Under the pieces are notes generated by a model. It searched no databases, was not told the origin of the DNA, and saw nothing but the letters and a program-made list of their open reading frames with translations. 64,000 nucleotides of DNA. It comes from an uncultured Actinomycetes bacterium (GTDB lineage Bacteria > Actinomycetota > Thermoleophilia > Solirubrobacterales > 70-9). The stretch spans positions 80,671 through 144,670 of the forward strand of contig CAWHSV010000008.1 in the NCBI GenBank assembly GCA_963832065.1. Direction: 5' to 3'. Each line of letters opens with the position of its first letter. Position 1 is the first letter of the stretch. Below are positions 1-64,000 of this stretch, in pieces. The translations under genes and the position numbers were made by a program.

Positions 1-1
1 C

Positions 2-682
2 TCGAACTTCGTCTTCCAGGACGGCGCCGGCGTCTACCTCGGCCAGGCGGCGCACTGCTCCGGCACCGGCGGGCAGACCGAAACCGACGGCTGCGCCAGC
101 GGCTCTCTGCCGCTCGGCGCCAAGGTCGAAGTCAAAGGCGCGAGCAAACCGGGGACGATGGTCTACAACTCGTGGCTGGCGATGCAGGCCGGCGGCGAGA
201 CCGACCCCGACGCCTGCGCCTACAACGACTTCGCCCTGGTCCGGCTCGACCCGGCCGACGTCGGCAAGGTCAACCCCTCGGTTCCGGGCTTCGGCGGCCC
301 GACCGGAGTCGGCGCGGCCGGCGGCCTCGGCTCGACCGTCTACTCCTACGGCAACTCATCCCTGCGCGCCGGCGTGACCAAACTGAGCCCGAAGCAGGGG
401 GTCGTGATCCAGAACGAAGGCAACGGCTGGAGCCACGTCGTCGCCACCCTGACGCCCGGCATCCCCGGCGACTCGGGCAGCGGCTTCTTCAACGGCTCCG
501 GCGAGGCGATAGGCGTGCTCAGCACCCTGCAGCTGGCGCCCCTGCCCGCCACCAACGGCGTCGGCGACCTCGCCAAAGAGCTTGCCTACATGCGCGCCAA
601 CAGCCCCTTCGCCGGCGTGCAGCTGGCGCGCGGCACGGAGCCGTTCAAACCGAACCTGGTCGGCGCGATCCTCGGGTCTTAG
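2..682 (+). CDS. Chymotrypsin-fold (S1 family) serine protease, 5' end cut by the window edge
   Basis: The frame is open from nt 2. It shows the catalytic contexts QAAHC (His), YNDFALVRL (Asp) and GDSGSGFF (Ser). ORF-track 158..682 is the 3' part. Confidence 0.7.
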   Translation, partial: SNFVFQDGAGVYLGQAAHCSGTGGQTETDGCASGSLPLGAKVEVKGASKPGTMVYNSWLAMQAGGETDPDACAYNDFALVRLDPADVGKVNPSVPGFGGPTGVGAAGGLGSTVYSYGNSSLRAGVTKLSPKQGVVIQNEGNGWSHVVATLTPGIPGDSGSGFFNGSGEAIGVLSTLQLAPLPATNGVGDLAKELAYMRANSPFAGVQLARGTEPFKPNLVGAILGS

Positions 683-699
683 GCAGGCGGCGACGCGAG

Positions 700-1635
700 C
701 TAGGAATCCAACTCGGCCAGAAGGCCCGGGAGATCGAGTGGGCGCACGAACATCTCCACCTTCTGGCCGGGCTGCGGCTGTGGCCACTCCTCTTTCGGCC
801 GGTCCCAGTAGAGCTCGAGGCCGTTGCCATCGGGGTCGGCGAGGTAGAGCGCCTCGCTGACGCCGTGGTCGGAGGCGCCGCCGATCCGAACCCCAGCCTC
901 GGTCAGGCGCCGCAGCGCATCGGCCAGGGAGCGCCGGCTCGGGTAGCGGATCGCGACGTGGTAGAGCCCGGTCGTCCCCGGCGGTGGCGGCGAGCCGCCC
1001 TTCGAGTCCCAGGAGTTGAGGCCGATGTGGTGGTGGTAGCCGCCGGCCGAGACGAAAGCGGCGTCCTCGCCGTAGCGCTGCATCAGCTCGAAGCCGAGCA
1101 CCCCGCAGTAGAAATCGAGGGCGCGGTCGACGTCGGCCACCTTGAGATGCACATGGCCGATGTCGACGCCGGGGTCGATCTGTCCTGAGTCCAAATCGAC
1201 CTCCTTCGCAGGCTCGGATGGCGATGGCGCCGCGGCCTCACCGTCAAGAGCTTCGTTGACGAGACGGTCGGCGTCGGCGTTCTCGGCGCGGCGGACGTGG
1301 CGGATCGACCAGCTGTCGAACGCGTCCAGCGCCCGCATCGCCTCGGCATGCAGTTCCTTCATTGTCGGGTCTTTGACCTTGTAGCGGCCTTCGACCTGGC
1401 GCACGACCAGCTCGGAGTCGCCGATCAACTCCAGCTCGCCGGCCCCGTGGGCGGCCGCCAGCTCGATTCCCCGCAGCAGAGCCCTGTACTCGGCGACGTT
1501 GTTGGTCGCGCGGCCGATGCGCTCGCCGCGTTCCTCCAGCACCTCGCCGTCCGGTCCGTGGACGACGACGCCGATCGCCGCCGGTCCGGGGTTGCCGCGG
1601 GCGCCGCCGTCGACGTTGACCGTCAGTCGCGCCAT
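700..1635 (-). CDS. RNase H (type 1) domain fused to a C-terminal VOC/glyoxalase-dioxygenase-fold domain
   Basis: This lies in ORF 700..1737. The internal ATG at 1635 gives MARLTVNVDGGARGNPGPAA...NNVAEYRAL...GDSELV (RNase H). After a linker come HVHLKVADVDRALDFY...HHIGLN...GNGLELYWD (VOC fold). Confidence 0.65.
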   Translation of the reverse strand: MARLTVNVDGGARGNPGPAAIGVVVHGPDGEVLEERGERIGRATNNVAEYRALLRGIELAAAHGAGELELIGDSELVVRQVEGRYKVKDPTMKELHAEAMRALDAFDSWSIRHVRRAENADADRLVNEALDGEAAAPSPSEPAKEVDLDSGQIDPGVDIGHVHLKVADVDRALDFYCGVLGFELMQRYGEDAAFVSAGGYHHHIGLNSWDSKGGSPPPPGTTGLYHVAIRYPSRRSLADALRRLTEAGVRIGGASDHGVSEALYLADPDGNGLELYWDRPKEEWPQPQPGQKVEMFVRPLDLPGLLAELDS

Positions 1636-1919
1636 TTCGCGTTCCACTGGCGTGCTGCCGCGTCGAGCTGGTCGATCTCGGTCCCCCGGGCGAGCTCGGC
1701 GACCGGCTGCTCCCCCTCCCCGCCGGCGACCTTCCACTGGTACCAGGTGAGGTCCCAGGCGACGGTGATCCGGGCGGCGTCGGCGCTCCCGGCGGCGGCG
1801 CCTACCGAGATCCGCGGTTTGCCCAGCGTCCGCGTCAGGCCGGCGACGGTGCGCGCCGCCTCGCTGGCGTTGAAACGGGTCACCGCCAGCTCGAACCTGC
1901 CCGCGGTGGCCGCGATCAC
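1623..1919 (-). CDS. Small hypothetical protein (98 aa)
   Basis: A GTG start overlaps the sigma-factor stop (GTGA). Third-codon positions are strongly G/C. It is the tail of ORF-track 1623..2651. I recognise no family. Confidence 0.35.
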   Translation of the reverse strand: MIAATAGRFELAVTRFNASEAARTVAGLTRTLGKPRISVGAAAGSADAARITVAWDLTWYQWKVAGGEGEQPVAELARGTEIDQLDAAARQWNAKWRD

Positions 1920-2689
1920 GCCTGCTGGAGGTGGGACTTCAGCCGCATCACGGCCTTGGTGTGCAGCTGCGAGACGCGCGACTCGGTGACCCCGAGGACC
2001 TCGCCGATCTCTCTCAGGGTCAGGTGCTCGTAGTAGTAGAGGGCGACGACAAGCTGCTCGCGCTCGGGCAGCGAGCCGATCGCCTCGGTCAGGCGGTCCT
2101 TGACCTCGCTGCTGTCGAGCGCCTCCTGCGGGTCGGCGGCGCCGTCGTCGGGGATCGTGTCCAGCAACGAGACCTGGTCGCCGGAGGAGTCGGACACGGT
2201 CCAGAGCTCGTCGAGCGCGTAGACGGAGGAGTTGGCGATCTCCAGCAGCGAGCTCTGCAGTTCCTCCTCGGACATGTTCAGTTTCGCCGCCAGCTCGCTC
2301 TCGCTCGGCGCCCGCTGCAGTTCGTGCTCGAGCTTGGCCTGGGCGGCTTCGATCTCCCGCGCCCGCGAGCGCACCGAACGCGGCACCCAGTCGAGCGAGC
2401 GCAGTTCGTCGATGATGGCGCCGCGGATGCGGGTCATCGCAAAGGTCTCGAACTTGATCCCGCGCTCGGGCTCGAAGCGCTCGATCGCCCCGATCAGGCC
2501 GACCAGGCCGTAGGAGATCAGGTCGGCGTCTTCGACGTGGGAGGGCAGGCCGGCGCCGAGGCGGCCGGCGACGAACTTGACCATCGGCGAGTAGGCGACG
2601 ACGAGGCGCTCGCGCGCGGTCCCGTCGCCGTCCTCCTTGTAGCGACGCCAAAGATCGCGTAGCTCGACCTCTTTTACGCCCGTTTCCAT
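1916..2689 (-). CDS. Sigma-70 family sigma factor, FliA/WhiG (sigma-28) group
   Basis: Intact 257-aa ORF. Region 2 reads DLISYGLVGLIGAIERFEPERGIKFETFAMTRIRGAIIDELR. Region 4 reads LYYYEHLTLREIGEVLGVTESRVSQLHTKA. Confidence 0.85.
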   Translation of the reverse strand: METGVKEVELRDLWRRYKEDGDGTARERLVVAYSPMVKFVAGRLGAGLPSHVEDADLISYGLVGLIGAIERFEPERGIKFETFAMTRIRGAIIDELRSLDWVPRSVRSRAREIEAAQAKLEHELQRAPSESELAAKLNMSEEELQSSLLEIANSSVYALDELWTVSDSSGDQVSLLDTIPDDGAADPQEALDSSEVKDRLTEAIGSLPEREQLVVALYYYEHLTLREIGEVLGVTESRVSQLHTKAVMRLKSHLQQA

Positions 2690-2728
2690 CCCTAGCTCAC
2701 GATTCTATGGTCGGTTGGCTGAATGGCG

Positions 2729-3617
2729 TCATGCGCGGGGGTGGCTGGCGGCATAGGTGTCACGCAGGCGAGCCGCGTCGACTCGGGTGTAGACCTGGGT
2801 GGTCGAGATCGACGCGTGACCAAGCAACTCCTGGATGGTACGCAGATCGGCGCCACCCTCGAGCAAATGCGTCGCAAAAGAATGTCTGAAGCGAATGCGG
2901 CGAGACGCCGGCGGCGATCGCGGCCTCGCGCGTCCAGAGGCCGAGCCGGCGGGTCACGTCGGAGTTGGAGAGGCGCTTGCCGCTCTTCGAGAGGAAGAGC
3001 GCGCGCTCGCGGGGATCGGTCGCCAGCGCCCGCCGGCCGCGTTCGGTGTAGCGACGCAACGCCCGCTGCGCCGGCTCCCCGACCGGCAGCAGTCGCTCCT
3101 TCGAGCCCTTGCCGAGGACCCGCAGCTGCTCGGTCTCGAAGTCGAGCGCGCCCTCGTCGAGGTTGACGATCTCCTCGCAACGCAGGCCGCACGAGTAGGC
3201 GAGCTCCAGCATCGCCCGGTCGCGCAGCTCCAGCGGCGTATGGGCGGGAATCCGCTCCAGCAGCGTCCGCATCTGCTCCGTCGTCAGCACCTTCGGCAGC
3301 TTTTCGGCGCGCTTGGGGCTGGAGACCAGCTCGGCCGGGTTCTGGCCGGCGCGCTCGGTGCGGACGAGGAAGCCGTAGAGGCCGCGGATCGCGGCCAGCT
3401 TGCGGGCCACCGTCGCCGGCGCCGCCTTCGCCTCAGAGAGGCCGGCCGCGTAGCGCCTCACGTCGCGGTGGCGCACGTCGCCCGGCGCCAACCCCTGCGC
3501 CTCCACCCACTCGACGAAACCGGCGAGGTCGACCGCATACGCCCGCCGCGTCCGCTCCGCCGCGCTGCGCGCCCTGAGGTCACGGTCGTACTCGGCTAGA
3601 GCATCCGTCCAGTTCAC
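2729..3617 (-). CDS. xerC: Tyrosine recombinase XerC/XerD, one apparent frameshift near 2890
   Basis: ORF 2760..3617 carries the N-terminal SAM-like domain and [13 protein letters not shown]. After VSPHSL the frame must shift to read [36 protein letters not shown] (catalytic Tyr), with stop TGA at 2729-2731. Confidence 0.8.
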
Positions 3618-3650
3618 AAACCTTCATTCGCCCTTTGCCGTGCTCGTCCT

Positions 3651-3755
3651 CTGAGCGGCGCGAGAACCAAGCAGATCAAGGACGCAGGGAGCGTGGCGTG
3701 CTCTGCACGCGAGCGACCGAGGACGCCGATATGCGCCGGTCCTCGCGCCGCTCAG
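3651..3755. repeat. Structured palindromic element, family P3, copy A
   Basis: Terminal inverted repeats ctgagcggcgcgag (3651-3664) and ctcgcgccgctcag (3742-3755). Central hairpin gcgtgc-tct-gcacgc (3696-3710). About 75 nt is homologous to 12194-12268. The right arm contains the ldt stop codon. Confidence 0.6.
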
Positions 3756-4791
3756 CCGATGAAGATGGGGGTTCCTATTTCAACTCGGTCGTAGAGCTCT
3801 TCGACGTCCGGGATCGCCATGCGGACGCAGCCATGGGAGGCGGCGGTGCCGAGCGAGCTGGTTTCTTCGGTGCCGTGGATGCCGGCGCCTTCGTAGATAG
3901 CCAGCCAGCGAGCCTTGATCGGGTTCGAGGGACCCGGGGGGGATCGCTCTGACCCGCCAGCGAGCCTGCCCAGTCGGATTCCGGCACGTTCCAGACCGGG
4001 TTTTCTTCCATCGCCTCGATTTCGTAGAGGCCTTCCGGCGTTTCCAGGCCTTCCTGGCCGACCGCGACGGTGTAGGTCTTGACGAGCTCGAGATTTTCGA
4101 AGAGGCGCAGCGCGTAGTTGGCGCGGTCCAGCGTCAGGTAGGACGGGTACTCGGCGGCCACCTCGCTCTTGGTCACCTCGGGCTCGGTCGCGTGGACGCG
4201 GGCGACGATCGTGCGCGGGGCGGTGGCGTTCAGCACGGCGGCGTTGAGGTCTTCGGTGAGCAGGTTGTCGCGCAGCTTGCGGCCGTTCTCGCCAGCGACA
4301 ACCAGGAGCGATTCGGCGCTCGCTTCGACGCTGGCGTTCTGCGGTTCGCGGTTGATCTCCTCGGCGACGTGGCGGACGAAGCGGTTGATCGCGCGCTCGG
4401 AGTAGGTCACCTGCGGGGTGATGCTCTCGCTCACCTCGCCGCCGGTGACGTAGCGAACCAGCCGCCCGGGCAGGCCGCCGTCCTGACTTTCGGCGACGGC
4501 CTCCTCGACCGCCCCGTCGATGTCGGCGCGGACCTTCAGCTTCGCGCCGGGCAGCTCCCAGCTCTCGCCGTCGAAGCTGACCCGCAGCGAGTGACGCAGC
4601 GGCGCCAGCAGGCGCTTACGGACCAGTGCCGCGGCTGCGTCTTCGTCGAGGCCGCCGACGTCGACCCCCGCGACCCGTACCCCCTCGGCGATCTTGTCCT
4701 TCTGCGAACTGTCATAAGCGTAGGCGGCGGCCGCCCCCAGCACGACGAGGATGACGGCGGTGATCACGGCTATCTGCGTCTTGCGGCCCAA
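3752..4791 (-). CDS. L,D-transpeptidase (YkuD domain) with N-terminal membrane anchor; frameshift in the G7 run 3936-3942
   Basis: TTG start at 4791 follows GGAGGAG. The TM segment is IAVITAVILVVLGAAAAYA. The YkuD core TYTVAVGQEGLETPEGLYEI... continues in another frame as PGPSNPIKARWLAIYEGAGIHGT...SHGCVRM. Stop is at 3752-3754. Confidence 0.75.
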
Positions 4792-4938
4792 CTGGCTCTC
4801 CTCCGACTGCCCTCGACTTGCACTGCACCGGTTGCGAAAAGTGTAGGCATATGGATCATTCGCCCGGAGCGGTCGTCTTCCCTGCAATTTCGCACTTGCA
4901 CCGGTCCTATCGGCAACGAGGGGGATATCTTTCGGTCG

Positions 4939-5652
4939 GTGCGCACGAAGGACGAGGTTCGCGAGGAGATCTGGAAGGCGATGGAGCGCGAGGGCGTCTC
5001 CCGCTTTCCCGGCGCCGAGGGACGGATCCCCAACTTCGCCGGGGCCAAGCTGGCGGCGGAGAAGCTCGCCGCACACCGCGCCTGGCGGCGCGCCCGGGTG
5101 ATCAAGGCCAACCCCGACTCGCCGCAGACGCACGCGCGGCGGATCGCCCTCGAAGAGGGCAGGACGGTGATCATGGCGGTGCCGCGGCTGCGCGACCCGC
5201 ACCCCTTCCGCGTCCTCGACCCGAAGAAGCTCTCGAAGGCGGCGATGAAAGAGGCGGCGACGATCAAGGGGGCGCTCAAGCACGGCCGCGTCGTCGCCCT
5301 CGACGATCTGCCGGAGATCGACTTCGTCCTCTGCGGCTCGGTCGCGGTGAACCTGAGCGGGGCGCGAATCGGCAAAGGCGGCGGCTACCACGACCTCGAG
5401 TACGGGATCCTCGTCGACGCCGGCAAGATCGACGACCACACCACCGTCGCCACCACCGTCCACCCGATCCAGATCCTGCGCCAGCACCTGATGTCGACCG
5501 CTCACGACCTGCCGGTCGACCTGATCGCGACGCCGCGGGCGGTGATCGACGTCGAGCGCCAGTACGAGCGGCCGCGGGGGATTCTCTGGGACCACCTGCA
5601 GCCGCCCCAGATCCGCGAGATCCCGGTGCTCGAACGCATGGGGTATGCCTGA
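4939..5652 (+). CDS. 5-formyltetrahydrofolate cyclo-ligase family protein
   Basis: C-terminal 237 codons of ORF 4192..5652: VIKANPDSPQ...VIMAVPRL...GSVAVNLSGARIGKGGGYHDLEYG. The GTG start at 4939 is a guess. Confidence 0.55.
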   Translation: MRTKDEVREEIWKAMEREGVSRFPGAEGRIPNFAGAKLAAEKLAAHRAWRRARVIKANPDSPQTHARRIALEEGRTVIMAVPRLRDPHPFRVLDPKKLSKAAMKEAATIKGALKHGRVVALDDLPEIDFVLCGSVAVNLSGARIGKGGGYHDLEYGILVDAGKIDDHTTVATTVHPIQILRQHLMSTAHDLPVDLIATPRAVIDVERQYERPRGILWDHLQPPQIREIPVLERMGYA

Positions 5653-6556
5653 GGCGACCGCCCGCGACCCGCGCATCGCCGCCGGCGCCGATTACGGCAA
5701 CCCGGCGCCGGCGTGGCCGCGGGTCCAGTGGCGCCGACATCTGCGGCGCGTGGCGCTGCCCGGCGCCGACGTCAACTACGTCGAGCTGGGCGAGGGCGAG
5801 CCGATCCTCTTCGTCCACGGCATCTCCGGCGCCTGGCAGAACTGGCTGGAGAACCTGCCCCACTTCGCCCGCGGCCACCGGGCGATAGCCCTCGACCTGC
5901 CCGGCTTCGGCGCCAGCCCGATGCCGAGCTGGGAAATCGATATGCCCGCCTACGGCCGCCTGCTGCACGACTTCTGCGAGAAGCTCGGGATCGAGGGAGC
6001 GACGATCGTCGGCAATTCGATGGGCGGCTTCATCGCGGTCGAGGCGGTGACGGCGTTGCCGGGGCGCTTCGAGAAGCTGGTGCTGGTCTCGGCAGCGGGC
6101 ATCCTCAACACTTGGAACCCGGAGGAGCGAGCGGTGGTGACCGCCTGGGCCTGGAAGACCTTCGGCCCGCACTACGCCGACCGGGGCCGGTGGATCGTCA
6201 CGCACCCGCGGGCGCGGGAGATCGTCTTCAGACCCTTCGTCCGCTACCCGGGCCATCTGCGGGCCGACCTCCTGTTCGAGCAGATCAGCAGCGGCCTGGA
6301 GCGCGCCGACGGCTTCGGCGACGCGCTGAAGGCGCTGATCCATCACGACATCCGCGAGCGCCTCGGCGAGATCCAGATGCCGACGATGATCGTCTGGGGC
6401 CAGTCCGACCGCGTGATCCCGCTATCGGCCGCCCTCAGCTACCACCGGCGTATCCCCCACTCGCGACTGGAGATCTTCGAGCGCACCGGGCACGTGCCGC
6501 AGCTGGAGCGGCCCCTCCGCTTCAACGCCCTCTTGGACGAGTTCCTCGCCGACTAA
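5645..6556 (+). CDS. Alpha/beta-fold hydrolase
   Basis: Intact 303-aa ORF with ILFVHGISGAWQNW, the nucleophile elbow VGNSMGG, and a C-terminal GHVPQLERP. Confidence 0.75.
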   Translation: MPEATARDPRIAAGADYGNPAPAWPRVQWRRHLRRVALPGADVNYVELGEGEPILFVHGISGAWQNWLENLPHFARGHRAIALDLPGFGASPMPSWEIDMPAYGRLLHDFCEKLGIEGATIVGNSMGGFIAVEAVTALPGRFEKLVLVSAAGILNTWNPEERAVVTAWAWKTFGPHYADRGRWIVTHPRAREIVFRPFVRYPGHLRADLLFEQISSGLERADGFGDALKALIHHDIRERLGEIQMPTMIVWGQSDRVIPLSAALSYHRRIPHSRLEIFERTGHVPQLERPLRFNALLDEFLAD

Positions 6557-6562
6557 CGCTAG

Positions 6563-8246
6563 CTAGTGCGTGACCGCGCCCTTTGACGCGGATGAAACGG
6601 TCGCCGCATACTTGGACATGACGCCGGAGCCGAAGGGGGACTCGGGCGCCCTGTACTCGGCGACGCGTTTGGCGATCTCCTCGTCCGAGAGGTCGACGTC
6701 CATGCGACGGGTATCGATGTCGAGGGTGATCTGGTCGCCCTCGCGGATCGCGGCGATCGGGCCGCCCTTGACGGCCTCCGGGGCGACGTGGCCGAACATC
6801 AGGCCGCGGGTGGCGCCGGAGAAACGGCCGTCGGTGATCAGGGCGACGCTCTCCCCCAGTCCCTCGCCGACGATCGCCGCCGTCACCTGGAGCATCTCGC
6901 GCATCCCGGGGCCGCCGACCGGGCCCTCGTTGCGGATGACGATGATGTCGCCGGCGTCGATTTGCTGTTCCTTGACGGCACGGAAGCATTCCTCTTCGGA
7001 CTCGAAGACGCGAGCGGGGCCGGTCTGCCTGCGGCGCTCGGTGCCGGCGACCTTGATCACGGCGCCTTCGGGAGCGAGGTTCCCGCCCATGATCGCCAGC
7101 CCCCCTTCTGCCTTGACCGGATCGGCGAGAGCGCGCACCACTTCCTGTCCCGGCGCCTCGGTCGCCAGCGCTGCCTCCTCGGCGATCGTGCGACCGGTTA
7201 CGGTGATCGCCTCGCCGCGCAGGATCCCGGCCTGGGCCAGCCGCTCGAGGATCACCGGCACGCCGCCGGCGGCGTAGAGGTCGGTGGCGATGAAGCGCCC
7301 GCCCGGCTTGAGGTCGGCGAGCAGCGGCGTGGCGCGGGAAATGCGGTCGAAGTCGGCCATCTCGAGCTCGATCCCAAGCTCGTGGCCCAGCGCGATCAGG
7401 TGCAGGACGCCGTTGGTCGAGCCGCCGGAGGCGCAGACGCAGGCGATCGCGTTTTCGAGCGAGTCGCGGGTGATCACCTTGCTGGGGGTGATGTCGTCGG
7501 CGAGGACGCGCAGCACCAGCTCGCCGATCTTCTCGGCGACGGTCTGCTTGTCTTCGGCTTCGGCCGGGACCATCGCCGAGCCGCCCGGACTGATTCCCAG
7601 CGCCTCGAAGGCGCAGGCCATCGTGTTGGCGGTGAACTGGCCGCCGCAGGCGCCGGCGCCGGGGCTGGCGACCCCCTCGAGCTCGCTCAGTTCCTCGTCG
7701 CTCATGTCGCCGGCGTTGTGGGCGCCGATCGCCTCGAAAATGTCGAGGATGGTGACGTCGCGGCCGTGCCAGTGGCCGGGGGCGATCGAGCCGCCGTAGA
7801 GCAGGACCGAGGGCACGTCGAGCCGGGCCAGCGCCATCGCGCAGCCGGGGATCGTCTTGTCGCAGGCGCAGAGGGCGACGATCGCGTCGAACTGGTAGCC
7901 GCGGGCCATCAGCTCGATCGAGTCGGCGATCACCTCGCGGCTGACCAGCGAAGCCTTCATGCCCTGGGTGCCCATCGTCACGCCGTCGGAGACGGCGACG
8001 GTGTTGAACTCCATCGGCGTGCCGCCGGCGGCGCGGACGCCCTCTTTGACGTGCTCGGCGAGCCCGCGTAGGTGGAAGTTGCAGGGCATCGCCTCGGTCC
8101 AGGTGTTGGCGATCCCGACCGTCGGCCGGCTCAGCGCCTCGTCGTCGAAGCCGATGCCCTTCATGTAGGCGCGCGAGTGGGCGCGGTCGGGCCCGTCGAA
8201 GACGGTGGCGGAGCGAGGACGCGGAAGCCTGGTCGCAGTGCTGCCG

Positions 8247-8257
<11 letters not shown>
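6563..8257 (-). CDS. ilvD: Dihydroxy-acid dehydratase
   Basis: Intact 564-aa ORF with [19 protein letters not shown], and the SGGSTN and GGPGMREML motifs of IlvD/Edd. Confidence 0.95.
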
Positions 8258-9068
<811 letters not shown>

Positions 9069-9077
9069 GCGGGCAGC

Positions 9078-10203
9078 CTAGATGGCTGCATTCTTCGGGC
9101 GCGGCAACAAGGTGCGGGAGTAGATACCCATCGCCGAGCAGGTGACATAGCCGAGGAGCTCGAGGCGGGCGAGGGCGGCGGCTGCTTCGGGGCCCGCGAG
9201 GTGGAGGGTCGCGGCGACGGCGTCGCAGCTGTCCTCGCCGCTCTCGACGGTGGCGAGGACGGCGGCGAGGCCCGAATCTAGCGGCGGGCCGACGCGCTCG
9301 ATCTTCCGCGCTCCGGGCCCGAGCATCGCGTCGAGCACGTCCTGGGCGTCGCGGACGAGGCAGGCGCCGCCGGCGAGCAGGTCGTTGGGGCCGGCCGAGG
9401 CGCGGGAGGTGACCGGACCAGGGACGGCGCCGAGGTCGCGGCCGAGGTCGGCCGCGAGGTCGGCCGTGATCAGCGAGCCGGAGCGGGCCGCGGCCTCGAC
9501 CACCACGGTCATCCCGGCCAGCGCCGCCATGATCCGGTTGCGAGCGGGAAAGGTCCAGCGCCAGGGGGCGGCGCCGGGTGGGAACTCGGAGACGACGAGC
9601 CCCTCCTCGCAAATGCGTCGCCAGAGCGAGCGGTGCGCTGCCGGGTAGGCGATATCGGGGCCACAGCCGAGGACGGCGATCGGTACGGCCAGCGTCGATG
9701 GCGCCGCGGTGGGCACAGGCGTCGATGCCGAAGGCGAGGCCGCTGACGACGACCATCCCCGCCGTCGCCAGCTCCCGGCCCAGCTCGCGGGCGATCTCGC
9801 GGCCGTAGGAGGTGGCGCGGCGAGAGCCAACGACGGTCACCGCGCCGAACGGCTCGAGCCCGTCGAGCAGGCCGGGATCCCCGCGCCCGATCAGCGCCCA
9901 GGGCGCGTCGGCGGCATCGCGCAAAACGTCTGGATAGAGGTCGCCGTGGCGACAGCAGGCCCAACACCGCGCCGCCGCCAGCTCATCCGCGAAACTCCGC
10001 TCCGAGAGAGCGGCGATCCGGTCCAGCAGCTGAGCCCCCACCTTCGGCGCCGCGGCCGCGACCAGGTCCTCGTTGGAGAGGCGCAGCAGTTCCGGCGAGC
10101 GGGCGCCCACCGAGCCGGTGGCGATCCGCTCGATATAGGGACCGAGCAGGGCCAGAAGCCAGGAGCGGCGCAGGCAGTCGGGGCAAGCGCGAGCGTCAGC
10201 CAC
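9078..10203 (-). CDS. dprA: DNA-processing protein DprA, one frameshift near 9690
   Basis: GTG start at 10203 follows GGAGG. The N-terminal part is in the frame of ORF 8362..10251 ([21 protein letters not shown]). The C-terminal part is ORF 9078..9830 ([12 protein letters not shown]...[13 protein letters not shown], then a winged-helix tail). Confidence 0.8.
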
Positions 10204-11764
10204 GGTCCCGCCTCCGCAGTTGCAGAGCCTGTGCCATCTGCTCGGGCCCAATCGTCTCGGCGCCCTCGAGGTCGGCGATCGTCTGCGCCAGCCGCAACGC
10301 CCGGTCGTGGGCGCGGCCGCTGAGCCGCTGCCGCGCGTACAGCTCCGCCAGCAGGGCGGCCGCCTCGTTGTCGAGCGCGCATTCCCGCGCCTCGCCCGGA
10401 GTCATTTCGGCGTTGCAGCGGCCAGGGCCGAGCCGTCGCTCCTGCCGCTCCCGCGCGGCGGCGACCCGCTCCCGCACATCCGCCGAGGGCTCCCCCGGCT
10501 CGCCGCCGATCTCGGCGGCGCTCGGCTGTCGCACGGCGGCGAGGATGTCGATGCGATCGGCGAGGGCGCCGCTGAGCCGCCCTTGGTAACGCTGCACCGC
10601 GATCGGCGCACAGCTGCAGTCCGGATCGGCTTCGCCACGACCGCAGGGACAGGGATTGGCGGCGGCGACAAGCATGAAACGGCAGGGCAAAGTGCGGCGG
10701 CTCGAAGCGCGGGCGATCGAGACCTCACCCGTCTCCAGCGGCGCCCGCAGCGCCTCCAGCGCGTCGCGGCGGAACTCACAGAGCTCGTCGAGGAAGAGGA
10801 CGCCGCGATGGGCGAGCGTCGCCTCCCCGGGGCGCGGCGGGCTGCCGCCGCCGATCAGGCCCGCCGGGCTGATCGTGTGGTGCGGCGCCCGGAACGGCCG
10901 GCCGCCGGCCAGCGACTCGCCCAGCCGCCCGCAGGCGCTGGCGATGCGCGCCACCTCCAGCGCCTCGACGTTTGCCAGGGGCGGCAGGATCGAGGGCAGG
11001 CGACTGGCCGCAAGCGACTTGCCGGCCCCGGGCGGTCCGATCATCAGCAGGCTGTGACCGCCGGCGGCGGCGACCTCGAGCGCGTGCCGCAGGTGGGGCT
11101 GGCCGCGCAGGTCGGCGAGGTCGGGTCCGTCGGTGCTGCCCAGCTGCAGCGGCAGCGCCTGCGGGCGCTCCGGCTCGGACTCGCCGGCGACCAGGGCGGG
11201 CAGGTGGCCGAGGCTGTCGAGCGGGATCACGTCGATTCCCGTTGCCAGAGCGGCCTCGGGACCGTTTTCGGCCGGCACGACGATCGCCTCGGCGCCGCCC
11301 TCCCGCGCCGCCTCGGCGATCGCCAAGACTCCGTTGACCGGCCGCGTCGAGCCATCCAGGGCCAGCTCGCCGACCATCGCCACCCGCGACAGTAGCTCCC
11401 ACTCGAGCTGACCGGAGGCGCTGAGCAGCGCCGAGGCGATCGCCAGGTCCATCCCCGGACCCGCCTTGCGCAGGCTGGCCGGCGCCAGATTGACGACGAT
11501 CCGTCGCAGCGGGAACTCGAAGTCGCAGTTGACCAGCGCCGCCCGCACCCGCTCGCGCGCCTCCCTCACCGCCGCGTCCGGGAGGCCGACGATCGCGAAG
11601 TTGGGCAGGCCACGGTGGACGTCCACCTCGACCCGGACCGGGCGGGCGGAGATGCCATCGAGGGTGAAGGTTCGGGCCGTGGCGAGCACGACGAGGACGC
11701 TAGAAGGCGGCGGCGCACGTGTTACGAGGGGTTCGTGTCGAAGTTGGAACTTCTTGCGCGCCAT
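10196..11764 (-). CDS. comM: YifB/ComM family Mg-chelatase-like AAA ATPase
   Basis: Intact ORF with a Lon-protease-like N-domain, Walker A MIGPPGAGKSLAA, and GVLFLDELCEF. An alternative GTG start at 11689 gives the usual (M)LATARTF N-terminus. Confidence 0.85.
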   Translation of the reverse strand: MARKKFQLRHEPLVTRAPPPSSVLVVLATARTFTLDGISARPVRVEVDVHRGLPNFAIVGLPDAAVREARERVRAALVNCDFEFPLRRIVVNLAPASLRKAGPGMDLAIASALLSASGQLEWELLSRVAMVGELALDGSTRPVNGVLAIAEAAREGGAEAIVVPAENGPEAALATGIDVIPLDSLGHLPALVAGESEPERPQALPLQLGSTDGPDLADLRGQPHLRHALEVAAAGGHSLLMIGPPGAGKSLAASRLPSILPPLANVEALEVARIASACGRLGESLAGGRPFRAPHHTISPAGLIGGGSPPRPGEATLAHRGVLFLDELCEFRRDALEALRAPLETGEVSIARASSRRTLPCRFMLVAAANPCPCGRGEADPDCSCAPIAVQRYQGRLSGALADRIDILAAVRQPSAAEIGGEPGEPSADVRERVAAARERQERRLGPGRCNAEMTPGEARECALDNEAAALLAELYARQRLSGRAHDRALRLAQTIADLEGAETIGPEQMAQALQLRRRDRG

Positions 11765-11796
11765 AAGCGCGATCCGGGCCCCTAGCGTCTGCTGCG

Positions 11797-12174
11797 ATGA
11801 CCGTCGCCCGTCAGAGAACCGGTCAGCGGGCGGAGGAGCTGGTCGCCCGCCGGCTCGCCGCCGCCGGCTGGGAGATCGTCGAGCGCAACGCCCGCACCCG
11901 CCACGGCGAGCTCGACATCGTCGCCCTCGACGGCCGTGCCCTCGTCTTCGTCGAGGTCAAGGCCGGACGTGCCGGCGCGGCCTTCGGCCCCGAGCGGCCG
12001 ATCCTCGCCGTCGATGCCCGCAAGCAGCGCCGCGTCCGCAAACTGGCCACCGCCTGGATGGCGGAGTGCCGCGCGCTCCCCCGCTACGCCGAGATCCGCT
12101 TCGACGCCGTCGGCGTCACCTTCGATCGCGCCGGGCGGGCAATCGACGTCGAGCACATCCAGGCGGCGTTCTGA
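11797..12174 (+). CDS. yraN: YraN family (UPF0102) endonuclease-like protein
   Basis: Intact 125-aa ORF: GQRAEELVARRLAAAGWEIVERNAR..GELDIVALDG..LVFVEVK. It is on the opposite strand to all of its neighbours. Confidence 0.8.
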   Translation: MTVARQRTGQRAEELVARRLAAAGWEIVERNARTRHGELDIVALDGRALVFVEVKAGRAGAAFGPERPILAVDARKQRRVRKLATAWMAECRALPRYAEIRFDAVGVTFDRAGRAIDVEHIQAAF

Positions 12175-12188
12175 GCTACGGGGTCGCG

Positions 12189-12273
12189 CGCCTGACCAAG
12201 CAGGTCAAGGACGGGCGAGGGAGTGTGCTCCGCACACGACCGAACGAGGACGCCGAGATGCGCCGGTCAGGCG
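12189..12273. repeat. Structured palindromic element, family P3, copy B
   Basis: Outer stem cgcctgacc (12189-12197) pairs with ggtcaggcg (12265-12273). Central hairpin gtgtgc-tcc-gcacac (12223-12237) shows a compensatory change relative to copy A. The right arm contains the rnhB stop codon. Confidence 0.6.
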
Positions 12274-13037
12274 AGTCCGAGCTGGGTGTACGCGACCGAT
12301 TGGAAGGAGCGGCGGTGCAGTGGCGAGATGCCGATCTGCTCGATCGCGGCCCGGTGCTCCGGCGTCGAGTAGCCGACGTGCTCGTCGAAGCCCCAGCCCG
12401 GGTGCTCGTCGGCGGCGCGGCGCATGTAGCGGTCGCGGGTGACCTTGGCGATGACCGAGGCGGCGGCGATCGCGGCGCTGGTCCCGTCGCCTTCGATCAC
12501 CGCCCGGTGCGGGATGGCGCAGCGCGGCAGCGGGAAGCCGTCCGAGAGGCAGGTCGCCTCGGCCGGTGGGCGCAGCCGCTCGAGCGCCACCGAGAGGGCT
12601 TCGATGTTGGTCACGTGCAGGCCACGGCGGTCGATGCCGGCGGCGGAGCGCACGACGACGCTGACCCGCGTGGCCGCCCGCAGCACGCAGGGGTACATCT
12701 CCAGCCGCCGCTCCTCGGTCATCTGCTTGGAGTCGTGCAGGCCGCCGAGCAGGCGGCGGTCGGAGTGGGAGAGCAGCTCGTAGTCGATCAGCACCGCGGC
12801 GGCTACCAGCGGCCCGGCGAGGCAGCCGCGGCCGGCCTCGTCGGCGCCGGCGACGTAGCGGCTCTGCAGGCCGCGGTCGAAGGCGAACAGGCGGCGGCTG
12901 CGCGCCAGCCTGCGGCGGTGGGTGGCGGGCCTAGAAGATGCCGATGCGGTCGAGTGGCCAGTAGGTGGCAAAGGCCTCACCGATGATCCAGTCGCGCGGG
13001 ACAGGTCCCCAGAAGCGGCTGTCGTCGCTTGCTCCAC
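12267..13037 (-). CDS. rnhB: Ribonuclease HII
   Basis: The ORF contains VAGADEAGRGCLAGPLVAAAV...DSKQ...ASVIAKVTRD. The start is uncertain: the annotated ATG overlaps lepB by 107 nt, and no ATG/GTG/TTG lies after the lepB stop. Confidence 0.8.
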   Translation of the reverse strand: MEQATTAASGDLSRATGSSVRPLPPTGHSTASASSRPATHRRRLARSRRLFAFDRGLQSRYVAGADEAGRGCLAGPLVAAAVLIDYELLSHSDRRLLGGLHDSKQMTEERRLEMYPCVLRAATRVSVVVRSAAGIDRRGLHVTNIEALSVALERLRPPAEATCLSDGFPLPRCAIPHRAVIEGDGTSAAIAAASVIAKVTRDRYMRRAADEHPGWGFDEHVGYSTPEHRAAIEQIGISPLHRRSFQSVAYTQLGLA

Positions 13038-13500
13038 GGTTGTCGCCCATCATGAAGTAGTGGTCGGGTGGAATCGTGATCGTCCGCGGCATGTTGCAAG
13101 CGGCGGCGTTCCCGCAGGGGATGATGTACGACTCGTCGCTCTTCTCTTTCCCGTTGACGACCGGGTGGCCGTCTTTAACCGAGAACGTGTCTCCGGGCCC
13201 GGCGACGATCCGCTTGATGAAGTTCTGGCTCGACTGGCTTTTGGTCGGCGTCGAGCAGGGTTCCCCCGGTTTGGGCTGGATGCCGCATTCGGTGCCATTG
13301 TCGGCCCCGGCCGGGGGGTGGAAGACGACGATGTCGCCCGGCGAAGGGTCGTTGAGGTGGTAGATGAAGCGGTTGACGAGGACCCGCTGGCCAACGTCGA
13401 GCGTCGGCTCCATCGATTCGGAGGGGATCTGGTACGGCTTGATCAGCCAGGCCTGGATCGCCAGCGCCAGCCCCAGGGCCAGCGCCACGATGACGACCAA
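12931..13500 (-). CDS. lepB: Signal peptidase I
   Basis: A TM helix is followed by IPSESMEPTL, KRIVAGPGD and MMGDNRGASDDSRFWGPV. Confidence 0.85.
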   Translation of the reverse strand: MVVIVALALGLALAIQAWLIKPYQIPSESMEPTLDVGQRVLVNRFIYHLNDPSPGDIVVFHPPAGADNGTECGIQPKPGEPCSTPTKSQSSQNFIKRIVAGPGDTFSVKDGHPVVNGKEKSDESYIIPCGNAAACNMPRTITIPPDHYFMMGDNRGASDDSRFWGPVPRDWIIGEAFATYWPLDRIGIF

Positions 13501-13547
13501 CTCGACCAGCCCGCCGCCTTTGCCCTCCGGCTTCGGGATCAGGGGTT

Positions 13548-14252
13548 TCAGGCCGGATCCTCGTCGGAGTCGCCGGCCTTTTCCGGCTCCTCGTCCTCGG
13601 CATCCTCTGACGCTGCGCTGTCCTCGGTCTCCCCGGCCGCGGGCGCCTCTGCGTCCGCCTCCGCCGCTGCCTCAGTCTCTGCCTCCGCCTCGGGTTGCTC
13701 GCCGGCCTCCGCCCCTGGCTCTGGCTCGGGCTCGGGCTCGGGCTGCTCGTCCGCCGTCGCCTCGGCCTCGGTCGCCTCCGCCTCAGCCTCGGCTTCGCTC
13801 GCCTCGGCCTCGGTCGGCACGACCTCGTCCTGGCTGACGCCCTCGGCATCGGTCGCGACGGGCTCGGCGGCGCCGGCGGGAGCGGAGACGACGTCGTCGT
13901 CGATGCCCCAGCGCCGCTCGGCGACGCGGGCGGCCTTGCCGATCCGGCCCCGCAGGTAGTAGAGCTTGGCCCGGCGCACGTCGCCGCGCGCCGCCACCTC
14001 GAGTTTCTCGATCTTCGGCGAGTGCAGGGGGAACGTCCGCTCGACGCCGACGCCGAACGACTGCTTGCGGACGGTGAAGGTCTCGCGCACGCCTGAGCCC
14101 TGGCGCCGCAGCACGACGCCCTCGAAGACCTGGGTGCGCTTGCGACTGCCCTCGATCACCTGGAAGTGGACGCGGACACGGTCGCCGGGACTGAACGGGG
14201 GAAGTCCCCCCTTCAGCTGGGCGCGCTCGATGCTGTCGATTACGGAGCTCAT
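13548..14252 (-). CDS. rplS: 50S ribosomal protein L19 with a ~115-aa acidic low-complexity C-terminal extension
   Basis: The N-terminal 115 aa match L19 ([28 protein letters not shown]...RRAKLYYLR). The remainder is an E/A/P/D-rich tail that includes EPEPEPEP. Confidence 0.9.
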
Positions 14253-14310
14253 TTGTGCGAGAAAAAACCGCCGGACCCAGTGCGGGAACCGCGCGGTGGC
14301 GGAATGGTAG

Positions 14311-14988
14311 CTACTCGGCGTCCGACTGGAGGTGCTCGGCCCGGGCGCGGCTCTGCTCGAGGCGCCACTGGCGCACCTTCTCGTGGTCGCCGGAGAGCAG
14401 GATCTCCGGCACCTCCCAGCCGCGGTGAATCGGCGGCCGGGTGTAGTGCGGATACTCCGGCATCCCCTCCAGCACCTGGCTGAACGACTCCTCGGCAGCG
14501 CTGTCCTCGTGACCGAGCGCCCCCGGCAGCTTCCGCATCAGCACGTCGGCGACGACCATCGCGGGCAGCTCGCCCCCAGCCAGCACGTAACGCCCAATCG
14601 AGAGCTCGTCGTCGGCGAGATGCTGGTGCACCCTGTCGTCGAACCCCTCGTATCGCCCACACAGCAGCGCCACATGCGGTTCCGCGGTCAACTCGTCGGC
14701 GATCGCGTCGTTCAGCAGCGGCCCCGTCGGCGAGAGCAAGACGACCCGCGGCCGTCCCCCTTCTCCGTAGGCAGCCTGCAGCGCGGCATCGACGACATCG
14801 ACCCGCAACACCATCCCCGCCCCGCCCCCATACGGCGAGTCGTCCACCTGCCCGGCCGTCAGCGGCGTCGTGTCCCGGTAGTTGAACATTCGCAGCTCAT
14901 TCCCCTGCGCGACCGCATTCTCCACCGATCTCTGACCACGAAACCAGTCGAACGCCTCGGGAAACAAGGTGAATATGTCCAGCTTCAT
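14311..14988 (-). CDS. trmD: tRNA (guanine37-N1)-methyltransferase
   Basis: The internal ATG at 14988 gives [13 protein letters not shown]... with YGGGAGMV and [16 protein letters not shown]. The ORF-track start at 15105 runs into a palindromic element. Confidence 0.9.
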
Positions 14989-15034
14989 CGCGCCACCGGT
15001 TCGGTCGATTGTCTGTCGAAATTCATGAGCGCGA

Positions 15035-15153
15035 GTCGGGCGGAGTCCGGGTAGGGCTGGAGCGTCTTGTACTTTTTCGCCGCCGCGACCCTCGGACGGC
15101 CGCACCCACTCCTCGAAAAAGTTAAGCGAAGCCCTACCCGGACTCCGCCCGAC
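15035..15153. repeat. Structured palindromic element, family P1, copy 1
   Basis: Perfect 24-bp outer stem (15035-15058 pairs with 15130-15153). Inner stem is actttttcg/cgaaaaagt. The apical 15-mer cctcggacggccgca is shared with 24720-24836 in reverse orientation. Confidence 0.65.
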
Positions 15154-15160
15154 CCCACCC

Positions 15161-15391
15161 TCAATCGAGAATGTCGACGATCACCCGGCGATCGACCCGC
15201 ACGGCCGCCGCCTTGGCGATCGTCCTGATCGCGTTCGCCACCCGCCCGCCTTTGCCGATCACCCGCCCCAGATCGCCGTCGGCGACGGTCACCTCGTAGA
15301 CGAGATCGCCGTCCTCTTCCAGCTCCTCCACCTCGACCTTGTCCGGCTCCTCGACCAGAGCCCTGACGAGGAACTCGATCAGCTCGGTCAT
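15161..15391 (-). CDS. KH-domain RNA-binding protein (YlqC/UPF0109 family)
   Basis: 76-aa ORF with the GxxG motif (VIGKGGRVANAIRTI), in the conserved position after rpsP. Confidence 0.8.
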   Translation of the reverse strand: MTELIEFLVRALVEEPDKVEVEELEEDGDLVYEVTVADGDLGRVIGKGGRVANAIRTIAKAAAVRVDRRVIVDILD

Positions 15392-15398
15392 CGCGGGC

Positions 15399-15653
15399 CT
15401 AGCTGCCGGAGGCGGCGATGCCCTTGGTGCGCAGCAGGCCGGCGACCGTCTCCGAGGGCTGGGCGCCGTGCTCGAGCCAGTGGCGCGCGCGCTCCTCGTC
15501 GAACTCGATCAGCGACGGATTGGTCTGCGGGTTGTACTGGCCGATCGTCTCGATCGTGCGCCCGTCGCGCGGCGAGCGTTTGTCGGCGACGACGATCCGC
15601 CAGATCGGGTTCTTTTTCGAACCCACCCTTCTAAGTCTGATTCTGACTGCCAT
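15399..15653 (-). CDS. rpsP: 30S ribosomal protein S16
   Basis: The internal ATG at 15653 gives MAVRIRLRRVGSKKNPIWRIVVADKRSPRDGR.IE.IG.YNP (84 aa). This is the tail of ORF-track 15399..16574. Confidence 0.9.
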   Translation of the reverse strand: MAVRIRLRRVGSKKNPIWRIVVADKRSPRDGRTIETIGQYNPQTNPSLIEFDEERARHWLEHGAQPSETVAGLLRTKGIAASGS

Positions 15654-15724
15654 AGGACGCGGCAGGTTACAGGACTCGCCCGGGATGCCGGACGCGAAGC
15701 GGAGACATGCCGGTCGACGGGGAG

Positions 15725-17089
15725 CTAACGCCTGCGGACCTTCGGGCGCGGCGCCCCGCCGCTCATCTGCGCCAGCTGCTGCATATCGGGCATCTTGCCG
15801 CCGACCATCGAGCGCATCATCTTGCGCATCTGGTCGAACTGCTTGATCAGCTGCTTGACCTGCTGAACTTTCGTCCCCGAGCCGTTGGCGATGCGTTTGC
15901 GGCGGGAGCCGTTGATCAGCGCCGGATTGGCGCGCTCGGCCGGCGTCATCGAGAGGATGATCGCCTCGACGCGGTCCAGCTCGCCCTCGTCGACGTCGGC
16001 GTTCTTCAGCTGTTTCATCGCGCCCATGCCGGGCAGCATCCCGATCAGGCCGCTCAGCGGGCCCATTTTCCGCACCTGCCGCATCTGCGTGAGGAAGTCC
16101 TCGAGCGTGAACTGGTCCTTTTCGAGCTTCTTCTGCAGGTCCTCGGCCTGCTGCTCGTCGACCTGCTGCTCGGCTTTCTCTATCAGGCTGAGGACGTCGC
16201 CCATGCCGAGGATGCGCTGCGCCATCCGGTCGGGGTGGAACTTGTCGAAGTCCTCGAGCTTCTCGCCGGTCGAGGCGAAGAGGATCGGCTTGCCGGTGAC
16301 CGCGTTGACCGAGAGCGCGGCGCCACCGCGGGCGTCGCCGTCGAGCTTGGTCATCACCACGCCGTCGAACTCGGCCGCCTCGGCGAAGGACTCGGCGACG
16401 CCGACGGCGTCCTGTCCGGTCATCGCGTCGACCACGAGGAGGACGTCGTGCGGCTTGGTCTTCTTGCGGATCCGCGCCAGCTCGGCCATCAGCTCCTGGT
16501 CGATGTGGAGGCGGCCGGCGGTGTCGACGATCAGCACGTCCCGGCGCTCCTCGCGCGCGCGCTGCAGCGCCCACTCGGCGATCTCGACCGGGTCGGCGTC
16601 GGTCCCCTGCTGGTAGACGTGGGCGCCGGCGCGCTTGCCGACCGCGACCAGCTGGTCGACGGCGGCGGGGCGGTAGACGTCGCAGGCGGCGAGCGCCACG
16701 TCCTTTCCCTCCTTGCCGAAGAACTGGGCGAGCTTGGCGCAGGCGGTCGTCTTGCCGGAGCCCTGCAGGCCGGCCATCAGGATTACGGTCGGGCCGCTGG
16801 AGGCCATCGCCAGCTCCCGGCCGCTGCCGCCCATCAACCCGGCCAGCTCCTCGTTGACGATCTTGACCACGTGCTGGCCGGGGTCGAGGCTCTCCAGCAC
16901 CTCGTCGCCGAGACAGCGCTCCTTCAGCGTCTTCGTGAACGATTTGACGACCTTGAAGTTGACGTCGGCCTCGAGCAGGGCGAGGCGGATCTCGCGCATC
17001 GCCGCGTCGACGTCGGACTCGCTCAGCTTGCCGCGCGAGCGAACGTCCGAGAGGGTCGACTGGAGACGGTCAGAGAGCTGGTCGAACAT
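15725..17089 (-). CDS. ffh: Signal recognition particle protein Ffh
   Basis: Intact 454-aa ORF with GLQGSGKTT, DTAGRL, TKLDGDARGG, and a Met-rich M domain. Confidence 0.95.
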   Translation of the reverse strand: MFDQLSDRLQSTLSDVRSRGKLSESDVDAAMREIRLALLEADVNFKVVKSFTKTLKERCLGDEVLESLDPGQHVVKIVNEELAGLMGGSGRELAMASSGPTVILMAGLQGSGKTTACAKLAQFFGKEGKDVALAACDVYRPAAVDQLVAVGKRAGAHVYQQGTDADPVEIAEWALQRAREERRDVLIVDTAGRLHIDQELMAELARIRKKTKPHDVLLVVDAMTGQDAVGVAESFAEAAEFDGVVMTKLDGDARGGAALSVNAVTGKPILFASTGEKLEDFDKFHPDRMAQRILGMGDVLSLIEKAEQQVDEQQAEDLQKKLEKDQFTLEDFLTQMRQVRKMGPLSGLIGMLPGMGAMKQLKNADVDEGELDRVEAIILSMTPAERANPALINGSRRKRIANGSGTKVQQVKQLIKQFDQMRKMMRSMVGGKMPDMQQLAQMSGGAPRPKVRRR

Positions 17090-17117
17090 GGGTCGCCCAG
17101 CTTAGAGGGCCGCCGGA

Positions 17118-17265
17118 GGAGGGATCCGGTGGTCCCGTGGGCGAATTGAGTCGCGCGCGCTACGCGCGCCGCTCCGGATGTCGCTGCTCGCCTATGGCGA
17201 GCAGGAACCAGATTGCATTTCGCCGCCTTCGGCGACATTCGCCCACGGGACCGCCGGATCCCTCC
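17118..17265. repeat. Structured palindromic element (candidate ncRNA), family P2, copy 1
   Basis: A 29-bp closing stem (17118-17146 pairs with 17237-17265, one T-G pair) encloses three hairpins at 17153-17169, 17184-17204 and 17220-17235. Its reverse complement is homologous to copy 2. Confidence 0.6.
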
Positions 17266-17392
17266 ATCGACACTCCGTCTCAGGACGGCGAACGCTCAGC
17301 TTTTAGGAGGGCCGAGGGTCCGGGCCGCTAACACTGCTGCTGCGAACTGCGGCCCCAGGGTGAACAGCTCCCAACCTCGGTGAGCGCTCGTT

Positions 17393-17543
17393 GGGAGGGT
17401 GGTGGCGCCCCTCCGCGGGAATGTGGCCGAAAGGCCGCGATATGCAATCTGTCTCTTGCCCGCCATAGGCGGGCAGCAACATTCGGAGCAGCCCGCGATA
17501 GCGGGCGCGACAAATTCCCGCGGAGGGGCGCCAGCACCCTCCC
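17393..17543. repeat. Structured palindromic element (candidate ncRNA), family P2, copy 2
   Basis: A 30-bp closing stem (17393-17422 pairs with 17514-17543, one mismatch) encloses hairpins at 17423-17438 (GAAA loop), 17455-17476 and 17491-17506 (GATA loop). Confidence 0.6.
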
Positions 17544-17549
17544 CCACGC

Positions 17550-18551
17550 CTACTCAGCAAGCAACGCCGCCGCGTACTCGGCGGGGTCGAAGGGGCGCAG
17601 GTCCTCCAAGGTCTCGCCGACGCCGATCAGTTTCACCGGGATGCCGAGGTCGGCGGCGATCGCCAGGGCGATGCCGCCCTTGGCGGTGCCGTCGAGCTTG
17701 GTCAGGACGACGCCGTCGACGTCGACCGCCTCGGAGAAGACCTTGGCCTGGCGCAGCCCGTTCTGGCCGGTGGTGGCGTCGATCGAGATCAGCGTCTCGT
17801 GCGGCGCCTCGGGAATCTGCTTGGCGATCACGCGCCGCACCTTGGCCAGCTCCTCCATCAGGTTGGCCTGGGTGTGAAGGCGGCCGGCGGTGTCGACGAT
17901 GACGACGTCGGCGCCGCGGGCGCGGGCGGCAGAGATCGCGTCGAAGGCGACCGAGCCGGGATCGGCGCCATCGTCGCCGCGGACGAGGTCGGCGCCGGCC
18001 CGCTGCGCCCACTCGGCCAGCTGCTCGGAGGCGGCGGCGCGGTAGGTGTCGCCGGCGGCGAGCACGACGGAGAGGCCCATCTCCCTGCTCAGGTGCCAGG
18101 CGATCTTGCCGATCGTCGTCGTCTTGCCGGTGCCGTTGACGCCGACCATCATCAGCACCGCCGGCTCGCCGCTGAGGTCGATCGGCGCCCGCCCGCTGGC
18201 GGCGACCTCGGCCAGGATCTCGATCAGGCGATCGCGCACGGCGGCGCCGTCGGCGGGCACGGCCCCGGAGTCGACCTCGTGCTCGAGCCGCTCGACCACC
18301 GCCGCGGTGGTCGGGGCGCCGGCGTCGGCGAGGATCAGCGCCTCCTCCAGCCGCTCCCAGGTCTCGTCGTCGATGCGTTCGAAGAGGCTGGCCGAGATCT
18401 CCTCGGTCAGCGCCTGGCGGCTTTTCGAGAGGCTCTCGCGCAGCCGCTTGAAGACGCCGCGGCGCTCGGGCTCGGCGGCCTCAGTCTCCGGCGAGGCGTT
18501 CGCGCTCGCGCGCGAACCGAGGTCGATCGTCTCCTGCCAGGTCGTTGCCAT
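17550..18551 (-). CDS. ftsY: Signal recognition particle receptor FtsY
   Basis: Intact 333-aa ORF with GVNGTGKTTT, DTAGRL and TKLDGTAKGG. Confidence 0.9.
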   Translation of the reverse strand: MATTWQETIDLGSRASANASPETEAAEPERRGVFKRLRESLSKSRQALTEEISASLFERIDDETWERLEEALILADAGAPTTAAVVERLEHEVDSGAVPADGAAVRDRLIEILAEVAASGRAPIDLSGEPAVLMMVGVNGTGKTTTIGKIAWHLSREMGLSVVLAAGDTYRAAASEQLAEWAQRAGADLVRGDDGADPGSVAFDAISAARARGADVVIVDTAGRLHTQANLMEELAKVRRVIAKQIPEAPHETLISIDATTGQNGLRQAKVFSEAVDVDGVVLTKLDGTAKGGIALAIAADLGIPVKLIGVGETLEDLRPFDPAEYAAALLAE

Positions 18552-20004
18552 CGCTAGCCGGGGAGGCTATCTGCGCTGCGCCCGTGAGCTCCTCGACCGC
18601 GGCCTCGAGGTGGTCGACGATGCGTTGCGCGTCGGGGACGGAGTCGGGATCGGCCAGCAGCCCGAAGCCGACCTGGCCGTTGTAGCTGAGGATGGCGACC
18701 GCCAGGGCGTGGTTCTTGGCGAGGAAGCCGATCGGGTAGACCTCGGTCAGCTCGCGACCGAGCACGTAGAACGGCATCTGCGGCCCCGGGAAGTTCGTCA
18801 CCAGCAGGTTGAAGAGGCGGGTGGAGAAGTTGACCGCCGCGGTCGGCGCCAGCAGCAGCGGCGGCGCGAAGTCGCGGAACCAGTCGTTGAGGCCCCAGAT
18901 CGCCTCCGCGCCGAGCGGCTGCTTGGAGTCCTTGAGCGCGTCCATCGCGGCGGAGATGACGCGCAGGCGCTGGACCGGGTCGGCGACGCCGACCGGCAGC
19001 GGACCCCGCATCGCGGTCAGTTTGTTGCCGAGCTCACCATGCTCGTTTTCGGTCCGGATCGAGACCGGCACCAGCGCCTTCAGCTCGAGCCCGTCGACCT
19101 CGACCTCGCGCTCCAGCAGCCAGCGGCGCATGGCGCCCGCGACGACGGCCAGGGTGACGTCGTTGACGGTGCCGCCGAGCGCGTTCTTGACGCGTTTGAA
19201 CTCGGGCAGCTCGAAGGTCGCCCAGCCCATGCTGCGCCGCGGTCCGATCCTGGTGTTGAACGGCGCCTTCGGCGCCGGACGGGCGAGATTCCAGGTCACC
19301 TCCCAGATCCCGGCGATGCCGTCGGCGGCGCGCCGGCGGGCGCGCCGAGGCTCGCGCACGGCCCGTCGCAGCCAGCGGCCCAGTCGCCGCAGCGTCGCCG
19401 CGATGCCGACGCCGGCATGCCCGACCAGGGCCGTCCGCGACGGCGTGGGGGCGGGCGTCCACGGCGCTTCCTCGCGGGCGGGCTCGGACTTCGGCTCGAC
19501 GTCGAAGAGCAGCATCCCGATGTCCACGGCGGAGATGCCGTCGGCCATCGCGTGGTGGGTCTTGTAGACGACGCCGAAGCGCTCCTCGGCGAAGCCCTCG
19601 ACCAGGATCAGCTCCCAGAGCGGTTTCGAGCGATCCAGCGGCGGTGCCAGCAGCTCGCCGACCAGATCCTGGAACTGGGCCTCAGTGCCCGGCGCCGGCA
19701 GCGAGATCCGCCGCAGGTGCTGGTGGATGTCGAACTGCGGGTGATCGACCCAGAAGGGAGTGCCGAGCCCCAGCGGCGGGTAGAGCAGCCGCTGGCGCAG
19801 CCGCGGCAGGTGGTGCACGCGGCTGCGGATGTGAACGAGGAAGTCCTCCTCGCTGGGGGCGCTGCCCTCGCACATCAGCAGGGCGCCGATCGCCATGTGC
19901 CCGTTCGCTTTCTCGTTCGCCAAGAACGAGGTGTCGAACGAAGTCAGCCTGTCCATGTGGCGTTGCCCCATAACTCCCTCCGCGGCGGAGGGTACTGGCT
20001 GCAT
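18481..20004 (-). CDS. Wax ester synthase/diacylglycerol acyltransferase (WS/DGAT) family
   Basis: The ORF has the HHAMADG active-site motif (YKTHHAMADGISAV) and typical length. Its 3' end overlaps the ftsY start by 71 nt. The true start may be at the internal MDRLTSFD. Confidence 0.8.
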   Translation of the reverse strand: MQPVPSAAEGVMGQRHMDRLTSFDTSFLANEKANGHMAIGALLMCEGSAPSEEDFLVHIRSRVHHLPRLRQRLLYPPLGLGTPFWVDHPQFDIHQHLRRISLPAPGTEAQFQDLVGELLAPPLDRSKPLWELILVEGFAEERFGVVYKTHHAMADGISAVDIGMLLFDVEPKSEPAREEAPWTPAPTPSRTALVGHAGVGIAATLRRLGRWLRRAVREPRRARRRAADGIAGIWEVTWNLARPAPKAPFNTRIGPRRSMGWATFELPEFKRVKNALGGTVNDVTLAVVAGAMRRWLLEREVEVDGLELKALVPVSIRTENEHGELGNKLTAMRGPLPVGVADPVQRLRVISAAMDALKDSKQPLGAEAIWGLNDWFRDFAPPLLLAPTAAVNFSTRLFNLLVTNFPGPQMPFYVLGRELTEVYPIGFLAKNHALAVAILSYNGQVGFGLLADPDSVPDAQRIVDHLEAAVEELTGAAQIASPASDGNDLAGDDRPRFARERERLAGD

Positions 20005-20034
20005 CGCGGCCGGATATGCGGAGAACTGTTGTGC

Positions 20035-22413
20035 TTAGGCTACGGCGGAAAGGGTGTTCCCACTCTCGTCTTCTTCGTCCCCGGCCTCGCCTTCGCCGAC
20101 TTCGCGGGGAAGGCGGCGCGAGACGACCTTGGTGACGCCGTCGCCGCCCATGCTGACCCCGTAGAGGACGTCGGCGGCGTCCATCGTCCGTTTCTGGTGG
20201 GTGACGATGACGAACTGGGCGCGGTCGGAAAAGCGGCGGATCAGCTGCAGGAAGCGGTCGATGTTGGCGTCGTCGAGGGCGGCCTCGACCTCGTCGAGGA
20301 TGTAGAAGGGACAGGGGCGGGCGAGGAAGACGGCGAAGACGAAGGCCAGCGCGACCAGCGACTTCTCGCCGCCGGAGAGCAGCGAGAGCTTGCGGGTCGA
20401 CTTGCCGGCCGGCGTGACCTCGATCTCGACCCCTAGCTCCTCGCGCGCCTCTTCCTCCTCGGCCTCGGGATCCGGCTCGCTGTCGTCGCTCGGCGCCTCC
20501 TGCTCTCCCGCCGGCCGCTCCTCGTCGCGGACCGGGCGCAGGGCGACCCGGCGCAGGACGCCGCGCCCGCCGGGGAAGAGGTGCTCGACCATCTCCTCGA
20601 AGTTGCTGGCGGTGGCATCGAAGGTCTGCTCGAAAGCGCGCTCGATCTCGTTGTCGATGTCGCGAATCAGCGTCTCCAGCTCCCGCATCGCCCGCTCGGT
20701 GTCCTCGCGCTGGGCCTGCAGGCTCTCGACGTGCTCGCGCGCCTCGTCGTACTCGCGCTCGGCCAGCGGGTTGACCGGGCCGATCTGGGCGCGGCGGCGC
20801 TCGAGGCGCTCGAGCCGGCGATCGATCTCCGCCCGCTCCTCCTCGCTCATCGCCTGCTCGGCTGGCGAGATCTCCTCCCCCAGCCGCTCGGCGATCCCGC
20901 TCAGCTCTCGCTCGGCCTCGGCGCGGCGGTCGCCAAGGTGGGCGGCCTCGACCTCGGCCTTGGTCAGCTCGTCGGCGACCGCGGACATCTCGGACTGCAG
21001 CTGGAACTCCTGCTGGGAACAGGCCCGCAGCTCCTCGGCGATCTCGTCGCCGTCGTCCTCGCCGCCGACGACCTTGCCCTCGGTGCGTTCGACGCGGGCG
21101 CGGATCGCGGCGCCGACGCCCTCGATCGCCGCCAGCGCGGCGCGGGTGTCGTCGAGCAGGGCCTCGCCACCGGCGACGCGCTTGCGCAGCGCCTCGCGGT
21201 GGCGCTCGCCCAGCAGGCCCTCGGCACGGCGGGCGTGACGGGAGGCGCGCTCGGCGCCGCCCCGGACCTCGCCCAATGCCGCCTCGCGGGCGGACTCGGC
21301 GGCGGCGTCGGAGCGGGCGACCTCGAATCCCTTCGCGGCGGCGTCGAGCCCCGCCCCGATCTCGCCCAGCTCCTCCTCGAGCTTGCGGGCCCGTTCGGCC
21401 GGGGCGCCGCTGCCGCCGACGTCCAGCGTCAGCGGGCCGAGCTCCGCCCGCAATGCCTGCAGCCGCGCCTCCAACTCGGTCGCGCGGCCGGAGAGGCCGA
21501 CGGCGCGGACGGCGATCCGCTCCTGCTCGCCGCGCAGCTTCGTCAGCAGGCCCCAGGCCTGGGTGCGCTCGCGGTCGCGGGCGGCGAAGCGCTCCTCGGC
21601 CTCGCGGCGGCGCTTGCCGACTGCGGTCAGTCGCTCCTCGATCTCCGCCCGCGTCGCCCGCGCCTTTGCCGCGGCCTTCTCGGCGGCGGCGGCGCGATCG
21701 GCGCCGAAGCGCAGCTCCTCGGAAACGATCTGGCCGCGCAGCCCCAGTTCCTCTCGCTCGATCCGGGCGCCCAGCTCTGCCGCCTGCGCCTGTCGCTTCA
21801 GCGGTCGCAGCCGCGCCCGCGCCTCGCGCTCGACGTCGAGGGCGCGGTCGAGGTTGTCGCGGGCGGCGCGCAGCTTCAGCTCGGCCCGGCGGCGGCGCTT
21901 GCGGTGCTTGCCGAGCCCCGCGGCCTCCTCGATCAGCAGGCGGCGCTCGCGCGGTTTGGAGTGGACGATCGTCTCCACCCGGCCCTGGGAGATCACGGAG
22001 TGCATCTCGCGGCCGAGGTTGGTGTCGGAGAGGACGTCGGTGACGTCGGCGAGGCGGCAGCGGGCGCCGTTGAGGCGGTAGACGCCGTCGCCGGAGCGGT
22101 CGAGCCTGCGCTGCACGGCGATCTCGGAGAAGTCGCTGGCGGCGCGGCCGTCGGAGTTGTCGATCACGACCTCGACCTCGGCGGCGCGGCGCTGGCCGAT
22201 CCCCTTGCCGCCGGCGGAGATCACGTCCTGCATCGAGGCGCCGCGGATCGCGCCGGGGCTCTGCTCGCCGAGGGCCCAGAGGACGGCGTCGGTGATGTTC
22301 GACTTGCCGGAGCCGTTGGGACCGACGATCACGCTGACGCCGGGTGAGAACTCGAGGCTCACCCGCTCGGGGAACGACTTAAACCCCTTCATCGTGATCG
22401 ATCTCAGATACAT
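20035..22413 (-). CDS. smc: SMC-type chromosome partition ATPase, unusually short (792 aa), no recognisable hinge
   Basis: N-terminal head MKGFKSFPERVSLEFSPGVSVIVGPNGSGKSNI. C-terminal head LSGGEKSLVALAFVFA...FYILDEVEAALD. It occupies the conserved rnc-smc-ftsY position. Only about 440 aa of coiled coil separate the two heads. Confidence 0.8.
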   Translation of the reverse strand: MYLRSITMKGFKSFPERVSLEFSPGVSVIVGPNGSGKSNITDAVLWALGEQSPGAIRGASMQDVISAGGKGIGQRRAAEVEVVIDNSDGRAASDFSEIAVQRRLDRSGDGVYRLNGARCRLADVTDVLSDTNLGREMHSVISQGRVETIVHSKPRERRLLIEEAAGLGKHRKRRRRAELKLRAARDNLDRALDVEREARARLRPLKRQAQAAELGARIEREELGLRGQIVSEELRFGADRAAAAEKAAAKARATRAEIEERLTAVGKRRREAEERFAARDRERTQAWGLLTKLRGEQERIAVRAVGLSGRATELEARLQALRAELGPLTLDVGGSGAPAERARKLEEELGEIGAGLDAAAKGFEVARSDAAAESAREAALGEVRGGAERASRHARRAEGLLGERHREALRKRVAGGEALLDDTRAALAAIEGVGAAIRARVERTEGKVVGGEDDGDEIAEELRACSQQEFQLQSEMSAVADELTKAEVEAAHLGDRRAEAERELSGIAERLGEEISPAEQAMSEEERAEIDRRLERLERRRAQIGPVNPLAEREYDEAREHVESLQAQREDTERAMRELETLIRDIDNEIERAFEQTFDATASNFEEMVEHLFPGGRGVLRRVALRPVRDEERPAGEQEAPSDDSEPDPEAEEEEAREELGVEIEVTPAGKSTRKLSLLSGGEKSLVALAFVFAVFLARPCPFYILDEVEAALDDANIDRFLQLIRRFSDRAQFVIVTHQKRTMDAADVLYGVSMGGDGVTKVVSRRLPREVGEGEAGDEEDESGNTLSAVA

Positions 22414-22476
22414 GTGCTCCTCGTTCCTACGACCCCTAGGCTTGCGATCGAGTCGGACGCGACGCTGGCCACCGGC

Positions 22477-23172
22477 CTAGCCTCCGAGCTGCTTCAAGGC
22501 CTGCTCGGCCGCAATCTGCTCGGCCGCCTTCTTGCTCCGGCCCACGCCCTCCCCGACCCGCTCGGAGTCGACGATCGCCTCAACCTCGAAGGTGCGTTTG
22601 TGCGGGGGCCCGGTGGCGGCTATCACCTCGTAGCTTACGCGCGCCCCGCGCCGCGCGAGCAGCTCTTGCAGGGCGGACTTGAAGTCGATCCGGGTCTCCG
22701 AGGCGTGTTCGATCCGGGGCTCGAAGGCAGCGGCGACCGCCTCCGCCGTGCGCTCGAAGCCGAAGGCGAGGTAGCAGGCGCCGATCAGGGCCTCGGTCGC
22801 CTCCGGCAGCGGCCGCTCGCCGTCGAGCAGGGTCGCGGCGGGAATCGCGCCGGTAAACCCCGCGGGCTCATTCTCGCGCAGCATCTCGGGGACGCCGAGC
22901 TGGCGGCCCACCTCCGCGCAGGAGACGCCGCTGACCGTCTGGTTGTGGACCTTGGTCAGGCCGCCCGAGGCGAGGTCCTCGAAGCGCTCGAAGAGCTCGG
23001 TCGCGACGGCGAGACCGAGCACGCTGTCGCCGAGGAAGGCGAGGCGCTCGAAGGAGTCGACCCGGTGCTCGGTCCAGGAGGAGTGGGTGAGCGCCTGGGC
23101 GCGCAGCTCAGCGGGCAGCTCGTCGATCAGGGCCGAGAGGGCTGCGACCGCTGACTCTGGATTCGCCGCCAC
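22477..23172 (-). CDS. rnc: Ribonuclease III
   Basis: Intact 231-aa ORF with the signature ERLAFLGDSVLG and a C-terminal dsRBD (GPPHKRTFEVE...GRSKKAAEQ.AA). Confidence 0.9.
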   Translation of the reverse strand: MAANPESAVAALSALIDELPAELRAQALTHSSWTEHRVDSFERLAFLGDSVLGLAVATELFERFEDLASGGLTKVHNQTVSGVSCAEVGRQLGVPEMLRENEPAGFTGAIPAATLLDGERPLPEATEALIGACYLAFGFERTAEAVAAAFEPRIEHASETRIDFKSALQELLARRGARVSYEVIAATGPPHKRTFEVEAIVDSERVGEGVGRSKKAAEQIAAEQALKQLGG

Positions 23173-23173
23173 C

Positions 23174-23419
23174 CTAGGCCGGAGCGTGCTCGACGACGAA
23201 CCCGACCGCGTCGCCGACGGTCTCGATCCGGGCTGCCTGCTGCTCGGAGACGCTGATGCCGTAGCGGTCCTCGAGCTCCATCACCAGCTCGTAGAGATCG
23301 AGCGAGTCGGCGTCGAGGTCCTCCTTGAAGCGGGTCTGCTCGTCGATCTTCTCGATGTCGACCTCGAGCTCCTCGGCCAGGTGCTCGCGGACGAGGGCAA
23401 GGACTTCGTCGCGCTTCAT
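23174..23419 (-). CDS. acpP: Acyl carrier protein
   Basis: The internal ATG at 23419 gives an 81-aa protein with the LDADSLDLYELVMELE phosphopantetheine site. Confidence 0.9.
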   Translation of the reverse strand: MKRDEVLALVREHLAEELEVDIEKIDEQTRFKEDLDADSLDLYELVMELEDRYGISVSEQQAARIETVGDAVGFVVEHAPA

Positions 23420-23432
23420 CGCATGCTTCCTA

Positions 23433-24461
23433 TCACGCGCCCTCCCCGGCCGCGAGGGCGCCACGCCCGGCGCCGCCCTCCCGCAGCAGCGCCGCGGTGC
23501 GCCCGACCGCGTCGACCTCGGCGCAGCGCGCCGCCAGGCGAATGGCGTTGGCGATGCCATCGGCGCCGGAGCTGCCGTGGCCGACGACGGCGATGCCGCG
23601 CAGGCCGAGCAGGATCGCGCCGCCGGTCGTGTCCGGGTGCAGCTCGCGCCGCAGCCCGCCCAGGGCCGGCTTGATCAGCAGCCCGCCGACGAGGGAGATC
23701 GGATTGGAGCGGGCGGCGTCGCCAACAGCTCCGGCAACGGTGCGAGCCGTTCCCTCCATCAGCTTCAGGGCGACGTTGCCGGTGAAGCCATCGGTGACGA
23801 CGACGTCGGCCTCGCCGGCGGGCAGGTCGCGGCCCTCGACGTTGCCGGCGAAATCGATACTCGAGGCGTCCGAGAGGATCCGGTGCGCCTCGACCACCTC
23901 TTCCCGGCCCTTGCCGACCTCCTCGCCGACGGTCAGCAGGCCGACCGACGGGTTCTCGACCTCGAGCACGGCGGCGCTGAAGGCGGCGCCGAGGTAGGCG
24001 AACTGGACGAGGTGCTGGGCGCGGACCTCGATGTTGGCGCCGACGTCGAGGAAGAGCACCGGCTTGCCGGGGACCGGCAGCCGCACCGCGAGCGCCGGCC
24101 GCTGCACGCCTTTGATACGCCGCAGCCCGAAGGTGGCCGCCGCCATCGTCGCCCCGGTCGAGCCGCGGCTGACCATCGCATCGGCGGCGTCCTTGGCGAC
24201 GTCGCCGGCGGCGCGCGCCACCGAGGCCTCCGGCTTCGAGCGGACCGCGGGCACGGGGTCCTCGTCGTTGGCGATCCACTCCTTGGTCGGGACCACCTCT
24301 ATCCCCTCGGCGCCGTCCAGATCGAGGGCGCGCTCGGGGCCGAACACGCGCACACCGATTCCGTCGGCCGCGGCACGGCGCGCGCCCTCGGCGAGCACGT
24401 CGAAGCCCTGCTCAGCGCCGTATCCGTCGAGGGCAACGGTGACGCCGCGCCCAGGCGCCAC
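23433..24461 (-). CDS. plsX: Phosphate acyltransferase PlsX
   Basis: Intact 342-aa ORF with VALDGYG..G, VSRGSTGA and TDGFTGNVALK. Confidence 0.9.
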   Translation of the reverse strand: MAPGRGVTVALDGYGAEQGFDVLAEGARRAAADGIGVRVFGPERALDLDGAEGIEVVPTKEWIANDEDPVPAVRSKPEASVARAAGDVAKDAADAMVSRGSTGATMAAATFGLRRIKGVQRPALAVRLPVPGKPVLFLDVGANIEVRAQHLVQFAYLGAAFSAAVLEVENPSVGLLTVGEEVGKGREEVVEAHRILSDASSIDFAGNVEGRDLPAGEADVVVTDGFTGNVALKLMEGTARTVAGAVGDAARSNPISLVGGLLIKPALGGLRRELHPDTTGGAILLGLRGIAVVGHGSSGADGIANAIRLAARCAEVDAVGRTAALLREGGAGRGALAAGEGA

Positions 24462-24463
24462 GG

Positions 24464-24679
24464 CTACTCGGAGTCGCTGGCGCCAGTCGCCGGGGCCTCG
24501 GCGACTCTATGAGCGACGACCTCGCGCCCGGCATAGGTGCCGCAGGTGGGACAGACGCGATGCGGCAGCCGCGGGCTATGGCAGCGCGGGCAGTCGTTCA
24601 GCGTCGCCTTGCCGGCCTTGTGGTTGGCACGGCGCTTGTCGCGGCGGGCGCTCGAGGTTCTCTTCTTGGGGACGGCCAT
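24464..24679 (-). CDS. rpmF: 50S ribosomal protein L32 (C4 zinc-ribbon form)
   Basis: The internal ATG at 24679 gives MAVPKKRTSSARRDKRRANHK...CPRC...CPTCG. Confidence 0.9.
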   Translation of the reverse strand: MAVPKKRTSSARRDKRRANHKAGKATLNDCPRCHSPRLPHRVCPTCGTYAGREVVAHRVAEAPATGASDSE

Positions 24680-24719
24680 CGGGACGCAGCATGGTAGCGG
24701 CCGTGGGTCCGAGAGGCGA

Positions 24720-24836
24720 CTGAGAGGAACGGATACCCCTCCTCTCTCAACTTGCTCGGGTGGGGCGGCTGCGGCCGTCCGAGGTTCGGGCAACCGAGAA
24801 GTACAAGCCGTTCGGAGGGATATCCGTTCCTCTCAG
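24720..24836. repeat. Structured palindromic element, family P1, copy 2 (reverse orientation)
   Basis: A 23-bp outer stem (24720-24742 pairs with 24814-24836, one mismatch). Its reverse complement shares cttgtactt, cctcggacggccgca and aagtt.ag with 15035-15153. The inner-stem changes are compensatory. Confidence 0.65.
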
Positions 24837-25328
24837 TAGGTTGCTCGGACTACGGCTAGGTCGGCTTGCTGCCAGGCGATTTCGCCGTCGCACCAGGTCA
24901 CGAGGTCGGATAGCTGCTTTTTGCTGAAGACGTCGCCGATGACCAGGGAGCGGGATTGGCCTTTGACTTGGCGGCAGAGGTTCTGGCGCTGCTCGTCGTT
25001 CGAGCTGGTTGGCGGAGAGGACGGAGACGACTAGGTCCCAGGGGCCGTCGGGGAGTGGGTCCTCCATGCGGGCGAGCTGGACGTCGTCGTAGGTCTGGCG
25101 GGCGCGGAAGACCATGTCGGGGCTGGCGTCGAGGCCGACCACCCAGGCGTCGGGGTGGGCCTCGATCAGCCGCCGCGTGGTCTCCCCCGTTCCCATCCCC
25201 AGCTCCAGCACGCGCTCGGGCGGGAACGGGATCGCCGCTATGGCTTGGTCCTGGAGCTCGTCGTAGCCGGGGATCTCGGCGCGGATCCGCTCCAGATAGA
25301 CCTCGGGTTTCCAGTCGAATCGATCCAT
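24833..25328 (-). CDS. Small class I SAM-dependent methyltransferase, one frameshift near 25000
   Basis: MDRFDWKPEVYLERIRAEIPGYDELQD...VLELGMGTGETT...VVGLDASPDM. After VSVLS the frame shifts to DEQRQNLCRQVKG.SRSLVIGDV... The stop is at 24833-24835, inside the P1 arm. Confidence 0.6.
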
Positions 25329-25384
25329 TTCGTAACCTCGTTGGGAGGAGCCATCGTAAGCCCGTCCCCAGCGGAGGTTCGCCG

Positions 25385-25909
25385 ATGTCCGCAACCGGCA
25401 GCACGACCATCGATCTGGCGCGCCTCTCGCTCTCCTTCGGCGAGGGAAAGCGACTGGAGCTCCCAGTCGAGCTCGAGCCCTTCGAGCTGGGCGGCCAGGC
25501 CTACGTCGCCAACCCGCCCTCCCCCGTCGTTCGGCTCGACGTCTCCCGCCCCAGCGGCGGCTACGCCCTTCGCCTCGACTTCCCGATCCATCTCGAGGGT
25601 CCCTGCATGCGCTGCCTCGAGCCGGGCTCGCTCGACCTCGAGATCGAGGCGCGCGAGGTCGACCAGGCGGCAACCGAGGACGAAGAGCTGCGCAGCCCCT
25701 ACGTCGTCGAGGACGAGCTCGAGATCGGCCGCTGGGCCCACGACGCGGTCATCCTCGCCCTCCCCGCCCGCTTCCTCTGCCGCCCCGACTGCGCCGGCCT
25801 CTGCCCCGTCTGCGGCGAGTCCCTCAACGACACCGACCCCACCGACCACGACCACGAGCAGGCGGCCGACCCCCGCTGGTCAGCACTCAAGAACCTGAAG
25901 CTCGACTAA
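25385..25909 (+). CDS. yceD: YceD/DUF177 family protein (23S rRNA accumulation protein-like)
   Basis: ATG at 25385, with CMRCLEP...CRPDCAGLCPVCGESLN. This gene normally precedes rpmF on the same strand; here it is on the opposite strand. Confidence 0.8.
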   Translation: MSATGSTTIDLARLSLSFGEGKRLELPVELEPFELGGQAYVANPPSPVVRLDVSRPSGGYALRLDFPIHLEGPCMRCLEPGSLDLEIEAREVDQAATEDEELRSPYVVEDELEIGRWAHDAVILALPARFLCRPDCAGLCPVCGESLNDTDPTDHDHEQAADPRWSALKNLKLD

Positions 25910-26474
25910 CGCTGGCAGGAGGGCGGGGACGCCCTCTCAAAACACTCCAGCGCGAAGCGCGTTTTGAGAGGGCGTCCCCGCCCTCCCCAACGCCTAAGGC
26001 TGCTCGTCCAGCTCGGCGACCGGCTTCGTCCTCGCGGCCGGCGAGACGATCGCGGCCGCGCTGGACGGCCGCGAGGAACTTCTGCAGGTTGACTTCAAGC
26101 GTGTTGAGGATCTCGTCGGCGTAGTCCTCGGCGCCGAGGCGGATTTCGCGCTCGCGGGTGCGGGCGTCCTCGACGATCTCGTCGGCGGCGCGCTCGGCCT
26201 GCTTGGTGACCTCCTCGTCGGAGATCAGGCGGGCCTGCTGCTCGCGGGCCTCGCGGACGATCCGCTCCGCCTCGCGCTTGGCCTCGGCCAGCATCTCCTG
26301 GCGCTCCTTGACGATCCAGCGCGCCTGCTTGATCTCCTCGGGGATCGTCGCGCGCATCTGGTCGAGGAGGTCGTAGATCTCCTCGCGGTCCACACGCACC
26401 TGATCCGTCAGCGGGACGGGGCGGGCGTTGTGGACGACGTCGTCCAGCTTGTCTATGAGAACGAGTACGTCCAT
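25887..26474 (-). CDS. Coiled-coil protein (ATP-synthase-subunit-b-like heptad region), function unknown
   Basis: The 195-aa [17 protein letters not shown]...[34 protein letters not shown] is highly charged coiled coil. Its last ~40 codons run through the 25918-25986 palindrome. The true stop may be the TAG at 25994, reached after a frameshift. Confidence 0.5.
25918..25986. terminator. Perfect 26-bp inverted repeat (long hairpin) between convergent genes; possible bidirectional terminator
   Basis: ggagggcggggacgccctctcaaaac (25918-25943) pairs perfectly with 25961-25986. The 17-nt loop contains gcgc-gaa-gcgc. No U-tract follows on either strand. Confidence 0.4.
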
Positions 26475-26582
26475 TTGCAGGTCGTAAGCCTACGTGTATG
26501 CGGGGTCTTTGGTGAGGATGCCGTGATATCCGGACCGTCTTTTTGCAAGCTGTCGCCCATGAGCTCGACCGGTGGCGGAAGC

Positions 26583-27084
26583 CTACCTGTCGCCCAGGCG
26601 GTCGGCCAGCGCCGCCGCGACCGGCGCCGGAACGAGGTCGGAGACGTCGCCGCCGAAGGTGGCCATCTCCTTCACCCCCGTCGAGGACAGGAAGCTGTAG
26701 TGCGGGGAGGCGATCACGTAGATGCTCTCGATGCCGGGGTCGAGCTTGCGGTTGAGCTGGGCCATCTCGAACTCGTACTCGAAGTCGGAGATCGCCCGCA
26801 GGCCCTTGACGATCGCCTTGGCGCCGTTGTCGCGGGCGAACTCGACCAGCAGGGTGGCGAAGATCTGAACCTCGACGTTGGGCAGGTCGGCGGTCGCCTC
26901 GGCGATGAAGTCGCGCCGCTCCTCGGCGGTTGAAGAGCGTCTTCTGCTTGCGGACGGGGTTGCCGACGACGCCGACGACGACCCGGTCGAAGACATTCGC
27001 GGTGCGGGTGATGATGTCGATGTGGCCGTTGGTGACCGGGTCGTAGCTGCCCGGGCAGACGACGGTGCCGTTGCGCTCGCTCAC
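26583..27084 (-). CDS. coaD: Phosphopantetheine adenylyltransferase, one frameshift near 26930
   Basis: GTG at 27084 follows [22 protein letters not shown] is in one frame. [11 protein letters not shown]...[19 protein letters not shown]...SSTGVKE is in ORF 26583..26996. Confidence 0.85.
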
Positions 27085-27644
27085 TCCCCCGCCTCCGCGT
27101 AGACCGAGACGTCGGCGGCGCCGTAGCGGCGCTGCCGCAGCCGCTCCAGCGAGTCGAGCCGCAGCGGCTTGCCGGCGCCGCTCTCGACGATCGCGCGCCC
27201 GCCCGTGGCGAGCAGGCGCGGCAGATGGGTGTTCGAGCTCCTGCGCCACGCGGTCGGCGAGTCTATAGGGGGCATCGACGAAGATGAGGTCGAACCTGGG
27301 CCCGTTTCCAGGGACCTCGGAAGCCTCGACCCAGCCAGCGCCCGACGTCGGCCCGGACCAGCTCCGCGCGGTCGCCGAGGCCGAGCCGCTCGACGTTGCC
27401 GAGCGCCGGCGCGGGTGTCGCGGTCGACGAGCAGCGCCGCGCCCGGCGCCGCGCGAGAGGGCCTCGATCGCCAGGGCGCCGGTGCCGCAGTAGAGGTCGA
27501 GGACGGCGGCGCCGGCGACGCGCTCGCCCAGGGCGGAGAAGATCGCCTCGCGCACGCGGTCGGAGGTCGGGCGGACCTTCCATCCGCGCGGCGCGACCAG
27601 ACGCTGCCCCCCAGCTCTCCGGCGATCACCCTCATGCGGCTCAT
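27081..27644 (-). CDS. rsmD: 16S rRNA (guanine966-N2)-methyltransferase RsmD, several frameshifts
   Basis: [10 protein letters not shown], then [25 protein letters not shown]...[20 protein letters not shown], then [18 protein letters not shown], then [10 protein letters not shown]. These segments are spread over three frames. One shift lies in the C6 run 27607-27612. Confidence 0.75.
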
Positions 27645-29858
27645 TAGAGCGGGATCGGGTCGGCGGCGCTCGGCGCCGAAGCGCGGGCGGGCGGCGTCGA
27701 GCAGCGGGCCGAGCGCCGGCGTCGGCGAGCGAGCCGTGGCGGCGCAGCAGCGCCAGCACCTCCTCGCGGGCCGCGAGCAGGGTCGGCGTGTCGTCGGGCA
27801 GCTCGGCGACGGCGAAGCGCGGCAGGCCGTGCTGGCGGGTGCCGAGGATCTCGCCCTCGCCGCGCAGGCTGAGGTCGACCTCGGCCAGCTTGAAGCCGTC
27901 GCGCTCGTCGGCGACCGCCTGCAGCCGCCGCCGCGCCATCCTCCCCGCCTCTTCGGCGAAGAGCAAGCACATGCGAGTCGTGCTCGCCGCGGCCGACCCG
28001 GCCGCGCAGCTGGTGCAGCTGGGAGACGCCGTAGCGCTCCGCCCCCTCGATCACCATCACGGTCGCGTTGGCGACGTCGATGCCGACCTCGATCACGCGT
28101 CGTCGCCACGAGCACGTCGGTCGCGCCGGCGGCGAAGGCCGCGCATCGCCTCCGCCTTCGCGGCCGACGGCATCTGGCCGTGCAGGACGCCGACCTCGAA
28201 GTCGCGCAGCTCCCCCGCGGCGCAGCCGCTCCGCCTCCTCCTCCGCCGCCTTCCCCTGCAGCTTCTCCGACTCGTCGACCAGCGGGCAGACGACGTAGGC
28301 CTGGCGGCCCTCGCGCAGCCGCTCGCGCATGAACTCGTAGGCGCCGGCACGGCGCTCCTCGTCGACCAGCCAGGTCTCGACCGGCTGGCGGCCCGCGGGC
28401 AGCTCGTGCAGCGCCGTCGTGTCGAGGTCGCCGTAGGCGGTCAGGGAGAGCGTGCGGGGGATCGGCGTCGCGGTCATGTGCAGGACGTGCGGGCGCCATC
28501 CCCTGCACTCCCTTCGCGTCGAGAGCGCGGCGCTGCTCGACCCCGAAGCGGTGCTGCTCGTCGACGACGCAGACGGCCGAGGCGGGCGAACTCGACCGCT
28601 GGGCTCGATCAGCGCGTGGGTGCCGACGACCAGTCCCAGCTCGCCGCTGGCGAGCCGGCTCGAGGGCTTGCTTGCGGTCGCGGCGCGGGCGTCGCCCCGG
28701 TCAGCAGCGCGAAGGGGATCGCCTCGTCGGCCAGCAGGCGGTCCGAGCGTCGACCGCGTGCTGCTCGGCCAGGGTCTCGGTCGGCGCCATCAGCGCCGCC
28801 TGGTAGCCCGGCTTCCAGCGCCCGCAGCATCGAGTAGAGCGGCGACCACCGTCTTGCCGCCGCCGACCTCGCCCATCAGCAGCCGCTGCATCGGCTCGCC
28901 GGAGTCGAGGTCGGCGTCGATCTCGTCGAACGCCTGCAGCTGATCGCTCGGTCGGCTCGAACGGCAGCGAGTCGATCCAGCGGCCCACCGGCTCGCCTGG
29001 CTTGCCGAGCCGCGGCGCCGGCCGAGCGCGCTGCGGTGCGGTCCGCTTGCGGCGTGGCGAGCAGCGCCTGGTGCAGGAACAGCTCCTCGAAGGCGAGCCG
29101 CGCGGCGCGCCGTCTCGGCTTCCTCGGGCTCTCCGGGAAATGAGCCGCCCGCACCGCGTCGCCGACCCCGGCGAGCCCGCGCCGCGCTCGCAGCTCCGCC
29201 GGCAGTCCCTCGATCGCGTTCGGCGCCCACCTGCTGCCTGCTCCGCCCAGTCCCGCATCCGCTGCGCTTTCAGGCCTCGGTCGCCGGGTGGACGGGGACG
29301 AAGCCGGTCGGCCGCGGATCCCGAGGGGAGGGTCCTGCGGGCGGACGGTCGGCCGTTCTCGGACCTCGCCCTCGCCGCCCCCGGCGGCGACGAGCTCGTA
29401 CTCGTTCACCGGAAGCCGCGTCTGTCCAGCTTGCCGGTCAGCAGCAGCCGGGCCCCCGGCGCCAGCTTCTCCGCCAGCCAGGGCTGGTTGAACCAGGTCG
29501 CCCTGACGTGACCGCGTCTCGTCGCCGACTTTGACCTGGATGATGCTGAGGCCGCGGCGGCGGAACGGGCGCGGCTTGCAGCCGCGGACCTCGACCAGGA
29601 CGGTCGCCTCCTTCCCTAGCCTCGAGCTCCGCCAGCGGCGCTGATCGCTGCGGTCGCGGTGGCTGTGCGGGAACGCGGAAGCAGGAGGTCGCCGACGGTG
29701 TGCGATGCCGGCCTCGGCGGCGGCTTCGGCGAGCTTCGGGCCGACGCCGTCGAGGGCCTGGAGCGGGAGCTCGAGCGCGCTGGGGCGCGGCCAGTGGACC
29801 GGGGCGGCGAGGAGTGCTCGCGCGGCTGAGCTCGCGCGGCGCCGGCGAAGGAGCGCAC
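27644..29858 (-). CDS. recG: ATP-dependent DNA helicase RecG, many frameshifts
   Basis: Fragments lie in three frames: [20 protein letters not shown] (N-terminus), [14 protein letters not shown] (Walker A), [18 protein letters not shown], and [37 protein letters not shown]. The stop at 27644-27646 overlaps the rsmD ATG. Confidence 0.8.
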
Positions 29859-31499
29859 TACTGGGCGGCGAGCAGCCACCACCAGTTCGGCTGGCCGCCC
29901 TCGTGGGTCTCGACCTCGACCCCGTCGGGAACGTGGGTGTCGATCTCCGCGAGCGGGATCGGGGCGTCCTCGCCCGCGATCACGGTGACGATCTCCGCCC
30001 CCTCGGCGAGGCGCTGGATCGTCTGCCGCGAGGGTCGAGCCGGCGCCGCCCCAGGCGACGATCTCGCCCGCGACGAAGCCGACCGCGTCGCCTTGCTTGA
30101 AGCGCCCTTGGGCGTCGTCGCGGGCGGCGGGGGCGACGCCGCCGGTCGCCACCTCCTCCAGGGCCGCCTCCAGCCGTTCGCGCGTTCTCCTCGCGCCGAG
30201 GCCGCCGGGTCGAGCTCGACCAGCGCCAGCAGGCTGGCCTGCTGCGAGGTCGCCGCCACGACCCGCGCCGGCTTCTCCGAGAGCTCGCAGGCGCGCTCGG
30301 CCGCCATCACCACGTTGGAGGAGCTGGGCAGGACCAGCACCTCTTCGGCCGGCACGCCGTGGATCCCGGCAAGCAGCTCGTAGGTCGACGGGTTGAGCGT
30401 CTCGCCGCCGGGGACGACGTGGGCGCCGAGCTCGGCGAAGAGGCGCTCGCATGCCGTCGCCGGCGGCGACGGCGATCGCCCCGGTGCGGCCGGCCGGGGC
30501 GCTCAGCCGGGCGCGCGCGCTCGGCCATCTGCTCGCGCATGTCGGCGACGTCGAGGTTCGTCACCTCGCCAGCCCCCTCGAAGAGCGCCACCGCCGCCTC
30601 GGGCTCGTCGGTGTGGACATGGACCTTGAGCGTCGCCTCGTCGCCGACGACGAGGACCGAGTCGCCCAGCTCCTCCAGCCGCGGGAGGAACTCGCGCGAG
30701 GCGAGGCCGCTGCCGGCGACGATGAAGTTGGTGCAGTAGCGGAAGCGGCTGTCCTCGTGGTGGGGACGGCTGAGCCGCGGGCGCCTCGTAGTGGGACACC
30801 TCCGGCAGCTCCGTCGTCGCCCCGCAGCGCCGCGACCACTCCGGCCAGGATCAGCACCAGGCCGTGCCCGCCGGCGTCGACGACGCCGGACTCGCGCAGC
30901 ACGTCGAGCTGCTCCGGCGTCCGCGCCACCGCCCGCTCGCCGTCGGCGATCGCCCGCTCCAGCACCTCGGCGAGCATCGCGTCCTGCTCGGCGTCGCCGA
31001 CGTCGCGGCCGAGCCGCTGCTTGTCGGCCTCGAGGTGGGCGAGCTGGCGGGTCGACCGAGTGCGCCATCTCGCGGAAAACGGTCAGCATCGTGCCCTCGG
31101 CCGGCTCGCGCACCGACTCGTAGGCGGCGTCGGCGGCGCGGGCGAAGGCGGCGGCGACGAGGACCGGGTCGACCAGCTCGCCGGGGCGGCTGGCCAGCTC
31201 CTCGGCGGCGCCGCGGACGATCTGGCTGAGGATCACGCCGGAGTTGCCGCGGGCGCCCATCAGCGCCGCCCGGGCCAGCGCCTGCACCAGCTGCGTGCGG
31301 CCGACCTCGTCGACCTCGAGGCCGTCGAGGCGGTCGAGCTCCTCCATCACGGCGCGCATCGTCATCGCCATGTTGTCGCCGGTGTCGCCGTCGGCGACCG
31401 GGAAGACGTTGAGGTCGTTGACCTCCTGGCGTCGCGCCTCCAGGAGGCGTAGGCGGAGATGATGACCCGCCGGAAGCGGGCGATCGAGGGATCGGGCAC
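29858..31499 (-). CDS. DAK2-domain fusion protein (YloV family), several frameshifts
   Basis: GTG at 31499. The N-terminus reads LNVFPVADGDTGDNMAMTM...GARGNSGVILSQI (Dak2 domain). The C-terminal DegV-like part is in ORFs 30561..30977 and 29858..30355. Confidence 0.75.
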
Positions 31500-31572
31500 G
31501 GGCTGAATCTACCGCACTCCGGGCGGGCTAGCGCGTCCCGCAGCGCGTCTCGGTCATCCCCCTACGCGCAGC

Positions 31573-31765
31573 TCAGGCCGCCTTGGTGACCTTGTTCGAC
31601 TTCAGGCAGCGCGTGCAGACGTAGGCGCGCACGCGGGCGGCCGCTCTCCTGGATCCGCACCTTCTGCAGGTTCGGGTCGAAGCGCCGCTTGGTGGCGACC
31701 ATCGAGTGGCTGCGGGACTGGCCGAACGCCGGCCCCTTGCCGCAGCTGTGGCATACCTTGGCCAT
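31573..31765 (-). CDS. rpmB: 50S ribosomal protein L28, one frameshift near 31650
   Basis: [40 protein letters not shown], then after the shift [20 protein letters not shown], with stop at 31573-31575. Confidence 0.85.
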
Positions 31766-31788
31766 GAGGATCGTGGATGGTAGCCAGA

Positions 31789-32282
31789 TCAGACGCAGTC
31801 TTGCGCTTCAGCAGGGCCATGCGGGCGACGGTGAGGGCGGCGTTGCGGCCCTGGTCGCGCTTGCCGCCGCCGGCGCGGGCCAGGGCCTGCTCCATGTTGT
31901 CGCAGGTGATGACGCCGAAGGCGCAGGGCACGCCGGTCTCGAGCTGGACGTCCTGGATGCCGCGGGCGGCCTCGGCGCAGACGAAGTCGTAGTGGTCGGT
32001 CTCGCCGCGGATCACGGCGCCGAGGCAGGCGACGCCGGCGAAGCGCGCCGTTCGGCAAAGAGCTTGGCGGCGAAGGGCAGCTCGTAGGCGCCGGGGACGT
32101 CGAGACCTGGGCGACCGAGCCGCTCGGGACCCCGGCGATCTCGAAGCCCTCGCTGGCGCCGTTGAGCAGCCGCTGGGCGAGGTCCTCGTAGAAGCGGCCG
32201 ACGCAGACGGCGAACGCCAGCGGCGAGAGCGTCGCTGCTCGCCCTCGGTGAACTCCTCCAGGAAGGCGCCGGCCTCAGCCAT
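31789..32282 (-). CDS. ribH: 6,7-dimethyl-8-ribityllumazine synthase, frameshifted
   Basis: ATG at 32282 ([11 protein letters not shown]). Fragments are [15 protein letters not shown] and [55 protein letters not shown]. The 3' end is uncertain. Confidence 0.8.
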
Positions 32283-33611
32283 TGCCGTCCTTGCCGTCCT
32301 TCCGCGTCGCGTTCCTCCTCGTCGTGGATCATCTCCTCGTCGAGCGCCAGGCCCTGGTGGTGCAGCGAGTGGCCCATCTTGTCGCGCTTGGCCCGCAGGT
32401 AGGCCTCGTTGTGCGGGTTGGGAACCGACTCGATCGGCACCTGCTCGCTGACCGAGAGCCCGTAGCCCTCGAGGCCGACGATCTTCTTCGGGTTGTTGGT
32501 GAGGATGCGGATGCTGGTCAGGCCGAGGTCGACGAGGATCTGGGCGCCGATGCCGTAGTCGCGCAGGTCGGCCGGCAGACCGAGCTTGAGGTTGGCCTCG
32601 ACGGTGTCGGCGCCCTCCTCCTGCAGCTTGTAGGCGCGCAGCTTGTTGAGCAGGCCGATGCCGCGACCCTCCTGGGAGAGGTAGAGCAGCACGCCCTGGC
32701 CCTCGCGCTCGATCATCGCCAGCGCCGCGGCCGAGCTGCTCGCCGCAGTCGCAGCGCATGCTGTGGAAGACGTCGCCGGTGAGGCACTCGCTGTGGACGC
32801 GGACGAGCACGTCCTCGGCCCCGTCGACCTCGCCCTTGACCATCGCCACGTGGTGTTTGTCGTCGACCAGCGAGCGGTAGCCGACGGCGGTGAAGTCGCC
32901 GAAGGCGGTCGGCAGCGCGGTGTCGACGACCCGCTCGACCAGCTTCTCGGTGCGGCGGCGGTAGGCGATCAGCTCGGCGACGGTGATCATCTTCAGGCCG
33001 TGCTTCTCGCAGTAGGGGATGAGGTCGGGGACGCGGGCCATGGTGCCGTCGTCGTTCATCACCTCGCAGATCACCCCGGCCGGGATGAGGCCGGCGAGTC
33101 GGGCGAGATCGACGCTGGCCTCGGTGTGGCCGGTGCGCTCGAGGACGCCCCCGTCCTTGGCCCGCAGCGGGAAACATGTGGCCGGGGACGACGATGTCGC
33201 GCGGGCCCGACTCGGGGTCGATCGCGACCTGGATCGTGTGGGCGCGGTCGTGGGCGGAGATGCCGGTGCTGACACCGCCAGCGGCCTCGATCGTGACCGT
33301 GAACGCGGTCTGCAGCGGCGCCTCGTTCTTGGCCGCCATCAGCCTGAGGCCGAGCTGCTCGCAGCGCTCCGCGGTCAGCGCCAGGCAGATCAGCCCGCGC
33401 GCCTCCTTGGCCATGAAGTTGACCGCCTCGGGCGTCGCGAACTGCGCCGCCATCACCAGGTCGCCCTCGTTCTCGCGGTCCTCGCCGTCGCAGACGACGA
33501 CCATGCGGCCGCGGCGGATCTCCTCGATCGCCTCCTCGATGGTCGCGAACGGGCTCTCGCCCCGCGCTCGGTCACCATGCGTTCGCTTTCGGTCTCGGTC
33601 TTGTGACTCAC
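32275..33611 (-). CDS. ribBA: Bifunctional 3,4-dihydroxy-2-butanone-4-phosphate synthase / GTP cyclohydrolase II, at least four frameshifts
   Basis: [13 protein letters not shown]...ISAHDR; PGHMFP|[17 protein letters not shown], with an extra base in the GGG run 33169-33171; [18 protein letters not shown]|...[29 protein letters not shown]. The GTG start overlaps the ribE TGA. Confidence 0.85.
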
Positions 33612-34214
33612 GCTCGCTCCTTTCCAGCGAATGGTGCCAGCAACCGCTCCACGTACTTGGCCACGATGTCGCACTCGACGTTCGGCTTGCTTCCCGGCTC
33701 GAGCTCGCCGAGGTTGGTTCGCTCCAGGGTCTCCGGGATCAGCGAGACCTCGACCCAGCCCTCGCCCAGCACGGCGATCGTGAGGCTGACGCCACTCGAG
33801 CGCGATCGAGCCCTTGTCGACGGCGTAGCGGAGCAGCTCGGGGGCGAGGGCTACGCGAACTCGCCGAGCGAATCCGTCGTCCTCGACGGAAGCAACCTCG
33901 CCGACGCCGTCGACGTGCCCCTGGAGGATGTGGCCCCCGAGGCGATCCGAAGCCCGCATCGCCAGCTCGAGGTTGACCCGACCGCCAGGCTCGACGCCGC
34001 CGAGCGCGGTCACCGCCAGCGTCTGGTTCATCGCCTCGGTCTCGAAACCGCCGTCGTCGATAGCGCTCGCCGTCAGGCAGACGCCGTCGACTGCGACCGA
34101 GTCGCCCAGGGCGATGTCGGGTCCGAGCCCCGTCGCGATTCGCAGACGCGCGCCCTCGCCGCCGCTCTCGACGGACTCGACTCGGCCTATGTCCTGGATC
34201 AAGCCCGTGAACAC
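33608..34214 (-). CDS. ribE: Riboflavin synthase (alpha chain), frameshifted
   Basis: MFTGLIQDIGRV...GDSVAVDGVCLT...GHILQGHVDG, then VDKGSIAL|DGVSLT in a second frame. The stop is at 33608-33610. Confidence 0.8.
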
Positions 34215-34215
34215 G

Positions 34216-35361
34216 TCACCACTCCTTGTAGCGGGCCGTGATCAGCGTGTCGTCGCCGACCTGCCTGGCGGTCGACTCCAAAGCGATCCGGCGCGCGGGC
34301 CCTGTCGCGGCAAGAACGGGGGCGCTGCGGGCGGGCTCGTCCTCGACCCCCCCTTCCCCCGCGCGAGAATCCGCCAACAGGATCGGCGCGACGAAGGTGC
34401 GGGACTGATCGAGCTGGTCGGCTTCTGCAAATGCGGTGGCCAGGCTTTGTCCGCCCTCCAAGAACAGACTGGTGATTTCGCGGCGGCCGAGGTCCGCCAG
34501 GGCCGAGACGATGCGGTCGGCGGGAGTCGCGCCTCCGGCGACGAGGATCTCGGCGCCGGCGTCTTCGAGCGCAGCCGCGCGGGTCGGATCGGCGTCGGGC
34601 GCGGCGACGACGAGCACCGGGGACCGGTCGAGGGTCGCGAGGAGCTGGGAGTCGAGCGGGAGGCGGGCTTGGGAGTCGAAGACGACGCGGAGCGGCTGGC
34701 GGGCATCGGCGTGGCGGGCCGTGAGGAGTGGGTCGTCGGCGAGGACGGTGCCGATGCCGACGGCGATCGCGTCGGTTTCGGCGCGCCACCTGTGTACGAG
34801 GTCACGGCTGGCCTCGCCGGAGATCCAGGGGGAGTCGCCGGCGGCGGTGGCGGTGCGGCCGTCGAGCGACATCGCCAGCTTCAGGGTGACCAGGGGCAGG
34901 CCGGTGCGGGCGTGCTTGCGAAAGGACTGGTTGAGCAGGCGGGCAGAAGCGGCCTCGGCGCCAGCCGCGAAGACGACCTCGACGCCGCCGTCGCGGAGGA
35001 TGCCCGGCCCGCGCCCCGCGGCCTTCTCGCTGGGGTCGTCGGAGGCGATCACGACCCGGGCTATCCCAGCCTCCAGAATCGCCTCCACGCACGGCGGCTG
35101 TCGCCCCTCGTGCGCGCACGGCTCCAACGTCACGTACATCGTCGCCCCCGCCGGCGTCTCTCCCCTCGCCTCGCAATCTCCCAGCGCCGCCCTCTCGGCA
35201 TGCAACCCCCCGAACTCGGCATGAAACCCCTCGCCGATGACCTCACCGCTTCGCACGAGGACAGCTCCCACAAGCGGGTTGGGACTGACGCGCCCCCTGC
35301 CATGCTCAGCCAGCCCCAAGGCCCGCTGCAGATGGATTCGATCCGTCTCGGTCAGCTGCAT
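34216..35361 (-). CDS. ribD: Bifunctional diaminohydroxyphosphoribosylaminopyrimidine deaminase / 5-amino-6-(5-phosphoribosylamino)uracil reductase
   Basis: Intact 381-aa ORF with SPNPLVGAV, HAERAAL, TLEPCAHEGRQPPC and LKLAMSLDGR. Confidence 0.9.
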   Translation of the reverse strand: MQLTETDRIHLQRALGLAEHGRGRVSPNPLVGAVLVRSGEVIGEGFHAEFGGLHAERAALGDCEARGETPAGATMYVTLEPCAHEGRQPPCVEAILEAGIARVVIASDDPSEKAAGRGPGILRDGGVEVVFAAGAEAASARLLNQSFRKHARTGLPLVTLKLAMSLDGRTATAAGDSPWISGEASRDLVHRWRAETDAIAVGIGTVLADDPLLTARHADARQPLRVVFDSQARLPLDSQLLATLDRSPVLVVAAPDADPTRAAALEDAGAEILVAGGATPADRIVSALADLGRREITSLFLEGGQSLATAFAEADQLDQSRTFVAPILLADSRAGEGGVEDEPARSAPVLAATGPARRIALESTARQVGDDTLITARYKEW

Positions 35362-35374
35362 CTCATCGACTGAT

Positions 35375-35388
35375 TGACTGGTCAGTCA
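35375..35388. promoter_or_regulatory. 14-bp perfect palindrome TGACTG-GT-CAGTCA in the ribD/glycosyltransferase divergent spacer (possible operator)
   Basis: Read directly from the 87-bp gap between the ribD start (35361) and the GT start (35449). Confidence 0.3.
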
Positions 35389-35448
35389 GCCAATGCTATC
35401 GCGCCGAGACCCGCGCGCCGACCCCCCGGATACCCTGACCGCCCCGCC

Positions 35449-36438
35449 ATGAAGCTGATCATCCAGATCCCGTGCCTCAACGAGGAGGCAACCCTGCCGG
35501 CGACGATCGCCGACCTGCCGCGCCGGCTCGACGGTTTCGACGAGGTCGAGCTGCTGATCGTCGACGACGGCTCGACCGACCGCACGATCGAGGTCGCGCG
35601 CGAGAACGGGGTCGAGCACATCGTCCGCCTGACCAACAATAAGGGCCTCGCGGCAGCATTCCAGGCGGGTCTCGACGCCAGCCTCAAGCTCGGCGCCGAC
35701 GTCGTCGTCAACACCGACGCCGACAACCAGTACCGCGGCGCCGACGTCGCGAAGCTGGTCGCGCCGATCCTCGCCGGCGTGGCCGACATGGTCGTCGGCG
35801 ACCGGCAGGTCTCGCAGATCGACCACTTCTCCGGTTCCAAAAAGGGCCTGCAGCGGCTCGGCAGCTGGGTCGTGCGACGGCTCTCGGGAACGGCGATCAC
35901 CGACACCACCTCCGGCTTCCGCGGCTACAACCGCGAGGCGGCGCTGCAGCTGCTGGTCGTCGACAACTTCACCTACACGCTGGAGAGCCTGATCCAGGCC
36001 GGCAAGATGCTGGTCGCGGTCGACGAGGTGAGGATCGGGACCAACCCGCAGATGCGCGAGTCGCGGCTGTTCGGCTCGACTGGGGCCTACGTGCGCCGCA
36101 ACGGCCCGGCGATCCTGCGCAGCTACGCTCGCTACGAGCCGCTGCGCGCCTTCGCCACGGCGGGGCTGATCGTGCTGGCCCTGGCCCTGGCGGCCTGGAT
36201 GCCGTTCCTGATCGACTGGATCTTCAACGGCGACAGCAGCGGCCACGTCCAGTCGCTGATCCTCGGCGCCGTCCTCTTCATCGCCGCCGTGCAGCTGTTC
36301 GCGCTCGGGGTCATCGGCGACCTGCTGGCCGGGCAGCGGGTGATGACGCAGCGGGTCTTCGAGCGGGTGCGGCGGGTCGAGCTGGCGCTCGGCGTCGAGC
36401 CCTCCCACTACGAACCGGGCAAGCCGCAGTCCCGATGA
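35449..36438 (+). CDS. Family 2 glycosyltransferase with C-terminal transmembrane helices
   Basis: The internal ATG at 35449 gives MKLIIQIPCLNEE...LLIVDDGSTDRT...NTDADNQY...TSGFRGY, followed by two TM helices. Confidence 0.8.
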   Translation: MKLIIQIPCLNEEATLPATIADLPRRLDGFDEVELLIVDDGSTDRTIEVARENGVEHIVRLTNNKGLAAAFQAGLDASLKLGADVVVNTDADNQYRGADVAKLVAPILAGVADMVVGDRQVSQIDHFSGSKKGLQRLGSWVVRRLSGTAITDTTSGFRGYNREAALQLLVVDNFTYTLESLIQAGKMLVAVDEVRIGTNPQMRESRLFGSTGAYVRRNGPAILRSYARYEPLRAFATAGLIVLALALAAWMPFLIDWIFNGDSSGHVQSLILGAVLFIAAVQLFALGVIGDLLAGQRVMTQRVFERVRRVELALGVEPSHYEPGKPQSR

Positions 36439-37844
36439 GCAACGCCGCGGAGGGCGGTGGCGGCCGCGTCGCCAGCTCGGCCGATTACGGCAAGACCGCG
36501 AGCTTCCTCGCCATCGGCGTCGGCCTTACCGGTCTCATCACCTACGCCTACTTCCTGATCGCCTCGCACGTCCTCTCCAAGCCCGACTACGGGCAGATCA
36601 CGGTGCTCTGGTCGGCCGTTTTCATCACCATCTCGACCCTCTACCGACCGGTCGAACAGCTGCTCTCCCGGCACATCTCCGAACGGCTGGTGAAGGGCGA
36701 GCCGATCGCCCAGGAGATGCGGGTCGCCTCGACGATCCAGCTCGGCCTGGCCTTGTTCTTCGCCGTCGTCGCCCTGGTCCTGCGGGGGCCGATCCAGGAC
36801 GGCCTGCTGGAAGGCAACGAAAGCCTCTATTGGGTCTTCTTCGGCGCCGTCCTCTTCTATGCCGCCAGCTACTTCGCCCGTGGCTTCCTCGCCGGGCAGG
36901 GCGCCTTCGGGACCTTCACGGCGCTGATCCTCTCCGAGTCGATCTTCCGCACCTCGTTCGCGGTCCTGGTCGCCATCGGCCTGCTGAGCGGGCAGTCGGC
37001 GGTGGCGGTCGGCATCGTCGCGGCGCCGAGCCTCTCGCTGCTGGTGGTGCCGCTGGCCTTTGCACGGCGGGCCAGGAAGACGCAGCGTGCCTCGCCTCCC
37101 GGCGCGCCGGGAGGCGGAACGGAGGACGTGCCGGCTGAGGACTTCTCGATGCGCCACGGCAGCGGCTTCGCGGCGGCCGTGATGGTGATCATGTTCAGCG
37201 AACAGGCCTTCCTCAACGCCGGTCCCCTGATCACCCGGGGTCTGCAGGGGGCGGCCGCGGCGGGCTTCATCTTCAACGTGCTGATGATCGCGCGGGCGCC
37301 GCTGCAGCTCTTCCAGGCGGTCTCGACCAGCATCCTCCCCCACCTGACCAGCCTCCACACCTCGAGCGAGGCCGACAGCGTGCGCGAGTTCCACCGAACC
37401 GTGCGAGCGGTCCTCCTGGGGATAGTCGCGTTCACCGCTCTTGCCGCGCTCGCCTTCCTCATCGCCGGCCCGCAGTCGATGCAACTCGCCTTCAGCGACA
37501 AGTTCAGCTACGACCGTCCCGGTCTGCTGCTGACGACGCTCGGCATGGGCCTCTATCTCGGCTCCGTCACCCTCAACCAGGCGTGCCTGGCGCAGGGACA
37601 GGTGCGGCGCGCCGCCGCCCGCTGGCTCGGCTGCGCCAGCTTCTTCATCGCCTGGAACTTCCTGCCGCTGATCGAGAACGAGTTCCGCCGCGTCGAGATC
37701 GGCTTCGCGCTCACCGCCGGTGTGCTCTTCGCGCTGCTCTACCTCGTCTACCGCCGCCCGCGCGAACGAGCCGAGGACGTCCCCCAAGCAGGGTCGGCGG
37801 AGGAGCTGGAGGCGCGGCTCGCCTCGATCGACGAGAACGTCTGA
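36435..37844 (+). CDS. Polytopic membrane protein, MOP/Wzx-like oligosaccharide flippase family (tentative)
   Basis: The 469-aa ORF has about 12-14 hydrophobic segments. Its start overlaps the GT stop (ATGA). The family call rests on topology and context only. Confidence 0.55.
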   Translation: MSNAAEGGGGRVASSADYGKTASFLAIGVGLTGLITYAYFLIASHVLSKPDYGQITVLWSAVFITISTLYRPVEQLLSRHISERLVKGEPIAQEMRVASTIQLGLALFFAVVALVLRGPIQDGLLEGNESLYWVFFGAVLFYAASYFARGFLAGQGAFGTFTALILSESIFRTSFAVLVAIGLLSGQSAVAVGIVAAPSLSLLVVPLAFARRARKTQRASPPGAPGGGTEDVPAEDFSMRHGSGFAAAVMVIMFSEQAFLNAGPLITRGLQGAAAAGFIFNVLMIARAPLQLFQAVSTSILPHLTSLHTSSEADSVREFHRTVRAVLLGIVAFTALAALAFLIAGPQSMQLAFSDKFSYDRPGLLLTTLGMGLYLGSVTLNQACLAQGQVRRAAARWLGCASFFIAWNFLPLIENEFRRVEIGFALTAGVLFALLYLVYRRPRERAEDVPQAGSAEELEARLASIDENV

Positions 37845-37855
37845 GTGAATCTGCC

Positions 37856-38215
37856 CTACTCGTCGGCTCTGTCTTCGTCCTCGGTCGAACCGAGAAACTG
37901 AATCGCCGACTCATGATCGGTAACCGTTGAAACGTAGAAGTGCTCGAGAGAGCCTCGGACCGGCCGCGTGTCCGTTAGAGCGATGGCGCCTTCTTCGCGG
38001 AGCACTCTGGTGTGGTAGCTGATGTTGCTGACAGGAAGACAAAAGGCTCTACCGAGCTCGCTGGGACTTCGGGCCTCGCCGGCCCTGTGAAGCGCTCGGA
38101 GGATTCTGCGACGAAGCGGATGGTTCAAAGCCCTCAGCAGCTCGCCGCTGCGTGGCAGTTTGCCGCGCCTGGTCGGAAAGCTGGCGTTTCGGCCTTGAGA
38201 TTTTTCCACTTTCAC
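37856..38215 (-). CDS. ArsR-like winged-helix DNA-binding protein
   Basis: LLRALNHPLRRRILRALHRAGEARSPSELGRAFCLPVSNISYHTRVLREEGAI. GC is lower than in the flanks. The GTG start overlaps the upstream stop (TAGTG). Confidence 0.7.
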   Translation of the reverse strand: MKVEKSQGRNASFPTRRGKLPRSGELLRALNHPLRRRILRALHRAGEARSPSELGRAFCLPVSNISYHTRVLREEGAIALTDTRPVRGSLEHFYVSTVTDHESAIQFLGSTEDEDRADE

Positions 38216-38694
38216 TACTCACGCTGACCCCGGCGCCGTTGGCCAAGTCGAATACTGATTGCAGGACGAGGGATGCGAAACATCGTGAGAAGCTTGGAAG
38301 AGTGGCGACGACCTGCGTTCCCCTTGTGATTTTGATCGAGCTGCTCGGTAGTCCGCAGAGCCGACTGCACATATGGATCCCCTGAGAGTCCGGAACGATA
38401 GAAAGGTGGGGTTCCGGGCGGGCGGTGAGAGGCGTCGTGGATTACGCCCCCGGACCGCTCTAAGACCTGAGCGTGGTAGTAGACCTCGCTCAGAGTGAAC
38501 TCAGGCACCTCACACGCGATCTCGCGGGCGCTCAGGGGACGCTCGCTTCGGTCGAGGGTACGCAGGATTTCCCGGCGAATGGGATTTTCGAGGGCGCGCT
38601 GAAGCTTCGGCCCTAACGCTGCGGCGATCTCGTTCGGCAGCCTTCCCTCGCCACCTCCGAGACTCTTCTGATTCATAGTGGAAAGTGCAAGCAT
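38215..38694 (-). CDS. ArsR-like winged-helix DNA-binding protein with a basic C-terminal tail
   Basis: LQRALENPIRREILRTLDRSERPLSAREIACEVPEFTLSEVYYHAQVLERSGGV. Confidence 0.65.
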   Translation of the reverse strand: MLALSTMNQKSLGGGEGRLPNEIAAALGPKLQRALENPIRREILRTLDRSERPLSAREIACEVPEFTLSEVYYHAQVLERSGGVIHDASHRPPGTPPFYRSGLSGDPYVQSALRTTEQLDQNHKGNAGRRHSSKLLTMFRIPRPAISIRLGQRRRGQRE

Positions 38695-38822
38695 GTCCTA
38701 GATTTGTCCGAATCCCGTGAGCAGTAAGGGATGATCGTGCAGTCTAGGGCGGCAGAAACGCTTTACGAAGGCAGTCTGTACCAGCAATCAGCCGTTAACC
38801 AGCGTCCGCCCTGACAGGGGAC

Positions 38823-39599
38823 CTAGCGAGGCTGCTGACAGAGATAGACGGCCTTGGTGTGGAGATCTTCATCGAGAACGGGGTGAAGATCGCCGTCCAG
38901 CTCGCCGAAGACGCCCAGGGATCGAAGTCCCACCGCGTCGATCGCGGTCAACACCTCGTCTTCGGAGAAGTGACGCTGGCGATGGACATGCGCCGTGCCC
39001 GACTCGCCTTTCGCCTCGAACCTTGCCCGGTTCATCGAGCCCGGCGCGACGTCCTCCGGGGACATCTGCCCGTTCCAGACGAAGCGTCTTCCGTTCTGCT
39101 CGACGACGTGTTCGTTGCTGAAGAAGGTCCGGTAGGTGGCGAGAGTGTTGAGGTCAAAGAGCACGATCCCGCTGGGCGCCAGGTTCCGGAGCATTCCCGC
39201 CAGGGAAGCTTTGAGCTCCTCGACGCTGAGCAGGTAGTTGATCGCGTCGTTCACGGCCCAGATCAGATCGAACTCGCCCAGAGCGGGCAGCTGACGCATG
39301 TCGGCCTCAAGCAGCGTCGCGCCCTCGCCGACCTTGGAACGAGCGACATCGAGCATCGCCGGGGAGATGTCGCAGGCGGTTACGCGCCAGCCACGGTCGA
39401 GCATCGGCAGGAAGCTGAGCCCGGTCCCGCAGCCGACGTCCAGCAGTCGATCGCCTTCGAGGCCCATCTCGTGTGCCTTGGCCAAAAGCCGACCGGTCCA
39501 CCGCTCGTACATGTACCCACGGTTGAAGTCGTCATATGACGAGGCGTAGGCATCGTAAGCCTCCTTTGCCGATCCGCCGGCTTCCCCCGGAGCCATCAT
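38823..39599 (-). CDS. Class I SAM-dependent methyltransferase (258 aa), translationally coupled to the upstream E1-like gene
   Basis: The ATG at 39597-39599 overlaps the upstream TGA (ATGA). Motif I is RLLDVGCGTGLSFLPMLDRGWRVTACDISPAML. The ORF-track entry 38823..40340 over-extends the N-terminus. Confidence 0.8.
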   Translation of the reverse strand: MMAPGEAGGSAKEAYDAYASSYDDFNRGYMYERWTGRLLAKAHEMGLEGDRLLDVGCGTGLSFLPMLDRGWRVTACDISPAMLDVARSKVGEGATLLEADMRQLPALGEFDLIWAVNDAINYLLSVEELKASLAGMLRNLAPSGIVLFDLNTLATYRTFFSNEHVVEQNGRRFVWNGQMSPEDVAPGSMNRARFEAKGESGTAHVHRQRHFSEDEVLTAIDAVGLRSLGVFGELDGDLHPVLDEDLHTKAVYLCQQPR

Positions 39600-40678
39600 C
39601 TCGTCGGGGCGGGTTGAAGCTGCGAGCAGACCGGGCAGGTGGGCTCCGGCGCCACCTCGAAGCGCTCGACTTCCATTGTGCGCAGGTCGAAGAGGTAGCC
39701 CGCGCCCAGCATCGGCGGCGCGACCAGCCCAGTCAGGAAGTGCATTGCTTCCGCGCCGACCAAACCACCGACCAGCCCACACGCGGGGCCCAGGGTCGCG
39801 GCCGGCGAGGGCTTGGCGCGGCGTTGGGCGATCGCCACGTCGTAGAGCGGGTATTCCCGGCGGTAGGCGATGTCCTGGCAGCCGAAGCAGCCGGTCTGGC
39901 CCGGGACGTAGAGCGGCCCGGCTCGGGCCATGGGCGGGAAGTGGCTCATCGCTATGTAGGGGACCCCCGCCTCGAAGCAGGCTGCGTTGCACCAGTACTC
40001 GATCTCGTGCGCAGGCCAGTCGGCGGCATCGACCACGAGGTCGGCGCCGGCGATGAAGGCGGCCAGCTGCGCCTGGCTCTCGACACGTTGCGCGACCGCC
40101 TCCACCTCGATCCTCGAGTTGAAGGCGCGAAGTCGCTCCGCCGCCGCTTCGACCTTGAGCCGGCCGATGTCCGCCTCGGCGTACTGGATCTGGCGATTGA
40201 GATTGCTCTCCTCCACGCGGTCGCCGTCGATCAGGCGGAGCGCTCCAACCCCGCAGCAGGCCAGCTCCCAGGCGACGCGCCCGCCGAGCCCTCCCACGCC
40301 GAGCACGACGACGCGAGCCTCTCGCAGCCGAGTCTGGCATTCCGATGGCGTTACCCCGCCGGTGGAGCTGAGGTCGCTGAAATATCGAAGCTGGCGGTCG
40401 AAGCGGGCAAGGTCGGCCGGCGGTACCCGGTCGTCGTCGTCGGCGTCCTCGAGCAGGTCCATCTCCTGCATCTGCGCGATCACGTCTGCGACCTCCCGCG
40501 GGCCAAAGCGCGCGTCCAGCTCGTCCCTCGAAGCACTCCCGTCGAGGGCCTGCAAAAGGTCCCTTTCGCGCTCGCCGGGCCGTTCGATGCGGATGTCGTC
40601 GGCGCTGGACCGCATGAGCACGAGGTCGCCGTTAGGCGCCTCGATCTGCTCGATCGTCCTTTTCAGGCGGGGTCGCAT
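39596..40678 (-). CDS. E1/ThiF/MoeB/MccB-like adenylyltransferase with an N-terminal ~90-aa PqqD/RRE-like peptide-binding domain
   Basis: RFDRQLRYF, the nucleotide loop VVVLGVGGLGGRVAWELACCGVG, DGDRVEESNLNRQ, and the zinc motif CFGC...CPVC. The N-terminus has beta strands followed by LLQALDGSASRDELDARF...VADVIAQMQEMDLLE. Confidence 0.85.
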   Translation of the reverse strand: MRPRLKRTIEQIEAPNGDLVLMRSSADDIRIERPGERERDLLQALDGSASRDELDARFGPREVADVIAQMQEMDLLEDADDDDRVPPADLARFDRQLRYFSDLSSTGGVTPSECQTRLREARVVVLGVGGLGGRVAWELACCGVGALRLIDGDRVEESNLNRQIQYAEADIGRLKVEAAAERLRAFNSRIEVEAVAQRVESQAQLAAFIAGADLVVDAADWPAHEIEYWCNAACFEAGVPYIAMSHFPPMARAGPLYVPGQTGCFGCQDIAYRREYPLYDVAIAQRRAKPSPAATLGPACGLVGGLVGAEAMHFLTGLVAPPMLGAGYLFDLRTMEVERFEVAPEPTCPVCSQLQPAPTR

Positions 40679-40724
40679 TACTTTCTACACTGTTTGTTAG
40701 TAGGGGAATTTCTTTGACACTGCT

Positions 40725-40744
40725 CCCGGGTCAGGCGACCCGGG
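40725..40744 (-). promoter_or_regulatory. Intercistronic stem-loop between the precursor genes and the E1-like gene (possible attenuator or mRNA-stabilising hairpin)
   Basis: CCCGGGTC-loop(4)-GACCCGGG, a perfect 8-bp GC-rich stem. It lies 18 nt after the second peptide stop and 46 nt before the E1-like ATG. No U-tract follows. Confidence 0.5.
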
Positions 40745-40762
40745 ATGCAGCAGAAACTCCAC

Positions 40763-40822
40763 TCAGCCGCCCTTCGACGTGCTGACCGCTGGAAACGTCG
40801 CCTTCGTGGCATCGAATTTCAC
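40763..40822 (-). CDS. Candidate RiPP precursor peptide 2 (19 aa): MKFDATKATFPAVSTSKGG
   Basis: GGAGGTG (40829-40835), a 6-nt spacer, then a GTG start, 19 codons and TGA. It is a paralogue of 40901..40960. It does not appear in the ORF track. Confidence 0.55.
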   Translation of the reverse strand: MKFDATKATFPAVSTSKGG

Positions 40823-40900
40823 CCTGCTCACCTCCTCTGGAAGAAGCCCCAGGCGGAGGCAGCCCCCCGGTAGCGATGCCGTCGGAGGGCCACCACGCGC

Positions 40901-40960
40901 TCAGTTGCCCTTCGTCGTGCCCATCGCGGGCAATGTCGCCTTCGTGGCATCGAATTTCAC
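40901..40960 (-). CDS. Candidate RiPP precursor peptide 1 (19 aa): MKFDATKATLPAMGTTKGN
   Basis: GGAGGTG (40967-40973), a 6-nt spacer, then a GTG start, 19 codons and TGA. The C-terminal residue is Asn. It does not appear in the ORF track. Confidence 0.55.
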   Translation of the reverse strand: MKFDATKATLPAMGTTKGN

Positions 40961-41120
40961 CCTGCTCACCTCCCTTCAACCCTGTGAGAGTCTGAGCAAG
41001 AATGACTTATCACTGGCAGCTTTAGCCACCGATGACGAAATAAGTCTGCATTTTGGAAGGAAAACCGATTACTGTCCGCTAGCCGCAGCCATTCAGGCGT
41101 CACTGAGAAGTGGAGGCAAC

Positions 41121-42374
41121 GTGGGTCCTCAAGAGAAAGATGCCGCGCCGCTGTTTTTGATCGAAGCCAAGCTGGCCAAGGCGCTCGCCAACCCCTGGCG
41201 CAACCGGATCTTGATGGAGCTTCACCTCCAATCGATGAGCCCAAAGCAGTTCAGCGAAAGGTTCGGCGGCGACCTGACGCTCATTGCACGTTATTTCCGC
41301 GAGCTCAAGGAGTGGGACTTCGTCGAAGTTGCGGAAGAACTGCGCGGTGGTAAACGGCGCGGTGCTATCGAGAAGGTATATCGAGCCACTCAGCGTGTTC
41401 ACTTCGATACGGCAACCTGGGAGCTCTTACCGCGTTACCTGAGAGCGGAGTGCTCTGGGGCGATTTTGCAGAGCCTCATCCTTCGCATCGTCCAAGCGAT
41501 CGAAGGGGGGACGTTTGACGCTGAGGTGGATCGCCATCTTTCTTGGCGAACACTTCCCTTTGACCGACGGGCATGGACGGAATACGTCACGCGGCTGGAC
41601 GAGGTTCTCGCCTGGGTCGCAGAGCTGGAGGCGGAATCGGCCGCACGCATCGCGGCAACGGAAAGCGAGGCCATACCATTGACCGTCGCGCTCTTGGCCT
41701 TTCGGTCGCCGTCTGAGCCTGTTGAGATTTCCAACTCTTTACAAGAGAGCTCAGAGCTTGAGCAGGCAAGTCAGCCTCCCAGCGCGCCACCATTTCTTAT
41801 CAGTGCGCAAATGGCAAAAGCTTTGGCGAATCCATGGCGCAACCAGATCTTGACGGAGCTTCACGTCCGCCCGATGAGCCCCAATCAGTTCGCTAAAGAG
41901 CGCGGGGGCCCAGAGCTGGCAACCATCGCACGCTATTTTCGCCAGCTAAAAGAATGGGGGTACCTCGAGGTAGCGGAAGAACTGCGAGGAGGGAGGAGGC
42001 GAGGAGGAGTCGAGAAGGTCTATCGCGCGATGCCGCGTGCCCATTTCGACATAGCTATGTGGGAACGTCTTCCCCGCCACCTGAGAGCTGTAGGGTCGGG
42101 GAAGACCTTGGACCACCTCATCCGTCGGATCGATCAGGCAGTCACATTGGATACGTTCGATGCCGATTTGGATCGGCATCTCTCATGGAAAGCAATCTGG
42201 CTGGACCGGCAAGCGTGGATCGAGTACGTCATCCGGCTCGATGAGCTCCTGACCTGGACGAATGACCTCGAAATCCAGGCGGCGCAACGCTTGGCCGAGA
42301 TGAGAGAGAAGCCGACCCCGACAACGGTTGCGCTTATGGCGTTTCGTGCGCCCGACCGTCGTATCCTGGATTGA
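41121..42374 (+). CDS. Protein made of two tandem copies of an ArsR-like winged-helix module plus a helical domain
   Basis: AKALANPWRNRILMELH...ARYFRELKEWDFVEVAEELRGGKRRG.IEKVYRA...DRHLSWR recurs as AKALANPWRNQILTELH...ARYFRQLKEWGYLEVAEELRGGRRRG.VEKVYRA...DRHLSWK. The proposed start is GTG 41121, after GGAGG. The ORF-track start at 40779 reads through the repeats. Confidence 0.7.
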   Translation: MGPQEKDAAPLFLIEAKLAKALANPWRNRILMELHLQSMSPKQFSERFGGDLTLIARYFRELKEWDFVEVAEELRGGKRRGAIEKVYRATQRVHFDTATWELLPRYLRAECSGAILQSLILRIVQAIEGGTFDAEVDRHLSWRTLPFDRRAWTEYVTRLDEVLAWVAELEAESAARIAATESEAIPLTVALLAFRSPSEPVEISNSLQESSELEQASQPPSAPPFLISAQMAKALANPWRNQILTELHVRPMSPNQFAKERGGPELATIARYFRQLKEWGYLEVAEELRGGRRRGGVEKVYRAMPRAHFDIAMWERLPRHLRAVGSGKTLDHLIRRIDQAVTLDTFDADLDRHLSWKAIWLDRQAWIEYVIRLDELLTWTNDLEIQAAQRLAEMREKPTPTTVALMAFRAPDRRILD

Positions 42375-42445
42375 CTCGAAGACAGCGAAGGGCTACCAGC
42401 TGACCCTGGCCTGAAGCAGTCGAAATGATCATCTAGGGTCCGTCG

Positions 42446-44251
42446 ATGGGCGCCCACGATGCCGAGCTGATCCTGATCGCCGGCTCGTTGTTGGCGGCCG
42501 GGATCATCGGGGCGCTGCTGGCCGACCGGGTCCGCGTCCCCGGCCTACTGCTCTTCCTCGGCCTTGGCATGCTTGCCGGCTCGCAGGGGATCGGCGGCAT
42601 CGAGTTCGACGACCCCGGGCTCGCGCGCACGCTTGGGACGATCGCCCTGATCCTGATCCTCTTCGAGGGCGGGCTGACCGCCGGCTGGTCGGAGATTCGG
42701 CCGGTGCTGGGAACCGCCGCCTCGCTGGCGACGGTGGGCACGGCGGTCACGGCGGTCATCGCCGGCCTCGCGGCGAAGGAGATCTTCGAGCTCAGCACCC
42801 TGGAAGGGATGCTGGTCGGCGCCGCGATCGCCGCCACCGACTCCGCCGCGATCTTTGCCGTGCTGCGCCGCTCGACGCTCGAGAAACGGCTCGCGCGCGC
42901 GCTCGAGGGCGAGTCGGGAATGAACGACCCGGTGGCATTGCTGCTGGTGATCGGCTTCATCGAATGGATCCAGGAGCCGGGCTTCGGCTTCGTCGACATG
43001 ATCGGGCTGCTGGCGCTGAAACTGGCGATCGGGACGGCGATCGGGGTGGCGGTCGGCCGCCTCGCCGTCGCCGGGCTGGACCGGGTGCGGTTGCCTACCG
43101 ACGGGATCTACCCGGTGGCGACGATCGCCATCGCCAGCCTCTCCTTCGGCCTGGCCGAGGTCGCGCACGGCTCCGGGTTTCTCGCCGTGTACCTGACGGC
43201 GCTGGCGCTCGGCTCGGCCCGGATCCCCGCCCGGCGCACGATCGTCGCCTTCCACGAAGGACTCGGCTGGGTCGCCCAGATCTCCCTCTTCATCCTGCTG
43301 GGGCTGCTGGTCTTCCCGAGCACGCTCGGCGACGTGGCGCTGAAGGGGCTGGCGCTCTCGGCTGTCCTGATCGTGCTGGCCAGGCCGGTCGCGGCCTTTG
43401 CCGCCACGGCGTTCGCGCCGCTGAACCTGAGGGAGCGGCTGATGCTCGGCTGGGCCGGCCTGCGCGGCGGCGCGCCGATCTGGCTCGCGACCTTCCCGGT
43501 CGTGGCGGGGATCGGCAGCGGCGAGCAGCTGTTCGCGATCGTCTTCTTCGTCGTGGTCAGCTCGACCCTGGTCCAGGGCGCCTCCTTCGAGCCGCTGGCC
43601 AAGCGGCTCGGCCTCACCACCGACGAGCCGTCGCTGCCGCGGCGGCTGCTCGAGTCGGGGCGGATCCGCCGCATGGGCGGCGACGTGATCGCCTATCGCT
43701 TACCCCCGGGCGCGGCGGCGGCCGGCCATTACGTGCGTGAGCTGCAGCTGCCGCGCGAGGCGCTGGTCAACGTGATCGTCCGCGACGGTCACGCGATCCC
43801 GCCGCGGGGCTCGACGGAACTGCGCGAGGGAGACGAGCTGCACATCCTCGTCCGCGGCGAGCTGCGCGACGAGGTCGAGGAGCAGACGAAGGTTTGGACG
43901 AAGGGTCCCGTGGGCCGCCCCGCCCCGCCGCCGCTGCCGCACCGCGCCGCCTCGCAGATCTTCTCGGTGCGGCCGGCGCGCCAGGACGACGATCCGCTGG
44001 CGCGAGGCGAGGTCGACGGGATCGCGGTGCTGGCGGTCCTGCGCAGTCGCCGCGACGGGGTTGGGGTGATGGCGGCGCTGGCCGACGGCCGCTACGCGGT
44101 GACCGGCGAAAAGGTGATCGCGGTCGGCGGTCGGCGGTCCCTGGCGGACTGGTGCGAGCGGCGCGCCTCACGGGCCGACGTCGATCAGGCGGAGCGCGCC
44201 TGGTGGCAAGAGGTCACCGGCGCGCTGATCGCCCGCGGGCGGAGGCTCTGA
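42446..44251 (+). CDS. K+/H+ antiporter (CPA1, NhaP2/CvrA-like) with a C-terminal RCK_C/TrkA-C domain
   Basis: Intact 601-aa ORF with about 12 TM segments, ILFEGGL and ATDSAAIFAVL. The RCK_C domain reads YRLPPG...LQLPREALVNVIVRDGHAIPPRGSTELREGDELHILV. Confidence 0.8.
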   Translation: MGAHDAELILIAGSLLAAGIIGALLADRVRVPGLLLFLGLGMLAGSQGIGGIEFDDPGLARTLGTIALILILFEGGLTAGWSEIRPVLGTAASLATVGTAVTAVIAGLAAKEIFELSTLEGMLVGAAIAATDSAAIFAVLRRSTLEKRLARALEGESGMNDPVALLLVIGFIEWIQEPGFGFVDMIGLLALKLAIGTAIGVAVGRLAVAGLDRVRLPTDGIYPVATIAIASLSFGLAEVAHGSGFLAVYLTALALGSARIPARRTIVAFHEGLGWVAQISLFILLGLLVFPSTLGDVALKGLALSAVLIVLARPVAAFAATAFAPLNLRERLMLGWAGLRGGAPIWLATFPVVAGIGSGEQLFAIVFFVVVSSTLVQGASFEPLAKRLGLTTDEPSLPRRLLESGRIRRMGGDVIAYRLPPGAAAAGHYVRELQLPREALVNVIVRDGHAIPPRGSTELREGDELHILVRGELRDEVEEQTKVWTKGPVGRPAPPPLPHRAASQIFSVRPARQDDDPLARGEVDGIAVLAVLRSRRDGVGVMAALADGRYAVTGEKVIAVGGRRSLADWCERRASRADVDQAERAWWQEVTGALIARGRRL

Positions 44252-44268
44252 GGCGGCCTCAGAGCCTC
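44242..44268. terminator. GC-rich hairpin between the convergent antiporter and rpe genes (possible intrinsic terminator)
   Basis: gaggctctgagg-cgg-cctcagagcctc is a 12-bp perfect stem that includes the antiporter stop codon. On the plus strand it is followed by ttggtgctt. Confidence 0.45.
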
Positions 44269-44276
44269 TTGGTGCT

Positions 44277-44963
44277 TCAGGCTGCGCCGGCTGCGGCGGC
44301 GATCGCCGTGTAGGCGGCGGCGGGGTCGTCGGCGCCGAAGACGGCGGAACCGGCGACGAAGAGGGAGGCGCCAGCCGCGGCGACGGCGCCGGCGGTGGCG
44401 GTGTCGATGCCGCCATCGACCTCGATCCGGGCCTCGCCGGCAAGCGAACGTAGGCGCTCGACCTTGGCCGGGGAGGACGCGATGAAGGCCTGGCCGCCCC
44501 AGCCGGGGTTGACGGTCATGCAGAGGGCGATGTCGGCGTAGCCACGCAGCTCCCCCACCGCCTCGGCCGGCGTGCCGGGGTTGAGGGCGACCCCGGCCAG
44601 GCAGCCGAGCTCGCGGATCGCGTGCAGGGTGCGGTTGGCGTGCGGGGTCGCCTCCTCATGGAAGGTGATCGAGTCGGCGCCCGCCCGCGCGAACTCGTCG
44701 ATTTGGCGCTCGGGCGTCTCGATCATCAGGTGCACGTCGACCGCCCCGCCCGCGGCGTGGACCTGGTCGGCGATGCCGCCGAGGACCAGGGGGCCGATCG
44801 TGATCGGCGGCACGAAATGGCCGTCCATCACGTCGAAGTGGATCACCCGCGCGCCGGCGTCCATCACCTCTTCGACCTTCGACCCTAGCTTCGCGAAATC
44901 GGCCGAGAGGATCGACGGGGCGACCCGCGGCGACTCGATCAATTCCCGCATCCGCTCGCTCAT
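44277..44963 (-). CDS. rpe: Ribulose-phosphate 3-epimerase
   Basis: Intact 228-aa ORF with PSILSADF, HFDVMDGHFVP, HLMI and GWGGQAF. Confidence 0.9.
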   Translation of the reverse strand: MSERMRELIESPRVAPSILSADFAKLGSKVEEVMDAGARVIHFDVMDGHFVPPITIGPLVLGGIADQVHAAGGAVDVHLMIETPERQIDEFARAGADSITFHEEATPHANRTLHAIRELGCLAGVALNPGTPAEAVGELRGYADIALCMTVNPGWGGQAFIASSPAKVERLRSLAGEARIEVDGGIDTATAGAVAAAGASLFVAGSAVFGADDPAAAYTAIAAAAGAA

Positions 44964-45004
44964 CGGCGTGAGCCTACTGAGCGCGTCCGGACGCGCTCAG
45001 GCGC

Positions 45005-45256
45005 TCAGGCGGCTCGCAGCATCGAGGAGCCGCAGGCCTGGCACTGCATGTCCTCGGTGTTGCTCATGCGGGCGATCGTCTGGTGTTCGCCGCAGTTGGG
45101 GCATTGGGAGACGAGTTCGAAGCGGCTGAGGCAGTTGACGCAGCGCAACCGGCCCGGCAGCTGGGTCGGGCGCAGCCAGGGCTCGCCGCAGCTCGGGCAG
45201 GGGGCCCGGCCGAGGGTGGTTCCTTCCCCAGATCCGACGTCTCCGGTCTCGCTCAT
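45005..45256 (-). CDS. Small zinc-ribbon protein (83 aa), function unknown
   Basis: Four CxxC pairs: CPSC, CVNC, CPNC and CQAC. Confidence 0.5.
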   Translation of the reverse strand: MSETGDVGSGEGTTLGRAPCPSCGEPWLRPTQLPGRLRCVNCLSRFELVSQCPNCGEHQTIARMSNTEDMQCQACGSSMLRAA

Positions 45257-45259
45257 CGT

Positions 45260-46621
45260 CTAATCATGCCGCCTCAGGCGGCCGACGAAGAAGCCGGTGG
45301 TGCGGTCGCGGTCCGGGCGCAGCTGCAGGCAGCGCGGCTCGAGCGGGGAGGCGAGCTCCGGCGCGCGAGCGCCGAGGTCCTCCAGCTCCAGCGGCGGCGC
45401 CTCCCCCGCCACCGAGGCGGCGAGCAGGGCCGCGACCCTGTCCTCGTTCTCGCGGCGGGAGATCGTGCAGGTCGAGTAGACGAGGATGCCGCCGGGGCGC
45501 AGGGCACGGGCGGCGCCGAGCAGGGCGCGCGCCTGGACGCCGACGAGCCGTTCGATCGCCTTCGGCGATTTGCGCCAGCGGGCATCGGGACGCGAGGCGA
45601 GCGCGCCGAGGTCCGAACAGGGCGCGTCGAGCAGGACGCGGTCGAAACCGGATGCGACCTCGGCGGCGGTGGCGTCGGCCTCGACCACGGTGATGCTGCG
45701 CAGGTCGAGGCGACCGGCCTGGGCTGCGACTTCGCCGGCCCGGGTGGGGTCGAGCTCGACCGAGATCAGCTCGCCACGATCGCCCATCCGCGCCGCGATC
45801 TGACCGGTCTTAATCCCCGGACCGGCGCAGAGGTCGAGCACCTGCTCCCCCTCCTGCGGGTCGAGCACCTCGACCACGGCGGCGGAGCCACGGCTCTGCG
45901 GGGTCAGCTCGCCGCCCGCGACCATCGTCGCGACGATGTCGCCGGTGCGCCCGGAGATCACGATCGTCTCCGCCGTGGCCAGCGGCCAGCCTCCCCCTGC
46001 CGGGGCGGCCTCCACCCCGGCGGCGCGCAGCTTCGCCAGCGCCGCCTCGCGGTCGCCGCTCGCCCTCATCGCCACCTCCGCCGGCTCGTTCACGGCGGCG
46101 AGCAGGGATCGCGCGCGCTCCGGCCCCAGCTCCTCCCACCACATGCGGGTCAGCCAAGCTGGGGCCGAGTGGGCGACCGCGGCGGCGTCCGCGGAGGAGT
46201 CGTCCTCCAGCAGCGCCGCCGTCAGCTCCGCCCGCTCGCGCGTGGCGCGGCGAAGCACGGCGTTGACGAGGCCCGCGGCGTGGCCGGCGCCGCCCGCCTT
46301 GGTCAGCTCGACCGCCTGGTCGACGGCGGCGTGGTCGGGGGTGCCGTCGGCGAAGAGCAGCTCGTAGAGGCCGAGTCGCAGGGCGGCCAGCACCGGCGGG
46401 TCGAGCAGCCGCGTCGAGCGACCGGCAAGGCGTTCGATCGCGGCGTCGAGGGTGGCGCGGTGCTGGACCGTCCCGTAGGCGAGCCGCTGGGCCTGGGCCC
46501 GCTCCCGTCCCTCGACCCCGAGCCGCTCGGCGCCGGCGCGGAAGGCGCGCTCGGTGTAGGCGTCCTGCTCGAAGGTCTCCCGGATCGTCGCGAAGGCGAG
46601 CGAGCGGGCCGGCGCGATCAC
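45260..46621 (-). CDS. rsmB: 16S rRNA (cytosine967-C5)-methyltransferase RsmB
   Basis: The GTG start overlaps the fmt stop (GTGA). It has an N-terminal NusB-like domain, then VLDLCAGPGIKTG, DAPCSDLG and YSTCTI. Confidence 0.85.
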   Translation of the reverse strand: MIAPARSLAFATIRETFEQDAYTERAFRAGAERLGVEGRERAQAQRLAYGTVQHRATLDAAIERLAGRSTRLLDPPVLAALRLGLYELLFADGTPDHAAVDQAVELTKAGGAGHAAGLVNAVLRRATRERAELTAALLEDDSSADAAAVAHSAPAWLTRMWWEELGPERARSLLAAVNEPAEVAMRASGDREAALAKLRAAGVEAAPAGGGWPLATAETIVISGRTGDIVATMVAGGELTPQSRGSAAVVEVLDPQEGEQVLDLCAGPGIKTGQIAARMGDRGELISVELDPTRAGEVAAQAGRLDLRSITVVEADATAAEVASGFDRVLLDAPCSDLGALASRPDARWRKSPKAIERLVGVQARALLGAARALRPGGILVYSTCTISRRENEDRVAALLAASVAGEAPPLELEDLGARAPELASPLEPRCLQLRPDRDRTTGFFVGRLRRHD

Positions 46622-47526
46622 GGCAACTTCGGCAGCTGGTGGCCGCGCAGATAGGCGTCCGCCGGCATCGGCTTGCCGCCTGGTGGCTGCACCGCCTCGA
46701 GCCGCAGGGCGCCGCGACAGCAGCCGACCAGGAGCGCCCCCCACTCCGACTTGACGGCGCCGGTCTGGACGCTGACGTCGACAGCGCGAGCGCAGCGGAC
46801 GCCGAGCCGCTCGCCTCCCGCCATCTCCAGGTAGGCGCCGATGTGCGGAGTCAGGGCGCGCACCGTCGCCGCCAGCTCGCCCGCCGGCCGAGCCGGGTCG
46901 AGGCGGCGCTCCTCCGGCGCGATCTTCTCGGCGTACGTGGCCTCCGCCTCGTTCTGCTCGGTGAACTCGAGCACGCCCTCGGCCTCGAGGTTGAGGGCGT
47001 GCGCCAACAGCTCGCCGCCGAGCCCGGCCAATGTCGAGGAGAGCGCCTCGAAGTCTGTGTCGGCGTCGATCGGCGCCTCCGCGGTCAGCGCCACCGGCCC
47101 CGAGTCGAGCCCGGCGGTCAGCTTCATCACGCAGACCCCGGTGCGCCGGTCGCAGGCCATGATCGCCCGCTCGATCGGCGCTGCCCCGCGCCAGCGCGGC
47201 AGCAGCGAGGGATGGACGTTGAGCATCAGGTGCTCGGAGAGCAGCGGCTCGCGGATCAGCTGGCCGAAGGCGCAGACGACCACCGCCCGCGGTCGCGCCG
47301 CGGCGATGCGCTCGCGCGCCGCCTCGGCGTTGACGTCCTCCGCCTGCAGCAGCTCGATCCCCAGCTCGGTAGCGGCCGTGGCGACCGGCGGTGGCGTCAG
47401 CTTGCGGCCGCGCCCCTGCGGACGGTCCGGGGGCGTGACCACGAGCGCCGGCCGGTGCTCGGAGCCGGCCAGCCGCCGCAGGACGGTGGCGGCGAAGTCG
47501 GAGGTGCCGAGGTAGACCGTGTTCAC
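46618..47526 (-). CDS. fmt: Methionyl-tRNA formyltransferase
   Basis: Intact 302-aa ORF with MNTVYLGTSDFA, NVHPSLLPRWRGAAPI and a C-terminal beta-barrel domain. Confidence 0.9.
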   Translation of the reverse strand: MNTVYLGTSDFAATVLRRLAGSEHRPALVVTPPDRPQGRGRKLTPPPVATAATELGIELLQAEDVNAEAARERIAAARPRAVVVCAFGQLIREPLLSEHLMLNVHPSLLPRWRGAAPIERAIMACDRRTGVCVMKLTAGLDSGPVALTAEAPIDADTDFEALSSTLAGLGGELLAHALNLEAEGVLEFTEQNEAEATYAEKIAPEERRLDPARPAGELAATVRALTPHIGAYLEMAGGERLGVRCARAVDVSVQTGAVKSEWGALLVGCCRGALRLEAVQPPGGKPMPADAYLRGHQLPKLP

Positions 47527-47539
47527 GCGTTAGGCGGGG

Positions 47540-48175
47540 TCACGCGTCGGTGCGCGGCTCGCGCAGCTCGCCCTCGTCGCCGGGCTCGGACTCCTCAGGC
47601 GCGGGGCTGTAGGCGTCGCCCTCGCGCAGGGCGCGCAGGGCGCCCTTGCGCTGGTCGCGGCTGGTGCGGTCGAGGATCAGGATGCCGTCGAGGTGGTCGA
47701 TCTCGTGCTGCAGCACCCGCGCCTCCAGGCCCGAGGCCTCGATCTTGACCGCTTCGCCCTCGGCATCGCGACCGCTGACGCGAATGTGAAGCGGGCGCTC
47801 GACGTCCATCGAGACCCGCGGCAGGCTGAGGCAGCCCTCCTCGGCGATCGTCGCCTCCTCGGAGGACCACTCGATCGTCGGGTTGACCAGCGCCGTCGGC
47901 TCGCCGTCGGAGCCGGCCTGGAAGACGAGCAGGCGGCGCAGCACGCCGAGCTGCGTGGCGGCGAGGCCGACGCCCATCCCGTCGCGCATGATCGCGATCA
48001 TCCGCTCGACCTCGGCCCGCAGCTCGGGGCCGAAGTTGGCGACCGGAGACGCCTTGCTCTTCAGCACCGGGTCGCCGAACTTGATCACCTGCGCGAGCGC
48101 CGCCTCGCGGCGCTCCAGCAGCTCCGCCTCGAGCTGCTCGCGCTCGCCGCTGTCGGTTTCGGTCCCTTCGCTCAT
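47540..48175 (-). CDS. def: Peptide deformylase
   Basis: GVGLAATQLG, EGCLS and QHEIDHLDG. There is a ~30-aa N-terminal extension; an alternative GTG start just before IKFGDPVL is possible. Confidence 0.9.
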   Translation of the reverse strand: MSEGTETDSGEREQLEAELLERREAALAQVIKFGDPVLKSKASPVANFGPELRAEVERMIAIMRDGMGVGLAATQLGVLRRLLVFQAGSDGEPTALVNPTIEWSSEEATIAEEGCLSLPRVSMDVERPLHIRVSGRDAEGEAVKIEASGLEARVLQHEIDHLDGILILDRTSRDQRKGALRALREGDAYSPAPEESEPGDEGELREPRTDA

Positions 48176-48215
48176 CGGTCTGAGTCTAAGGCTCGCGCCA
48201 GGCGTGCGGCAGGCC

Positions 48216-50417
48216 TCACTGGGGGTCGACGTCGACGCCGATCGCCACCTCGCGCAGGGAGCGGTCGGCGGCCCGGCGCTCGACCGCGCCGCGGACCGCG
48301 GCGACGGTCCCCTCGCGGTCGGCGGCCTTGATCAGGAGGCGGCGACGGTGGCGGTTGCGGACGCGGAACATCGGCGCTGGGCCGAGCAGCTCCGTCCCCT
48401 CGGGCAGCTCCGCGCGGAGGTCGGTCGCGAGCGTCGCGGCGGCGGTCTCCAGCTGCCCCTCATGCTCGCTGGCGAAGCCGATCCGCAGCAGGTGCGAGAA
48501 GGGCGGGTAGCGCAGCAGTCGCCGTCGCTCGAGCTCGGCGGCGAGGAAGCCGGCCGAGTCGTGGTGGGCGGCGTGGGCGATGCTGGAGGCGGTCGGGGCC
48601 AGCGTCTGGACGATCACCTCGCCGCCGGCCTGCGCCGCGGCCGCTGCGACCGGCCAGCTGGGCGACCATCGCGAAGGTGCGCTCCTCGGCGCGGAAGTCG
48701 GGGAAGCGCAGGGTCGCGTCGGCGTCGAGGATCGCGCTCAGCGTCACCTCGGGGAAGTCGTGCCCCTTGGCGACCATCTGGGTGCCGACGAGGACGCCGC
48801 TGTCGGCCTCGCCGAAGCGCGGCGAGGATGCGGGCGTGGGCGCCGCGCTCGGCGGCGGTGTCGGAGTCGAGGCGGAAGACCGGCATCGGCGCCAGCCGCT
48901 CCGCCAGCAGCGCCTCGATCTGCTCGGTGCCGGCGCCGGCCCGCGAGAGCGTCGTCGAGCCGCACTCGGGACAGGCCCGCGGCAGCGGCTCGGCGTGGGC
49001 GCAGTGATGGCAGACGAGGCGGCCGCTGTGGCGGTGGACGATCAGCGAGACGTCGCAGTTGGGGCAGCCCCAGTGGTGCCCGCAGGAGCGGCAGGTGAGC
49101 CAGGGGGCGAAGCCGCGCCGGTTGACCATCACGATCGCCTTGGCGCCGGCGGCGCGCACGTTCTCCAGCGCCTCCCAGGTGTCGGGATGCAGGGGGCCGG
49201 AGCGGGGGTCGGCCTCGCGCATGTCGAGCACCTCGACCGGCGGCATCGCGCCGGCCGTCGACCCGGCGCGGCAGCTCCAGCCGCGGCAGCTCCAGCCAGG
49301 ACTCCGGCCGCGGCGTCGCGGTGCCGGCGACCAGCACCGCGCCGCAGTCCTCGGCGCCGGCGGCGGGCGACGGCGCGGGCGTCGTAACAGGGGTCGCCCT
49401 CCTGCTTGTAGGAGGGGTCGTGCTCCTCGTCGATCACGATCAGGCCGAGGTCGCGGACCGGGGCGAAGACGGCGGAGCGGGGGCCGACGCAGACGCTCGC
49501 CTCGCCGCTGCGCAGGCGCCGCCACTCGTCGTAGCGCTCGCCGGCCGAGAGGGCCGAGTGGAGGACGGCGAAGCGGTCGCCGAGCCGGGCGCGGAAGCGC
49601 GCCACCGCCTGCGGGGCGAGGCCGATCTCGGGGACGAGGACGATCGCGCCGCGGCCCCGCGCCAGCGCCGCCTCGACCGCGGCCAGGTAGACCTCGGTCT
49701 TGCCCGAGCCGGTGACGCCGTGCAGCAGCAGCTTGCGCGGCGTCTCCGCCTCGCCGTCGAGCGCGGCGACGATCGCTGCCACCGCCTGCCGCTGCTCGGG
49801 CAGCAGCTCGGGCCGCTCGCTCGGCGCGCGCGAGGCTCGGAGGCGGCCGGGCGCGCGGCGCAGGCGCGAGCTGCGGGTCGCGATCAGGCCGCGCTCCTCG
49901 AGCCGCCGCAGCATCTGCGCGGTCGGAGCCGACCGCGGCGGCCAGCTCGCCGCGCCGACATCTCGCCCGCCCGCAGCGCCTCCAGCACCGCCCGCTGCTT
50001 GACCCCGAGGCGCCCGGCGCCGCTCAGCGCCTCCTCCCCGGCCGGCAGGATCTCCGCCCGCAGCTCGACTTCGCGAGCGGACCCGTCTGCGCCGCCGGCG
50101 CCGGTCCCCGGCGGCAGCACCAGCTGCAGGCCGCGCGAGGGGGTCGAGCAGTACTCGCGGGCGACCCAGAGGCCGAGCCGGACCAGCTCCGCCGGGGCGC
50201 CGGCCTCGAGCGCCTCGATCGGCTCGGCGAGCCGCTCCGGCGGCAGCTCGGAGGTCTCGGCCAGCTCGACGACGACCCCGAGCAGGCGCCGGCGGCCGAA
50301 GGGAACGCGCACGACGCTGCCGACCTCGAGGTCCGCCATCGCCGCCGGCAGGCGGTAGTCGAACGGGCCCCGCAGGGCGCGGGCGGTGGTCAGCGGCTCG
50401 ACCCTGGCGATGGCCAT
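48216..50417 (-). CDS. priA: Primosomal protein N' (PriA helicase), many frameshifts
   Basis: ATG at 50417 (MAIARVEPL...FDYRLP). Walker A is [16 protein letters not shown], followed by DEEHD. The Zn-binding [27 protein letters not shown]...CPECGS and the C-terminal part in ORF 48216..48617 are spread over three frames. Confidence 0.8.
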
Positions 50418-50450
50418 CCGGCGAGGGTATGCGCGCACGGGGACGACGCG

Positions 50451-51001
50451 ATGGAAGCCTGGCGAGCCGAGCGGCGAAGACGTATGCTGCGCGGCGATGG
50501 CCTCAACCTCAGCCCCGGCGAGCAGGTGATCTTCGAGGGCCACCCCTCCTGGCGGGCGATCCTCGGCTTCTACCTGAAGGGGATCGTGGTCGCGGCGATC
50601 GCTCGGGGTGATCGCGAAGCTCGTCGACGGCAACAGCACCGTCTTCCTGGTCGTCCTCGTGGTCGATCGCACTGACCGTCCTGATCGGCTTCGTCAAGCG
50701 CGTCGCGACCACCTACACGATCACCGACCGCCGCCTCAACATCAAGCGCGGGATCATCTCCCGCGAGATCCAGGAGACGCGCCTGGAGCGGGTCCAGAAC
50801 GTCAACTACCGCCAGTCGGTCTACCAGCGGCTGATGCAGATCGGCGACGTCGACTTCGACACCGCCGCCACCGACGACTACAACTTCGTCTTCGCCGGCG
50901 TCGCCGACCCCGGCGACGTCGTCCACGGGGTCGACCAGGCCACCGGCAGGAACGCCGCCGGGACGCACGGCCTCGGCGAGGCACAGGCGCCGCGGGCGTA
51001 A
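50451..51001 (+). CDS. Membrane protein with a bacterial PH domain (bPH_2/YdbS-like), frameshifted
   Basis: [32 protein letters not shown], then [54 protein letters not shown] in another frame. The stop TAA is at 50999-51001. Confidence 0.55.
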
Positions 51002-51012
51002 GTCGCGCTCTC

Positions 51013-52265
51013 CTAGGCGGCGCGCGATTTCGAGGCCGGCGGCGGCGCGGAGGGCGTCGGCGCGGTCGGTGCGCTCCCAGGTGAAGTCCGCGTCCTCGCG
51101 GCCGAAGTGGCCGTAGGCGGCGGTCTTCTGGAAGATCGGGCGGTGCAGGTCGAGGTAGCGGCGGAAGGCGCCGGGGCGCAGGTCGAACTCGGCTTCGACC
51201 AGGCGGGAGATCTCGCGCGTCGGGCAGCTTGCCGGTGCCGAAGGTCTCGACCATCAGCGAGACGGGTGGGCGACGCCGATCGCGTAGGCGACCTGGACCT
51301 CGCAGCGCTCGGCGAGGCCGGCGGCGACGACGTTCTTGGCCACGTGGCGGGCGGCGTAGGCGGCGGAGCGGTCGACCTTGGACGGGTCCTTGCCGGAGAA
51401 GGCGCCGCCGCCGTGGCGGGCCATGCCGCCGTAGGTGTCGACGATGATCTTGCGGCCGGTGAGGCCGGCGTCGCCGACCGGGCCGCCGATCACGAACTTG
51501 CCGGTCGGGTTGACGAGGAAGTTCTCGCGCAGCTCGCCCTCGTCGAAGAGCCCGGGCGCCTCGGCCTCGAGCACCGGCAGGACCACGTGCTCCCAGAGGT
51601 CGGGCTTGATCGTGCGCCTCGGAGTCGACGCCCTCGGCGTGCTGGGTGGAGATCAGGAGCTTCTCGACCTCGACCGGGCGGCCGTCGGCGTAGCGGACCG
51701 TGACCTGGGTCTTGCCGTCGGGGCCGAGGTAGTCGAGCGTGCCGTCCTTGCGGACCGCGGCGAGCCGCTCGGCGAGCCGGTGGGCGAGGTGGATCGGCAT
51801 CGGCATCAGCGCCTCGGTCTCGTCGGTGGCGTAGCCGAACATCATTCCCTGGTCGCCGGCGCCGGCGACGTCAGCAGCTCGTCGTCGTCGGAGGCGGTCG
51901 ACCTGGTCTCGTAGGCCTTGTCGACGCCCTGGGCGATGTCGGGCGACTGCTTGTCGAGCGAGACGAGGACCGAGATGTGGTCGCAGTTGTAGCCGTAGTC
52001 GCCGTGGTCGTAGCCGATCTCGCGGATCGTCTCGCGGACGATCTCGGGGACGTCGAGGTGGACGCTCGGTCGAGATCTCGCCGGAGACGACCGCCATGCC
52101 GGTGTTGACCAGGGTCTCGCAGGCGACGCGGCCCTCGGGATCCTCGGCCATGACCGCGTCGAGGACGCCGTCGGAGATCTGGTCGCAGACCTTGTCGGGG
52201 TGGCCCTCGGTGACGGACTCGGAGGTGAAGAGGTACTCGCCCTCGGCGAGCGGCTTGGTCGTCAT
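51013..52265 (-). CDS. metK: S-adenosylmethionine synthase, frameshifted
   Basis: [37 protein letters not shown]; [10 protein letters not shown]; [27 protein letters not shown]; [18 protein letters not shown]. The 3' end is approximate. Confidence 0.85.
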
Positions 52266-52306
52266 GGTCGGAAAGCCTAGACGAATTTGAGCGGCGGCCG
52301 GCGCCG

Positions 52307-53630
52307 TCAGGCCGGACGACCGCGGCGACCGGAATGCGGCACGAAGTCGATCACCAGCGGCACGCCCTCCAGCCCGTAGGTCTCGCGCATGCGGTTCTCG
52401 AGGTGGTAGGCCCAGTCGCGGATGATCAGCTTGCGGTCGTTGACCTGGATCGCGATCCGCGGCGGGCGCTCGCCGACCTGCGCCGCGTAGTAGAGGCGCA
52501 GGCGGCGGCCGCGGCGCGACGGCGGCGGCGTCTTGGCGACGACGTCGGCGACGAAGCGGTTCAGCTCCGGGGTCGGGATCCGCTCGCCGGCCGGTCGGCC
52601 AGCTGCAGCGCCTTCGGCAGCAGCGTTGGCGACGTTGCGCCCGCGCGTCGCCGAGCAGGTGATGACCGCTGGCCGCAGGCGCAGCTTGCGCTCGACCCGG
52701 GCGCGGGCGTCGTCGATGTCGGTGGCGGTGACGTCCCACTTGTTGAGCACCAGCAGGGTCGCGCAGCCGGCCTGCATCGCCAGCTCGGCGACCCGCAGGT
52801 CCTCGGCGGTGACGCCCTCGGAGGCGTCGCAGACGACGATCGCGACGTCGGCCCGCTCGACCGCGCGTTCGGAGCGCAGCTGGGCGTAGTAGTCGACCGT
52901 GCCGGCGACCTTGGAGCGGCGGCGCAGGCCGGCGGTGTCGACGAGGATCGCCCGGCGCCCGTCGACCTCGAGCTCGGTGTCGATCGCGTCGCGGGTGGTG
53001 CCGGCGCGGTCGGAGACGATCACCCGCTCGGAGCCGAGGAAGGCGTTGACCAGCGAGGACTTGCCGGCGTTGGGGCGGCCGATCACGGCGACGCGGACGG
53101 CGTCGTCGTCCTCGAGCCGCGGCGGCCGCTCGCCGAGCGCCTGACGACCAGCGTCGAGCAGGTCGCCGCTGCCGAGGCCGTGGGTGGCGGAGACCGGCCA
53201 TCGGCTCGCCCAGGCCGAGGGCGTGGAACTCGGCGGTGACGGCTCGTCGTCGGGGCGGTCGGCTTTGTTGACGACGACGAGGACCGGGACGTCGCCGCCG
53301 CGCAGCGTCTTCGCCAGCTCGGCGTCGCCGGCGCGCAGCCCGGCGCGGCCGTCGACGACCAGCAGGACCACGTCGGCCTCGGCGATCGCCAGCCGCGCCT
53401 GGCTCTGGACGTCCCGCGCCAGCTCCGCCTCGTCCTCGAGGTCGATGCCGCCGGTGTCGAGCAGCTCGAAGGCGACGCCGTTCCACTCGCAGGCGAGCCG
53501 CTTGCGGTCGCGGGTGACGCCCGGCTCGGCGTGGGTGACGGCCTCGCGCGCCGCCGGCGAGCCGGTTGACCAGGGTGCTCTTGCCGACGTTGGGGAAGCC
53601 GACGACGGCGACCGTGGGCAGGCGGCTCAC
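52307..53630 (-). CDS. der: Ribosome-biogenesis GTPase Der (EngA), frameshifted
   Basis: Two G domains ([18 protein letters not shown] and [29 protein letters not shown]) and a KH-like C-terminus (PPRIAIQVN). The GTG start at 53630 is proposed. Confidence 0.85.
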
Positions 53631-53681
53631 CGGGCGCTCCGGGGCGACTTCGCCACCCCTGGGGCACACGCTCGCCCCGGC

Positions 53682-54327
53682 TCACGCGAGGCCCCGCTCG
53701 CGGGCGAGGGCGACGACCCGGTCGACGACCTCGTCGAGGCTGAGACCGGTGGTGTCGAGCTCGACCGCGTCGTCGGCGGCGCGCAGGGCGCTGTGCTCGC
53801 GGGTCTCGTCGCGGGCGTCGCGCTCGCGCTGGGCGGCGAGCACGGACCTCGAAGTCCTCGCCGGTCTGCGCGGCGCGGCGGCGGGCCCGCTCCTCGGCGG
53901 AGGCGGTGAGGAAGACCTTCAGCGGCGAGTCGGGGCTGACCACGGTGCCGATGTCGCGGCCCTCGGCGACGTAGCGGCCGGCGGCGATCAGCTCGCGCTG
54001 GCGGCGCGACCATCGCCTCGCGCACCGCCGGGATGGACGGAGACGCGCGAGGAGGCCTCGGTCACCTCGGGCTCGCGGATCGCGGTCGCTCGACGTCGCG
54101 CCCGTCGAGCAGGACCCGCTCGCCGTCGAGCCCGATCTCCAGCGCGGCCGCCAGCTCGCCCATCGCCTCGTCGTCGTCGAGGTCGACGCCGCGCTCGATG
54201 CGCCGCCAGCGCCACGCAGCGATACATCGCCCCCGAGTCGAGGTAGGTGAAGCCGAGCTCGCGCCGCGACGGCGCGGGCGACGGTGGACTTGCCGGCCCC
54301 GGCGGGCCCGTCGATCGCGATGACCAT
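53682..54327 (-). CDS. cmk: Cytidylate kinase, frameshifted
   Basis: [21 protein letters not shown], then [13 protein letters not shown], then [33 protein letters not shown], in different frames. Confidence 0.8.
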
Positions 54328-54377
54328 GCGCGGCAGCGTAGAGACGCGGGGTCGCACCGTGGCCGGCAGGCCCGCAG

Positions 54378-55677
54378 TCAGCCGTCGTCGCCGAGCAGCG
54401 AGGCCAGATCGGCCTCGAAGCCGGGGTAGCTGACCGCGGCCGCGTCCATCCCTCGACCTCGACCCCTCGCGCGAGGCGAGGCCGGCGATCGCGCCGAGCA
54501 TCGCGATCCGGTGGTCGCCGTGGGAGTCGATCGCGCCGCCGCGCAGGCCGCCGCCGCCCTCGATCCGCATCCCGTCCTCGGTCGGCTCGACCTCGCCGCC
54601 GAGCGCGTTCAGCGCCTCGCTCACGGTGGCGATCCGGTCGGACTCCTTGCGGCGCAGCTCGGCGGCGTCGCGGATCGTCGTCGTCGCCCTCGGCGAAGCA
54701 GGCGGCGAGGGCGACCAGCGGCAGCTCGTCGATCGCCAGCGGGATCTCGGCGCCGCCGACCTCGGTCCCGCGCAGCGGCGCGGCGCGGACGCGGATCCGC
54801 CCGATCGGCTCGCCGCCGCGCTCGCCCTCCGGCTCGACCTCGATCTCGGCGCCCATCCGCTCGAGGATCGCCAGCAGGCCGGTGCGGGTCGGGTTGATGC
54901 CGACGCCCTCGAGGACCACGCTCGCTGCCGGGCACGAGCAGCGCCGCGACGATGAAGAAGGCGGCCGAGGAGAAGTCGGCGGGCACCGCGATCTCGCCCG
55001 GCTCCAGGCGCTCGGCCGGGCGCACCGAGACGGCGCCGTCGCTCGCGCTCGCACCTCGGCGCCGGCGGCGGCGAGCATCCGCTCGCTGTGGTCGCGGCTG
55101 GGCAGCGGCTCGACGAACCGCGGTCTCGCCCTCGGCGAGCAGGCCGGCGAAGAGCAGGCAGGACTTGACCTGGGCGCTGGCGACCGGCAGCTCGTAGTCG
55201 ATGCCGTGCAGCGGCGCGCCCTCGACCTCGAGCGGCGGCAGGCGCTCCTCGCGGCAGCTGAGGTCGGCGCCCATCTGGCGCAGCGGCACGGCGATCCGGT
55301 CGACCGGGCGGCGGCGGATCGAGTCGTCGCCGTCGAGCGTCCAGCGCCCCCTGCGGCTGCCCGGCGAGCCAGCCCGGCAGCAGCCGCAGCAGCGTGCCGG
55401 CGTTGCCGACGTCGATCGCGGCCGGGCGGGCGCCGCGCAGGCCGACGCCGCGGATGCGCACCGCCGAGCCCGCCTCGACCGCCGCGTCCTCGACCTCGGC
55501 CCCGAGCGCCGCCACGGCGGCCAGGGTCGAGCGGGTGTCGGCGGCGTCGAGGTAGCCCTCGATCGTCGTCTCCCCCTCGCCCATCGCCGCGATCAGCGCC
55601 GCGCGGTGGGAGATCGACTTGTCGGCGGGCGGGCGCAGGGCGCCGCGCAGCGGTCCGGCCGGGTCGAAGCGGGTCAT
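54378..55677 (-). CDS. aroA: 3-phosphoshikimate 1-carboxyvinyltransferase (EPSP synthase), frameshifted
   Basis: [26 protein letters not shown]; [14 protein letters not shown]; [10 protein letters not shown]; [17 protein letters not shown]. The stop is at 54378-54380. Confidence 0.85.
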
Positions 55678-55696
55678 CGGCGCGACCCTCGATCGT

Positions 55697-56804
55697 CTAC
55701 GCCGCGCCGTTGAGCACGGTGACGGTGTGGCCCAGCTCGCGGACCAGCGCCGCGGCGCGCTCGGCCTGCTCGTCGCCGGCGACCCAGAGCGAGACCGCGC
55801 CCGAGGTCATGTCCGGCGCCGGGTGCAGGGCCATGTCCTCGATGTTGACGCCGGCCTCGCCGAGCGCCAGCGCCAGCTCGGCGATCGTCCCCGGCCGGTT
55901 GGCGACGACGACCCGCAGCTCGCGCAGCGGGCCAGCCTCCAGCTCGGTCTCCAGCAGCCGCCGGCGGTCCTCGCCCGCGGCGGCGTGCCAGGCGGCGACC
56001 GCCTCGCGGTCGCCGCTGCGGATCAGCTCCGCGGCCTCGCGCAGCCGCCGCGCGACCGCATCGACCGCCTCGGCGACCGCCTCGCGGTTGCTGGCGAAGA
56101 TGTCGGCCCAGATCGCCGGGTTGGAGCCGGCGACGCGGGTCGTGTCGCGGAAGCTGGGGCCGACCTCGGGCATCCGCTCGGAGTCGCGGGTCAGCTCCGC
56201 CGCCGCCTCGGCCGCGAGCGACGTTGGCGACCACGTGCGGCAGGTGGCTGACCGTCGCCATCAGGCGGTCGTGGGCGTCGGCGTCGATCGCCTGCGGGCG
56301 GGCGCCGAGCCCGGCGACCGTGCGCTGCAGGCGGTCGTAGAGGAGGCCGCTGGAGCGCGTCTGTCGGGGTCAGGTACCAGCGGGCGCCCTCGAAGAGGTC
56401 GGCGCGGGCGTTGTCGACGCCGGCGGTCTCGGCGCCGGCCAGCGGGTGGCCGCCGATGAAGCGCTCGTCGCCGCCGAGCGCGGCGACCAGCTCGCGCTTG
56501 GTCGAGCCGACGTCGGTGACGACGGTGTCGGGGCCGCAGGCCTGCAGGGCCGTCGCGCAGCTGGCCGGGCAGCGCCGCCGACCGGTGCGGCGCAGAAGAC
56601 GACCTCGGCGCCCTCGCAGGCCTCGGCGACCGAGGCGGCGCCGCGGTCGAGCGCGCCCAGCTCGAGCGCCCGCTCGACGGTCGCCGGGCTGCGGCTGTAG
56701 CCGACCACCTCGGCCTCGAGCCGCCGCCGCGCGGCGAGCCCGATCGAGCCTCCGATCAGGCCCACGCCGAGGACGGCGACCCTGGGGGCCTGGCCCTCCG
56801 TCAA
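55697..56804 (-). CDS. tyrA: Prephenate dehydrogenase with a C-terminal ACT domain, frameshifted
   Basis: The TTG start overlaps the DAHP synthase TGA (TTGA). [18 protein letters not shown]; [12 protein letters not shown]...[11 protein letters not shown]; [13 protein letters not shown]; an ACT-like [29 protein letters not shown]. Confidence 0.75.
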
Positions 56805-57890
56805 CTGCGCCGAGCCTCGACCGCCGAGGCGAAGCGCTCGAGGACGGAGACGGTCGTCCTCCCAGTCGAGGCAGGGGTCGGTGATCGACTGCCCGTAGGT
56901 GAGCTCCTCGCCCGGCACCAGGTCCTGGCGGCCCTCGACCAGGAAGGACTCCAGCATCACGCCGACGATCGCCTTGTTGCCGTCGGCGATCTGGTCGGCG
57001 ATTTCGCCGGCGGCGAAGAACTGCTTTTCCGGGTCCTTGGCGCTGTTGTCGTGGGAGGCGTCGATCACCAGCCGCTCCGGCAGCCCGGCGACGCCCAGCG
57101 TCACCAGCGCGTCCTCGACGCTCGGGCACGTGGTAGTTCGGCATGCCGTGGCCGCCGCGCAGGATGATGTGGCAGTCGGGGTTGCCGGTCGTGTGGAGGA
57201 TCGCCGGCATGCCGGCGTCGTCGATGCCGGCGAAGGCGTGCGGGACAGCGGCGGCGCGGACCGCGTCGACCGCGACCTGGACGTTGCCGTCGGTGCGGTT
57301 CTTGAAGCCGATCGGCATCGAGAGGCCGGAGCCGAGCTGGCGGTGGGTCTGGCTCTCGGTGGTGCGGGCGCCGATCGCGCCCCAGGCGACCGTGTCGGAG
57401 ATGTACTGCGGCGTGATCGGGTCGAGGAACTCGCAGCCGACCGGCAGGCCGAGGTCGAGCACCTCGAGCAGCAGCTTGCGGGCCATGCGCAGGCCGGCGT
57501 TGACGTCGCCGGAGCCGTCGAGGTGCGGGTCGTTGATCAGGCCCTTCCAGCCGGTCGTCGTCCGCGGCTTCTCGAAGTAGACCCGCATCACGACCAGCAG
57601 CTCGGTCGCTCAGCTCCTTCGCCGTAGCCGCGAGCCGGCGCGCGTAGTCCAGCGCCGCCTTCGGGTCGTGGACGCTGCAGGGGCCGACCACGACCAGCAG
57701 CCGCGCGTCCTTGCCGTGCGAGCACGTCGACCGACTTCCTCGCGGCGCTCTGCACCACCGCCTGCTCCCGCTCCTCGCCGAGCGGCAGCTCCTCCAGCAG
57801 CTTCTCCGGCGGGGCCAGCTCGACCACTTTCGCGATCCGCTGGTCGCGGACCCGGTCCCGCTTGGCGCCCTCCTGCATCCCGATGATCAT
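56801..57890 (-). CDS. aroG: 3-deoxy-7-phosphoheptulonate (DAHP) synthase, class I (AroG/F/H type), about four frameshifts
   Basis: [16 protein letters not shown]; [21 protein letters not shown]; [11 protein letters not shown]; IDASHDNS; the C-terminus [17 protein letters not shown] is read after a shift at WED. ATG at 57890. Confidence 0.8.
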
Positions 57891-58163
57891 TTTGCCTTCG
57901 CCTTTCTCCAAAGCCCTGAAATCGTACTTTCTGGTCGCTCCCTGCCAAGCGCGGACTTGCGCAGCGGACCTACGCAAACGTGGATCGGCGCCCGGCCGAG
58001 TGCGATCTTCGAAGCGGCACGACGCCGCCAGGCCGGACGCCTAGCTAAATCGCCAGTAATAGGAGCAGCTGAAGGCGAGGACGGCGCTCGGGGGCGCTGA
58101 TGCCGCATCGCGGATGTGGCCGTCGACCTCACGTCAGCAGACGTTCTACCACGCGAAGCGCGA

Positions 58164-59265
58164 TTAGTCGAGGATTTCCGACAGGCCGCCGAGGAAGCGG
58201 TCGTTCTCGGCCGGCAGTGCCGTAGGTGACGCGGATGTGGCCGGGGTCGCCGAGCGGGGTGCCGGGGCGGACGGCGATCTCGTCGCTCGGCCAGGCCGGC
58301 GACGACCTCGCCCTCCTCGGCGTCGCCGAGGTCGATCCAGGAGAAGTTGGCCTGCGTCTCGGCCGTGTCCAGGCCGAGCCCGCGCAGACGCCTCCTCGAC
58401 CCGCAGGCGCTCGGCGACCGTGCCCTCGACCCGGCGCAGGACGTCGTCCTGGTGCAGGATCGCCTCGGCCCCGGCCGCCTGGGCGAGGGCGTTGACGCTG
58501 AACGGCTGGCGCACGGCGTCGACCGCGGCGCGGAAGTTCGCCGAGCCGATCGCGTAGCCGACCCGCAGCCCGGCCAGGCCGTAGCACTTGCTGAAGGTGC
58601 GCAGGACGACCAGGTTGGGGAAGTCGGCGAGCAGGTCGAGCGAGGCGTCGGGGTCGTCGTCGGTCTGGAACTCGACGTAGGCCTCGTCGAGGATGATCGT
58701 CACGTGCGGGGGCACCCGCTCGCAGAAGGCGGCGACCTCGGCGGCCGGGATGTGGGTCCCGGTCGGGTTGTTGGGGTTGCAGACGAGCAGCAGCTGGGTC
58801 GCCGCGGTGACCTCGGCCGCCATCGCGTCGAGGTCGTGGACGTCGTCCGTCGTGCCAGCGGCACGCGGATCTCGCGGGCGCCGGTCAGCGCCGGCAGGTA
58901 GCGGGTACATCGAGAAGGCCGGCCAGGCGTAGAGGATCTCGGCGCCGGGCTCGCAGAGCGCCTCGGCGGCGGCGAGCAGGATCTCGCAGGAGCCGTTGCC
59001 GACGGCGACGCGGCTGGGCTCGGTCTCGTAGCGCTCGGCGATCCGCCGGCGCAGCAGCGTCGCGTCGGGGTCGGGGTAGCGGTTCATCGCCCCGGCCGCC
59101 GCCGCGATCGCCTCGATCACCTTCGGGTGCGGCGGGAACGGCGACTCGTTGGAGGCGAGCTGGGCGATCCCGCCGGCGGCGATCGCCTCCGGGCGCCTGC
59201 CCGGTCGGCACGCCGGCCTGGTAGCCCGGCATCCGGGCCAGCTTCTCGGCGAAGGTGACGGTCAT
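58164..59265 (-). CDS. hisC: Histidinol-phosphate/aromatic aminotransferase (class II PLP enzyme), frameshifted
   Basis: LASNESPFPPHP; NGSCEIL; CNPNNPTG; DEAY; RTFSKCYGLAGLRVGY. It sits inside an aromatic amino acid gene run. Confidence 0.8.
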
Positions 59266-59292
59266 CGCTCCGATTGTGACGGAGGCGCCGCC

Positions 59293-59698
59293 CTACTGGG
59301 CCGCTGGAGGTCGGCGCGCAGCTTCTGCGTCCTCGCCGAGGTAGACGTGCGCGGGCACGTGGCCGTCGGGGGCGTAGTAATGGACCATCACCCGGATCAC
59401 CCGCGGCATCGAGCCGGCACCGGGATCTCGCGGACAGCAGAGCAGCGGCACCGCGTCGAGCCCGAGCTCGCGCGCGGCGACGGCCGGGAACTCGGCGTCG
59501 AGGTCGTCGGTGGTGGTGAAGAGGCAGCTGACCATCGCCTCCGGCTCGAGCCCGTTGCGCTCGATCAGCTCGCGCATCAGCGCCCTCGGTCGCCGCGACG
59601 ATCGCCTCGGCCTCGTTGGCCTCAGCCTGTGCCGCCCCGCGCACGGCGAAGAGGCGCTGCTGCGGGGGCTCGTAGGCGCCGACGTTCACGCCCTGCAT
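59293..59698 (-). CDS. aroH: AroH-type chorismate mutase, frameshifted
   Basis: LFAVRGA (N-terminus), VSCLFTTTDDLDAEFPAVAAREL, RVIRVMVHY. An alternative C-terminus, AQKLRADLQ...SER, would end in an ATGA overlap with hisC (stop at 59262). Confidence 0.65.
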
Positions 59699-59778
59699 CT
59701 TTCCAGAGAGCCGGAGAGGGGGCGAATGACGCCGCGCGTGTGCCTTGTTCTCGCATGGCGAGAGAAAGGAACACCGCC

Positions 59779-60723
59779 TTGAGAAGACTCGGCGAGTCTC
59801 GCGGCCGAGCAGCACGGCCTCGCCTCGACTGCACAGCTTCGCCAGTGCGGCTTCGACAAGAGCGCCGTCTCGCGGCAGGTCGCGTCTGGTCGCCTGCACA
59901 TGGTGTTCCGCGGCGTCTATGCGGTCGGGCATCCGCGGATCGGCGAGCGCGGACGCATGCGCGCCGCGGCCCTGGCCTGCGGGCCGGAGGCGGTGGTTTC
60001 GCACCGGACCGCGGCGAAGCTCCTCGGACTGCTCGATCGCGCGCCGATCGTCGTCGACGTCATCGCGCCCGGCACAGAGAGGGCGAAAAATCGCCGGGGT
60101 TCGAGCTCACCACGTGCGTCCGCCCACCAGGGGAGAGGTGGGAACCGTGGATCGCGTTCCCTGCACCAGCCCGGCACGGACCCTTGTCGACCTCGCGGGA
60201 ACGCTCGGCATGCGCTCGCTCCGCAGCCTGTTCGAGCGGGCCGCCGCCCTGCGGTTGCTTGATGTTGCTGCGATCGACGCGGCCATCGGAGTTGGCGGCC
60301 GCCGCGGTCTGGGGGCCCTGCGCATTCTCCTCGAGGAGTGGAGGCCTACGGGCCGGATGGTGGCGGCGCAGCGGCTGAAGAGCCCTCTGGAGGCGATGAT
60401 CTTGCCGCTGCTGGCACGGCGAGGCCTGCCGATGCCGCGCTGCAACGCGCCGATCGAGCTTGTCGACGGCCGCATCGAGGTCGACTTTCTCTGGCCCGAG
60501 CAGAAATTCGTCCTCGAGGCGGACAGCCGCGACTTCCACGCCACCGACGTCGCCTTCGAGCGAGACCGATGGAGGGATCGCGAACTGCTCCGGGTCGGCC
60601 TCTCGACCCTTCGGGTGACCCGAATGCAGGCAGAAACCGAAGCGGGCGCGGTTGCCGAGGCGATCCGCCGTCAGCCTGGGCCCGGAGGACCCGACCTCCT
60701 CCCAGAGGCGAGCCACCTCCTGA
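59779..60723 (+). CDS. DUF559 (Vsr-fold endonuclease-like) domain protein with an N-terminal AbiEi-like HTH, frameshifted; ends uncertain
   Basis: AAEQHGLASTAQLRQCGFDKSAVSRQVASGRLHMVFRGVYAVGHP..., then VDFLWPEQKFVLEADSRDFHATDVAFERDRWRDRELLRVGLSTLRVT. No in-frame stop precedes the antisense run through rluB. Confidence 0.5.
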
Positions 60724-61379
60724 TCGGAAAGGCGCCGGCTCTCGCCCTCGGCCAGCCCATGGAGCGGCAGCGAGCCGAAGCGGACGCGGCGCAGCTCCTG
60801 CACCCGGTTGTCGATCGCCTCGGCCATGCGGCGGACCTGACGGTTGCGGCCCTCGCGCAGGACGATCTCGATCTCGCGCGCGCCGAGCCGGGTCACCTCG
60901 GCCGGCGCGGTCGGCCCGTCCTCCAGCTCCACCCCCCGTCGCAGCCGCTCGAGGTCGCGGTCTGCCGGCGGTCGCAGCAGCCGCACCCGGTAGGCCTTGG
61001 CGACCTCGTAGCGAGGATGGGTCAGCCGGTTGGCCAGCTCGCCGTCGTTGGTCAGCAGCAGCAGGCCGGTCGAGTCGGCGTCGAGGCGCCCGACCGGATA
61101 GAGCCGGGCCGGCGAATCGACCAGCTCGACCACCGCCGGCCGCTCTCCCGGCTCGCGCGCCGTGGAGACGACCCCAGCCGGCTTGTTCACCACCCAGACC
61201 TCCCGCGCCTCGACCCCGACCGGGCTGCCGTCGACCCGCACATCGTCAGCATCGCTGACGTCGCGAGCCGGATCGGTCACCACCTCTCCGTCGACGGTGA
61301 CCCGGCCACGAGCAATGACCTTCTCCGCAGCCCGCCGCGAAGAGACTCCCCCATGCGCGAGAAACTTCGCGAGCCTCAC
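60671..61379 (-). CDS. rluB: Pseudouridine synthase, RsuA/RluB family; 3' end uncertain
   Basis: S4 domain MRLAKFLAHGGVSSRRAAEKVI..GRVTVDG, catalytic YPVGRLDADSTGLLLLTNDGEL, and REGRNRQVRRM. The ORF-track end at 60060 is antisense read-through of the DUF559 gene. Confidence 0.75.
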
Positions 61380-61419
61380 GACGAAAGCGCGGCGATGGGC
61401 CCATCGCCGCGCCTCCCCC

Positions 61420-61992
61420 TCACGGCTCGGTCCGCTGTTCCCCCGCCTTGAGCAGTCGCTCCCGCAGCTCCCGCTCGTCCTCGGGACTGGGGTCGAACCG
61501 CGACGGATCGGGCAGCCGGTCGAGCCCGGCGAGGCCGAAGAGCCGCTCGAACAGCTCCGAGGTCTTGAAGATCGCGGCGCCGAAGCGGGAGCGGCCCGAC
61601 TCTTCGATCAGCCCGCGCTCGGCCAGCGTCTGCACCGCCGACTCCGAGCTGACGCCGCGGATGCGGGCGATCTCCGGCCGCGAGACCGGCTGCAGGTAGG
61701 CGACGATCGCCAGCGTCTCGGCCTGGGCCTGGGTGAGCGGCGGCGTCCGCGGCTTCGCCAGCAGGCGCCGCGCCGCCTCCTCGCTGGCCGGGTCGCTGGC
61801 GAGCGTGAAGCCGCCGGCGACCTCGCGTAGGACGACGCCGCGCCGGCCCTCGGCCAGGTCCTCGCGCAGCAGCTCGACCGCCTCGGCGACCTGGCCCTCG
61901 GTCGCCTCGGTCGCCTCGGCCAGGTCGGCGACGGCGACCGGCTGGGCGGAGAGGAAGAGCAGCGCCTCGACGGTGCGGGCGAGGTCGCTCAC
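61420..61992 (-). CDS. scpB: Segregation and condensation protein B
   Basis: Intact 190-aa ORF with ALLFLS..PV, LSQAQAETLAIVAY.QPVSRPEI..IRGV. Confidence 0.9.
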   Translation of the reverse strand: MSDLARTVEALLFLSAQPVAVADLAEATEATEGQVAEAVELLREDLAEGRRGVVLREVAGGFTLASDPASEEAARRLLAKPRTPPLTQAQAETLAIVAYLQPVSRPEIARIRGVSSESAVQTLAERGLIEESGRSRFGAAIFKTSELFERLFGLAGLDRLPDPSRFDPSPEDERELRERLLKAGEQRTEP

Positions 61993-62717
61993 GGCTGGGC
62001 CACCTTGCGGACCTCGATCGGCCCGAGCGGCTCGCTCTGCGCCCAGTCGATCTCGCCCTTGCGGTACAGCTCCAGCAGGCCGAAGATCGTCACCGCCTGG
62101 GTCAGCCGGTCCTCGCCGCCGAACTCCTCGTCGAAGTCGAAGCTGGCGCGGCGGCGGAGGACGTCGCGCAGCGCCTGCAGGCGGCGCTCGAGCGAGACGG
62201 TCGGGCGAATGTGGCCGATGTCCAAGCCCGGTGGCTCCAGCAGCAGGTCCCCGAGCGCGGCGCCGAGCTGGTCGGGGTCATAGACGGCGCTGGCGGCGTC
62301 CACGGCGACGCGACGCAGCCTCGCCGGCAACGGCGCCGAGCGGTAGAGGTAGCCGCGCTGGCTCTCGAAACGATCGGCGAGCACCTTCGAGGCGTCGCTG
62401 TAGCGCCGGTACTCGAGCATCCGCGCCAGCAGCTCCTCGATCGCCTCTTCCGGGCTGAGGTCGTCGAGGCCCTCCTCCGGGCCGGGCAGCATCAGCCGCG
62501 ACTTCAGCTCCAGCAGCGCCGCGATCAGGACCAGAAACTCGGTCGCCACCTCCAGCTCCAGCTCCCCCTCGCGCTCGAGGTGCTCGACGTAGGCGACGAC
62601 GACCTCGCCCAGCTGCAAGTCGAGCAGGCTCACCTCCTCGCGCAGCACGACCGCCAGCAACAGGTCGAAGGGCCCGGCGAAGATGTCGAGGTCGAGGTCG
62701 AGCTCGGCGACGCTCAC
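61989..62717 (-). CDS. scpA: Segregation and condensation protein A
   Basis: Intact 242-aa ORF with FAGPFDLLL..V...EV.L, and a 4-nt overlap with scpB. Confidence 0.9.
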   Translation of the reverse strand: MSVAELDLDLDIFAGPFDLLLAVVLREEVSLLDLQLGEVVVAYVEHLEREGELELEVATEFLVLIAALLELKSRLMLPGPEEGLDDLSPEEAIEELLARMLEYRRYSDASKVLADRFESQRGYLYRSAPLPARLRRVAVDAASAVYDPDQLGAALGDLLLEPPGLDIGHIRPTVSLERRLQALRDVLRRRASFDFDEEFGGEDRLTQAVTIFGLLELYRKGEIDWAQSEPLGPIEVRKVAQP

Positions 62718-62726
62718 GGGCTCACG

Positions 62727-63725
62727 TTAACGCGACGGCCCGATGCCCATGCGGTCGCGAACGTCGGCCAGGGTGACCGATGCGATCGCCCGGGCTCTTT
62801 CGGCTCCCTCGGCCAGGGTCGCCTCCAGTGTCGCCTCGTCGGGACGCAGCTCGGAGTAGCGCTCGCGGACCGGCGCCAGCAGCTCGACCACCGCCTCCGC
62901 CACCGCCTGCTTGAAATCGCCGTAGCCAGCGCCCTCGAACTCGCGCTCGACCTCCTCGGGAGCGATACCGCGGGCGACGGCGAGGACGTCGATCAGATTG
63001 GCGATCCCGGCCTTTCCGGGGCCGCGGCGCACCTCGCGGCCGGAGTCGGTGACGGCGCTGCCGAGCTTCTTGCGAATCGCCGCGGGCTCGTCGAGCACGT
63101 AGACGGCGCCGGCCTCGCTGGCGTTGGTGGTGGACATCTTCCGTTCCGGCTCCTGCAGGTCCATGATCCGGGCGCCGAGCTCGGGTATGCGGAAGTCGGG
63201 CACGACCAGGGCCTCGCCGAAACGCTCGTTGAAGCGGCGGGCGATCTCCCGCATCAGCTCGACGTGCTGGCGCTGGTCGTCGCCGACCGGGACCTCGGTG
63301 GCGCGATAGGCGAGCACGTCGGCGGCCATCAGCACCGGGTAGAAGAAGAGCGCCGCGGAGACCAGCTCGCGCTGCTTCGCCGACTTGTCCTTGAACTGGT
63401 GCATGCGGTTGAGGTCGCCGTGGGCGGTGACGGCGGAGAGCAGCCAGGTCAGCTCGGTGTGCTCGCGCACGTCGGACTGGCGGAAGAGGATGCAGCGAGC
63501 GGGGTCGAGGCCGGCGGCGAGCAGGATCGCGGTGGTGTCGTAGAGCCGCTCGCGCAGCTCGGCCGGGTCGTAGGTGATGGAGATCGCGTGCAGGTCGACG
63601 ATGCAGAAGATCGCCGGGTCGCCGCGGTCCTGCCCCTCGACGTACTGGCGGATCGCCCCGATGTAGTTGCCGAGGTGCTTGCGGCCGGTTGGCTGGATGC
63701 CGGAGAAGACGATCGGGCTGGGCAC
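62727..63725 (-). CDS. trpS: Tryptophan--tRNA ligase
   Basis: Intact 332-aa ORF with SGIQPTG..HLGNY (HIGH-like) and KMSTT (KMSKS-like). Confidence 0.95.
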   Translation of the reverse strand: MPSPIVFSGIQPTGRKHLGNYIGAIRQYVEGQDRGDPAIFCIVDLHAISITYDPAELRERLYDTTAILLAAGLDPARCILFRQSDVREHTELTWLLSAVTAHGDLNRMHQFKDKSAKQRELVSAALFFYPVLMAADVLAYRATEVPVGDDQRQHVELMREIARRFNERFGEALVVPDFRIPELGARIMDLQEPERKMSTTNASEAGAVYVLDEPAAIRKKLGSAVTDSGREVRRGPGKAGIANLIDVLAVARGIAPEEVEREFEGAGYGDFKQAVAEAVVELLAPVRERYSELRPDEATLEATLAEGAERARAIASVTLADVRDRMGIGPSR

Positions 63726-63734
63726 GGGCGCAGC

Positions 63735-64000
63735 CTACGCGGGCTCGGGCGCGGGCGCCTCGCTGGGCGCGCCGCAATCCGCGTCGGCGCCGTGGCCGCA
63801 CTCGCCGGCCGCCGCGGCCCCCCGGGTCGGCACCGCCGCGACCCGTCGCCGCGGGTTTTCGATCCCGAAGCCGGAGGCGATGCCGCCGACGATCATCAGC
63901 AGGCCGGCGATGAGGACGCCGAGGTGGAAGGCCGAGGTGGAGGCGTCGATCGAGGCCGCTTCCAGGCGCCGCGCTTCCGCCGGCGCGAGGCGCTCGACCT
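63735..64000 (-). CDS. C-terminal end of a membrane transporter (MFS-like), 5' part outside the window
   Basis: The open minus-strand frame from the window edge reads ...AFHLGVLIAGLLMIVGGIASGFGIENPRR, then a soluble tail, with TAG at 63735-63737. The family call is tentative. Confidence 0.4.
   Translation of the reverse strand, partial: VERLAPAEARRLEAASIDASTSAFHLGVLIAGLLMIVGGIASGFGIENPRRRVAAVPTRGAAAAGECGHGADADCGAPSEAPAPEPA

Follow-up and report, generated by a model that had tools for sequence, protein, structure and literature searches.

Layout of the ftsY–ffh spacer

The 64-kb stretch of DNA analysed here (the window) carries ffh at 15725–17089 and ftsY at 17550–18551, both assigned using Pfam and both on the − strand, with an intergenic spacer of 460 nt. 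A protein identical to the window's Ffh was present among the homology-search matches. Two elements of ~150 nt, arm 1 and arm 2, lie in the spacer where the first-pass annotation had placed them (Table 1). The closing stem of arm 1 (17118–17146 with 17237–17265) is 97% complementary across 29 nt, and that of arm 2 (17393–17425 with 17511–17543) is 94% complementary across 33 nt. The annotation described these stems as unrelated, which is not wholly the case: both have GGAGGG at the start, CCCTCC at the end and a GAAT/ATTC base. The interiors are, as it claimed, homologous in inverted orientation (17163–17229 against 17431–17497, 84% across 67 nt), and each element holds exactly one copy of each of the conserved stretches ATGCAATCTG and ACATYCGGAGC. 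Helix P3a is formed by GCAATCTGA/TCAGATTGC in variant arms.

Table 1. Coordinates of the inserted module and its parts in the window
Feature	Position	Strand	Description
Whole inserted module	17110–17549	.	Tail, class-2 arm, spacer, class-1 arm, tail; edges ± up to 3 nt
Arm 1 3′ tail (TCCGGCGG)	17110–17117	−	Outer module end; from filled versus empty sites
Arm 1	17118–17265	−	Class-1 closing stem, type-A four-way-junction core; directed at ffh start
Arm 1 closing stem, 3′ half	17118–17146	−	Partner 17237–17265; inverted repeat I3
Arm 1 hairpin P4	17153–17169	−	C-GUA-G loop
Arm 1 conserved ACATCCGGAGC	17171–17181	−	P3a 3′ strand
Arm 1 hairpin P3	17184–17204	−	C-AUA-G loop
Arm 1 conserved junction ATGCAATCTG	17209–17218	−	5′ strand of helix P3a; partner CGGAGC
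Arm 1 hairpin P2	17220–17236	−	C-GAA-G loop; conserved U.G pair at base
Arm 1 closing stem, 5′ half (GGAGGGATCCGG...GAAT)	17237–17265	−	Inverted repeat and fold
Spacer between the two 5′ ends	17266–17392	.	127 nt
Arm 2	17393–17543	+	Class-2 closing stem, type-A core; directed at ftsY 3′ end
Arm 2 closing stem, 5′ half	17393–17422	+	Inverted repeat I2
Arm 2 hairpin P2	17423–17438	+	GAAA loop
Arm 2 conserved ATGCAATCTG	17442–17451	+	
Arm 2 hairpin P3	17456–17476	+	C-AUA-G loop
Arm 2 conserved ACATTCGGAGC	17479–17489	+	
Arm 2 hairpin P4	17491–17506	+	GAUA loop
Arm 2 closing stem, 3′ half	17514–17543	+	Inverted repeat I2
Arm 2 3′ tail (CCACGC)	17544–17549	+	Abuts ftsY stop codon (CTA, 17550–17552)

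The spacer between the arms shows no significant structure (fold z = −0.6 and −2.0), and contains a block conserved upstream of class-1 arms, with GGACCCTCGGCCCTCC at 17306–17321 (− strand) and GAGTGTCGAT adjoining the arm. The Rfam comparison that the annotation had proposed matched no family, SRP RNA, 6S, Y RNA, ribozymes, HEARO and IS605-orfB motifs included: the 64-kb window gave 0 matches to Rfam 15 at the gathering threshold and, at a relaxed threshold, the best match to 17000–17650 scored 24.5 bits where 60 were needed. A tRNA and tmRNA search found none. Two candidate identities were rejected. SRP RNA, prompted by the ffh/ftsY context, has no Rfam match here, and the contexts in which the element is found are many and unrelated; a retron msr-msd would call for a reverse transcriptase, and none adjoins the arms, whose neighbours here are ffh and ftsY and whose contexts vary by locus.

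A four-way-junction fold maintained by covariation

The predicted fold of each element is a closing stem with three hairpins, as annotated, giving both arms a four-way-junction core at −111.6 kcal/mol for arm 1 (z = −12.2) and −117.6 kcal/mol for arm 2 (z = −11.7). Shuffled sequences averaged ~ −65 kcal/mol, and 0 of 200 folded as well as either arm. Covariation had been claimed from the two copies, which are too few to judge, and is overwhelming once 33 arms are compared. Across these, standard pairing was found in 97.8% of pair cells, against 36–49% when the partners were slid, and both-sided changes occurred at 35 of the 51 pairs (336 cells), a level reached by 0 of 500 shuffles. These double changes uphold the proposal that the fold is selected. 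In 174 arms, pairing remained at ≥92% as far as 24 bp past GAATG, the consensus of the closing-stem 5′ half was GGAGGG..CCGGT..CCTC, and a C-rich tail was seen after the stem. Arms are 146–157 nt long, with stems of 28–30 bp; an extension of the stem by pairing of the 5′ flank with the 3′ tail was rejected, as the pairing there is weak and inconsistent.

G.U pairs exceed A.C pairs by 37 to 8 in 33 arms and by 72 to 36 in 163 arms (p = 7e-4), and the fold is therefore strand-specific, the outward strand being the one that folds. The junction bases are invariant and two U.G pairs are near-invariant, and the conserved junction implies a specific binding partner. The loops are mostly C-GNA-G or C-AUA-G triloops, a type typical of stable DNA hairpins.

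Hairpins are common in a genome of ~71% GC, but the idea that the arms are merely palindromes arisen by chance, or ordinary terminators, in GC-rich DNA is refuted by z scores of about −12, by covariation in 222 homologous arms and by the lack of terminator features. A scan of 16900–17800 for intrinsic terminators (a GC-rich hairpin followed by a T/U run) returned 0 sites, in keeping with the annotation's view that these are not plain terminators.

A dispersed repeat family in soil Solirubrobacterales

A covariance model (R1), as the annotation had advised, was used together with nhmmer. Arm 1 scored 160.4 bits against R1 (E = 6e-32) and arm 2 scored 142.2 bits (E = 5e-28), and the searches recovered 222 arms at 141 loci from Solirubrobacterales MAGs and soil metagenomes. 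All named genome matches were Solirubrobacterales, Thermoleophilia or Actinomycetes MAGs, and one chromosome (OY970074.1, 2.5 Mb) carries at least four modules. Such folded intergenic repeats make up a multi-copy family of soil Solirubrobacterales that had not been described before; what had been annotated as an element specific to the ffh–ftsY locus is instead a member of a dispersed family that shows presence/absence polymorphism at this same site. Viral contigs, PLSDB and INPHARED held no match to the family, and a phage, plasmid or virus origin was rejected on this basis. The copies are not near-identical and no recent burst is visible, and many sites are common to 9–10 contigs, for example those downstream of rpoD and atpC.

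The arrangement of the arms is strict. All 81 two-arm loci are head-to-head (−,+) with no flipped cores, so that the two 5′ ends face each other as annotated, and each consists of one class-1 and one class-2 arm. The spacer has a median length of 122 nt and is mostly ≥77 nt, three of the 81 loci being shorter (22, 42 and 43 nt). The arm in the class-2 position can have a very different interior or be a bare hairpin alone. A weak CGT or (C/T)GTC-like preference lies 3–9 nt 5′ of the stem, with the strict pattern in 36 of 174 arms.

Insertion, turnover and mosaicism of the module

Four close relatives (L121–L124) have an empty ftsY–ffh site, with the two genes 10–35 nt apart. With a slash marking the boundary, these sites read ...GAGTAG/CCCCTCTAAGCTG...GTG(ffh), and the filled site of the window reads TAG/GCGTGGG-module-TCCGGCGG/CCCTCTAAGCTG...ATG. 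The ffh orthologues with the empty site have 87–95% amino-acid identity, and 86–94% at the nucleotide level across the first 860 nt of the gene. Since these relatives have ftsY and ffh only 10–35 nt apart, the ~440-bp module (window ~17110–17549) is one insertion that is present or absent as a block, and the two separate elements of the first-pass annotation are rather both ends of a single inserted unit. The module lies at the same point in the window, L064, L174, L206 and L211, and L199 has a single arm there. Comparison of filled and empty ftsY–ffh sites revealed no target-site duplication beyond a 1–3-nt boundary ambiguity. A second related element, a hairpin at 15035–15153 between khpA and trmD, is present in the window and L121 and absent from L122–L124; the two filled copies differ by two compensatory changes, and no target-site duplication was seen.

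Filled and empty sites are intermixed on the ffh tree, and the source of this intermixing could be homologous recombination between strains, not repeated insertion and excision. Among the ftsY–ffh arms, cores are 67–98% identical and stems 62–94%, with ffh third codon positions at 76–86%. The L064 orthologue of arm 2 has the same stem and a type-B core, and type-A and type-B cores are exchanged within a kept stem. Arms at one orthologous site are mosaics, their cores swapped with those of paralogues, and compensatory changes preserve pairing between orthologous copies.

No recurrent transposase or recombinase adjoins the modules among 1326 ORFs from ~140 loci, and all-versus-all clustering of the flanking ORFs gave housekeeping orthologues only. 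No autonomous copy, in which a gene would lie between the arms, was seen among the 141 loci. Two loci with large spacers were considered as such and rejected: in L003 the extra sequence is an IS110-family insertion sequence within one arm, absent from all other loci, and in L210 it is, by eye, an apparent coding-sequence fragment. REP-like repeats are known targets of IS110 elements.

Transcription and possible roles of the arms

No RNA runs with the window's own sequence were found, and arm-like sequence was present in six soil metatranscriptome assemblies. One reading of the module is a mobile cassette in which two small-RNA genes diverge: outward, back-to-back promoters in the spacer would express from each arm a discrete, stable RNA with paired 5′ and 3′ ends that acts in trans. 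The metatranscriptome matches are consistent with this, as are the outward cores of every two-arm locus, a typical spacer length that leaves room for two promoters, the invariant junction with its two conserved U.G pairs and the G.U excess on the outward strand. A conserved block 1–50 nt upstream of class-1 arms, with the order (T)GAACC, ~18 nt, CGTGTC, 3–5 nt, GGAGGG, also fits and is similar to promoters of the ECF-sigma type, for example the SigL consensus of M. tuberculosis. However, of the regions upstream of arms, only 12 of 84 for class 1 and 0 of 69 for class 2 have GAACC and CGTGTY at the right spacing, and the scan of 16900–17800 found no sigma-70-type promoter consensus, just as it found no terminator. 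The metatranscriptome contigs, which cover a related module and are of low depth and unstranded, run 45–255 nt past both arm ends with no pile-up at the ends. The tolerance of the class-2 position for other interiors or a bare hairpin, the use of triloops and not the usual RNA tetraloops, and the lack of an Rfam match also speak against the cassette, which we hold to be a tentative possibility. It is likewise doubtful that each arm represents a new class of structured RNA, a four-way junction with a 30-bp closing stem, expressed outward from a spacer promoter, with the 440-bp module a self-contained mobile RNA-gene pair in dozens of copies per genome that may serve as scaffold or guide for a moving or maintaining protein.

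The position of the modules bears on a different role, that of a host-domesticated insulator or terminator acting in cis, whose hairpins would stop or process read-through from either side, or stabilise upstream mRNA 3′ ends, the inverted pair making it orientation-independent. Of the gene boundaries that arms face, 99 are ends and 41 are starts, modules are kept downstream of rpoD and atpC in 9–10 contigs each, and in metatranscriptome X23 the depth declines beyond the rpoD 3′ end and gives out within the arm. The compensatory changes that keep orthologous copies paired fit such a role, and REP (PMC3733652), ERIC and Correia repeats provide precedents. Yet a simple hairpin would suffice for this purpose, leaving the invariant core and the strict class-1 plus class-2 heterodimer unexplained; mRNAs of the flanking genes read the proximal arm in antisense, whereas it is the outward strand that shows the G.U excess; there is no U-tract; and the ftsY–ffh module lies within an operon and ahead of an essential gene. 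We therefore judge this role unlikely.

Relationship to known repeats and mobile elements

The closest parallels are with REP/BIME/REPIN repeats, including the GTAG- and CGTC-tagged superfamilies. These too are multi-copy, non-coding and intergenic, lie mostly downstream of genes, and consist of head-to-head palindromic units, often heterodimers of two unit types with a linker; they share short unpaired tails, presence/absence between strains, targeting by the IS110 family and a hairpin kept by compensatory change. Tagged REPs have been described as head-to-head heterodimers downstream of genes, and Actinomycetota (Thermoleophilia) are not among the phyla reported for them (PMC3733652). In contrast to REP hairpins of 20–40 nt, the units of the module are ~150 nt, with a 28–30-bp stem and a four-way junction, their unpaired 5′ tag (CGT/TGTC-like) is weakly conserved, and no RAYT gene was found near the modules.

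Correia/NEMIS (Neisseria), ERIC (enterobacteria) and RUP/BOX (pneumococcus) repeats resemble the module in size (~100–450 bp), inverted ends, intergenic and intra-operon polymorphism, co-transcription with neighbours and a possible outward promoter. They differ in that the module has no target-site duplication at the site where this is readable, its ends are each a hairpin conserved in fold and not in sequence, and no cognate IS was seen. With MITEs of any type the module shares a small non-coding unit and presence/absence between related genomes. Unlike MITEs of the DDE type, it keeps only GGAGGG/CCCTCC and a few boxes while the rest covaries. A simple MITE was the contrary reading raised by the first-pass annotation; the many copies approach it, but the terminal repeats are non-identical and neither a target-site duplication nor an adjoining transposase accompanies them.

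The absence of duplication, the apparently precise presence/absence, the single-strand structured ends and the short tail past the hairpin foot are features shared with IS200/IS605 ends, PATEs and TnpB omega-RNA. IS200/IS605 elements, however, carry a small hairpin at each end, both on one strand, whereas the arms of the module are large and on opposite strands, with no conserved target tetranucleotide or flank motif and no TnpA or TnpB nearby. A further idea is that of guide-RNA-like ends, where each outward arm would be a scaffold RNA running into the flank, as in the TnpB right-end omega-RNA, for a trans-encoded nuclease active in homing or retention. On either side the structured 150-nt scaffold has its 3′ end 6–8 nt short of the element boundary, a matter of geometry only; this, the lack of a visible target-site duplication and a presence/absence pattern resembling precise insertion or excision would suit the idea, but no TnpB, IscB or other nuclease gene was seen near any module, Rfam RNA families show no similarity, and no motif is common to both flanks as a TAM; we consider it very improbable.

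Integron attC sites are alike in conserving structure over stem sequence, and the strand-specific fold recalls a single-stranded recombination site. An attC site varies at its centre and is conserved at its ends, whereas the centre is the conserved part here, and there is no integrase or cassette array. Parvovirus ITRs and the 3′ overhangs of Streptomyces telomeres likewise fold over ~150 nt into several branches with C-GNA-G triloops, and this structure sits at the 3′ end of either strand of a unit; in contrast, the modules are chromosome-internal, show no flip/flop of the core and have no Tap/Tpg or Rep context. Some module stems read CCCGCGGAG..GGTACC, like Streptomyces Palindrome I (CCCGCGGAGCGGG), but this motif is not conserved across copies, and homology with the telomeres was rejected, the match being most likely chance.

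The module as a probable mobile palindromic repeat

On balance, we favour the reading that the pair at 17118–17543 represents a single copy of an insertion module, non-coding, palindromic and two-armed, that is specific to Solirubrobacterales and akin to REP/BIME/REPIN and MITE repeats. The family behaves as a mobile repeat of REP/MITE type, unlike a fixed RNA gene, and is not a simple MITE. This reading draws on the multi-copy family, its selected and strand-specific fold, its insertion polymorphism, turnover and concerted evolution, its position at gene ends, its triloops and the parallel with tagged REPs, together with the like behaviour of the khpA–trmD hairpin and the 'safe-harbour' use of the L003 arm by IS110. 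Against it stand the invariant-base four-way junction and near-invariant U.G pairs, which are more typical of functional RNA than of transposon ends, as well as the lack of a recurring transposase or recombinase and of an autonomous copy, the lack of near-identical copies, the sites shared by 9–10 contigs, the possible origin of the intermixed sites in recombination between strains and the arm sequence in metatranscriptomes.

As a mobile repeat, the module may spread or be replaced through an intermediate with single-stranded arms, in which a trans-acting protein would bind the folded arm by its stem, with the GGAGGG/CCCTCC boxes, and its invariant junction. Covariation would then arise because copies that lose the fold are neither propagated nor retained. 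As a guess and not a result, the candidate enzyme may be a 'peel-and-paste' transposase of the HUH/Y1 type or a recombinase. Once inserted, the module would be co-transcribed with its neighbours, here within the ftsY–ffh transcript, and its 30-bp hairpins would then probably act as signals for RNA processing, stability or termination, as in REP, ERIC and Correia repeats.

Solirubrobacterales are abundant soil bacteria that are genetically almost unstudied, and this would, if so, be the first interspersed repeat family described there. The repeat is unusually elaborate: 150-nt arms with an invariant four-way-junction core make up a heterodimer, which enters even the essential operons ftsY–ffh and khpA–trmD with no duplication. 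Finding the partner of the junction could bring to light a new system of transposition or recombination, or a new RNA–protein complex, and the family is a ready marker for strain typing within the order. Metagenome contigs end within arms, and the family breaks assemblies.

Two folded elements between ffh and ftsY

The 460-nt spacer between ffh and ftsY holds two long inverted repeats, each closing a folded element of about 150 nt that we call an arm. The interiors of the two elements are alike in inverted orientation (84% over 67 nt), and on the strand carrying ATGCAATCTG each is predicted to fold into a closing stem with three hairpins. The fold energies are -111.6 and -117.6 kcal/mol, compared with a mean of about -65 kcal/mol for dinucleotide shuffles (z = -12.2 and -11.7; as good a fold in 0/200), in a window with a GC content of ~71%. 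The inverted repeats, folding scores and homologous interiors confirm the two structured elements described in the first-pass annotation. These are the only copies of the core found in the window by pattern and covariance-model searches.

Coordinates of the features in the window
Feature	Position	Strand	Details
ffh	15725-17089	minus	Pfam
ftsY	17550-18551	minus	Pfam
First inverted repeat	17118-17146 with 17237-17265		29 nt, 97% paired
Second inverted repeat	17393-17425 with 17511-17543		33 nt, 94% paired
Arm 1	17118-17265	minus	class-1 stem
Arm 2	17393-17543	plus	class-2 stem
Inserted module	17110-17549		class-2 arm, spacer, class-1 arm, tails
khpA-trmD hairpin	15035-15153		24-bp perfect stem, 71-nt interior, z ~-7
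Homologue of khpA-trmD hairpin	24719-24837	opposite orientation	24-bp stem, z ~-6 to -7
Mini-arm	25918-25986		26-bp perfect stem, z = -11.2

A repeat family with a conserved fold

The elements had no match in Rfam 15, and no tRNA or tmRNA was present. When one genome per species was scanned with a loose pattern for the core, most matches were due to chance, and MAGs of Solirubrobacterales, Thermoleophilia or Actinomycetes accounted for all the true relatives. We built a covariance model from 22 copies, and it recovered 33 arms in 20 sources; after a stricter pattern on soil metagenomes, the covariance model and nhmmer gave 222 arms in 141 loci. Viral contigs, plasmids and phages held no match to the family.

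In each arm, a four-way junction sits on top of a closing stem of 28-30 bp (GGAGGG...GAAT / ATTC...CCCTCC), whose pairing is at or above 92% to 24 bp past the GAATG base and then down to background (174 arms). Helix P2 ends in a C-GAA-G loop and contains a U.G pair that hardly varies, P3a (GC-AA-UCUG / CGGA-GC) carries P3 with its C-AUA-G loop, and P4 ends in C-GCA-G, C-GAA-G or C-GUA-G; the bases joining the helices are invariant. The P3a pairing is supported because variant arms make it a perfect GCAATCTGA/TCAGATTGC helix. Cores are of type A in 91 arms and type B in 61. GGAGG(G) and CCTC(C) both occur, ~10 nt apart, in each closing-stem half (174 arms), making the half itself a small palindrome, and every arm has two Shine-Dalgarno-like and two anti-Shine-Dalgarno-like boxes on either strand.

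In the 33-arm alignment, standard pairs fill 97.8% of pair cells, compared with 36-49% after a shift of the 3' partners by 1-3 columns. Both-sided changes occur at 35 of 51 pairs (336 cells), and 0/500 shuffles reached any of five covariation measures. G.U outnumbers A.C by 37:8 at Watson-Crick-dominated pairs (33 arms) and by 72:36 in closing stems (p = 7e-4 over 163 unique arms, the copies not being independent); a double-stranded palindrome would be symmetric, so the fold is favoured on one strand. The covariation and the G.U excess uphold the earlier proposal that this is a fold under selection, specific to one strand, and not a plain terminator. The pair at ffh-ftsY is not an ncRNA pair specific to this locus; it belongs, as a single copy, to a new and complex repeat family with insertion polymorphism.

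All 81 two-arm loci have head-to-head arms with their 5' ends facing, across a spacer of median 122 nt (interquartile range 103-135). Every pair is a heterodimer of one class-1 arm (stem GGAGGGRTCYGGTNG...) and one class-2 arm (stem ...GGTACCCCTCC...), with no core flipped in its stem. The spacer proved not to be structured itself on folding; a block conserved 5' of class-1 arms reads (T)GAACCCTCGGCCGTCC, ~10 nt, CGTGTCGTT, then GGAGGG.

Insertion and turnover at ftsY-ffh

A homology search with the window's Ffh listed an identical 454-aa protein (P0001) and many close relatives. The ftsY-ffh gap is just 10-35 nt in four relatives, L121-L124 (87-95% amino-acid identity to the window's Ffh), where the empty junction reads ...GAGTAG/CCCCTCTAAGCTGAGCTGCC/GTG. 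The filled junction in the window reads TAG/GCGTGGG-(arm 2, spacer, arm 1)-TCCGGCGG/CCCTCTAAGCTG...ATG, so ~440 bp were inserted straight after the ftsY stop codon, with no target duplication visible between filled and empty sites beyond a 1-3-nt ambiguity.

The site is also filled in L064 (OY970074.1), L174, L206 and L211, and L199 has a single arm there. Filled and empty sites are interleaved on a neighbour-joining tree of ffh, and L121, the window's nearest relative on it (93.6% nt identity), is empty; this implies that the module was gained repeatedly, was precisely lost repeatedly, or was exchanged through homologous recombination. Arms at this site have cores 67-98% and stems 62-94% identical, compared with 76-86% at ffh third codon positions, and the window and L064 have the same arm-2 stem with different core types. 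These arms are mosaics, and module copies evidently exchange sequence with paralogues. In L124, whose ftsY-ffh site is empty, an arm (619-713) lies ~750 nt upstream of ftsY between a WS/DGAT gene and a small ORF; insertion sites thus vary among close relatives inside one gene cluster. On balance, the pair is probably explained as a mobile palindromic module.

Genomic distribution and search for a mover

Gene contexts vary from locus to locus, with recurrent sites downstream of rpoD, downstream of atpC and upstream of ffh (6-10 contigs each). An arm faces the end of a gene in 99 cases and the start in 41, and the start-facing arm is more often class-1 (28/42 vs 11/45; p = 0.02, non-independent). 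A domesticated cis-acting hairpin, a reading that overlaps in part with the mobile module, is improbable. Distances between modules that share a contig are 75, 78, 85 and 294 kb (OY970074.1: L035, L064, L087, L092; CAWEUG010000002.1: L003, L033), which hints at regular spacing, from too few points to judge and with incomplete detection.

Among the 1326 ORFs that flank modules, no transposase family is recurrent. Long arm-to-arm gaps reflect only secondary insertions, in L003 and L210. In L003 (5420-6908) a ~1.3-kb insert with a frameshifted IS110-family transposase (Pfam DEDD_Tnp_IS110 and Transposase_20) splits the class-2 arm after hairpin P2, and this element is absent from every other fetched locus; the L210 gap holds an apparent coding-sequence fragment, by eye only. 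Many assembled contigs stop inside arms, where depth is 6-19x that of the flanks (sequencing runs X19 and X20 on L054 7300-7980), so the repeat breaks short-read soil assemblies.

RNA or single-stranded DNA

The arm may work as RNA. Consistent with this are its invariant junction, two conserved G.U pairs, a promoter-like block upstream of class-1 arms, and arm-like sequence in six soil metatranscriptome assemblies (word depth 2-35). However, a search for a sigma-70-type promoter or terminator found none, a GAACC box occurs in a minority of copies, and the metatranscriptome contigs are unstranded and reach 45-255 nt beyond both arm ends, all of which argues against a discrete RNA. We consider a mobile pair of small-RNA genes, which overlaps in part with the mobile-module explanation, doubtful, though less so than the cis-acting hairpin, and a guide-RNA-like reading of the arms very improbable. 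Alternatively, the arm may work as single-stranded DNA: C-GNA-G or C-AUA-G triloops predominate overwhelmingly among its loops, module insertion leaves no duplication, and the class-2 position can be taken by other interiors or by a bare hairpin with the same stem style.

Comparison with known systems

The module is closest in kind to the REP/BIME/REPIN group, in which palindromic units form head-to-head heterodimers around a linker and have short unpaired tails; these repeats differ from strain to strain and are found mostly downstream of genes (PMC3733652). The short hairpin that defines this group differs from the 150-nt module arms with their four-way junction, in which the GTAG/CGTC tag is only faintly present. 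Unlike a classical MITE, the module shows no target-site duplication and no conserved terminal repeats. IS200/IS605-type ends likewise leave no duplication; their hairpins, however, are on a single strand. Some stems resemble Streptomyces telomere Palindrome I, a likeness not conserved among copies that we treat as chance.

Related hairpins

The hairpin between the khpA stop and trmD start has the same interior block as the module spacer, CGACCCTCGGACGGCC. It is present in the window and L121, whose copies are two compensatory stem changes apart, and absent in L122-L124. The stem of its homologue ends in ...GGATACCCCTCC, and the interior includes CTTGTACTT and GAACCTCGGACGGCC. The mini-arm encloses just a GCGCGAAGCGC hairpin in its stem, GGAGGGCGGGGACGCCCTCTCAAAAC, followed by the family's tail CCCAACGCC, and by eye it apparently lies between two convergent genes.

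Numerous solo arms are accompanied by a hairpin that shares the GGAGGG...CCCTCC stem style and has another interior (loci L144, L162, L214, L041; L152, L136, L236; L153, L172, L218, L127; L177, L135, L204; L212, L219). There are at least four such further interior types, of which one contains the spacer block in inverted orientation and two others are divergent four-way-junction cores. With such varied interiors under one stem style, the family is a superfamily of nested palindromes.

Follow-up and report, generated by a model that had tools for sequence, protein, structure and literature searches.

The 64,000-nt stretch of DNA analyzed here ("the window"), derived from an uncultured Actinomycetes bacterium, carries a locus in which two short direct repeats precede an E1-like enzyme gene and a methyltransferase gene, and the question is whether the repeats encode peptides that these enzymes modify and, if so, by what chemistry. 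In the first-pass annotation, the locus was proposed to represent a new family of peptide-modifying operons in a high-GC actinobacterium. This proposal was largely supported by the conservation of the mini-ORFs, the predicted RRE–E1 fold, and the linkage of the methyltransferase, and the relatives of the locus were indeed found in soil Solirubrobacterales, a high-GC actinobacterial order. Because the trio of peptide, enzyme, and methyltransferase recurs across soil Solirubrobacterales, the locus very likely represents a previously undescribed family of ribosomal peptides that undergo enzymatic modification; the family is described neither in the literature nor by a curated model.

The two 74-nt repeats (40762–40835 and 40900–40973) share 88% identity, and their first 39 nt, from the Shine-Dalgarno (SD) sequence to codon 9, are identical in both copies (a match expected 0 times in 100 shuffles). 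On the minus strand, each copy consists of GGAGGTG, a 6-nt spacer (AGCAGG), 19 codons including the initial GTG, and TGA. All coordinates given for this arrangement in the first-pass annotation hold, and both mini-ORFs are, as it had noted, missing from the mechanical ORF list, which at the repeats contains only an 82-aa ORF (40731–40979, minus strand) and an over-extended ORF (40779–42374, plus strand). No Rfam family matched the repeats. Their elements are as follows.

40967–40973, minus strand: SD sequence GGAGGTG of precursor gene 1, 6 nt ahead of the GTG
40901–40960, minus strand: precursor gene 1, GTG (40960–40958) plus 18 codons plus TGA, read directly; encodes MKFDATKATLPAMGTTKGN, with C-terminal Asn
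40858–40894, minus strand: 12-bp, GC-rich stem-loop after precursor gene 1, with a z-score of only −1.5
40829–40835, minus strand: SD sequence GGAGGTG of precursor gene 2
40763–40822, minus strand: precursor gene 2, GTG (40822–40820) plus 18 codons plus TGA, read directly; encodes MKFDATKATFPAVSTSKGG, with C-terminal Gly-Gly, the family consensus
40720–40753, minus strand: strong stem-loop in the interval between precursor gene 2 and the E1 gene, CUGCUGCAUCCCGGGUC-GCCU-GACCCGGGAGCAG (z = −5.0)

A peptide HMM scored peptide 1 at E = 2.8e-6 and peptide 2 at E = 4.7e-8. Peptide 2 is near-identical to peptides encoded upstream of the E1 genes in loci L001–L008, and in L002 a paralogue of peptide 1 ending in GTTKGN adjoins a copy ending in STSKGG. 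The variable part of the duplicated precursor gene is its C-terminal half. Short SD-preceded ORFs are conserved upstream of E1 homologues: similar peptides of 17–21 aa (mostly 19) occurred in 39 of 81 related loci, either directly 5′ of the E1 gene or within 1.2–1.6 kb. In clade A, the peptide was present in all 15 loci with upstream sequence (L005 begins at a contig end), and the element GG(G/A)GGTGAG ahead of the clade A peptide genes represents the same SD sequence as in the window. The differences among clade A peptide genes were 0.26, 0.22, and 0.48 per codon position; in other words, third-position variation was about twice that of positions one and two. Stop codons changed among TGA, TAG, and TAA with the peptide length unchanged, and the peptide sequences tracked the E1 tree. 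Judged from this pattern of nucleotide conservation, the mini-ORFs are real, conserved protein-coding genes. Meanwhile, about half of the E1 homologues have no adjacent peptide: in clade B2, none was found within ~4 kb (44 of 80 related loci), and the RRE of the E1 is equally conserved there. Adjacency of peptide and E1 is therefore not universal, and the E1 may have another substrate.

The stem-loop at 40720–40753 is a candidate attenuator or transcript stabilizer. Among the 22 tested peptide genes lying >60 nt from the next gene, nearly all were followed by a GC-rich hairpin of 10–14 bp, one exception being the first peptide of L002 (z = +0.7); the hairpin sequences are unrelated, and some carry a T-run. 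A short ORF with an SD sequence ahead and a strong hairpin behind it, placed upstream of an enzyme gene, would also be expected if the mini-ORFs were regulatory leader peptides whose attenuator hairpins tune E1 expression, rather than substrates. We consider this very improbable, however, because E1s with only ~40% identity are still accompanied by peptides of conserved sequence, length, and C-terminal motif, and because the peptide persists where another gene separates it from the E1 (L006, L062, and L078) or where it is nested in a fusion gene. Duplication of the gene with a variable C-terminal half, and the peptide-binding RRE predicted on the enzyme, also argue against a leader-peptide function.

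The enzyme gene begins 84 nt downstream of precursor gene 2.

39596–40678, minus strand: E1-like ORF of 360 aa, with its ATG at 40678
40409–40678, minus strand: predicted RRE (peptide-clamp) domain, N-terminal ~90 aa, assigned from the AF2 model, Foldseek, and an N-terminal profile
39596–40396, minus strand: E1/ThiF-type adenylation domain, residues 95–360 plus the stop codon, with both CxxC zinc motifs

The ThiF/MoeB/MccB-type adenylation domain recognized in the first-pass annotation was confirmed by a PF00899 match at 1.1e-51 over residues 95–350, and the nearest solved relative is MccB, which gave the best PDB sequence match (1.9e-35, with only about 25% identity), followed by MoeB (8e-26) and ThiF (1e-24). 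The ATP-site motifs are intact; 16 homologues carry GxGGxG, NLNRQ, K175, and DAAD without variation, and D220 corresponds to D214 of MccB in the alignment. In the AF2 model, the N-terminal ~90 aa (pLDDT >90) form beta strands at residues 3–5, 10–13, 19–22, and 29–31 and three helices at 36–44, 51–58, and 60–72. Foldseek ranked MccB first (TM ~0.67 over ~360 columns) and PaaA second, both superposing on the whole 360-aa protein over ~355–365 columns, whereas ThiF and MoeB aligned over only ~268. Furthermore, a 97-position profile of the N-terminal domain alone retrieved residues 6–109 of PaaA (E = 4.3e-4), and PF21475 (PaaA-like_N) matched it weakly. The domain had been described as a PqqD-type RRE; the RRE fold stands, but the Pfam PqqD model did not match. 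By its predicted structure, the 360-aa protein is an RRE fused to an E1-like adenylation domain, similar to MccB and PaaA.

An ordinary MoeB or ThiF serving a MoaD or ThiS encoded elsewhere, with the repeats being incidental, is hardly credible. The NCBIfam MoeB and ThiF models gave the highest raw scores, but these were far under the curated cut-offs (137 versus 449 bits and 129 versus 275 bits, respectively). The window system shares with ThiF–ThiS and MoeB–MoaD the zinc-binding CxxC pairs and a Gly-Gly substrate tail; however, the partner in those systems is a beta-grasp protein rather than a 19-aa peptide, and neither ThiF nor MoeB has the extra N-terminal RRE. The sequence is also closer to that of MccB; the peptide, methyltransferase, and regulator co-vary with the E1; and no sulfur-transfer partner was linked to the window E1. 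In public annotation, the family is mislabeled as "TOMM precursor leader peptide-binding protein" or "molybdopterin-synthase adenylyltransferase." The PGAP TOMM name of the relatives arises because the TIGR03882 domain model scores above its cut-off (51.3 versus 36.9 bits), although the match is partial (residues 249–355) and covers only the C-terminal part of the fold. TOMM docking proteins share the E1-like fold and a peptide-binding N-terminus, but they have a YcaO partner and degenerate ATP motifs, in contrast to the intact motifs here, and no YcaO Pfam match was found among the neighbors scanned in the window (ORFs of at least 90 aa, excluding those with low third-position GC), L081, and L083–L089. 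The TOMM name is probably a misnomer. PADLOC matches covered only the Rossmann part (residues ~115–230), and an anti-phage E1–E2 system (CBASS Cap2, Bil, or 6A-MBL) was rejected, there being no fused or adjacent E2 or JAB domain.

The third component is translationally coupled to the enzyme gene, as judged by the overlap of stop and start codons.

38823–39599, minus strand: class I SAM methyltransferase gene, its ATG overlapping the E1 TGA (ATGA at 39596–39599)

Class I methyltransferase Pfam models matched this ORF at 7e-19, and its nearest named relatives are amine N-methyltransferases (the daptide methyltransferase, CypM, and sugar N,N-dimethyltransferases). In L001, L002, and L020, too, the methyltransferase match starts at the final codon of the E1 gene, which suggests that the overlap is conserved. 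The gene adjoins the E1 gene in 14 of 16 clade A loci and is missing from clade B, the larger sister clade. The coupling proposed in the first-pass annotation is also reflected in distant relatives, in which the E1 carries a fused orthologue (42% identity, E = 9e-52); at least seven representative clusters at 50% identity encode such methyltransferase–RRE–E1 fusions, with the methyltransferase at the N-terminal side. Five of the fusion loci that were examined carry the peptide gene within the linker sequence, nested in a different reading frame. Substitutions in the nested gene were synonymous in the peptide frame in 6 of 6 cases for the closest pair and in about half of the cases for more distant pairs, whereas in the fusion frame all were nonsynonymous. 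A precursor gene nested in this manner is an unusual arrangement that annotation pipelines cannot detect.

The locus is flanked by genes for putative regulators.

41121–42374, plus strand: divergent regulator of 417 aa, a tandem duplicated ArsR/Phr-like winged helix plus dimerization module
38215–38694, minus strand: ArsR/SdpR-like winged-helix protein of 159 aa (HTH_20), downstream of the methyltransferase
37856–38215, minus strand: ArsR-family protein of 119 aa (HTH_20 and HTH_5)

The divergent regulator likely starts at GTG 41121, preceded by the SD sequence GGAGG at 41112–41116; it has the same length as the database protein P0121, and its AF2 model gave Foldseek matches to Kfla_6221, PH1932, and Phr. 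A regulator of this family occurred upstream in 33 loci, all of which had the peptide, whereas only 3 of the 47 loci without the regulator had it (Fisher p = 2e-19). The 159-aa gene is kept downstream in L001, L002, L004, L005, and L007, and this synteny suggests that its product belongs to the functional unit. The 119-aa ORF, whose start codon overlaps the previous ORF by a single base (38215), is kept in close relatives. The other neighbors within ~10 kb were riboflavin genes and genes for a GT2 glycosyltransferase, a Na+/H+ exchanger, Rpe, RsmB, and winged-helix proteins. No transporter or exporter, protease, or immunity gene was found within ~10 kb in the window or in related loci, which is unusual for an exported natural product. 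The absence of adjacent MccC-, MccE-, and MccF-like genes, already remarked in the first-pass annotation, holds for the window locus as well as for L081 and L083–L089.

With an intact adenylation domain, a fused RRE, and a conserved short precursor gene next to the enzyme, the locus resembles ThiF-type RiPP systems, and on balance we favor its interpretation as a minimal cassette of this type acting by the following mechanism. Both 19-aa peptides would be translated from their strong ribosome-binding sites, and the hairpin after each precursor gene would probably raise the ratio of peptide to enzyme transcript. The conserved N-terminal half of the peptide (MKFDATKAT.P) may dock on the RRE, as the homology of the enzyme to MccB and PaaA suggests, and the tail S-T-x-K-G-(G/N) would thread into the E1 active site, where the intact catalytic motifs suggest that the C-terminal carboxylate is adenylated with ATP. 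A nucleophile would then resolve the acyl-adenylate, and the coupled amine-N-methyltransferase-like enzyme could methylate a remaining amine, at either the N-terminus or a Lys. Control of expression may fall to the divergent regulator, with its tandem winged helices, and to the ArsR-like pair downstream.

The substrate motif P-x3-(S/A)-(T/I)-x-K-x-(G/N)-COOH is sharply defined in the family. Nearly every peptide retains Pro(−8) and Lys(−2), across E1s ranging from ~40% identical to identical; the L011 peptide has Arg at −2. In GrcB, EnfB, and IndF, the adenylated carboxylate is attacked by an intramolecular nucleophile (PMC12596934, PMC12150305). With this mechanism as the template, we tentatively prefer the near-invariant Lys(−2) as the nucleophile, giving a 13-membered C-terminal Lys-x-X macrolactam, although the proposal has clearly less than an even chance; a Lys(−2) consumed in the lactam would leave the methyltransferase without a defined target. 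The EnfB, IndF, and GrcB clusters of Lactobacillales likewise consist minimally of a short precursor and an RRE–ThiF enzyme, and a carboxylate at or near the C-terminus is adenylated and attacked by a nucleophile a few residues away. However, as described, these Firmicutes clusters are set apart by different precursor motifs (WWIVI, NWYFI, and E...C), by transporters and often a peptidase, which the window locus lacks, and by having no coupled or fused methyltransferase of the window type.

The identity of the last residue bears on a parallel with microcin C drawn in the first-pass annotation. Gly is far commoner than Asn, followed by Ala, Val, and Cys; Gly is the final residue of ~37 of 45 peptides, among them peptide 2 and the remaining clade A peptides (L002 also has its Asn-ended copy), and Asn ends occur in peptide 1, in L002, L027, L031, and L069, and in 4 of the 6 distinct fusion-clade peptides found. 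In a Trojan-horse pathway of this type, the C-terminal Asn would be converted via a succinimide into a peptidyl-nucleotide phosphoramidate, and the methyltransferase-like enzyme would decorate the nucleotide or phosphate, as modeled on MccD or the methyltransferase domain of Bacillus amyloliquefaciens MccB. The parallel holds for the architecture: MccB is the closest solved relative in both sequence and predicted fold; a peptide clamp fused to an E1 is common to both; microcin C7 of Escherichia coli likewise has a very short, unannotated precursor just upstream and a hairpin before the enzyme gene; and MccB with a methyltransferase-fold enzyme is a recurring theme, the B. amyloliquefaciens precursor also having 19 residues (PMC11256085). 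The chemistry does not carry over. The succinimide needed for the N–P bond cannot form from Gly (PMC11256085, PMC12596934), so microcin C chemistry cannot be general in a family in which most peptides end in Gly. Furthermore, microcin C7 has the MccC exporter and MccE/F immunity proteins and a host outside Thermoleophilia, and the window methyltransferase is nearest to amine N-methyltransferases and N-terminal when fused, unlike in microcin C systems. We regard this pathway as distinctly improbable. Pantocin A shares the RRE and ThiF-like architecture (PaaA), but the group that PaaA activates is a Glu side chain within a precursor of 30 aa with a Glu-Glu-Asn core, whereas the family precursors have 17–21 aa and none contains EEN; no PaaB- or PaaC-like gene was found at the window locus.

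A Gly-rich tail can be read in another way. E1 substrates have R-G-G or G-G tails, which the (K/R)-x-G tail of the family, K-G-G in clade A, resembles. The adenylated C-terminus might thus not cyclize but be passed to an external nucleophile: an amine, giving C-terminal amidation on a scaffold peptide followed by N-methylation; a sulfide, giving a peptide thiocarboxylate like a miniature ThiS or MoaD; or a lysine of a target protein, making the peptide a miniature ubiquitin-like tag. Such transfer is consistent with the resemblance of the methyltransferase to amine N-methyltransferases, the absence of an exporter and protease, and the conserved housekeeping synteny of clade B E1 genes, which lie behind an ECF-sigma-like promoter motif, often with no private peptide. 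Free primary amines intercept the acyl-adenylate formed by EnfB (PMC11256085), and an unannotated peptide of 22 aa receives hydrazine at its C-terminus from FzmA/FzmH and is then N-methylated (PMC13622209). The fosfazinomycin system (FzmA/FzmH/FzmZ) also resembles the window locus in its RRE-fused, ATP-dependent activation, its SAM N-methyltransferase, and its lack of a dedicated protease, but by analogy only: its activating enzyme is asparagine-synthetase-like rather than E1-like, and its hydrazine and phosphonate genes are absent here. Transfer to an external nucleophile nevertheless seems unlikely, since no linked rhodanese, cysteine desulfurase, E2, JAMM peptidase, or amine-forming enzyme was found in the window or related loci, a 19-aa peptide cannot adopt a beta-grasp fold, and the fixed Lys(−2) and Pro(−8) are explained no better than by the lactam. 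Still less probable is that the peptides are miniature ubiquitin-tail-like carriers or tags rather than antibiotic precursors, with the E1 activating the C-terminal Gly for transfer to a protein lysine, a lipid or metabolite amine, or sulfur in core Solirubrobacterales physiology regulated by ECF sigma and ArsR proteins. On that reading, the acidic tail of the clade B enzyme, which itself ends in Gly, may take the place of the peptide or compete with it.

The cassette has no nearby exporter, protease, or immunity gene and is tightly coupled to winged-helix regulators and ECF sigma factors; this combination hints at a signaling or physiological role rather than an antibiotic one. To our knowledge, the chemistries established for RRE-fused ThiF-like enzymes number only five (phosphoramidate, indolizidinone, thiolactone, cyclic imide, and indolylamide), and we know of no new RRE–ThiF family studied so far that did not yield a new reaction. 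That the present loci form a new ThiF-type RiPP family is, in our estimate, somewhat better than an even proposition. The cassette is small enough for reconstitution from one synthetic 19-mer and two enzymes to be feasible. The family is large: GTDB species representatives contain 324 related loci, and clustering at 50% identity gives 434 clusters (E ≤ 1e-30). It is confined to poorly studied soil Actinomycetota.

Reading of the minus strand bore out every detail of the first-pass annotation, which had described two 74-nt repeats (each a Shine–Dalgarno [SD] site, a GTG start, 19 codons in all, and TGA) with an E1-like gene 84 nt downstream, whose stop is overlapped by the start of a methyltransferase gene:

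40900–40973 and 40762–40835, minus strand: direct repeats of 74 nt each, 88% identical
40901–40960, minus strand: peptide gene 1, encoding MKFDATKATLPAMGTTKGN
40763–40822, minus strand: peptide gene 2, encoding MKFDATKATFPAVSTSKGG, with 84 nt between it and the E1 ORF
39596–40678, minus strand: E1 ORF (360 aa), its TGA overlapping the ATG of the 258-aa ORF
38823–39599, minus strand: methyltransferase ORF (258 aa), its ATG overlapping the E1 TGA

Each repeat consists, in order, of GGAGGTG, AGCAGG, GTG, 18 further codons, and TGA. The initial 39 nt are identical between the two copies (0 matches across 100 shuffles), and the nine differences all fall in the second half, where two are synonymous and seven are spread over five replaced residues. 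The ORF track misses both mini-ORFs, as had been noted; across the repeats, the mechanical list contains nothing but an 82-aa ORF and a 531-aa ORF that is too long, both in other frames. When positions 38000–42000 were scanned against Rfam (E ≤ 1), the sole match was a chance miRNA, and no known RNA accounts for the repeats. A hairpin lies at 40720–40753 (z = −5). A simple promoter and terminator scan gave no useful result; the hairpins lack the T-runs that it demands.

The 360-aa protein matched PF00899 (ThiF) over residues 95–350 (1.1e−51). The alternative that it is an ordinary MoeB or ThiF is contradicted by the NCBIfam equivalog models for these proteins, all of which scored well under their cut-offs; the sole NCBIfam model above its cut-off was a partial TIGR03882 domain, which explains why relatives are publicly labeled “TOMM precursor leader peptide-binding protein.” In a sequence comparison with solved structures, E. 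coli MccB was the best match (1.9e−35), followed by MoeB (8e−26), ThiF (1e−24), and PaaA (2e−24). The AlphaFold2 model (pLDDT 83 overall) placed four short strands and then three helices in residues 1–78, with pLDDT >90. The proposed fusion of an N-terminal peptide-binding domain (RRE) to the E1 was upheld by Foldseek, which aligned the entire chain, including the N-terminus, with MccB (approximately 360 columns, TM approximately 0.67) and PaaA, whereas ThiF and MoeB covered only approximately 268 columns. Furthermore, a profile restricted to the N-terminal 97 positions had PaaA residues 6–109 as its single significant PDB match (E 4.3e−4), and Pfam PaaA-like_N matched two family members weakly. 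The glycine loop, NLNRQ, a lysine, the DAAD aspartates, and both CxxC pairs were invariant in 16 homologues, and D220 aligned with MccB D214. Judging from these motifs, the enzyme looks catalytically competent, unlike the TOMM docking proteins. The 258-aa protein coupled to it was confirmed by Pfam as a class I SAM methyltransferase, and its closest named relatives are amine N-methyltransferases, namely the daptide methyltransferase, CypM, and sugar N,N-dimethyltransferases.

When one genome per species was searched, relatives turned up at 324 loci, and the best 80 of these, all from Solirubrobacterales or Thermoleophilia metagenome-assembled genomes, were examined. With an HMM trained on the first peptides and run over all six-frame ORF tails of 81 loci, an SD-preceded peptide of 17–21 aa (mostly 19) was found on the E1 strand in 39 of them, directly upstream of the E1 gene or, in three loci, 1.2–1.6 kb away; the check suggested in the first-pass annotation, that such ORFs be conserved upstream of E1 homologues, gave a positive answer for these 39 loci. 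The peptides follow the pattern M-(K/Q/T)-(F/L/I)-x6-(L/M/I/V)-P-x2-(S/A/G)-(T/I)-x-K-x-(G/N). Counted from the C-terminus, Pro(−8) and Lys(−2) are fixed across all relatives apart from a few cases such as locus L011, which has Arg at −2, and the last residue is G, N, A, V, or C. In clade A, to which the window belongs, the peptide genes differed by 0.26, 0.22, and 0.48 at the three codon positions, and all three stop codons are in use while length is kept. The peptide sequences track the E1 phylogeny, and of 22 peptide genes lying more than approximately 60 nt from the next gene, nearly all are followed by a GC-rich hairpin of 10–14 bp; the hairpin sequences are unrelated, and some have a T-run. 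Locus L002 carries a pair like that of the window (...GTTKGN plus ...STSKGG). Its second copy (L002:3843–3902) has ATC where others have ATG or GTG, with a TTG two codons in that would give a 17-aa peptide, and is either a copy with a non-canonical start or a decaying one.

Clade A comprises 16 loci, including the window. A tandem winged-helix regulator gene, divergently oriented, is followed there by one or two peptide genes, then E1, a methyltransferase gene (in 14 of 16), and two ArsR-like genes. Clade B occupies a fixed housekeeping setting of a ferritin-like gene, a family-4 uracil-DNA glycosylase (UDG) gene, E1, a lipoprotein gene, and TMEM175. All 21 loci of its subgroup B1 have a peptide, and 19 also have a divergently inserted winged-helix protein of 210–280 aa; neither was found in the examined loci of subgroup B2 (44 loci), including a search of the UDG–E1 spacer for a peptide. 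Across all loci, peptide and regulator almost always occur together: a peptide was present in 33 of the 33 loci with a regulator and in 3 of the 47 without (Fisher p = 2e−19). B1 and B2 are intermixed on the tree, and the RRE is equally conserved in both (mean identity 0.706), so B2 enzymes, judged by this conservation, seem to depend on their peptide-binding domain as well. Clade B E1s (L009–L080) extend beyond the last CxxC in an acidic tail of 12–25 residues, which ends in Gly in 52 of 64 (e.g., ...KETAGG, ...EAVEG) and might serve the E1 active site as a cis substrate or a pseudo-substrate; clade A E1s, including that of the window, have short tails and no terminal Gly. The UDG gene is the fixed upstream neighbor of the clade B E1 (within L009–L080), and in L062, L069, and L078 the peptide gene lies upstream of the UDG gene instead of the E1 gene.

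The regulator of the window (41121–42374) was modeled as a pair of ArsR/Phr-type modules; its halves are ordinary extended winged-helix regulators of this type, and no special ligand domain was seen in the model. A mechanical ORF starting at 40779 over-extends it across the peptide genes by 114 codons. Within the protein, a complete module of winged helix and dimerization region is duplicated in tandem, and the protein may work as a covalent pseudo-dimer. The regulators of clade B and of the fusion loci are single-module proteins of 204–282 aa. Two conserved stretches, approximately TTTTCCYCCAAARTG and GCCAGCAATAAAGCAYYCTTG, precede the first peptide gene in the 147-bp divergent intergenic region (40974–41120) and in its clade A equivalents; they are candidates for the operator or promoter elements of the tandem regulator. 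The peptide promoter is probably under the control of this divergent regulator.

When 1.84 billion representative proteins were searched exhaustively (E ≤ 1e−30), 434 clusters were returned. At least seven of them are proteins of 625–687 aa in which a methyltransferase at the N-terminus precedes the RRE-E1; over its full length, this fused methyltransferase shares 42% identity with that of the window (E 9e−52). Seven fusion-type loci (L083–L089) were examined. One (L085) has a 20-aa peptide, MGIQKTSRRLAPAASTRKGV, upstream, with an SD site and a hairpin. In five others, a 20–21-aa peptide gene (e.g., MLKIEKLERPIVPAVAITKAN) lies inside the fusion ORF, exactly at the linker between methyltransferase and RRE, in the +1 frame and with its own AAGGAGG in front and a hairpin after it:

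L083:6809–6874, nested precursor gene
L084:3053–3118, nested precursor gene
L086:2387–2449, nested precursor gene
L087:3803–3868, nested precursor gene
L089:2367–2432, nested precursor gene

Between L083 and L084, six of six differences leave the peptide sequence unchanged but alter that of the fusion protein; all nested pairs show the same trend, the differences being often synonymous in the peptide frame and always nonsynonymous in that of the fusion. No in-frame ATG, GTG, or TTG occurs between the nested peptide and the first conserved RRE residues in L083, L084, or L087; on this reading of the ORFs, the E1 portion must be produced there as a fusion protein. No NCBIfam model matched the 20–21-aa peptides, and public gene calls overlook the peptide of the related locus L081. 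A divergent HTH_20 protein is encoded in six of the seven fusion loci, and the upstream gene of L088 has no Pfam match. In L083, L087, and L089, an ECF sigma factor gene lies beside the HTH_20 gene; the sigma gene comes first, and HTH_20 takes the usual anti-sigma position. Consistent with these sigma genes, the UDG–E1 spacer of clade B2 contains a conserved GGAAC-N17/18-CGGTCT (e.g., L016:3868–4000; alignment A2) resembling ECF-sigma promoters.

No YcaO, exporter, protease, or MccE/F-like gene was found within approximately 10 kb of the cassette, in agreement with the earlier remark that export and immunity genes are not adjacent, nor in L081 or L083–L089. The neighbors within that distance are riboflavin genes, a glycosyltransferase, a Na+/H+ exchanger, Rpe, and RsmB. 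The surroundings at 32012–35361 and 44277–46744 are housekeeping in character (GTP cyclohydrolase II, RibD, ribulose-phosphate 3-epimerase, and RsmB), and clade A neighborhoods vary from genome to genome, which suggests that the cassette is a small, mobile insertion and does not belong to a larger biosynthetic cluster. A known defense system was rejected, as PADLOC gave only generic Rossmann matches to Cap2 E1-E2, and the pantocin type was excluded because the peptides lack an EEN motif. Reviews of ThiF-type RiPPs list only the microcin C, pantocin, GRC, enterofaecin, and Ind families; no account of this E1/peptide family was found in the literature on ThiF-type RiPPs, methyltransferases, lactams, and Solirubrobacter, and Solirubrobacterales and Thermoleophilia taxa are absent from the supplement of the global RRE-ThiF survey. 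The cassette family is a new, large, and taxonomically restricted one inside a known kind of system.

In known ThiF-type RiPP enzymes, a carboxylate is adenylated and then attacked by a nearby nucleophile (PMC12596934, PMC12150305). One of two readings best accounts for the fixed spacing between the near-invariant Lys and a C-terminal residue that varies: the Lys N-zeta would attack the C-terminal acyl-adenylate to form a 13-membered lactam, or the Lys would be a recognition residue for the E1, like the Arg of the ubiquitin R-G-G tail. Taking these precedents together, we rank intramolecular cyclization with N-methylation as the first candidate chemistry. Transfer of the activated peptide to an external nucleophile ranks second; adenylates of this kind are also captured by free amines in the case of EnfB (PMC11256085), and with FzmA and FzmH a tiny scaffold peptide is activated at its C-terminus and then N-methylated (PMC13622209). 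Microcin C-like nucleotidylation ranks third, because that chemistry requires a C-terminal Asn (PMC11256085, PMC12596934), whereas most of the peptides end in Gly. The microcin C mechanism therefore cannot define the family, but may apply to the members that end in Asn, peptide 1 among them.

A distant RRE-E1 relative in Planotetraspora silvatica (L090; BOOQ01000015.1) has downstream of it a called 41-aa gene ending in ...VCSNSTGN (L090:5209–5334), with an MFS transporter nearby and a UDG-superfamily gene (L090:5997–6683) two genes from the E1 relative. This locus has the look of a distinct actinobacterial cluster of a more microcin C-like kind, and the strain is a cultured one.

Follow-up and report, generated by a model that had tools for sequence, protein, structure and literature searches.

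MccB is seen as an exception among E1-like enzymes in that it acts on short peptides ending in Asn, and the window analyzed here (the whole 64-kb stretch of DNA) raises the question of what such an enzyme does when it is encoded next to two nearly identical peptides, one ending in Asn and the other in Gly. The reading to which we lean, with guarded confidence, is that of a small RiPP-like operon in which one MccB-like E1 adenylates both C-termini and the last residue splits the outcome. The gene order on the minus strand is pepA, pepB, a hairpin, the E1 gene and an overlapping SAM methyltransferase gene, with ArsR-type regulator genes on both sides (the coordinates of pepA and pepB count the stop codons):

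40960..40901, minus strand: pepA, N-type precursor gene, (f)MKFDATKATLPAMGTTKGN plus stop, 19 codons, GTG start
40822..40763, minus strand: pepB, G-type precursor gene, (f)MKFDATKATFPAVSTSKGG plus stop, 19 codons, GTG start
40705..40760, minus strand: GC-rich stem-loop, starting 2 nt past the pepB stop, ahead of the E1 gene
39596..40678, minus strand: predicted E1/ThiF-like adenylating enzyme of MccB/PaaA type, 360 aa (Pfam ThiF, 1e-51)
38823..39599, minus strand: predicted class I SAM-dependent methyltransferase, 258 aa (Pfam Methyltransf_25/11)
38215..38694, minus strand: ArsR-type winged-helix protein, 159 aa (Pfam HTH_20, 1e-7)
37856..38215, minus strand: second small ArsR-type winged-helix protein, 119 aa (Pfam HTH_20, 2e-10, and HTH_5)
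41121..42374, plus strand: divergent two-module regulator (NCBIfam HTH_metalloreg, 1e-7, below cutoff)

Both minus-strand ORFs were confirmed as 19-codon paralogues at the limits given in the preliminary description. Each is preceded by its own GGAGG Shine-Dalgarno (SD) sequence, the stretch ahead of the GTG start being GGGAGGTGA for pepA and AGGAGGTGA for pepB. The automatic ORF listing extended both products to 22 aa via an in-frame GTG within the SD; orthologues have their ATG start where the second GTG stands, and 19 aa is therefore the correct length. A codon-by-codon comparison reproduced the nine nucleotide differences described earlier, four of them in third positions and two silent (ACA/ACG and CCC/CCA), the replacements requiring one nucleotide each in TTG/TTT (L/F), GGC/AGC (G/S) and ACG/TCG (T/S) and two each in ATG/GTC (M/V) and in the last codon, AAC/GGC (N/G). 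The two genes are parts of a 74-nt direct repeat (88% identity, 138-nt spacing) reaching from the SD to slightly beyond the stop codon, and all nine differences fall within the last 33 of 72 aligned nucleotides (P = 4.5e-4 for a uniform spread). No further ORF of this kind is present elsewhere in the window, and no NCBIfam model matches peptides of this type.

Related E1 genes number at least 324 in species-representative genomes, and the best 80 of these loci, all from Solirubrobacterales and related Actinomycetota, were examined. Peptide genes were found at 47 related loci, mostly in Solirubrobacterales MAGs (nearly all comparison loci being MAG or metagenome assemblies), and yielded 53 distinct peptides. 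Recovery depended on the query: a narrow first motif (K-F-D..K) missed nearly all orthologous peptides and was widened stepwise, the final filter still misses variants such as MCIRSTTSVIPAAVHKQN in L027 and 5'-uncertain copies in L085 and L093, and a metagenome scan with a single protein returned only seven loci, exact-protein look-ups yielding more. The genes occur as one to four tandem copies per locus upstream of the E1 gene, each with its own SD, and are 18–20 codons long (17 only for an uncertain TTG-start call in L002). At 45 of the best 80 loci no peptide gene was found within 4 kb of the E1 gene, and the enzyme can therefore persist without a neighboring substrate gene. Common to the 53 peptides are P(-8), K/R(-2) and a small last residue, which is Gly in 39, Asn in 11, Ser in two and Cys in one. 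Gly-ended peptides are the majority, often next to an Asn-ended sibling. Lys(-2) was considered as a universal lactam-forming nucleophile, a candidate that we have downgraded; since two of the 53 peptides carry Arg at this position, the data rather suggest a recognition residue. Beyond the closest clade the tail takes the form K-x-G, with L, H, S, I, A, M, V, N, F or Q as the middle residue.

Closer relatives carry two conserved peptide types, an N-type (...GT[TS]KGN) and a G-type (...ST[ST]KGG), so that the proposed check of the termini in orthologues comes out in favor of both ends being conserved as distinct types. N-type orthologues are found in L002, L088, L089, L090-92, L093, L094 and L095, and G-type orthologues in L001, L003, L004, L007, L008, L083, L088, L090, L093 and others. 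The two types occur together in the window, L002, L088, L090-92 and L093, the N-type alone in L089, L094 and L095, and the G-type alone in L001, L003, L004, L007 and others. Because both types recur in independent assemblies from related soil Actinomycetota, the terminal N/G difference between pepA and pepB is no assembly error. Comparison of different loci within each type (at pS 0.56) gave a pN/pS of 0.23 for the C-terminal and 0.56 for the N-terminal half; the small ORFs are real coding genes under selection at the amino-acid level, strongest toward the C-terminus, which bears out the purifying selection earlier proposed for the 19-codon frame. The 3' halves are more alike for the same type across genomes (0.76–0.77) than for the two types within one genome (0.59–0.74), whereas the 5' halves are homogenized within a locus. 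Ser(-5) accompanies the G-type in 33 of 39 peptides vs. one of 11 for the N-type (counts not corrected for shared ancestry). A rule that Ser(-5) never occurs in the N-type was refuted by the fourth L093 peptide, VSTSKGN, and G-type peptides without this residue occur in L018, L024, L032, L034 and L058; the association is a trend only. N-containing and G-only loci could not be told apart by any column of the E1 alignment, and E1s of both groups interleave upon clustering by identity, in agreement with the preliminary view of a single E1 facing both termini.

The enzyme consists of an N-terminal peptide-binding domain of ~90 aa (RRE, or "peptide clamp") and an adenylation domain. Its best solved relative by sequence is MccB (2e-35, phmmer; ~25% identity), and a profile search matches it to MccB (3e-49) and, over residues 2–340, to PaaA (2.5e-37). 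The top Foldseek matches of its AF2 model (pLDDT 86.9) are all MccB (TM 0.71–0.77 over 355–370 columns), and the N-terminal 90 residues are predicted, with pLDDT > 90, to form a strand/helix domain superposable on the clamp of MccB. Sequence, profile and predicted fold, including the peptide-binding domain, thus all point to the MccB type, as had been proposed for this gene. The Gly-rich loop G127–G133, D151, R162, Q163, K175, D213/D220 and the four Zn-site Cys are invariant across the aligned E1s, and because these nucleotide-binding and Zn-site residues are retained, a mere docking function is unlikely on sequence grounds. A different identity is implied by the PGAP label of related proteins ("TOMM precursor leader peptide-binding protein") and by a match of TIGR03882 to the C-terminal part (51 bits). 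The missing YcaO cyclodehydratase partner speaks against a docking protein of a TOMM/azoline RiPP pathway: genes for YcaO or a dehydrogenase are absent from the window cluster and from 11 distinct loci with precomputed Pfam annotations (13 listed, L090-92 being copies).

Among the remaining elements of the operon, the stem-loop is exceptionally stable (MFE -38 kcal/mol, z = -7.0, with none of 200 shuffles as stable), and a comparable hairpin, not conserved in sequence, lies 3' of the last peptide gene in 23 of 23 loci examined. In the window it is followed by no U-tract and drew no call from a consensus terminator scan; it is probably a partial terminator or an mRNA-stabilizing hairpin. An Rfam search of the operon region returned no RNA family, and a consensus promoter and terminator scan of the region gave nothing useful. 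The E1 and methyltransferase genes overlap in an ATGA that combines the stop codon of the former with the start codon of the latter. The closest solved relatives of the methyltransferase include amine N-methyltransferases (CypM, sugar N,N-dimethyltransferases, CalS10), its top NCBIfam match is a weak, below-cutoff one to daptide methyltransferase, and the gene is present at 13 of the best 80 of at least 324 E1 loci. The 159-aa ArsR-type gene lies downstream of the operon in the same orientation; its homologues are found downstream of the E1 or methyltransferase gene in L001, L002, L004, L005 and L007, and HTH_20 genes occupy the equivalent position in L088, L090 and L093-L095. The 119-aa protein is 67% identical to the product of an L090 HTH_20 gene downstream of the methyltransferase gene. 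The divergent regulator is composed of tandem modules of ~200 aa that both carry an N-terminal ArsR-like winged helix, and comprises 417 aa if it starts at the GTG at 41121, placed after GGAGG, a start chosen from the SD, the reading frame and orthologue lengths of 413–427 aa. It has no Pfam match under 0.001 and no solved relative. One- or two-module homologues are present at 33 of the best 80 of at least 324 E1 loci, 32 of which have peptide genes. The Na+/H+ exchanger gene at 42446..44251 has no counterpart at the other loci examined.

Combining these observations with published enzymology enables a mechanistic proposal, in which we infer the adenylation of both peptides, the split outcome and all product structures. 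Two 19-residue precursors would be translated from separate ribosome-binding sites, the hairpin after the second gene probably keeping peptide mRNA in excess of enzyme mRNA. The N-terminal domain of the E1 would bind the common N-terminal half (MKFDATKAT...) of both peptides, the conserved tail P(-8)...K(-2)-x-small(0) would thread into the adenylation site, and the C-terminal alpha-carboxylate of Asn and Gly peptides alike would be adenylated with ATP. In the Asn peptide the side-chain amide may then capture its own acyl-adenylate, giving a succinimide with or without the second nucleotidylation of microcin C. The Gly peptide would have no such self-capture, and its acyl-adenylate would be taken by another nucleophile, possibly an internal one (particularly Ser(-5), typical of the G-type) or an external amine or thiol. 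The methyltransferase, where present, may add a tailoring methylation, probably on an amine, and the divergent ArsR-type regulator would control the operon. E. coli MccB O-AMPylates MccA variants ending in G, A, S or T with an efficiency similar to that for wild-type Asn, yields a stable N-P product only with terminal Asn, and forms from MccA-N7G a Gly acyl-AMP that thiols and amines can capture (PMC11118369, PMC13255007). These experiments agree with the chemical meaning that had been attached to N vs. G for an MccB-type enzyme. The natural termini (G, N, S, C) and those tolerated by MccB (N, G, A, S, T) are all small, with G, N and S in common. External capture also has a precedent in EnfB, which uses free amines to amidate the C-terminus of its peptide (PMC11256085).

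The broader frame for this proposal is provided by ThiF-like RiPP systems, in which an RRE-ThiF fusion is likewise encoded beside regulators and short precursor genes, and an internal or external nucleophile captures the adenylate, as we also infer for the window enzyme. IndF (indolylamide) and EnfB (imide or amidation) act on the C-terminal carboxylate, and the related enzymes GrcB and PaaA activate side chains. The operon has the features of a ThiF-like (TLAT) RiPP locus, namely an RRE-fused ThiF-like enzyme, intact ATP-site residues and adjoining short precursor genes. Nevertheless, it differs from the other systems in having no transporter or peptidase and in its Solirubrobacterales lineage, and the pattern P-x5-K-x-G/N is absent among the described precursor types (MccA, PaaP, GRC, WWIII, NWYFI, VEGR, NICxxxK, CxxxC, GxxQY). 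No literature description of a family combining such peptides with an MccB-like E1 was found, and the operons look like an undescribed ThiF-like RiPP family.

How far the last residue decides the outcome is where the alternatives diverge. The terminus might need only to fit the adenylation site, with the same capture (macrocyclization or a common external nucleophile) for N, G, S and C ends, so that N vs. G would tune the product and not the reaction. We regard this as unlikely, though deserving serious attention: the spectrum of family termini, the lack of E1 co-variation with peptide type, the similar kcat/KM of MccB for several small C-terminal residues and the ability of EnfB and IndF to cyclize or amidate via the C-terminal carboxylate regardless of the last side chain would all fit, but fast cyclization, as in MccB, would be expected of an Asn adjoining an acyl-adenylate, and the two types are kept apart from genome to genome, position -5 changing in correlation with the type, despite homogenized 5' halves, which suggests selection for the difference. 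The small ORFs could, instead of encoding substrates, be regulatory leader peptides (uORFs) that steer read-through of the hairpin into the E1 gene, and the strong hairpin just after the pepB stop, with its counterparts at all loci inspected, is what such a device would call for. Amino-acid-level selection that is strongest at the C-terminus, tandem copies each with an SD, and the coupling of these genes to an enzyme bearing a peptide-binding domain make this very improbable. In the mcc operon, too, a hairpin separates the precursor gene from the enzyme gene, and the one seen here would be equally compatible with a precursor gene. A Trojan-horse antibiotic of the microcin C type, derived from the Asn peptide, with the Gly peptide serving as decoy, competitor or degenerate copy, would fit several features of the locus. 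MccB is the closest characterized enzyme, matching the window E1 best in sequence and fold and sharing its two-domain architecture; MccA, like the peptides here, is short, unstructured and ribosomally made, its gene lying just upstream; pepA ends in Asn; and the separate methyltransferase is reminiscent of tailoring in some mcc clusters. However, MccA has 7 aa vs. 19 aa here and ends in Asn, whereas Gly dominates the family termini (39 of 53, vs. 11 for Asn); many loci are G-type only, the G-type is under purifying selection, and the existence of N-only and G-only loci speaks against an obligatory decoy relationship. The minimal mcc set is mccABC, including an MccC-type exporter (PMC12250964), and the window system has no genes for MccC, MccD, MccE or MccF; an MccC-type exporter, MccE, MccF or a HIT immunity gene is absent from the window and the loci examined, and there is no MccS/CmoA partner for carboxymethylation. 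With no exporter, leader peptidase or immunity gene conserved near the module at these loci, the operon departs from a typical antibiotic RiPP cluster, and we consider the Trojan-horse role quite improbable.

The comparison with ThiF/MoeB/Uba-type E1s, whose adenylation domain and Zn site are homologous to those of the window enzyme, leads to a further reading, in which the E1 activates ...KGG to give a mini-tag on a protein lysine (possibly of the co-encoded regulators) or a thiocarboxylate. Substrates of the ThiS/MoaD/ubiquitin kind also end in Gly with a basic residue at -2, the basic-x-Gly tail resembling R-G-G of ubiquitin; E1-like thioester and amide formation has been reproduced in vitro by MccB with MccA-N7G; and the lack of an exporter and the abundance of winged-helix proteins in the neighborhood would suit this reading. 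We nevertheless judge it improbable. The preliminary description had taken Gly-Gly as the hallmark of such substrates, a point that does not survive the comparison: the family motif is K-x-G, seen outside the closest clade, and GG is not conserved; the known substrates are beta-grasp proteins, a fold impossible for a 19-residue peptide; the E1 has no Cys in its crossover loop (residues 268–299), hence no catalytic Cys there, and no Pfam domain beyond ThiF, including no rhodanese domain; no E2, JAB/MPN, rhodanese, cysteine desulfurase or sulfurtransferase gene is conserved at any locus examined; and PADLOC E1-E2 models reach the enzyme only at its generic Rossmann core. A more ambitious variant, which we likewise hold to be quite improbable, would give a natural MccB-type enzyme two built-in modes, Asn leading to a succinimide or peptidyl-nucleotide and Gly to activation as in ubiquitin with transfer onto an amine or thiol, which may be a protein lysine, for instance in one of the co-encoded winged-helix regulators. 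If true, it would amount to a "mini-ubiquitin" tag of 19 residues that needs no E2, and to a living intermediate linking E1 chemistry that modifies peptides with E1 chemistry that conjugates proteins.

Overall, our preferred reading of one MccB-like E1 whose outcome is split by the last residue of its substrate has a counterpart in the engineered "TeCH-tag" pairing of MccB with MccA-N7G, in which an MccB-type enzyme also faces Gly in place of the terminal Asn and a reactive peptidyl-AMP needing another nucleophile is likewise expected (PMC11118369, PMC13255007). The Asn-to-Gly swap is a recent engineering trick that makes MccB act like a ubiquitin E1, and its Gly substrate is man-made and "non-native" (PMC11118369, PMC13255007), whereas in the present family Gly is the natural majority and, in the window, is encoded beside an Asn paralogue. 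This suggests that Gly-ended substrates for MccB-like enzymes are already encoded in nature, in what looks like a natural use of a swap hitherto familiar only from laboratory work. The analysis also corrects the misleading automatic annotation of these E1s as TOMM precursor leader peptide-binding proteins. If confirmed, the family would add a new precursor type and probably a new C-terminal chemistry to the ThiF-like RiPP class, would offer ready-made orthogonal enzyme/tag pairs for C-terminal bioconjugation, and would provide a natural system for learning how one residue steers the fate of an acyl-adenylate, with a bearing on the evolution of E1 chemistry.

The N-type and G-type peptide genes of the window (pepA, whose product ends in Asn, and its paralogue pepB, whose product ends in Gly) precede the gene for an MccB-like adenylating enzyme, E1, and both ORFs are visible on the minus strand between 41060 and 40690. 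They belong to the following block.

40960..40901, minus: pepA, 19 codons, encoding MKFDATKATLPAMGTTKGN
40822..40763, minus: pepB, 19 codons, encoding MKFDATKATFPAVSTSKGG
Starting 2 nt after the pepB stop, minus: stem-loop (-38 kcal/mol, z = -7.0)
40678..39596, minus: E1, ThiF-family protein, 360 aa (Pfam 1e-51)
39599..38823, minus: class I SAM methyltransferase, its ATG overlapping the E1 stop codon
38694..38215, minus: first small ArsR-type winged-helix protein
38215..37856, minus: second small ArsR-type winged-helix protein
41121..42374, plus, divergent across a 160-nt intergenic region: two-module ArsR-like protein, 417 aa

The codons of pepA read GTG AAA TTC GAT GCC ACG AAG GCG ACA TTG CCC GCG ATG GGC ACG ACG AAG GGC AAC TGA; pepB shares the first eight and continues ACG TTT CCA GCG GTC AGC ACG TCG AAG GGC GGC TGA. 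This comparison returns exactly the nine differences listed in the preliminary description, none of which lies outside the final 33 of the 72 positions aligned (P = 4.5e-4). The genes form a direct repeat of 74 nt (88% identical, spacing 138 nt), the likeness ending 1–2 nt 3' of the stop codon, and GGAGGTGAGCAGG precedes each. For both genes, the ORF lister gave a start three codons further 5', at a GTG within the Shine-Dalgarno sequence; 19 residues is the right length, since orthologues carry ATG where the second GTG stands. There is no third copy in the 64-kb window, and an Rfam search of the pepA/pepB region yielded no RNA family. Judged from their sequences, the peptide genes evolve as coding sequence, with a within-type, between-locus pS of 0.56 and a pN/pS that rises from 0.23 over the nine C-terminal codons to 0.56 over the nine N-terminal ones.

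Relatives of E1 number in the thousands (2,323 at E <= 1e-5 among scored candidates). Species-representative genomes contain at least 324 E1-encoding loci, the best 80 of which (L001–L080) all come from MAGs of Solirubrobacterales, Conexibacteraceae, Thermoleophilia or unclassified Actinomycetota; with 7 loci added from metagenomes and 11 by exact-protein look-up, the comparison set consists nearly entirely of MAGs. Short ORFs, one to four per locus and each with its own Shine-Dalgarno sequence, precede E1 in 47 loci, and the resulting census holds 53 distinct peptides of 18–20 residues (a TTG-start call of 17 residues in L002 is uncertain). Counting back from the last residue as position 0, Pro occupies -8 (-9 in two 20-residue peptides, from L069 and L093), and at -2 there are 51 Lys and 2 Arg; the near-invariance of both positions is partly built in, because the census motif filters let through only peptides with P(-8/-9) that are basic at -2. 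The variety at -5 and at the small final residue (Gly 39, Asn 11, Ser 2, Cys 1) is not a product of these filters. Peptide repertoires turn over fast: L093 carries four tandem genes at 2447-2850 (N-type, uncertain N-type, G-type, and N-type with Ser at -5), L085 at 2590-2916 a G-type, an uncertain second G-type copy and a Ser-ended peptide (...TTRGS), and L060 at 3928-3987 a peptide ending ...IHKSC, while in L002 the G-type copy has lost its ATG (now ATC) and has a TTG two codons further downstream.

Among the closest relatives (E1 75–90% identical), two peptide types recur, N-type (...P-[AT]-x-G-T-[TS]-K-G-N) and G-type (...P-A-x-S-T-[ST]-K-G-G). Both are present in the window, L002, L088 (N+G+G), L090-92 and L093; L089, L094 and L095 have the N-type only, and L001, L003, L004 (two copies), L007, L008, L053, L083 and others the G-type only. 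The types are thus reproduced in independent assemblies, which establishes the observation in the window as real. The N-type gene comes first in every locus with both, and the G-type comes last before E1 in all except L093. In their 3' halves, genes of one type share 76–77% nucleotide identity between genomes vs. 59–74% for the two types within one genome; because this resemblance follows type rather than genome, the N and G cores are older than these genomes and have been kept distinct. The 5' halves of two genes in one locus are 73–93% alike, equal to or above unlinked genes, so leaders are either homogenised within a locus or co-evolve with the local enzyme. Ser at -5 is found in 33/39 G-type vs. 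1/11 N-type peptides, counts that ignore kinship and include exceptions. No column of the E1 alignment separates N-containing from G-only loci, and close E1 pairs differ in peptide content (L090, N+G, vs. L001, G only, 91% identity; L093 vs. L085, 92%). Since E1 does not follow peptide type, one enzyme type probably serves both termini. The proposal that a single E1-like enzyme faces one mini-peptide ending in Asn and another ending in Gly is borne out, as a feature conserved across loci.

Peptide genes, enzyme and regulator are co-inherited: a divergent ArsR-like regulator of one or two modules occurs in 33/80 genome loci, together with peptides in 32 and alone in 1, peptides standing alone in 3. 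A GC-rich hairpin of non-conserved sequence lies 3' of the last peptide gene in 23/23 loci examined. The methyltransferase is present in 13/80 genome loci, all of the K-G-G clade except L032 (...KNG, opposite strand), whichever of the two peptide types is encoded; amine N-methyltransferases (e.g., CypM, sugar N,N-dimethyltransferases) are among the solved proteins closest to it. In all, 45/80 genome loci (e.g., L016, L017, L022, L025, L028) have neither peptide gene nor ArsR-type regulator within 4 kb. Their E1 is full-length, usually directly 3' of a UDG gene, and sometimes shares a genome with a complete locus (e.g., L008 and L017 in CAWINA); their substrates may be encoded elsewhere.

The block at 37856-42374 has a G+C content of 62–63% between flanks of 68–77%, with housekeeping genes on either side (ribD and riboflavin synthase; rpe, rsmB and fmt). 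Bordering genes vary from locus to locus, so regulator, peptide genes and E1 behave as if they moved together, and these features jointly suggest that the window carries a horizontally moved islet. ArsR/HTH_20 winged-helix genes are unusually dense near E1, with four such domains in the window (37856-38694, 41121-42374) and, among L088-L095, up to five HTH genes adjoining E1 (L093). The two-module protein has no Pfam match under 0.001 and no solved relative. Between it and pepA, a perfect 7-nt inverted repeat (GACTTAT/ATAAGTC, 41004-41010 and 41040-41046, spacing 29 nt) may be an operator, or at this short length a chance occurrence. Metal-homeostasis genes (CsoR-type repressor, DUF4396, HMA P-type ATPase, cation efflux, Zip, Nramp) often lie near the module (L093 1-602; L094 461-1377; L095 164-1085; L096 9836-12099; L097 9099-11222); with the ArsR-type regulators, they could hint at a metal-related role or be coincidental. 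A ~950-aa protein that lacks a Pfam match and whose N-terminus resembles a signal peptide is encoded a few genes downstream of E1 in three close relatives, L090 (5847-7083), L093 (6768-7089) and L094 (5003-7080), and has no homologue in the window.

The best sequence match of E1 among all solved structures is MccB (2e-35), followed by MoeB (8e-26), ThiF and PaaA. A profile of 31 family members matches MccB at 3e-49 and PaaA at 2.5e-37, the latter over residues 2-340 and therefore including the N-terminal domain. For the AlphaFold2 model (pLDDT 86.9), the first 24 Foldseek matches are MccB chains (TM 0.70–0.77, 355–371 aligned columns), then PaaA, and only afterwards ThiF and MoeB, which cover the adenylation domain alone. 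E1 appears catalytically competent rather than a docking module, because the family alignment shows no variation in the Gly-rich loop (G127-G133), D151, R162, Q163, K175, D213, D220 or the Zn-site cysteines C264, C267, C348 and C351. Residues 268-299, the crossover loop, include no cysteine, as in MccB. PGAP names the relatives 'TOMM precursor leader peptide-binding protein' via a domain match to TIGR03882; other automatic names are 'bacteriocin biosynthesis cyclodehydratase domain-containing protein' and 'molybdopterin-synthase adenylyltransferase' (P0030, P0049, P0117, P0119, JGI names). These names do not fit the gene context, as there is no MoaD and no YcaO partner at any locus examined.

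Two selected peptide genes accompany an enzyme of the MccB/PaaA type that combines a peptide-binding domain with an intact ATP site, and by analogy the system would work like that of MccB. Placement among mcc clusters fails, the majority terminus here being Gly, with no exporter and no immunity gene. The preliminary description had also taken Gly-Gly as the mark of a ThiS/MoaD/ubiquitin-like substrate. Both ...KGN and ...KGG indeed recur in orthologous clusters, but this meaning of 'GG' has to be abandoned: distant-clade peptides (e.g., MKISKTEHAIPTVSIRKLG, MKIDKIFQVAPISTIHKSG, MTITVERVVPMVSIHKMG, MSLNTSQSVVPAAAIHKQN, MKISATSSAIPMVLIHKSC) differ, confining Gly-Gly to the closest clade, and the family motif, on the available sequences, is K-x-G, less often K-x-N. 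The comparison breaks down in four respects (fold, Gly-Gly conservation, acceptor cysteine, partner genes); the window block contains no YcaO, transporter, peptidase, E2, JAB or sulfurtransferase. At the sequence level, the system agrees with ThiF-like RiPP systems as a broad class. None of the published precursor types (MccA, PaaP, GRC, WWIII, NWYFI, VEGR, NICxxxK, CxxxC, GxxQY) has its motif, and we found neither an NCBIfam model for the peptides nor literature on a Solirubrobacterales family of such systems.

Every ThiF-like RiPP enzyme characterised so far activates a carboxylate by adenylation, and a nucleophile then captures it (PMC12596934), and EnfB amidates the C-terminus of its own peptide with free amines (PMC11256085). 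We propose that E1 adenylates the C-terminal carboxylates of both peptides. The pepA peptide could then capture itself through Asn, and the pepB peptide would need another nucleophile, either an internal one, for which Ser(-5) is the data-driven candidate and would give a six-residue lactone, or an external amine or thiol. K/R(-2) and P(-8) are likelier recognition elements than nucleophiles, as Lys is replaceable by Arg. Tailoring by the methyltransferase would be optional, the peptide : enzyme ratio probably depends on the hairpin, and the regulator would control the divergent promoter. We hold this overall picture to be slightly better than an even bet, with greater confidence in the peptides as E1 substrates and less in the split outcome.

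The pepA/pepB/E1 system is a variation within an already known kind of system. When the last residue of MccA is changed to G, A, S or T, E. coli MccB adenylates the variant with a kcat/KM close to that of the wild type or higher; these variants form no stable AMP adduct but are captured by thiols and amines, and the one with Gly was described as a non-native design mimicking ubiquitin E1 (PMC11118369, PMC13255007). The pepA/pepB/E1 locus is a natural counterpart of this recent enzyme-engineering result.
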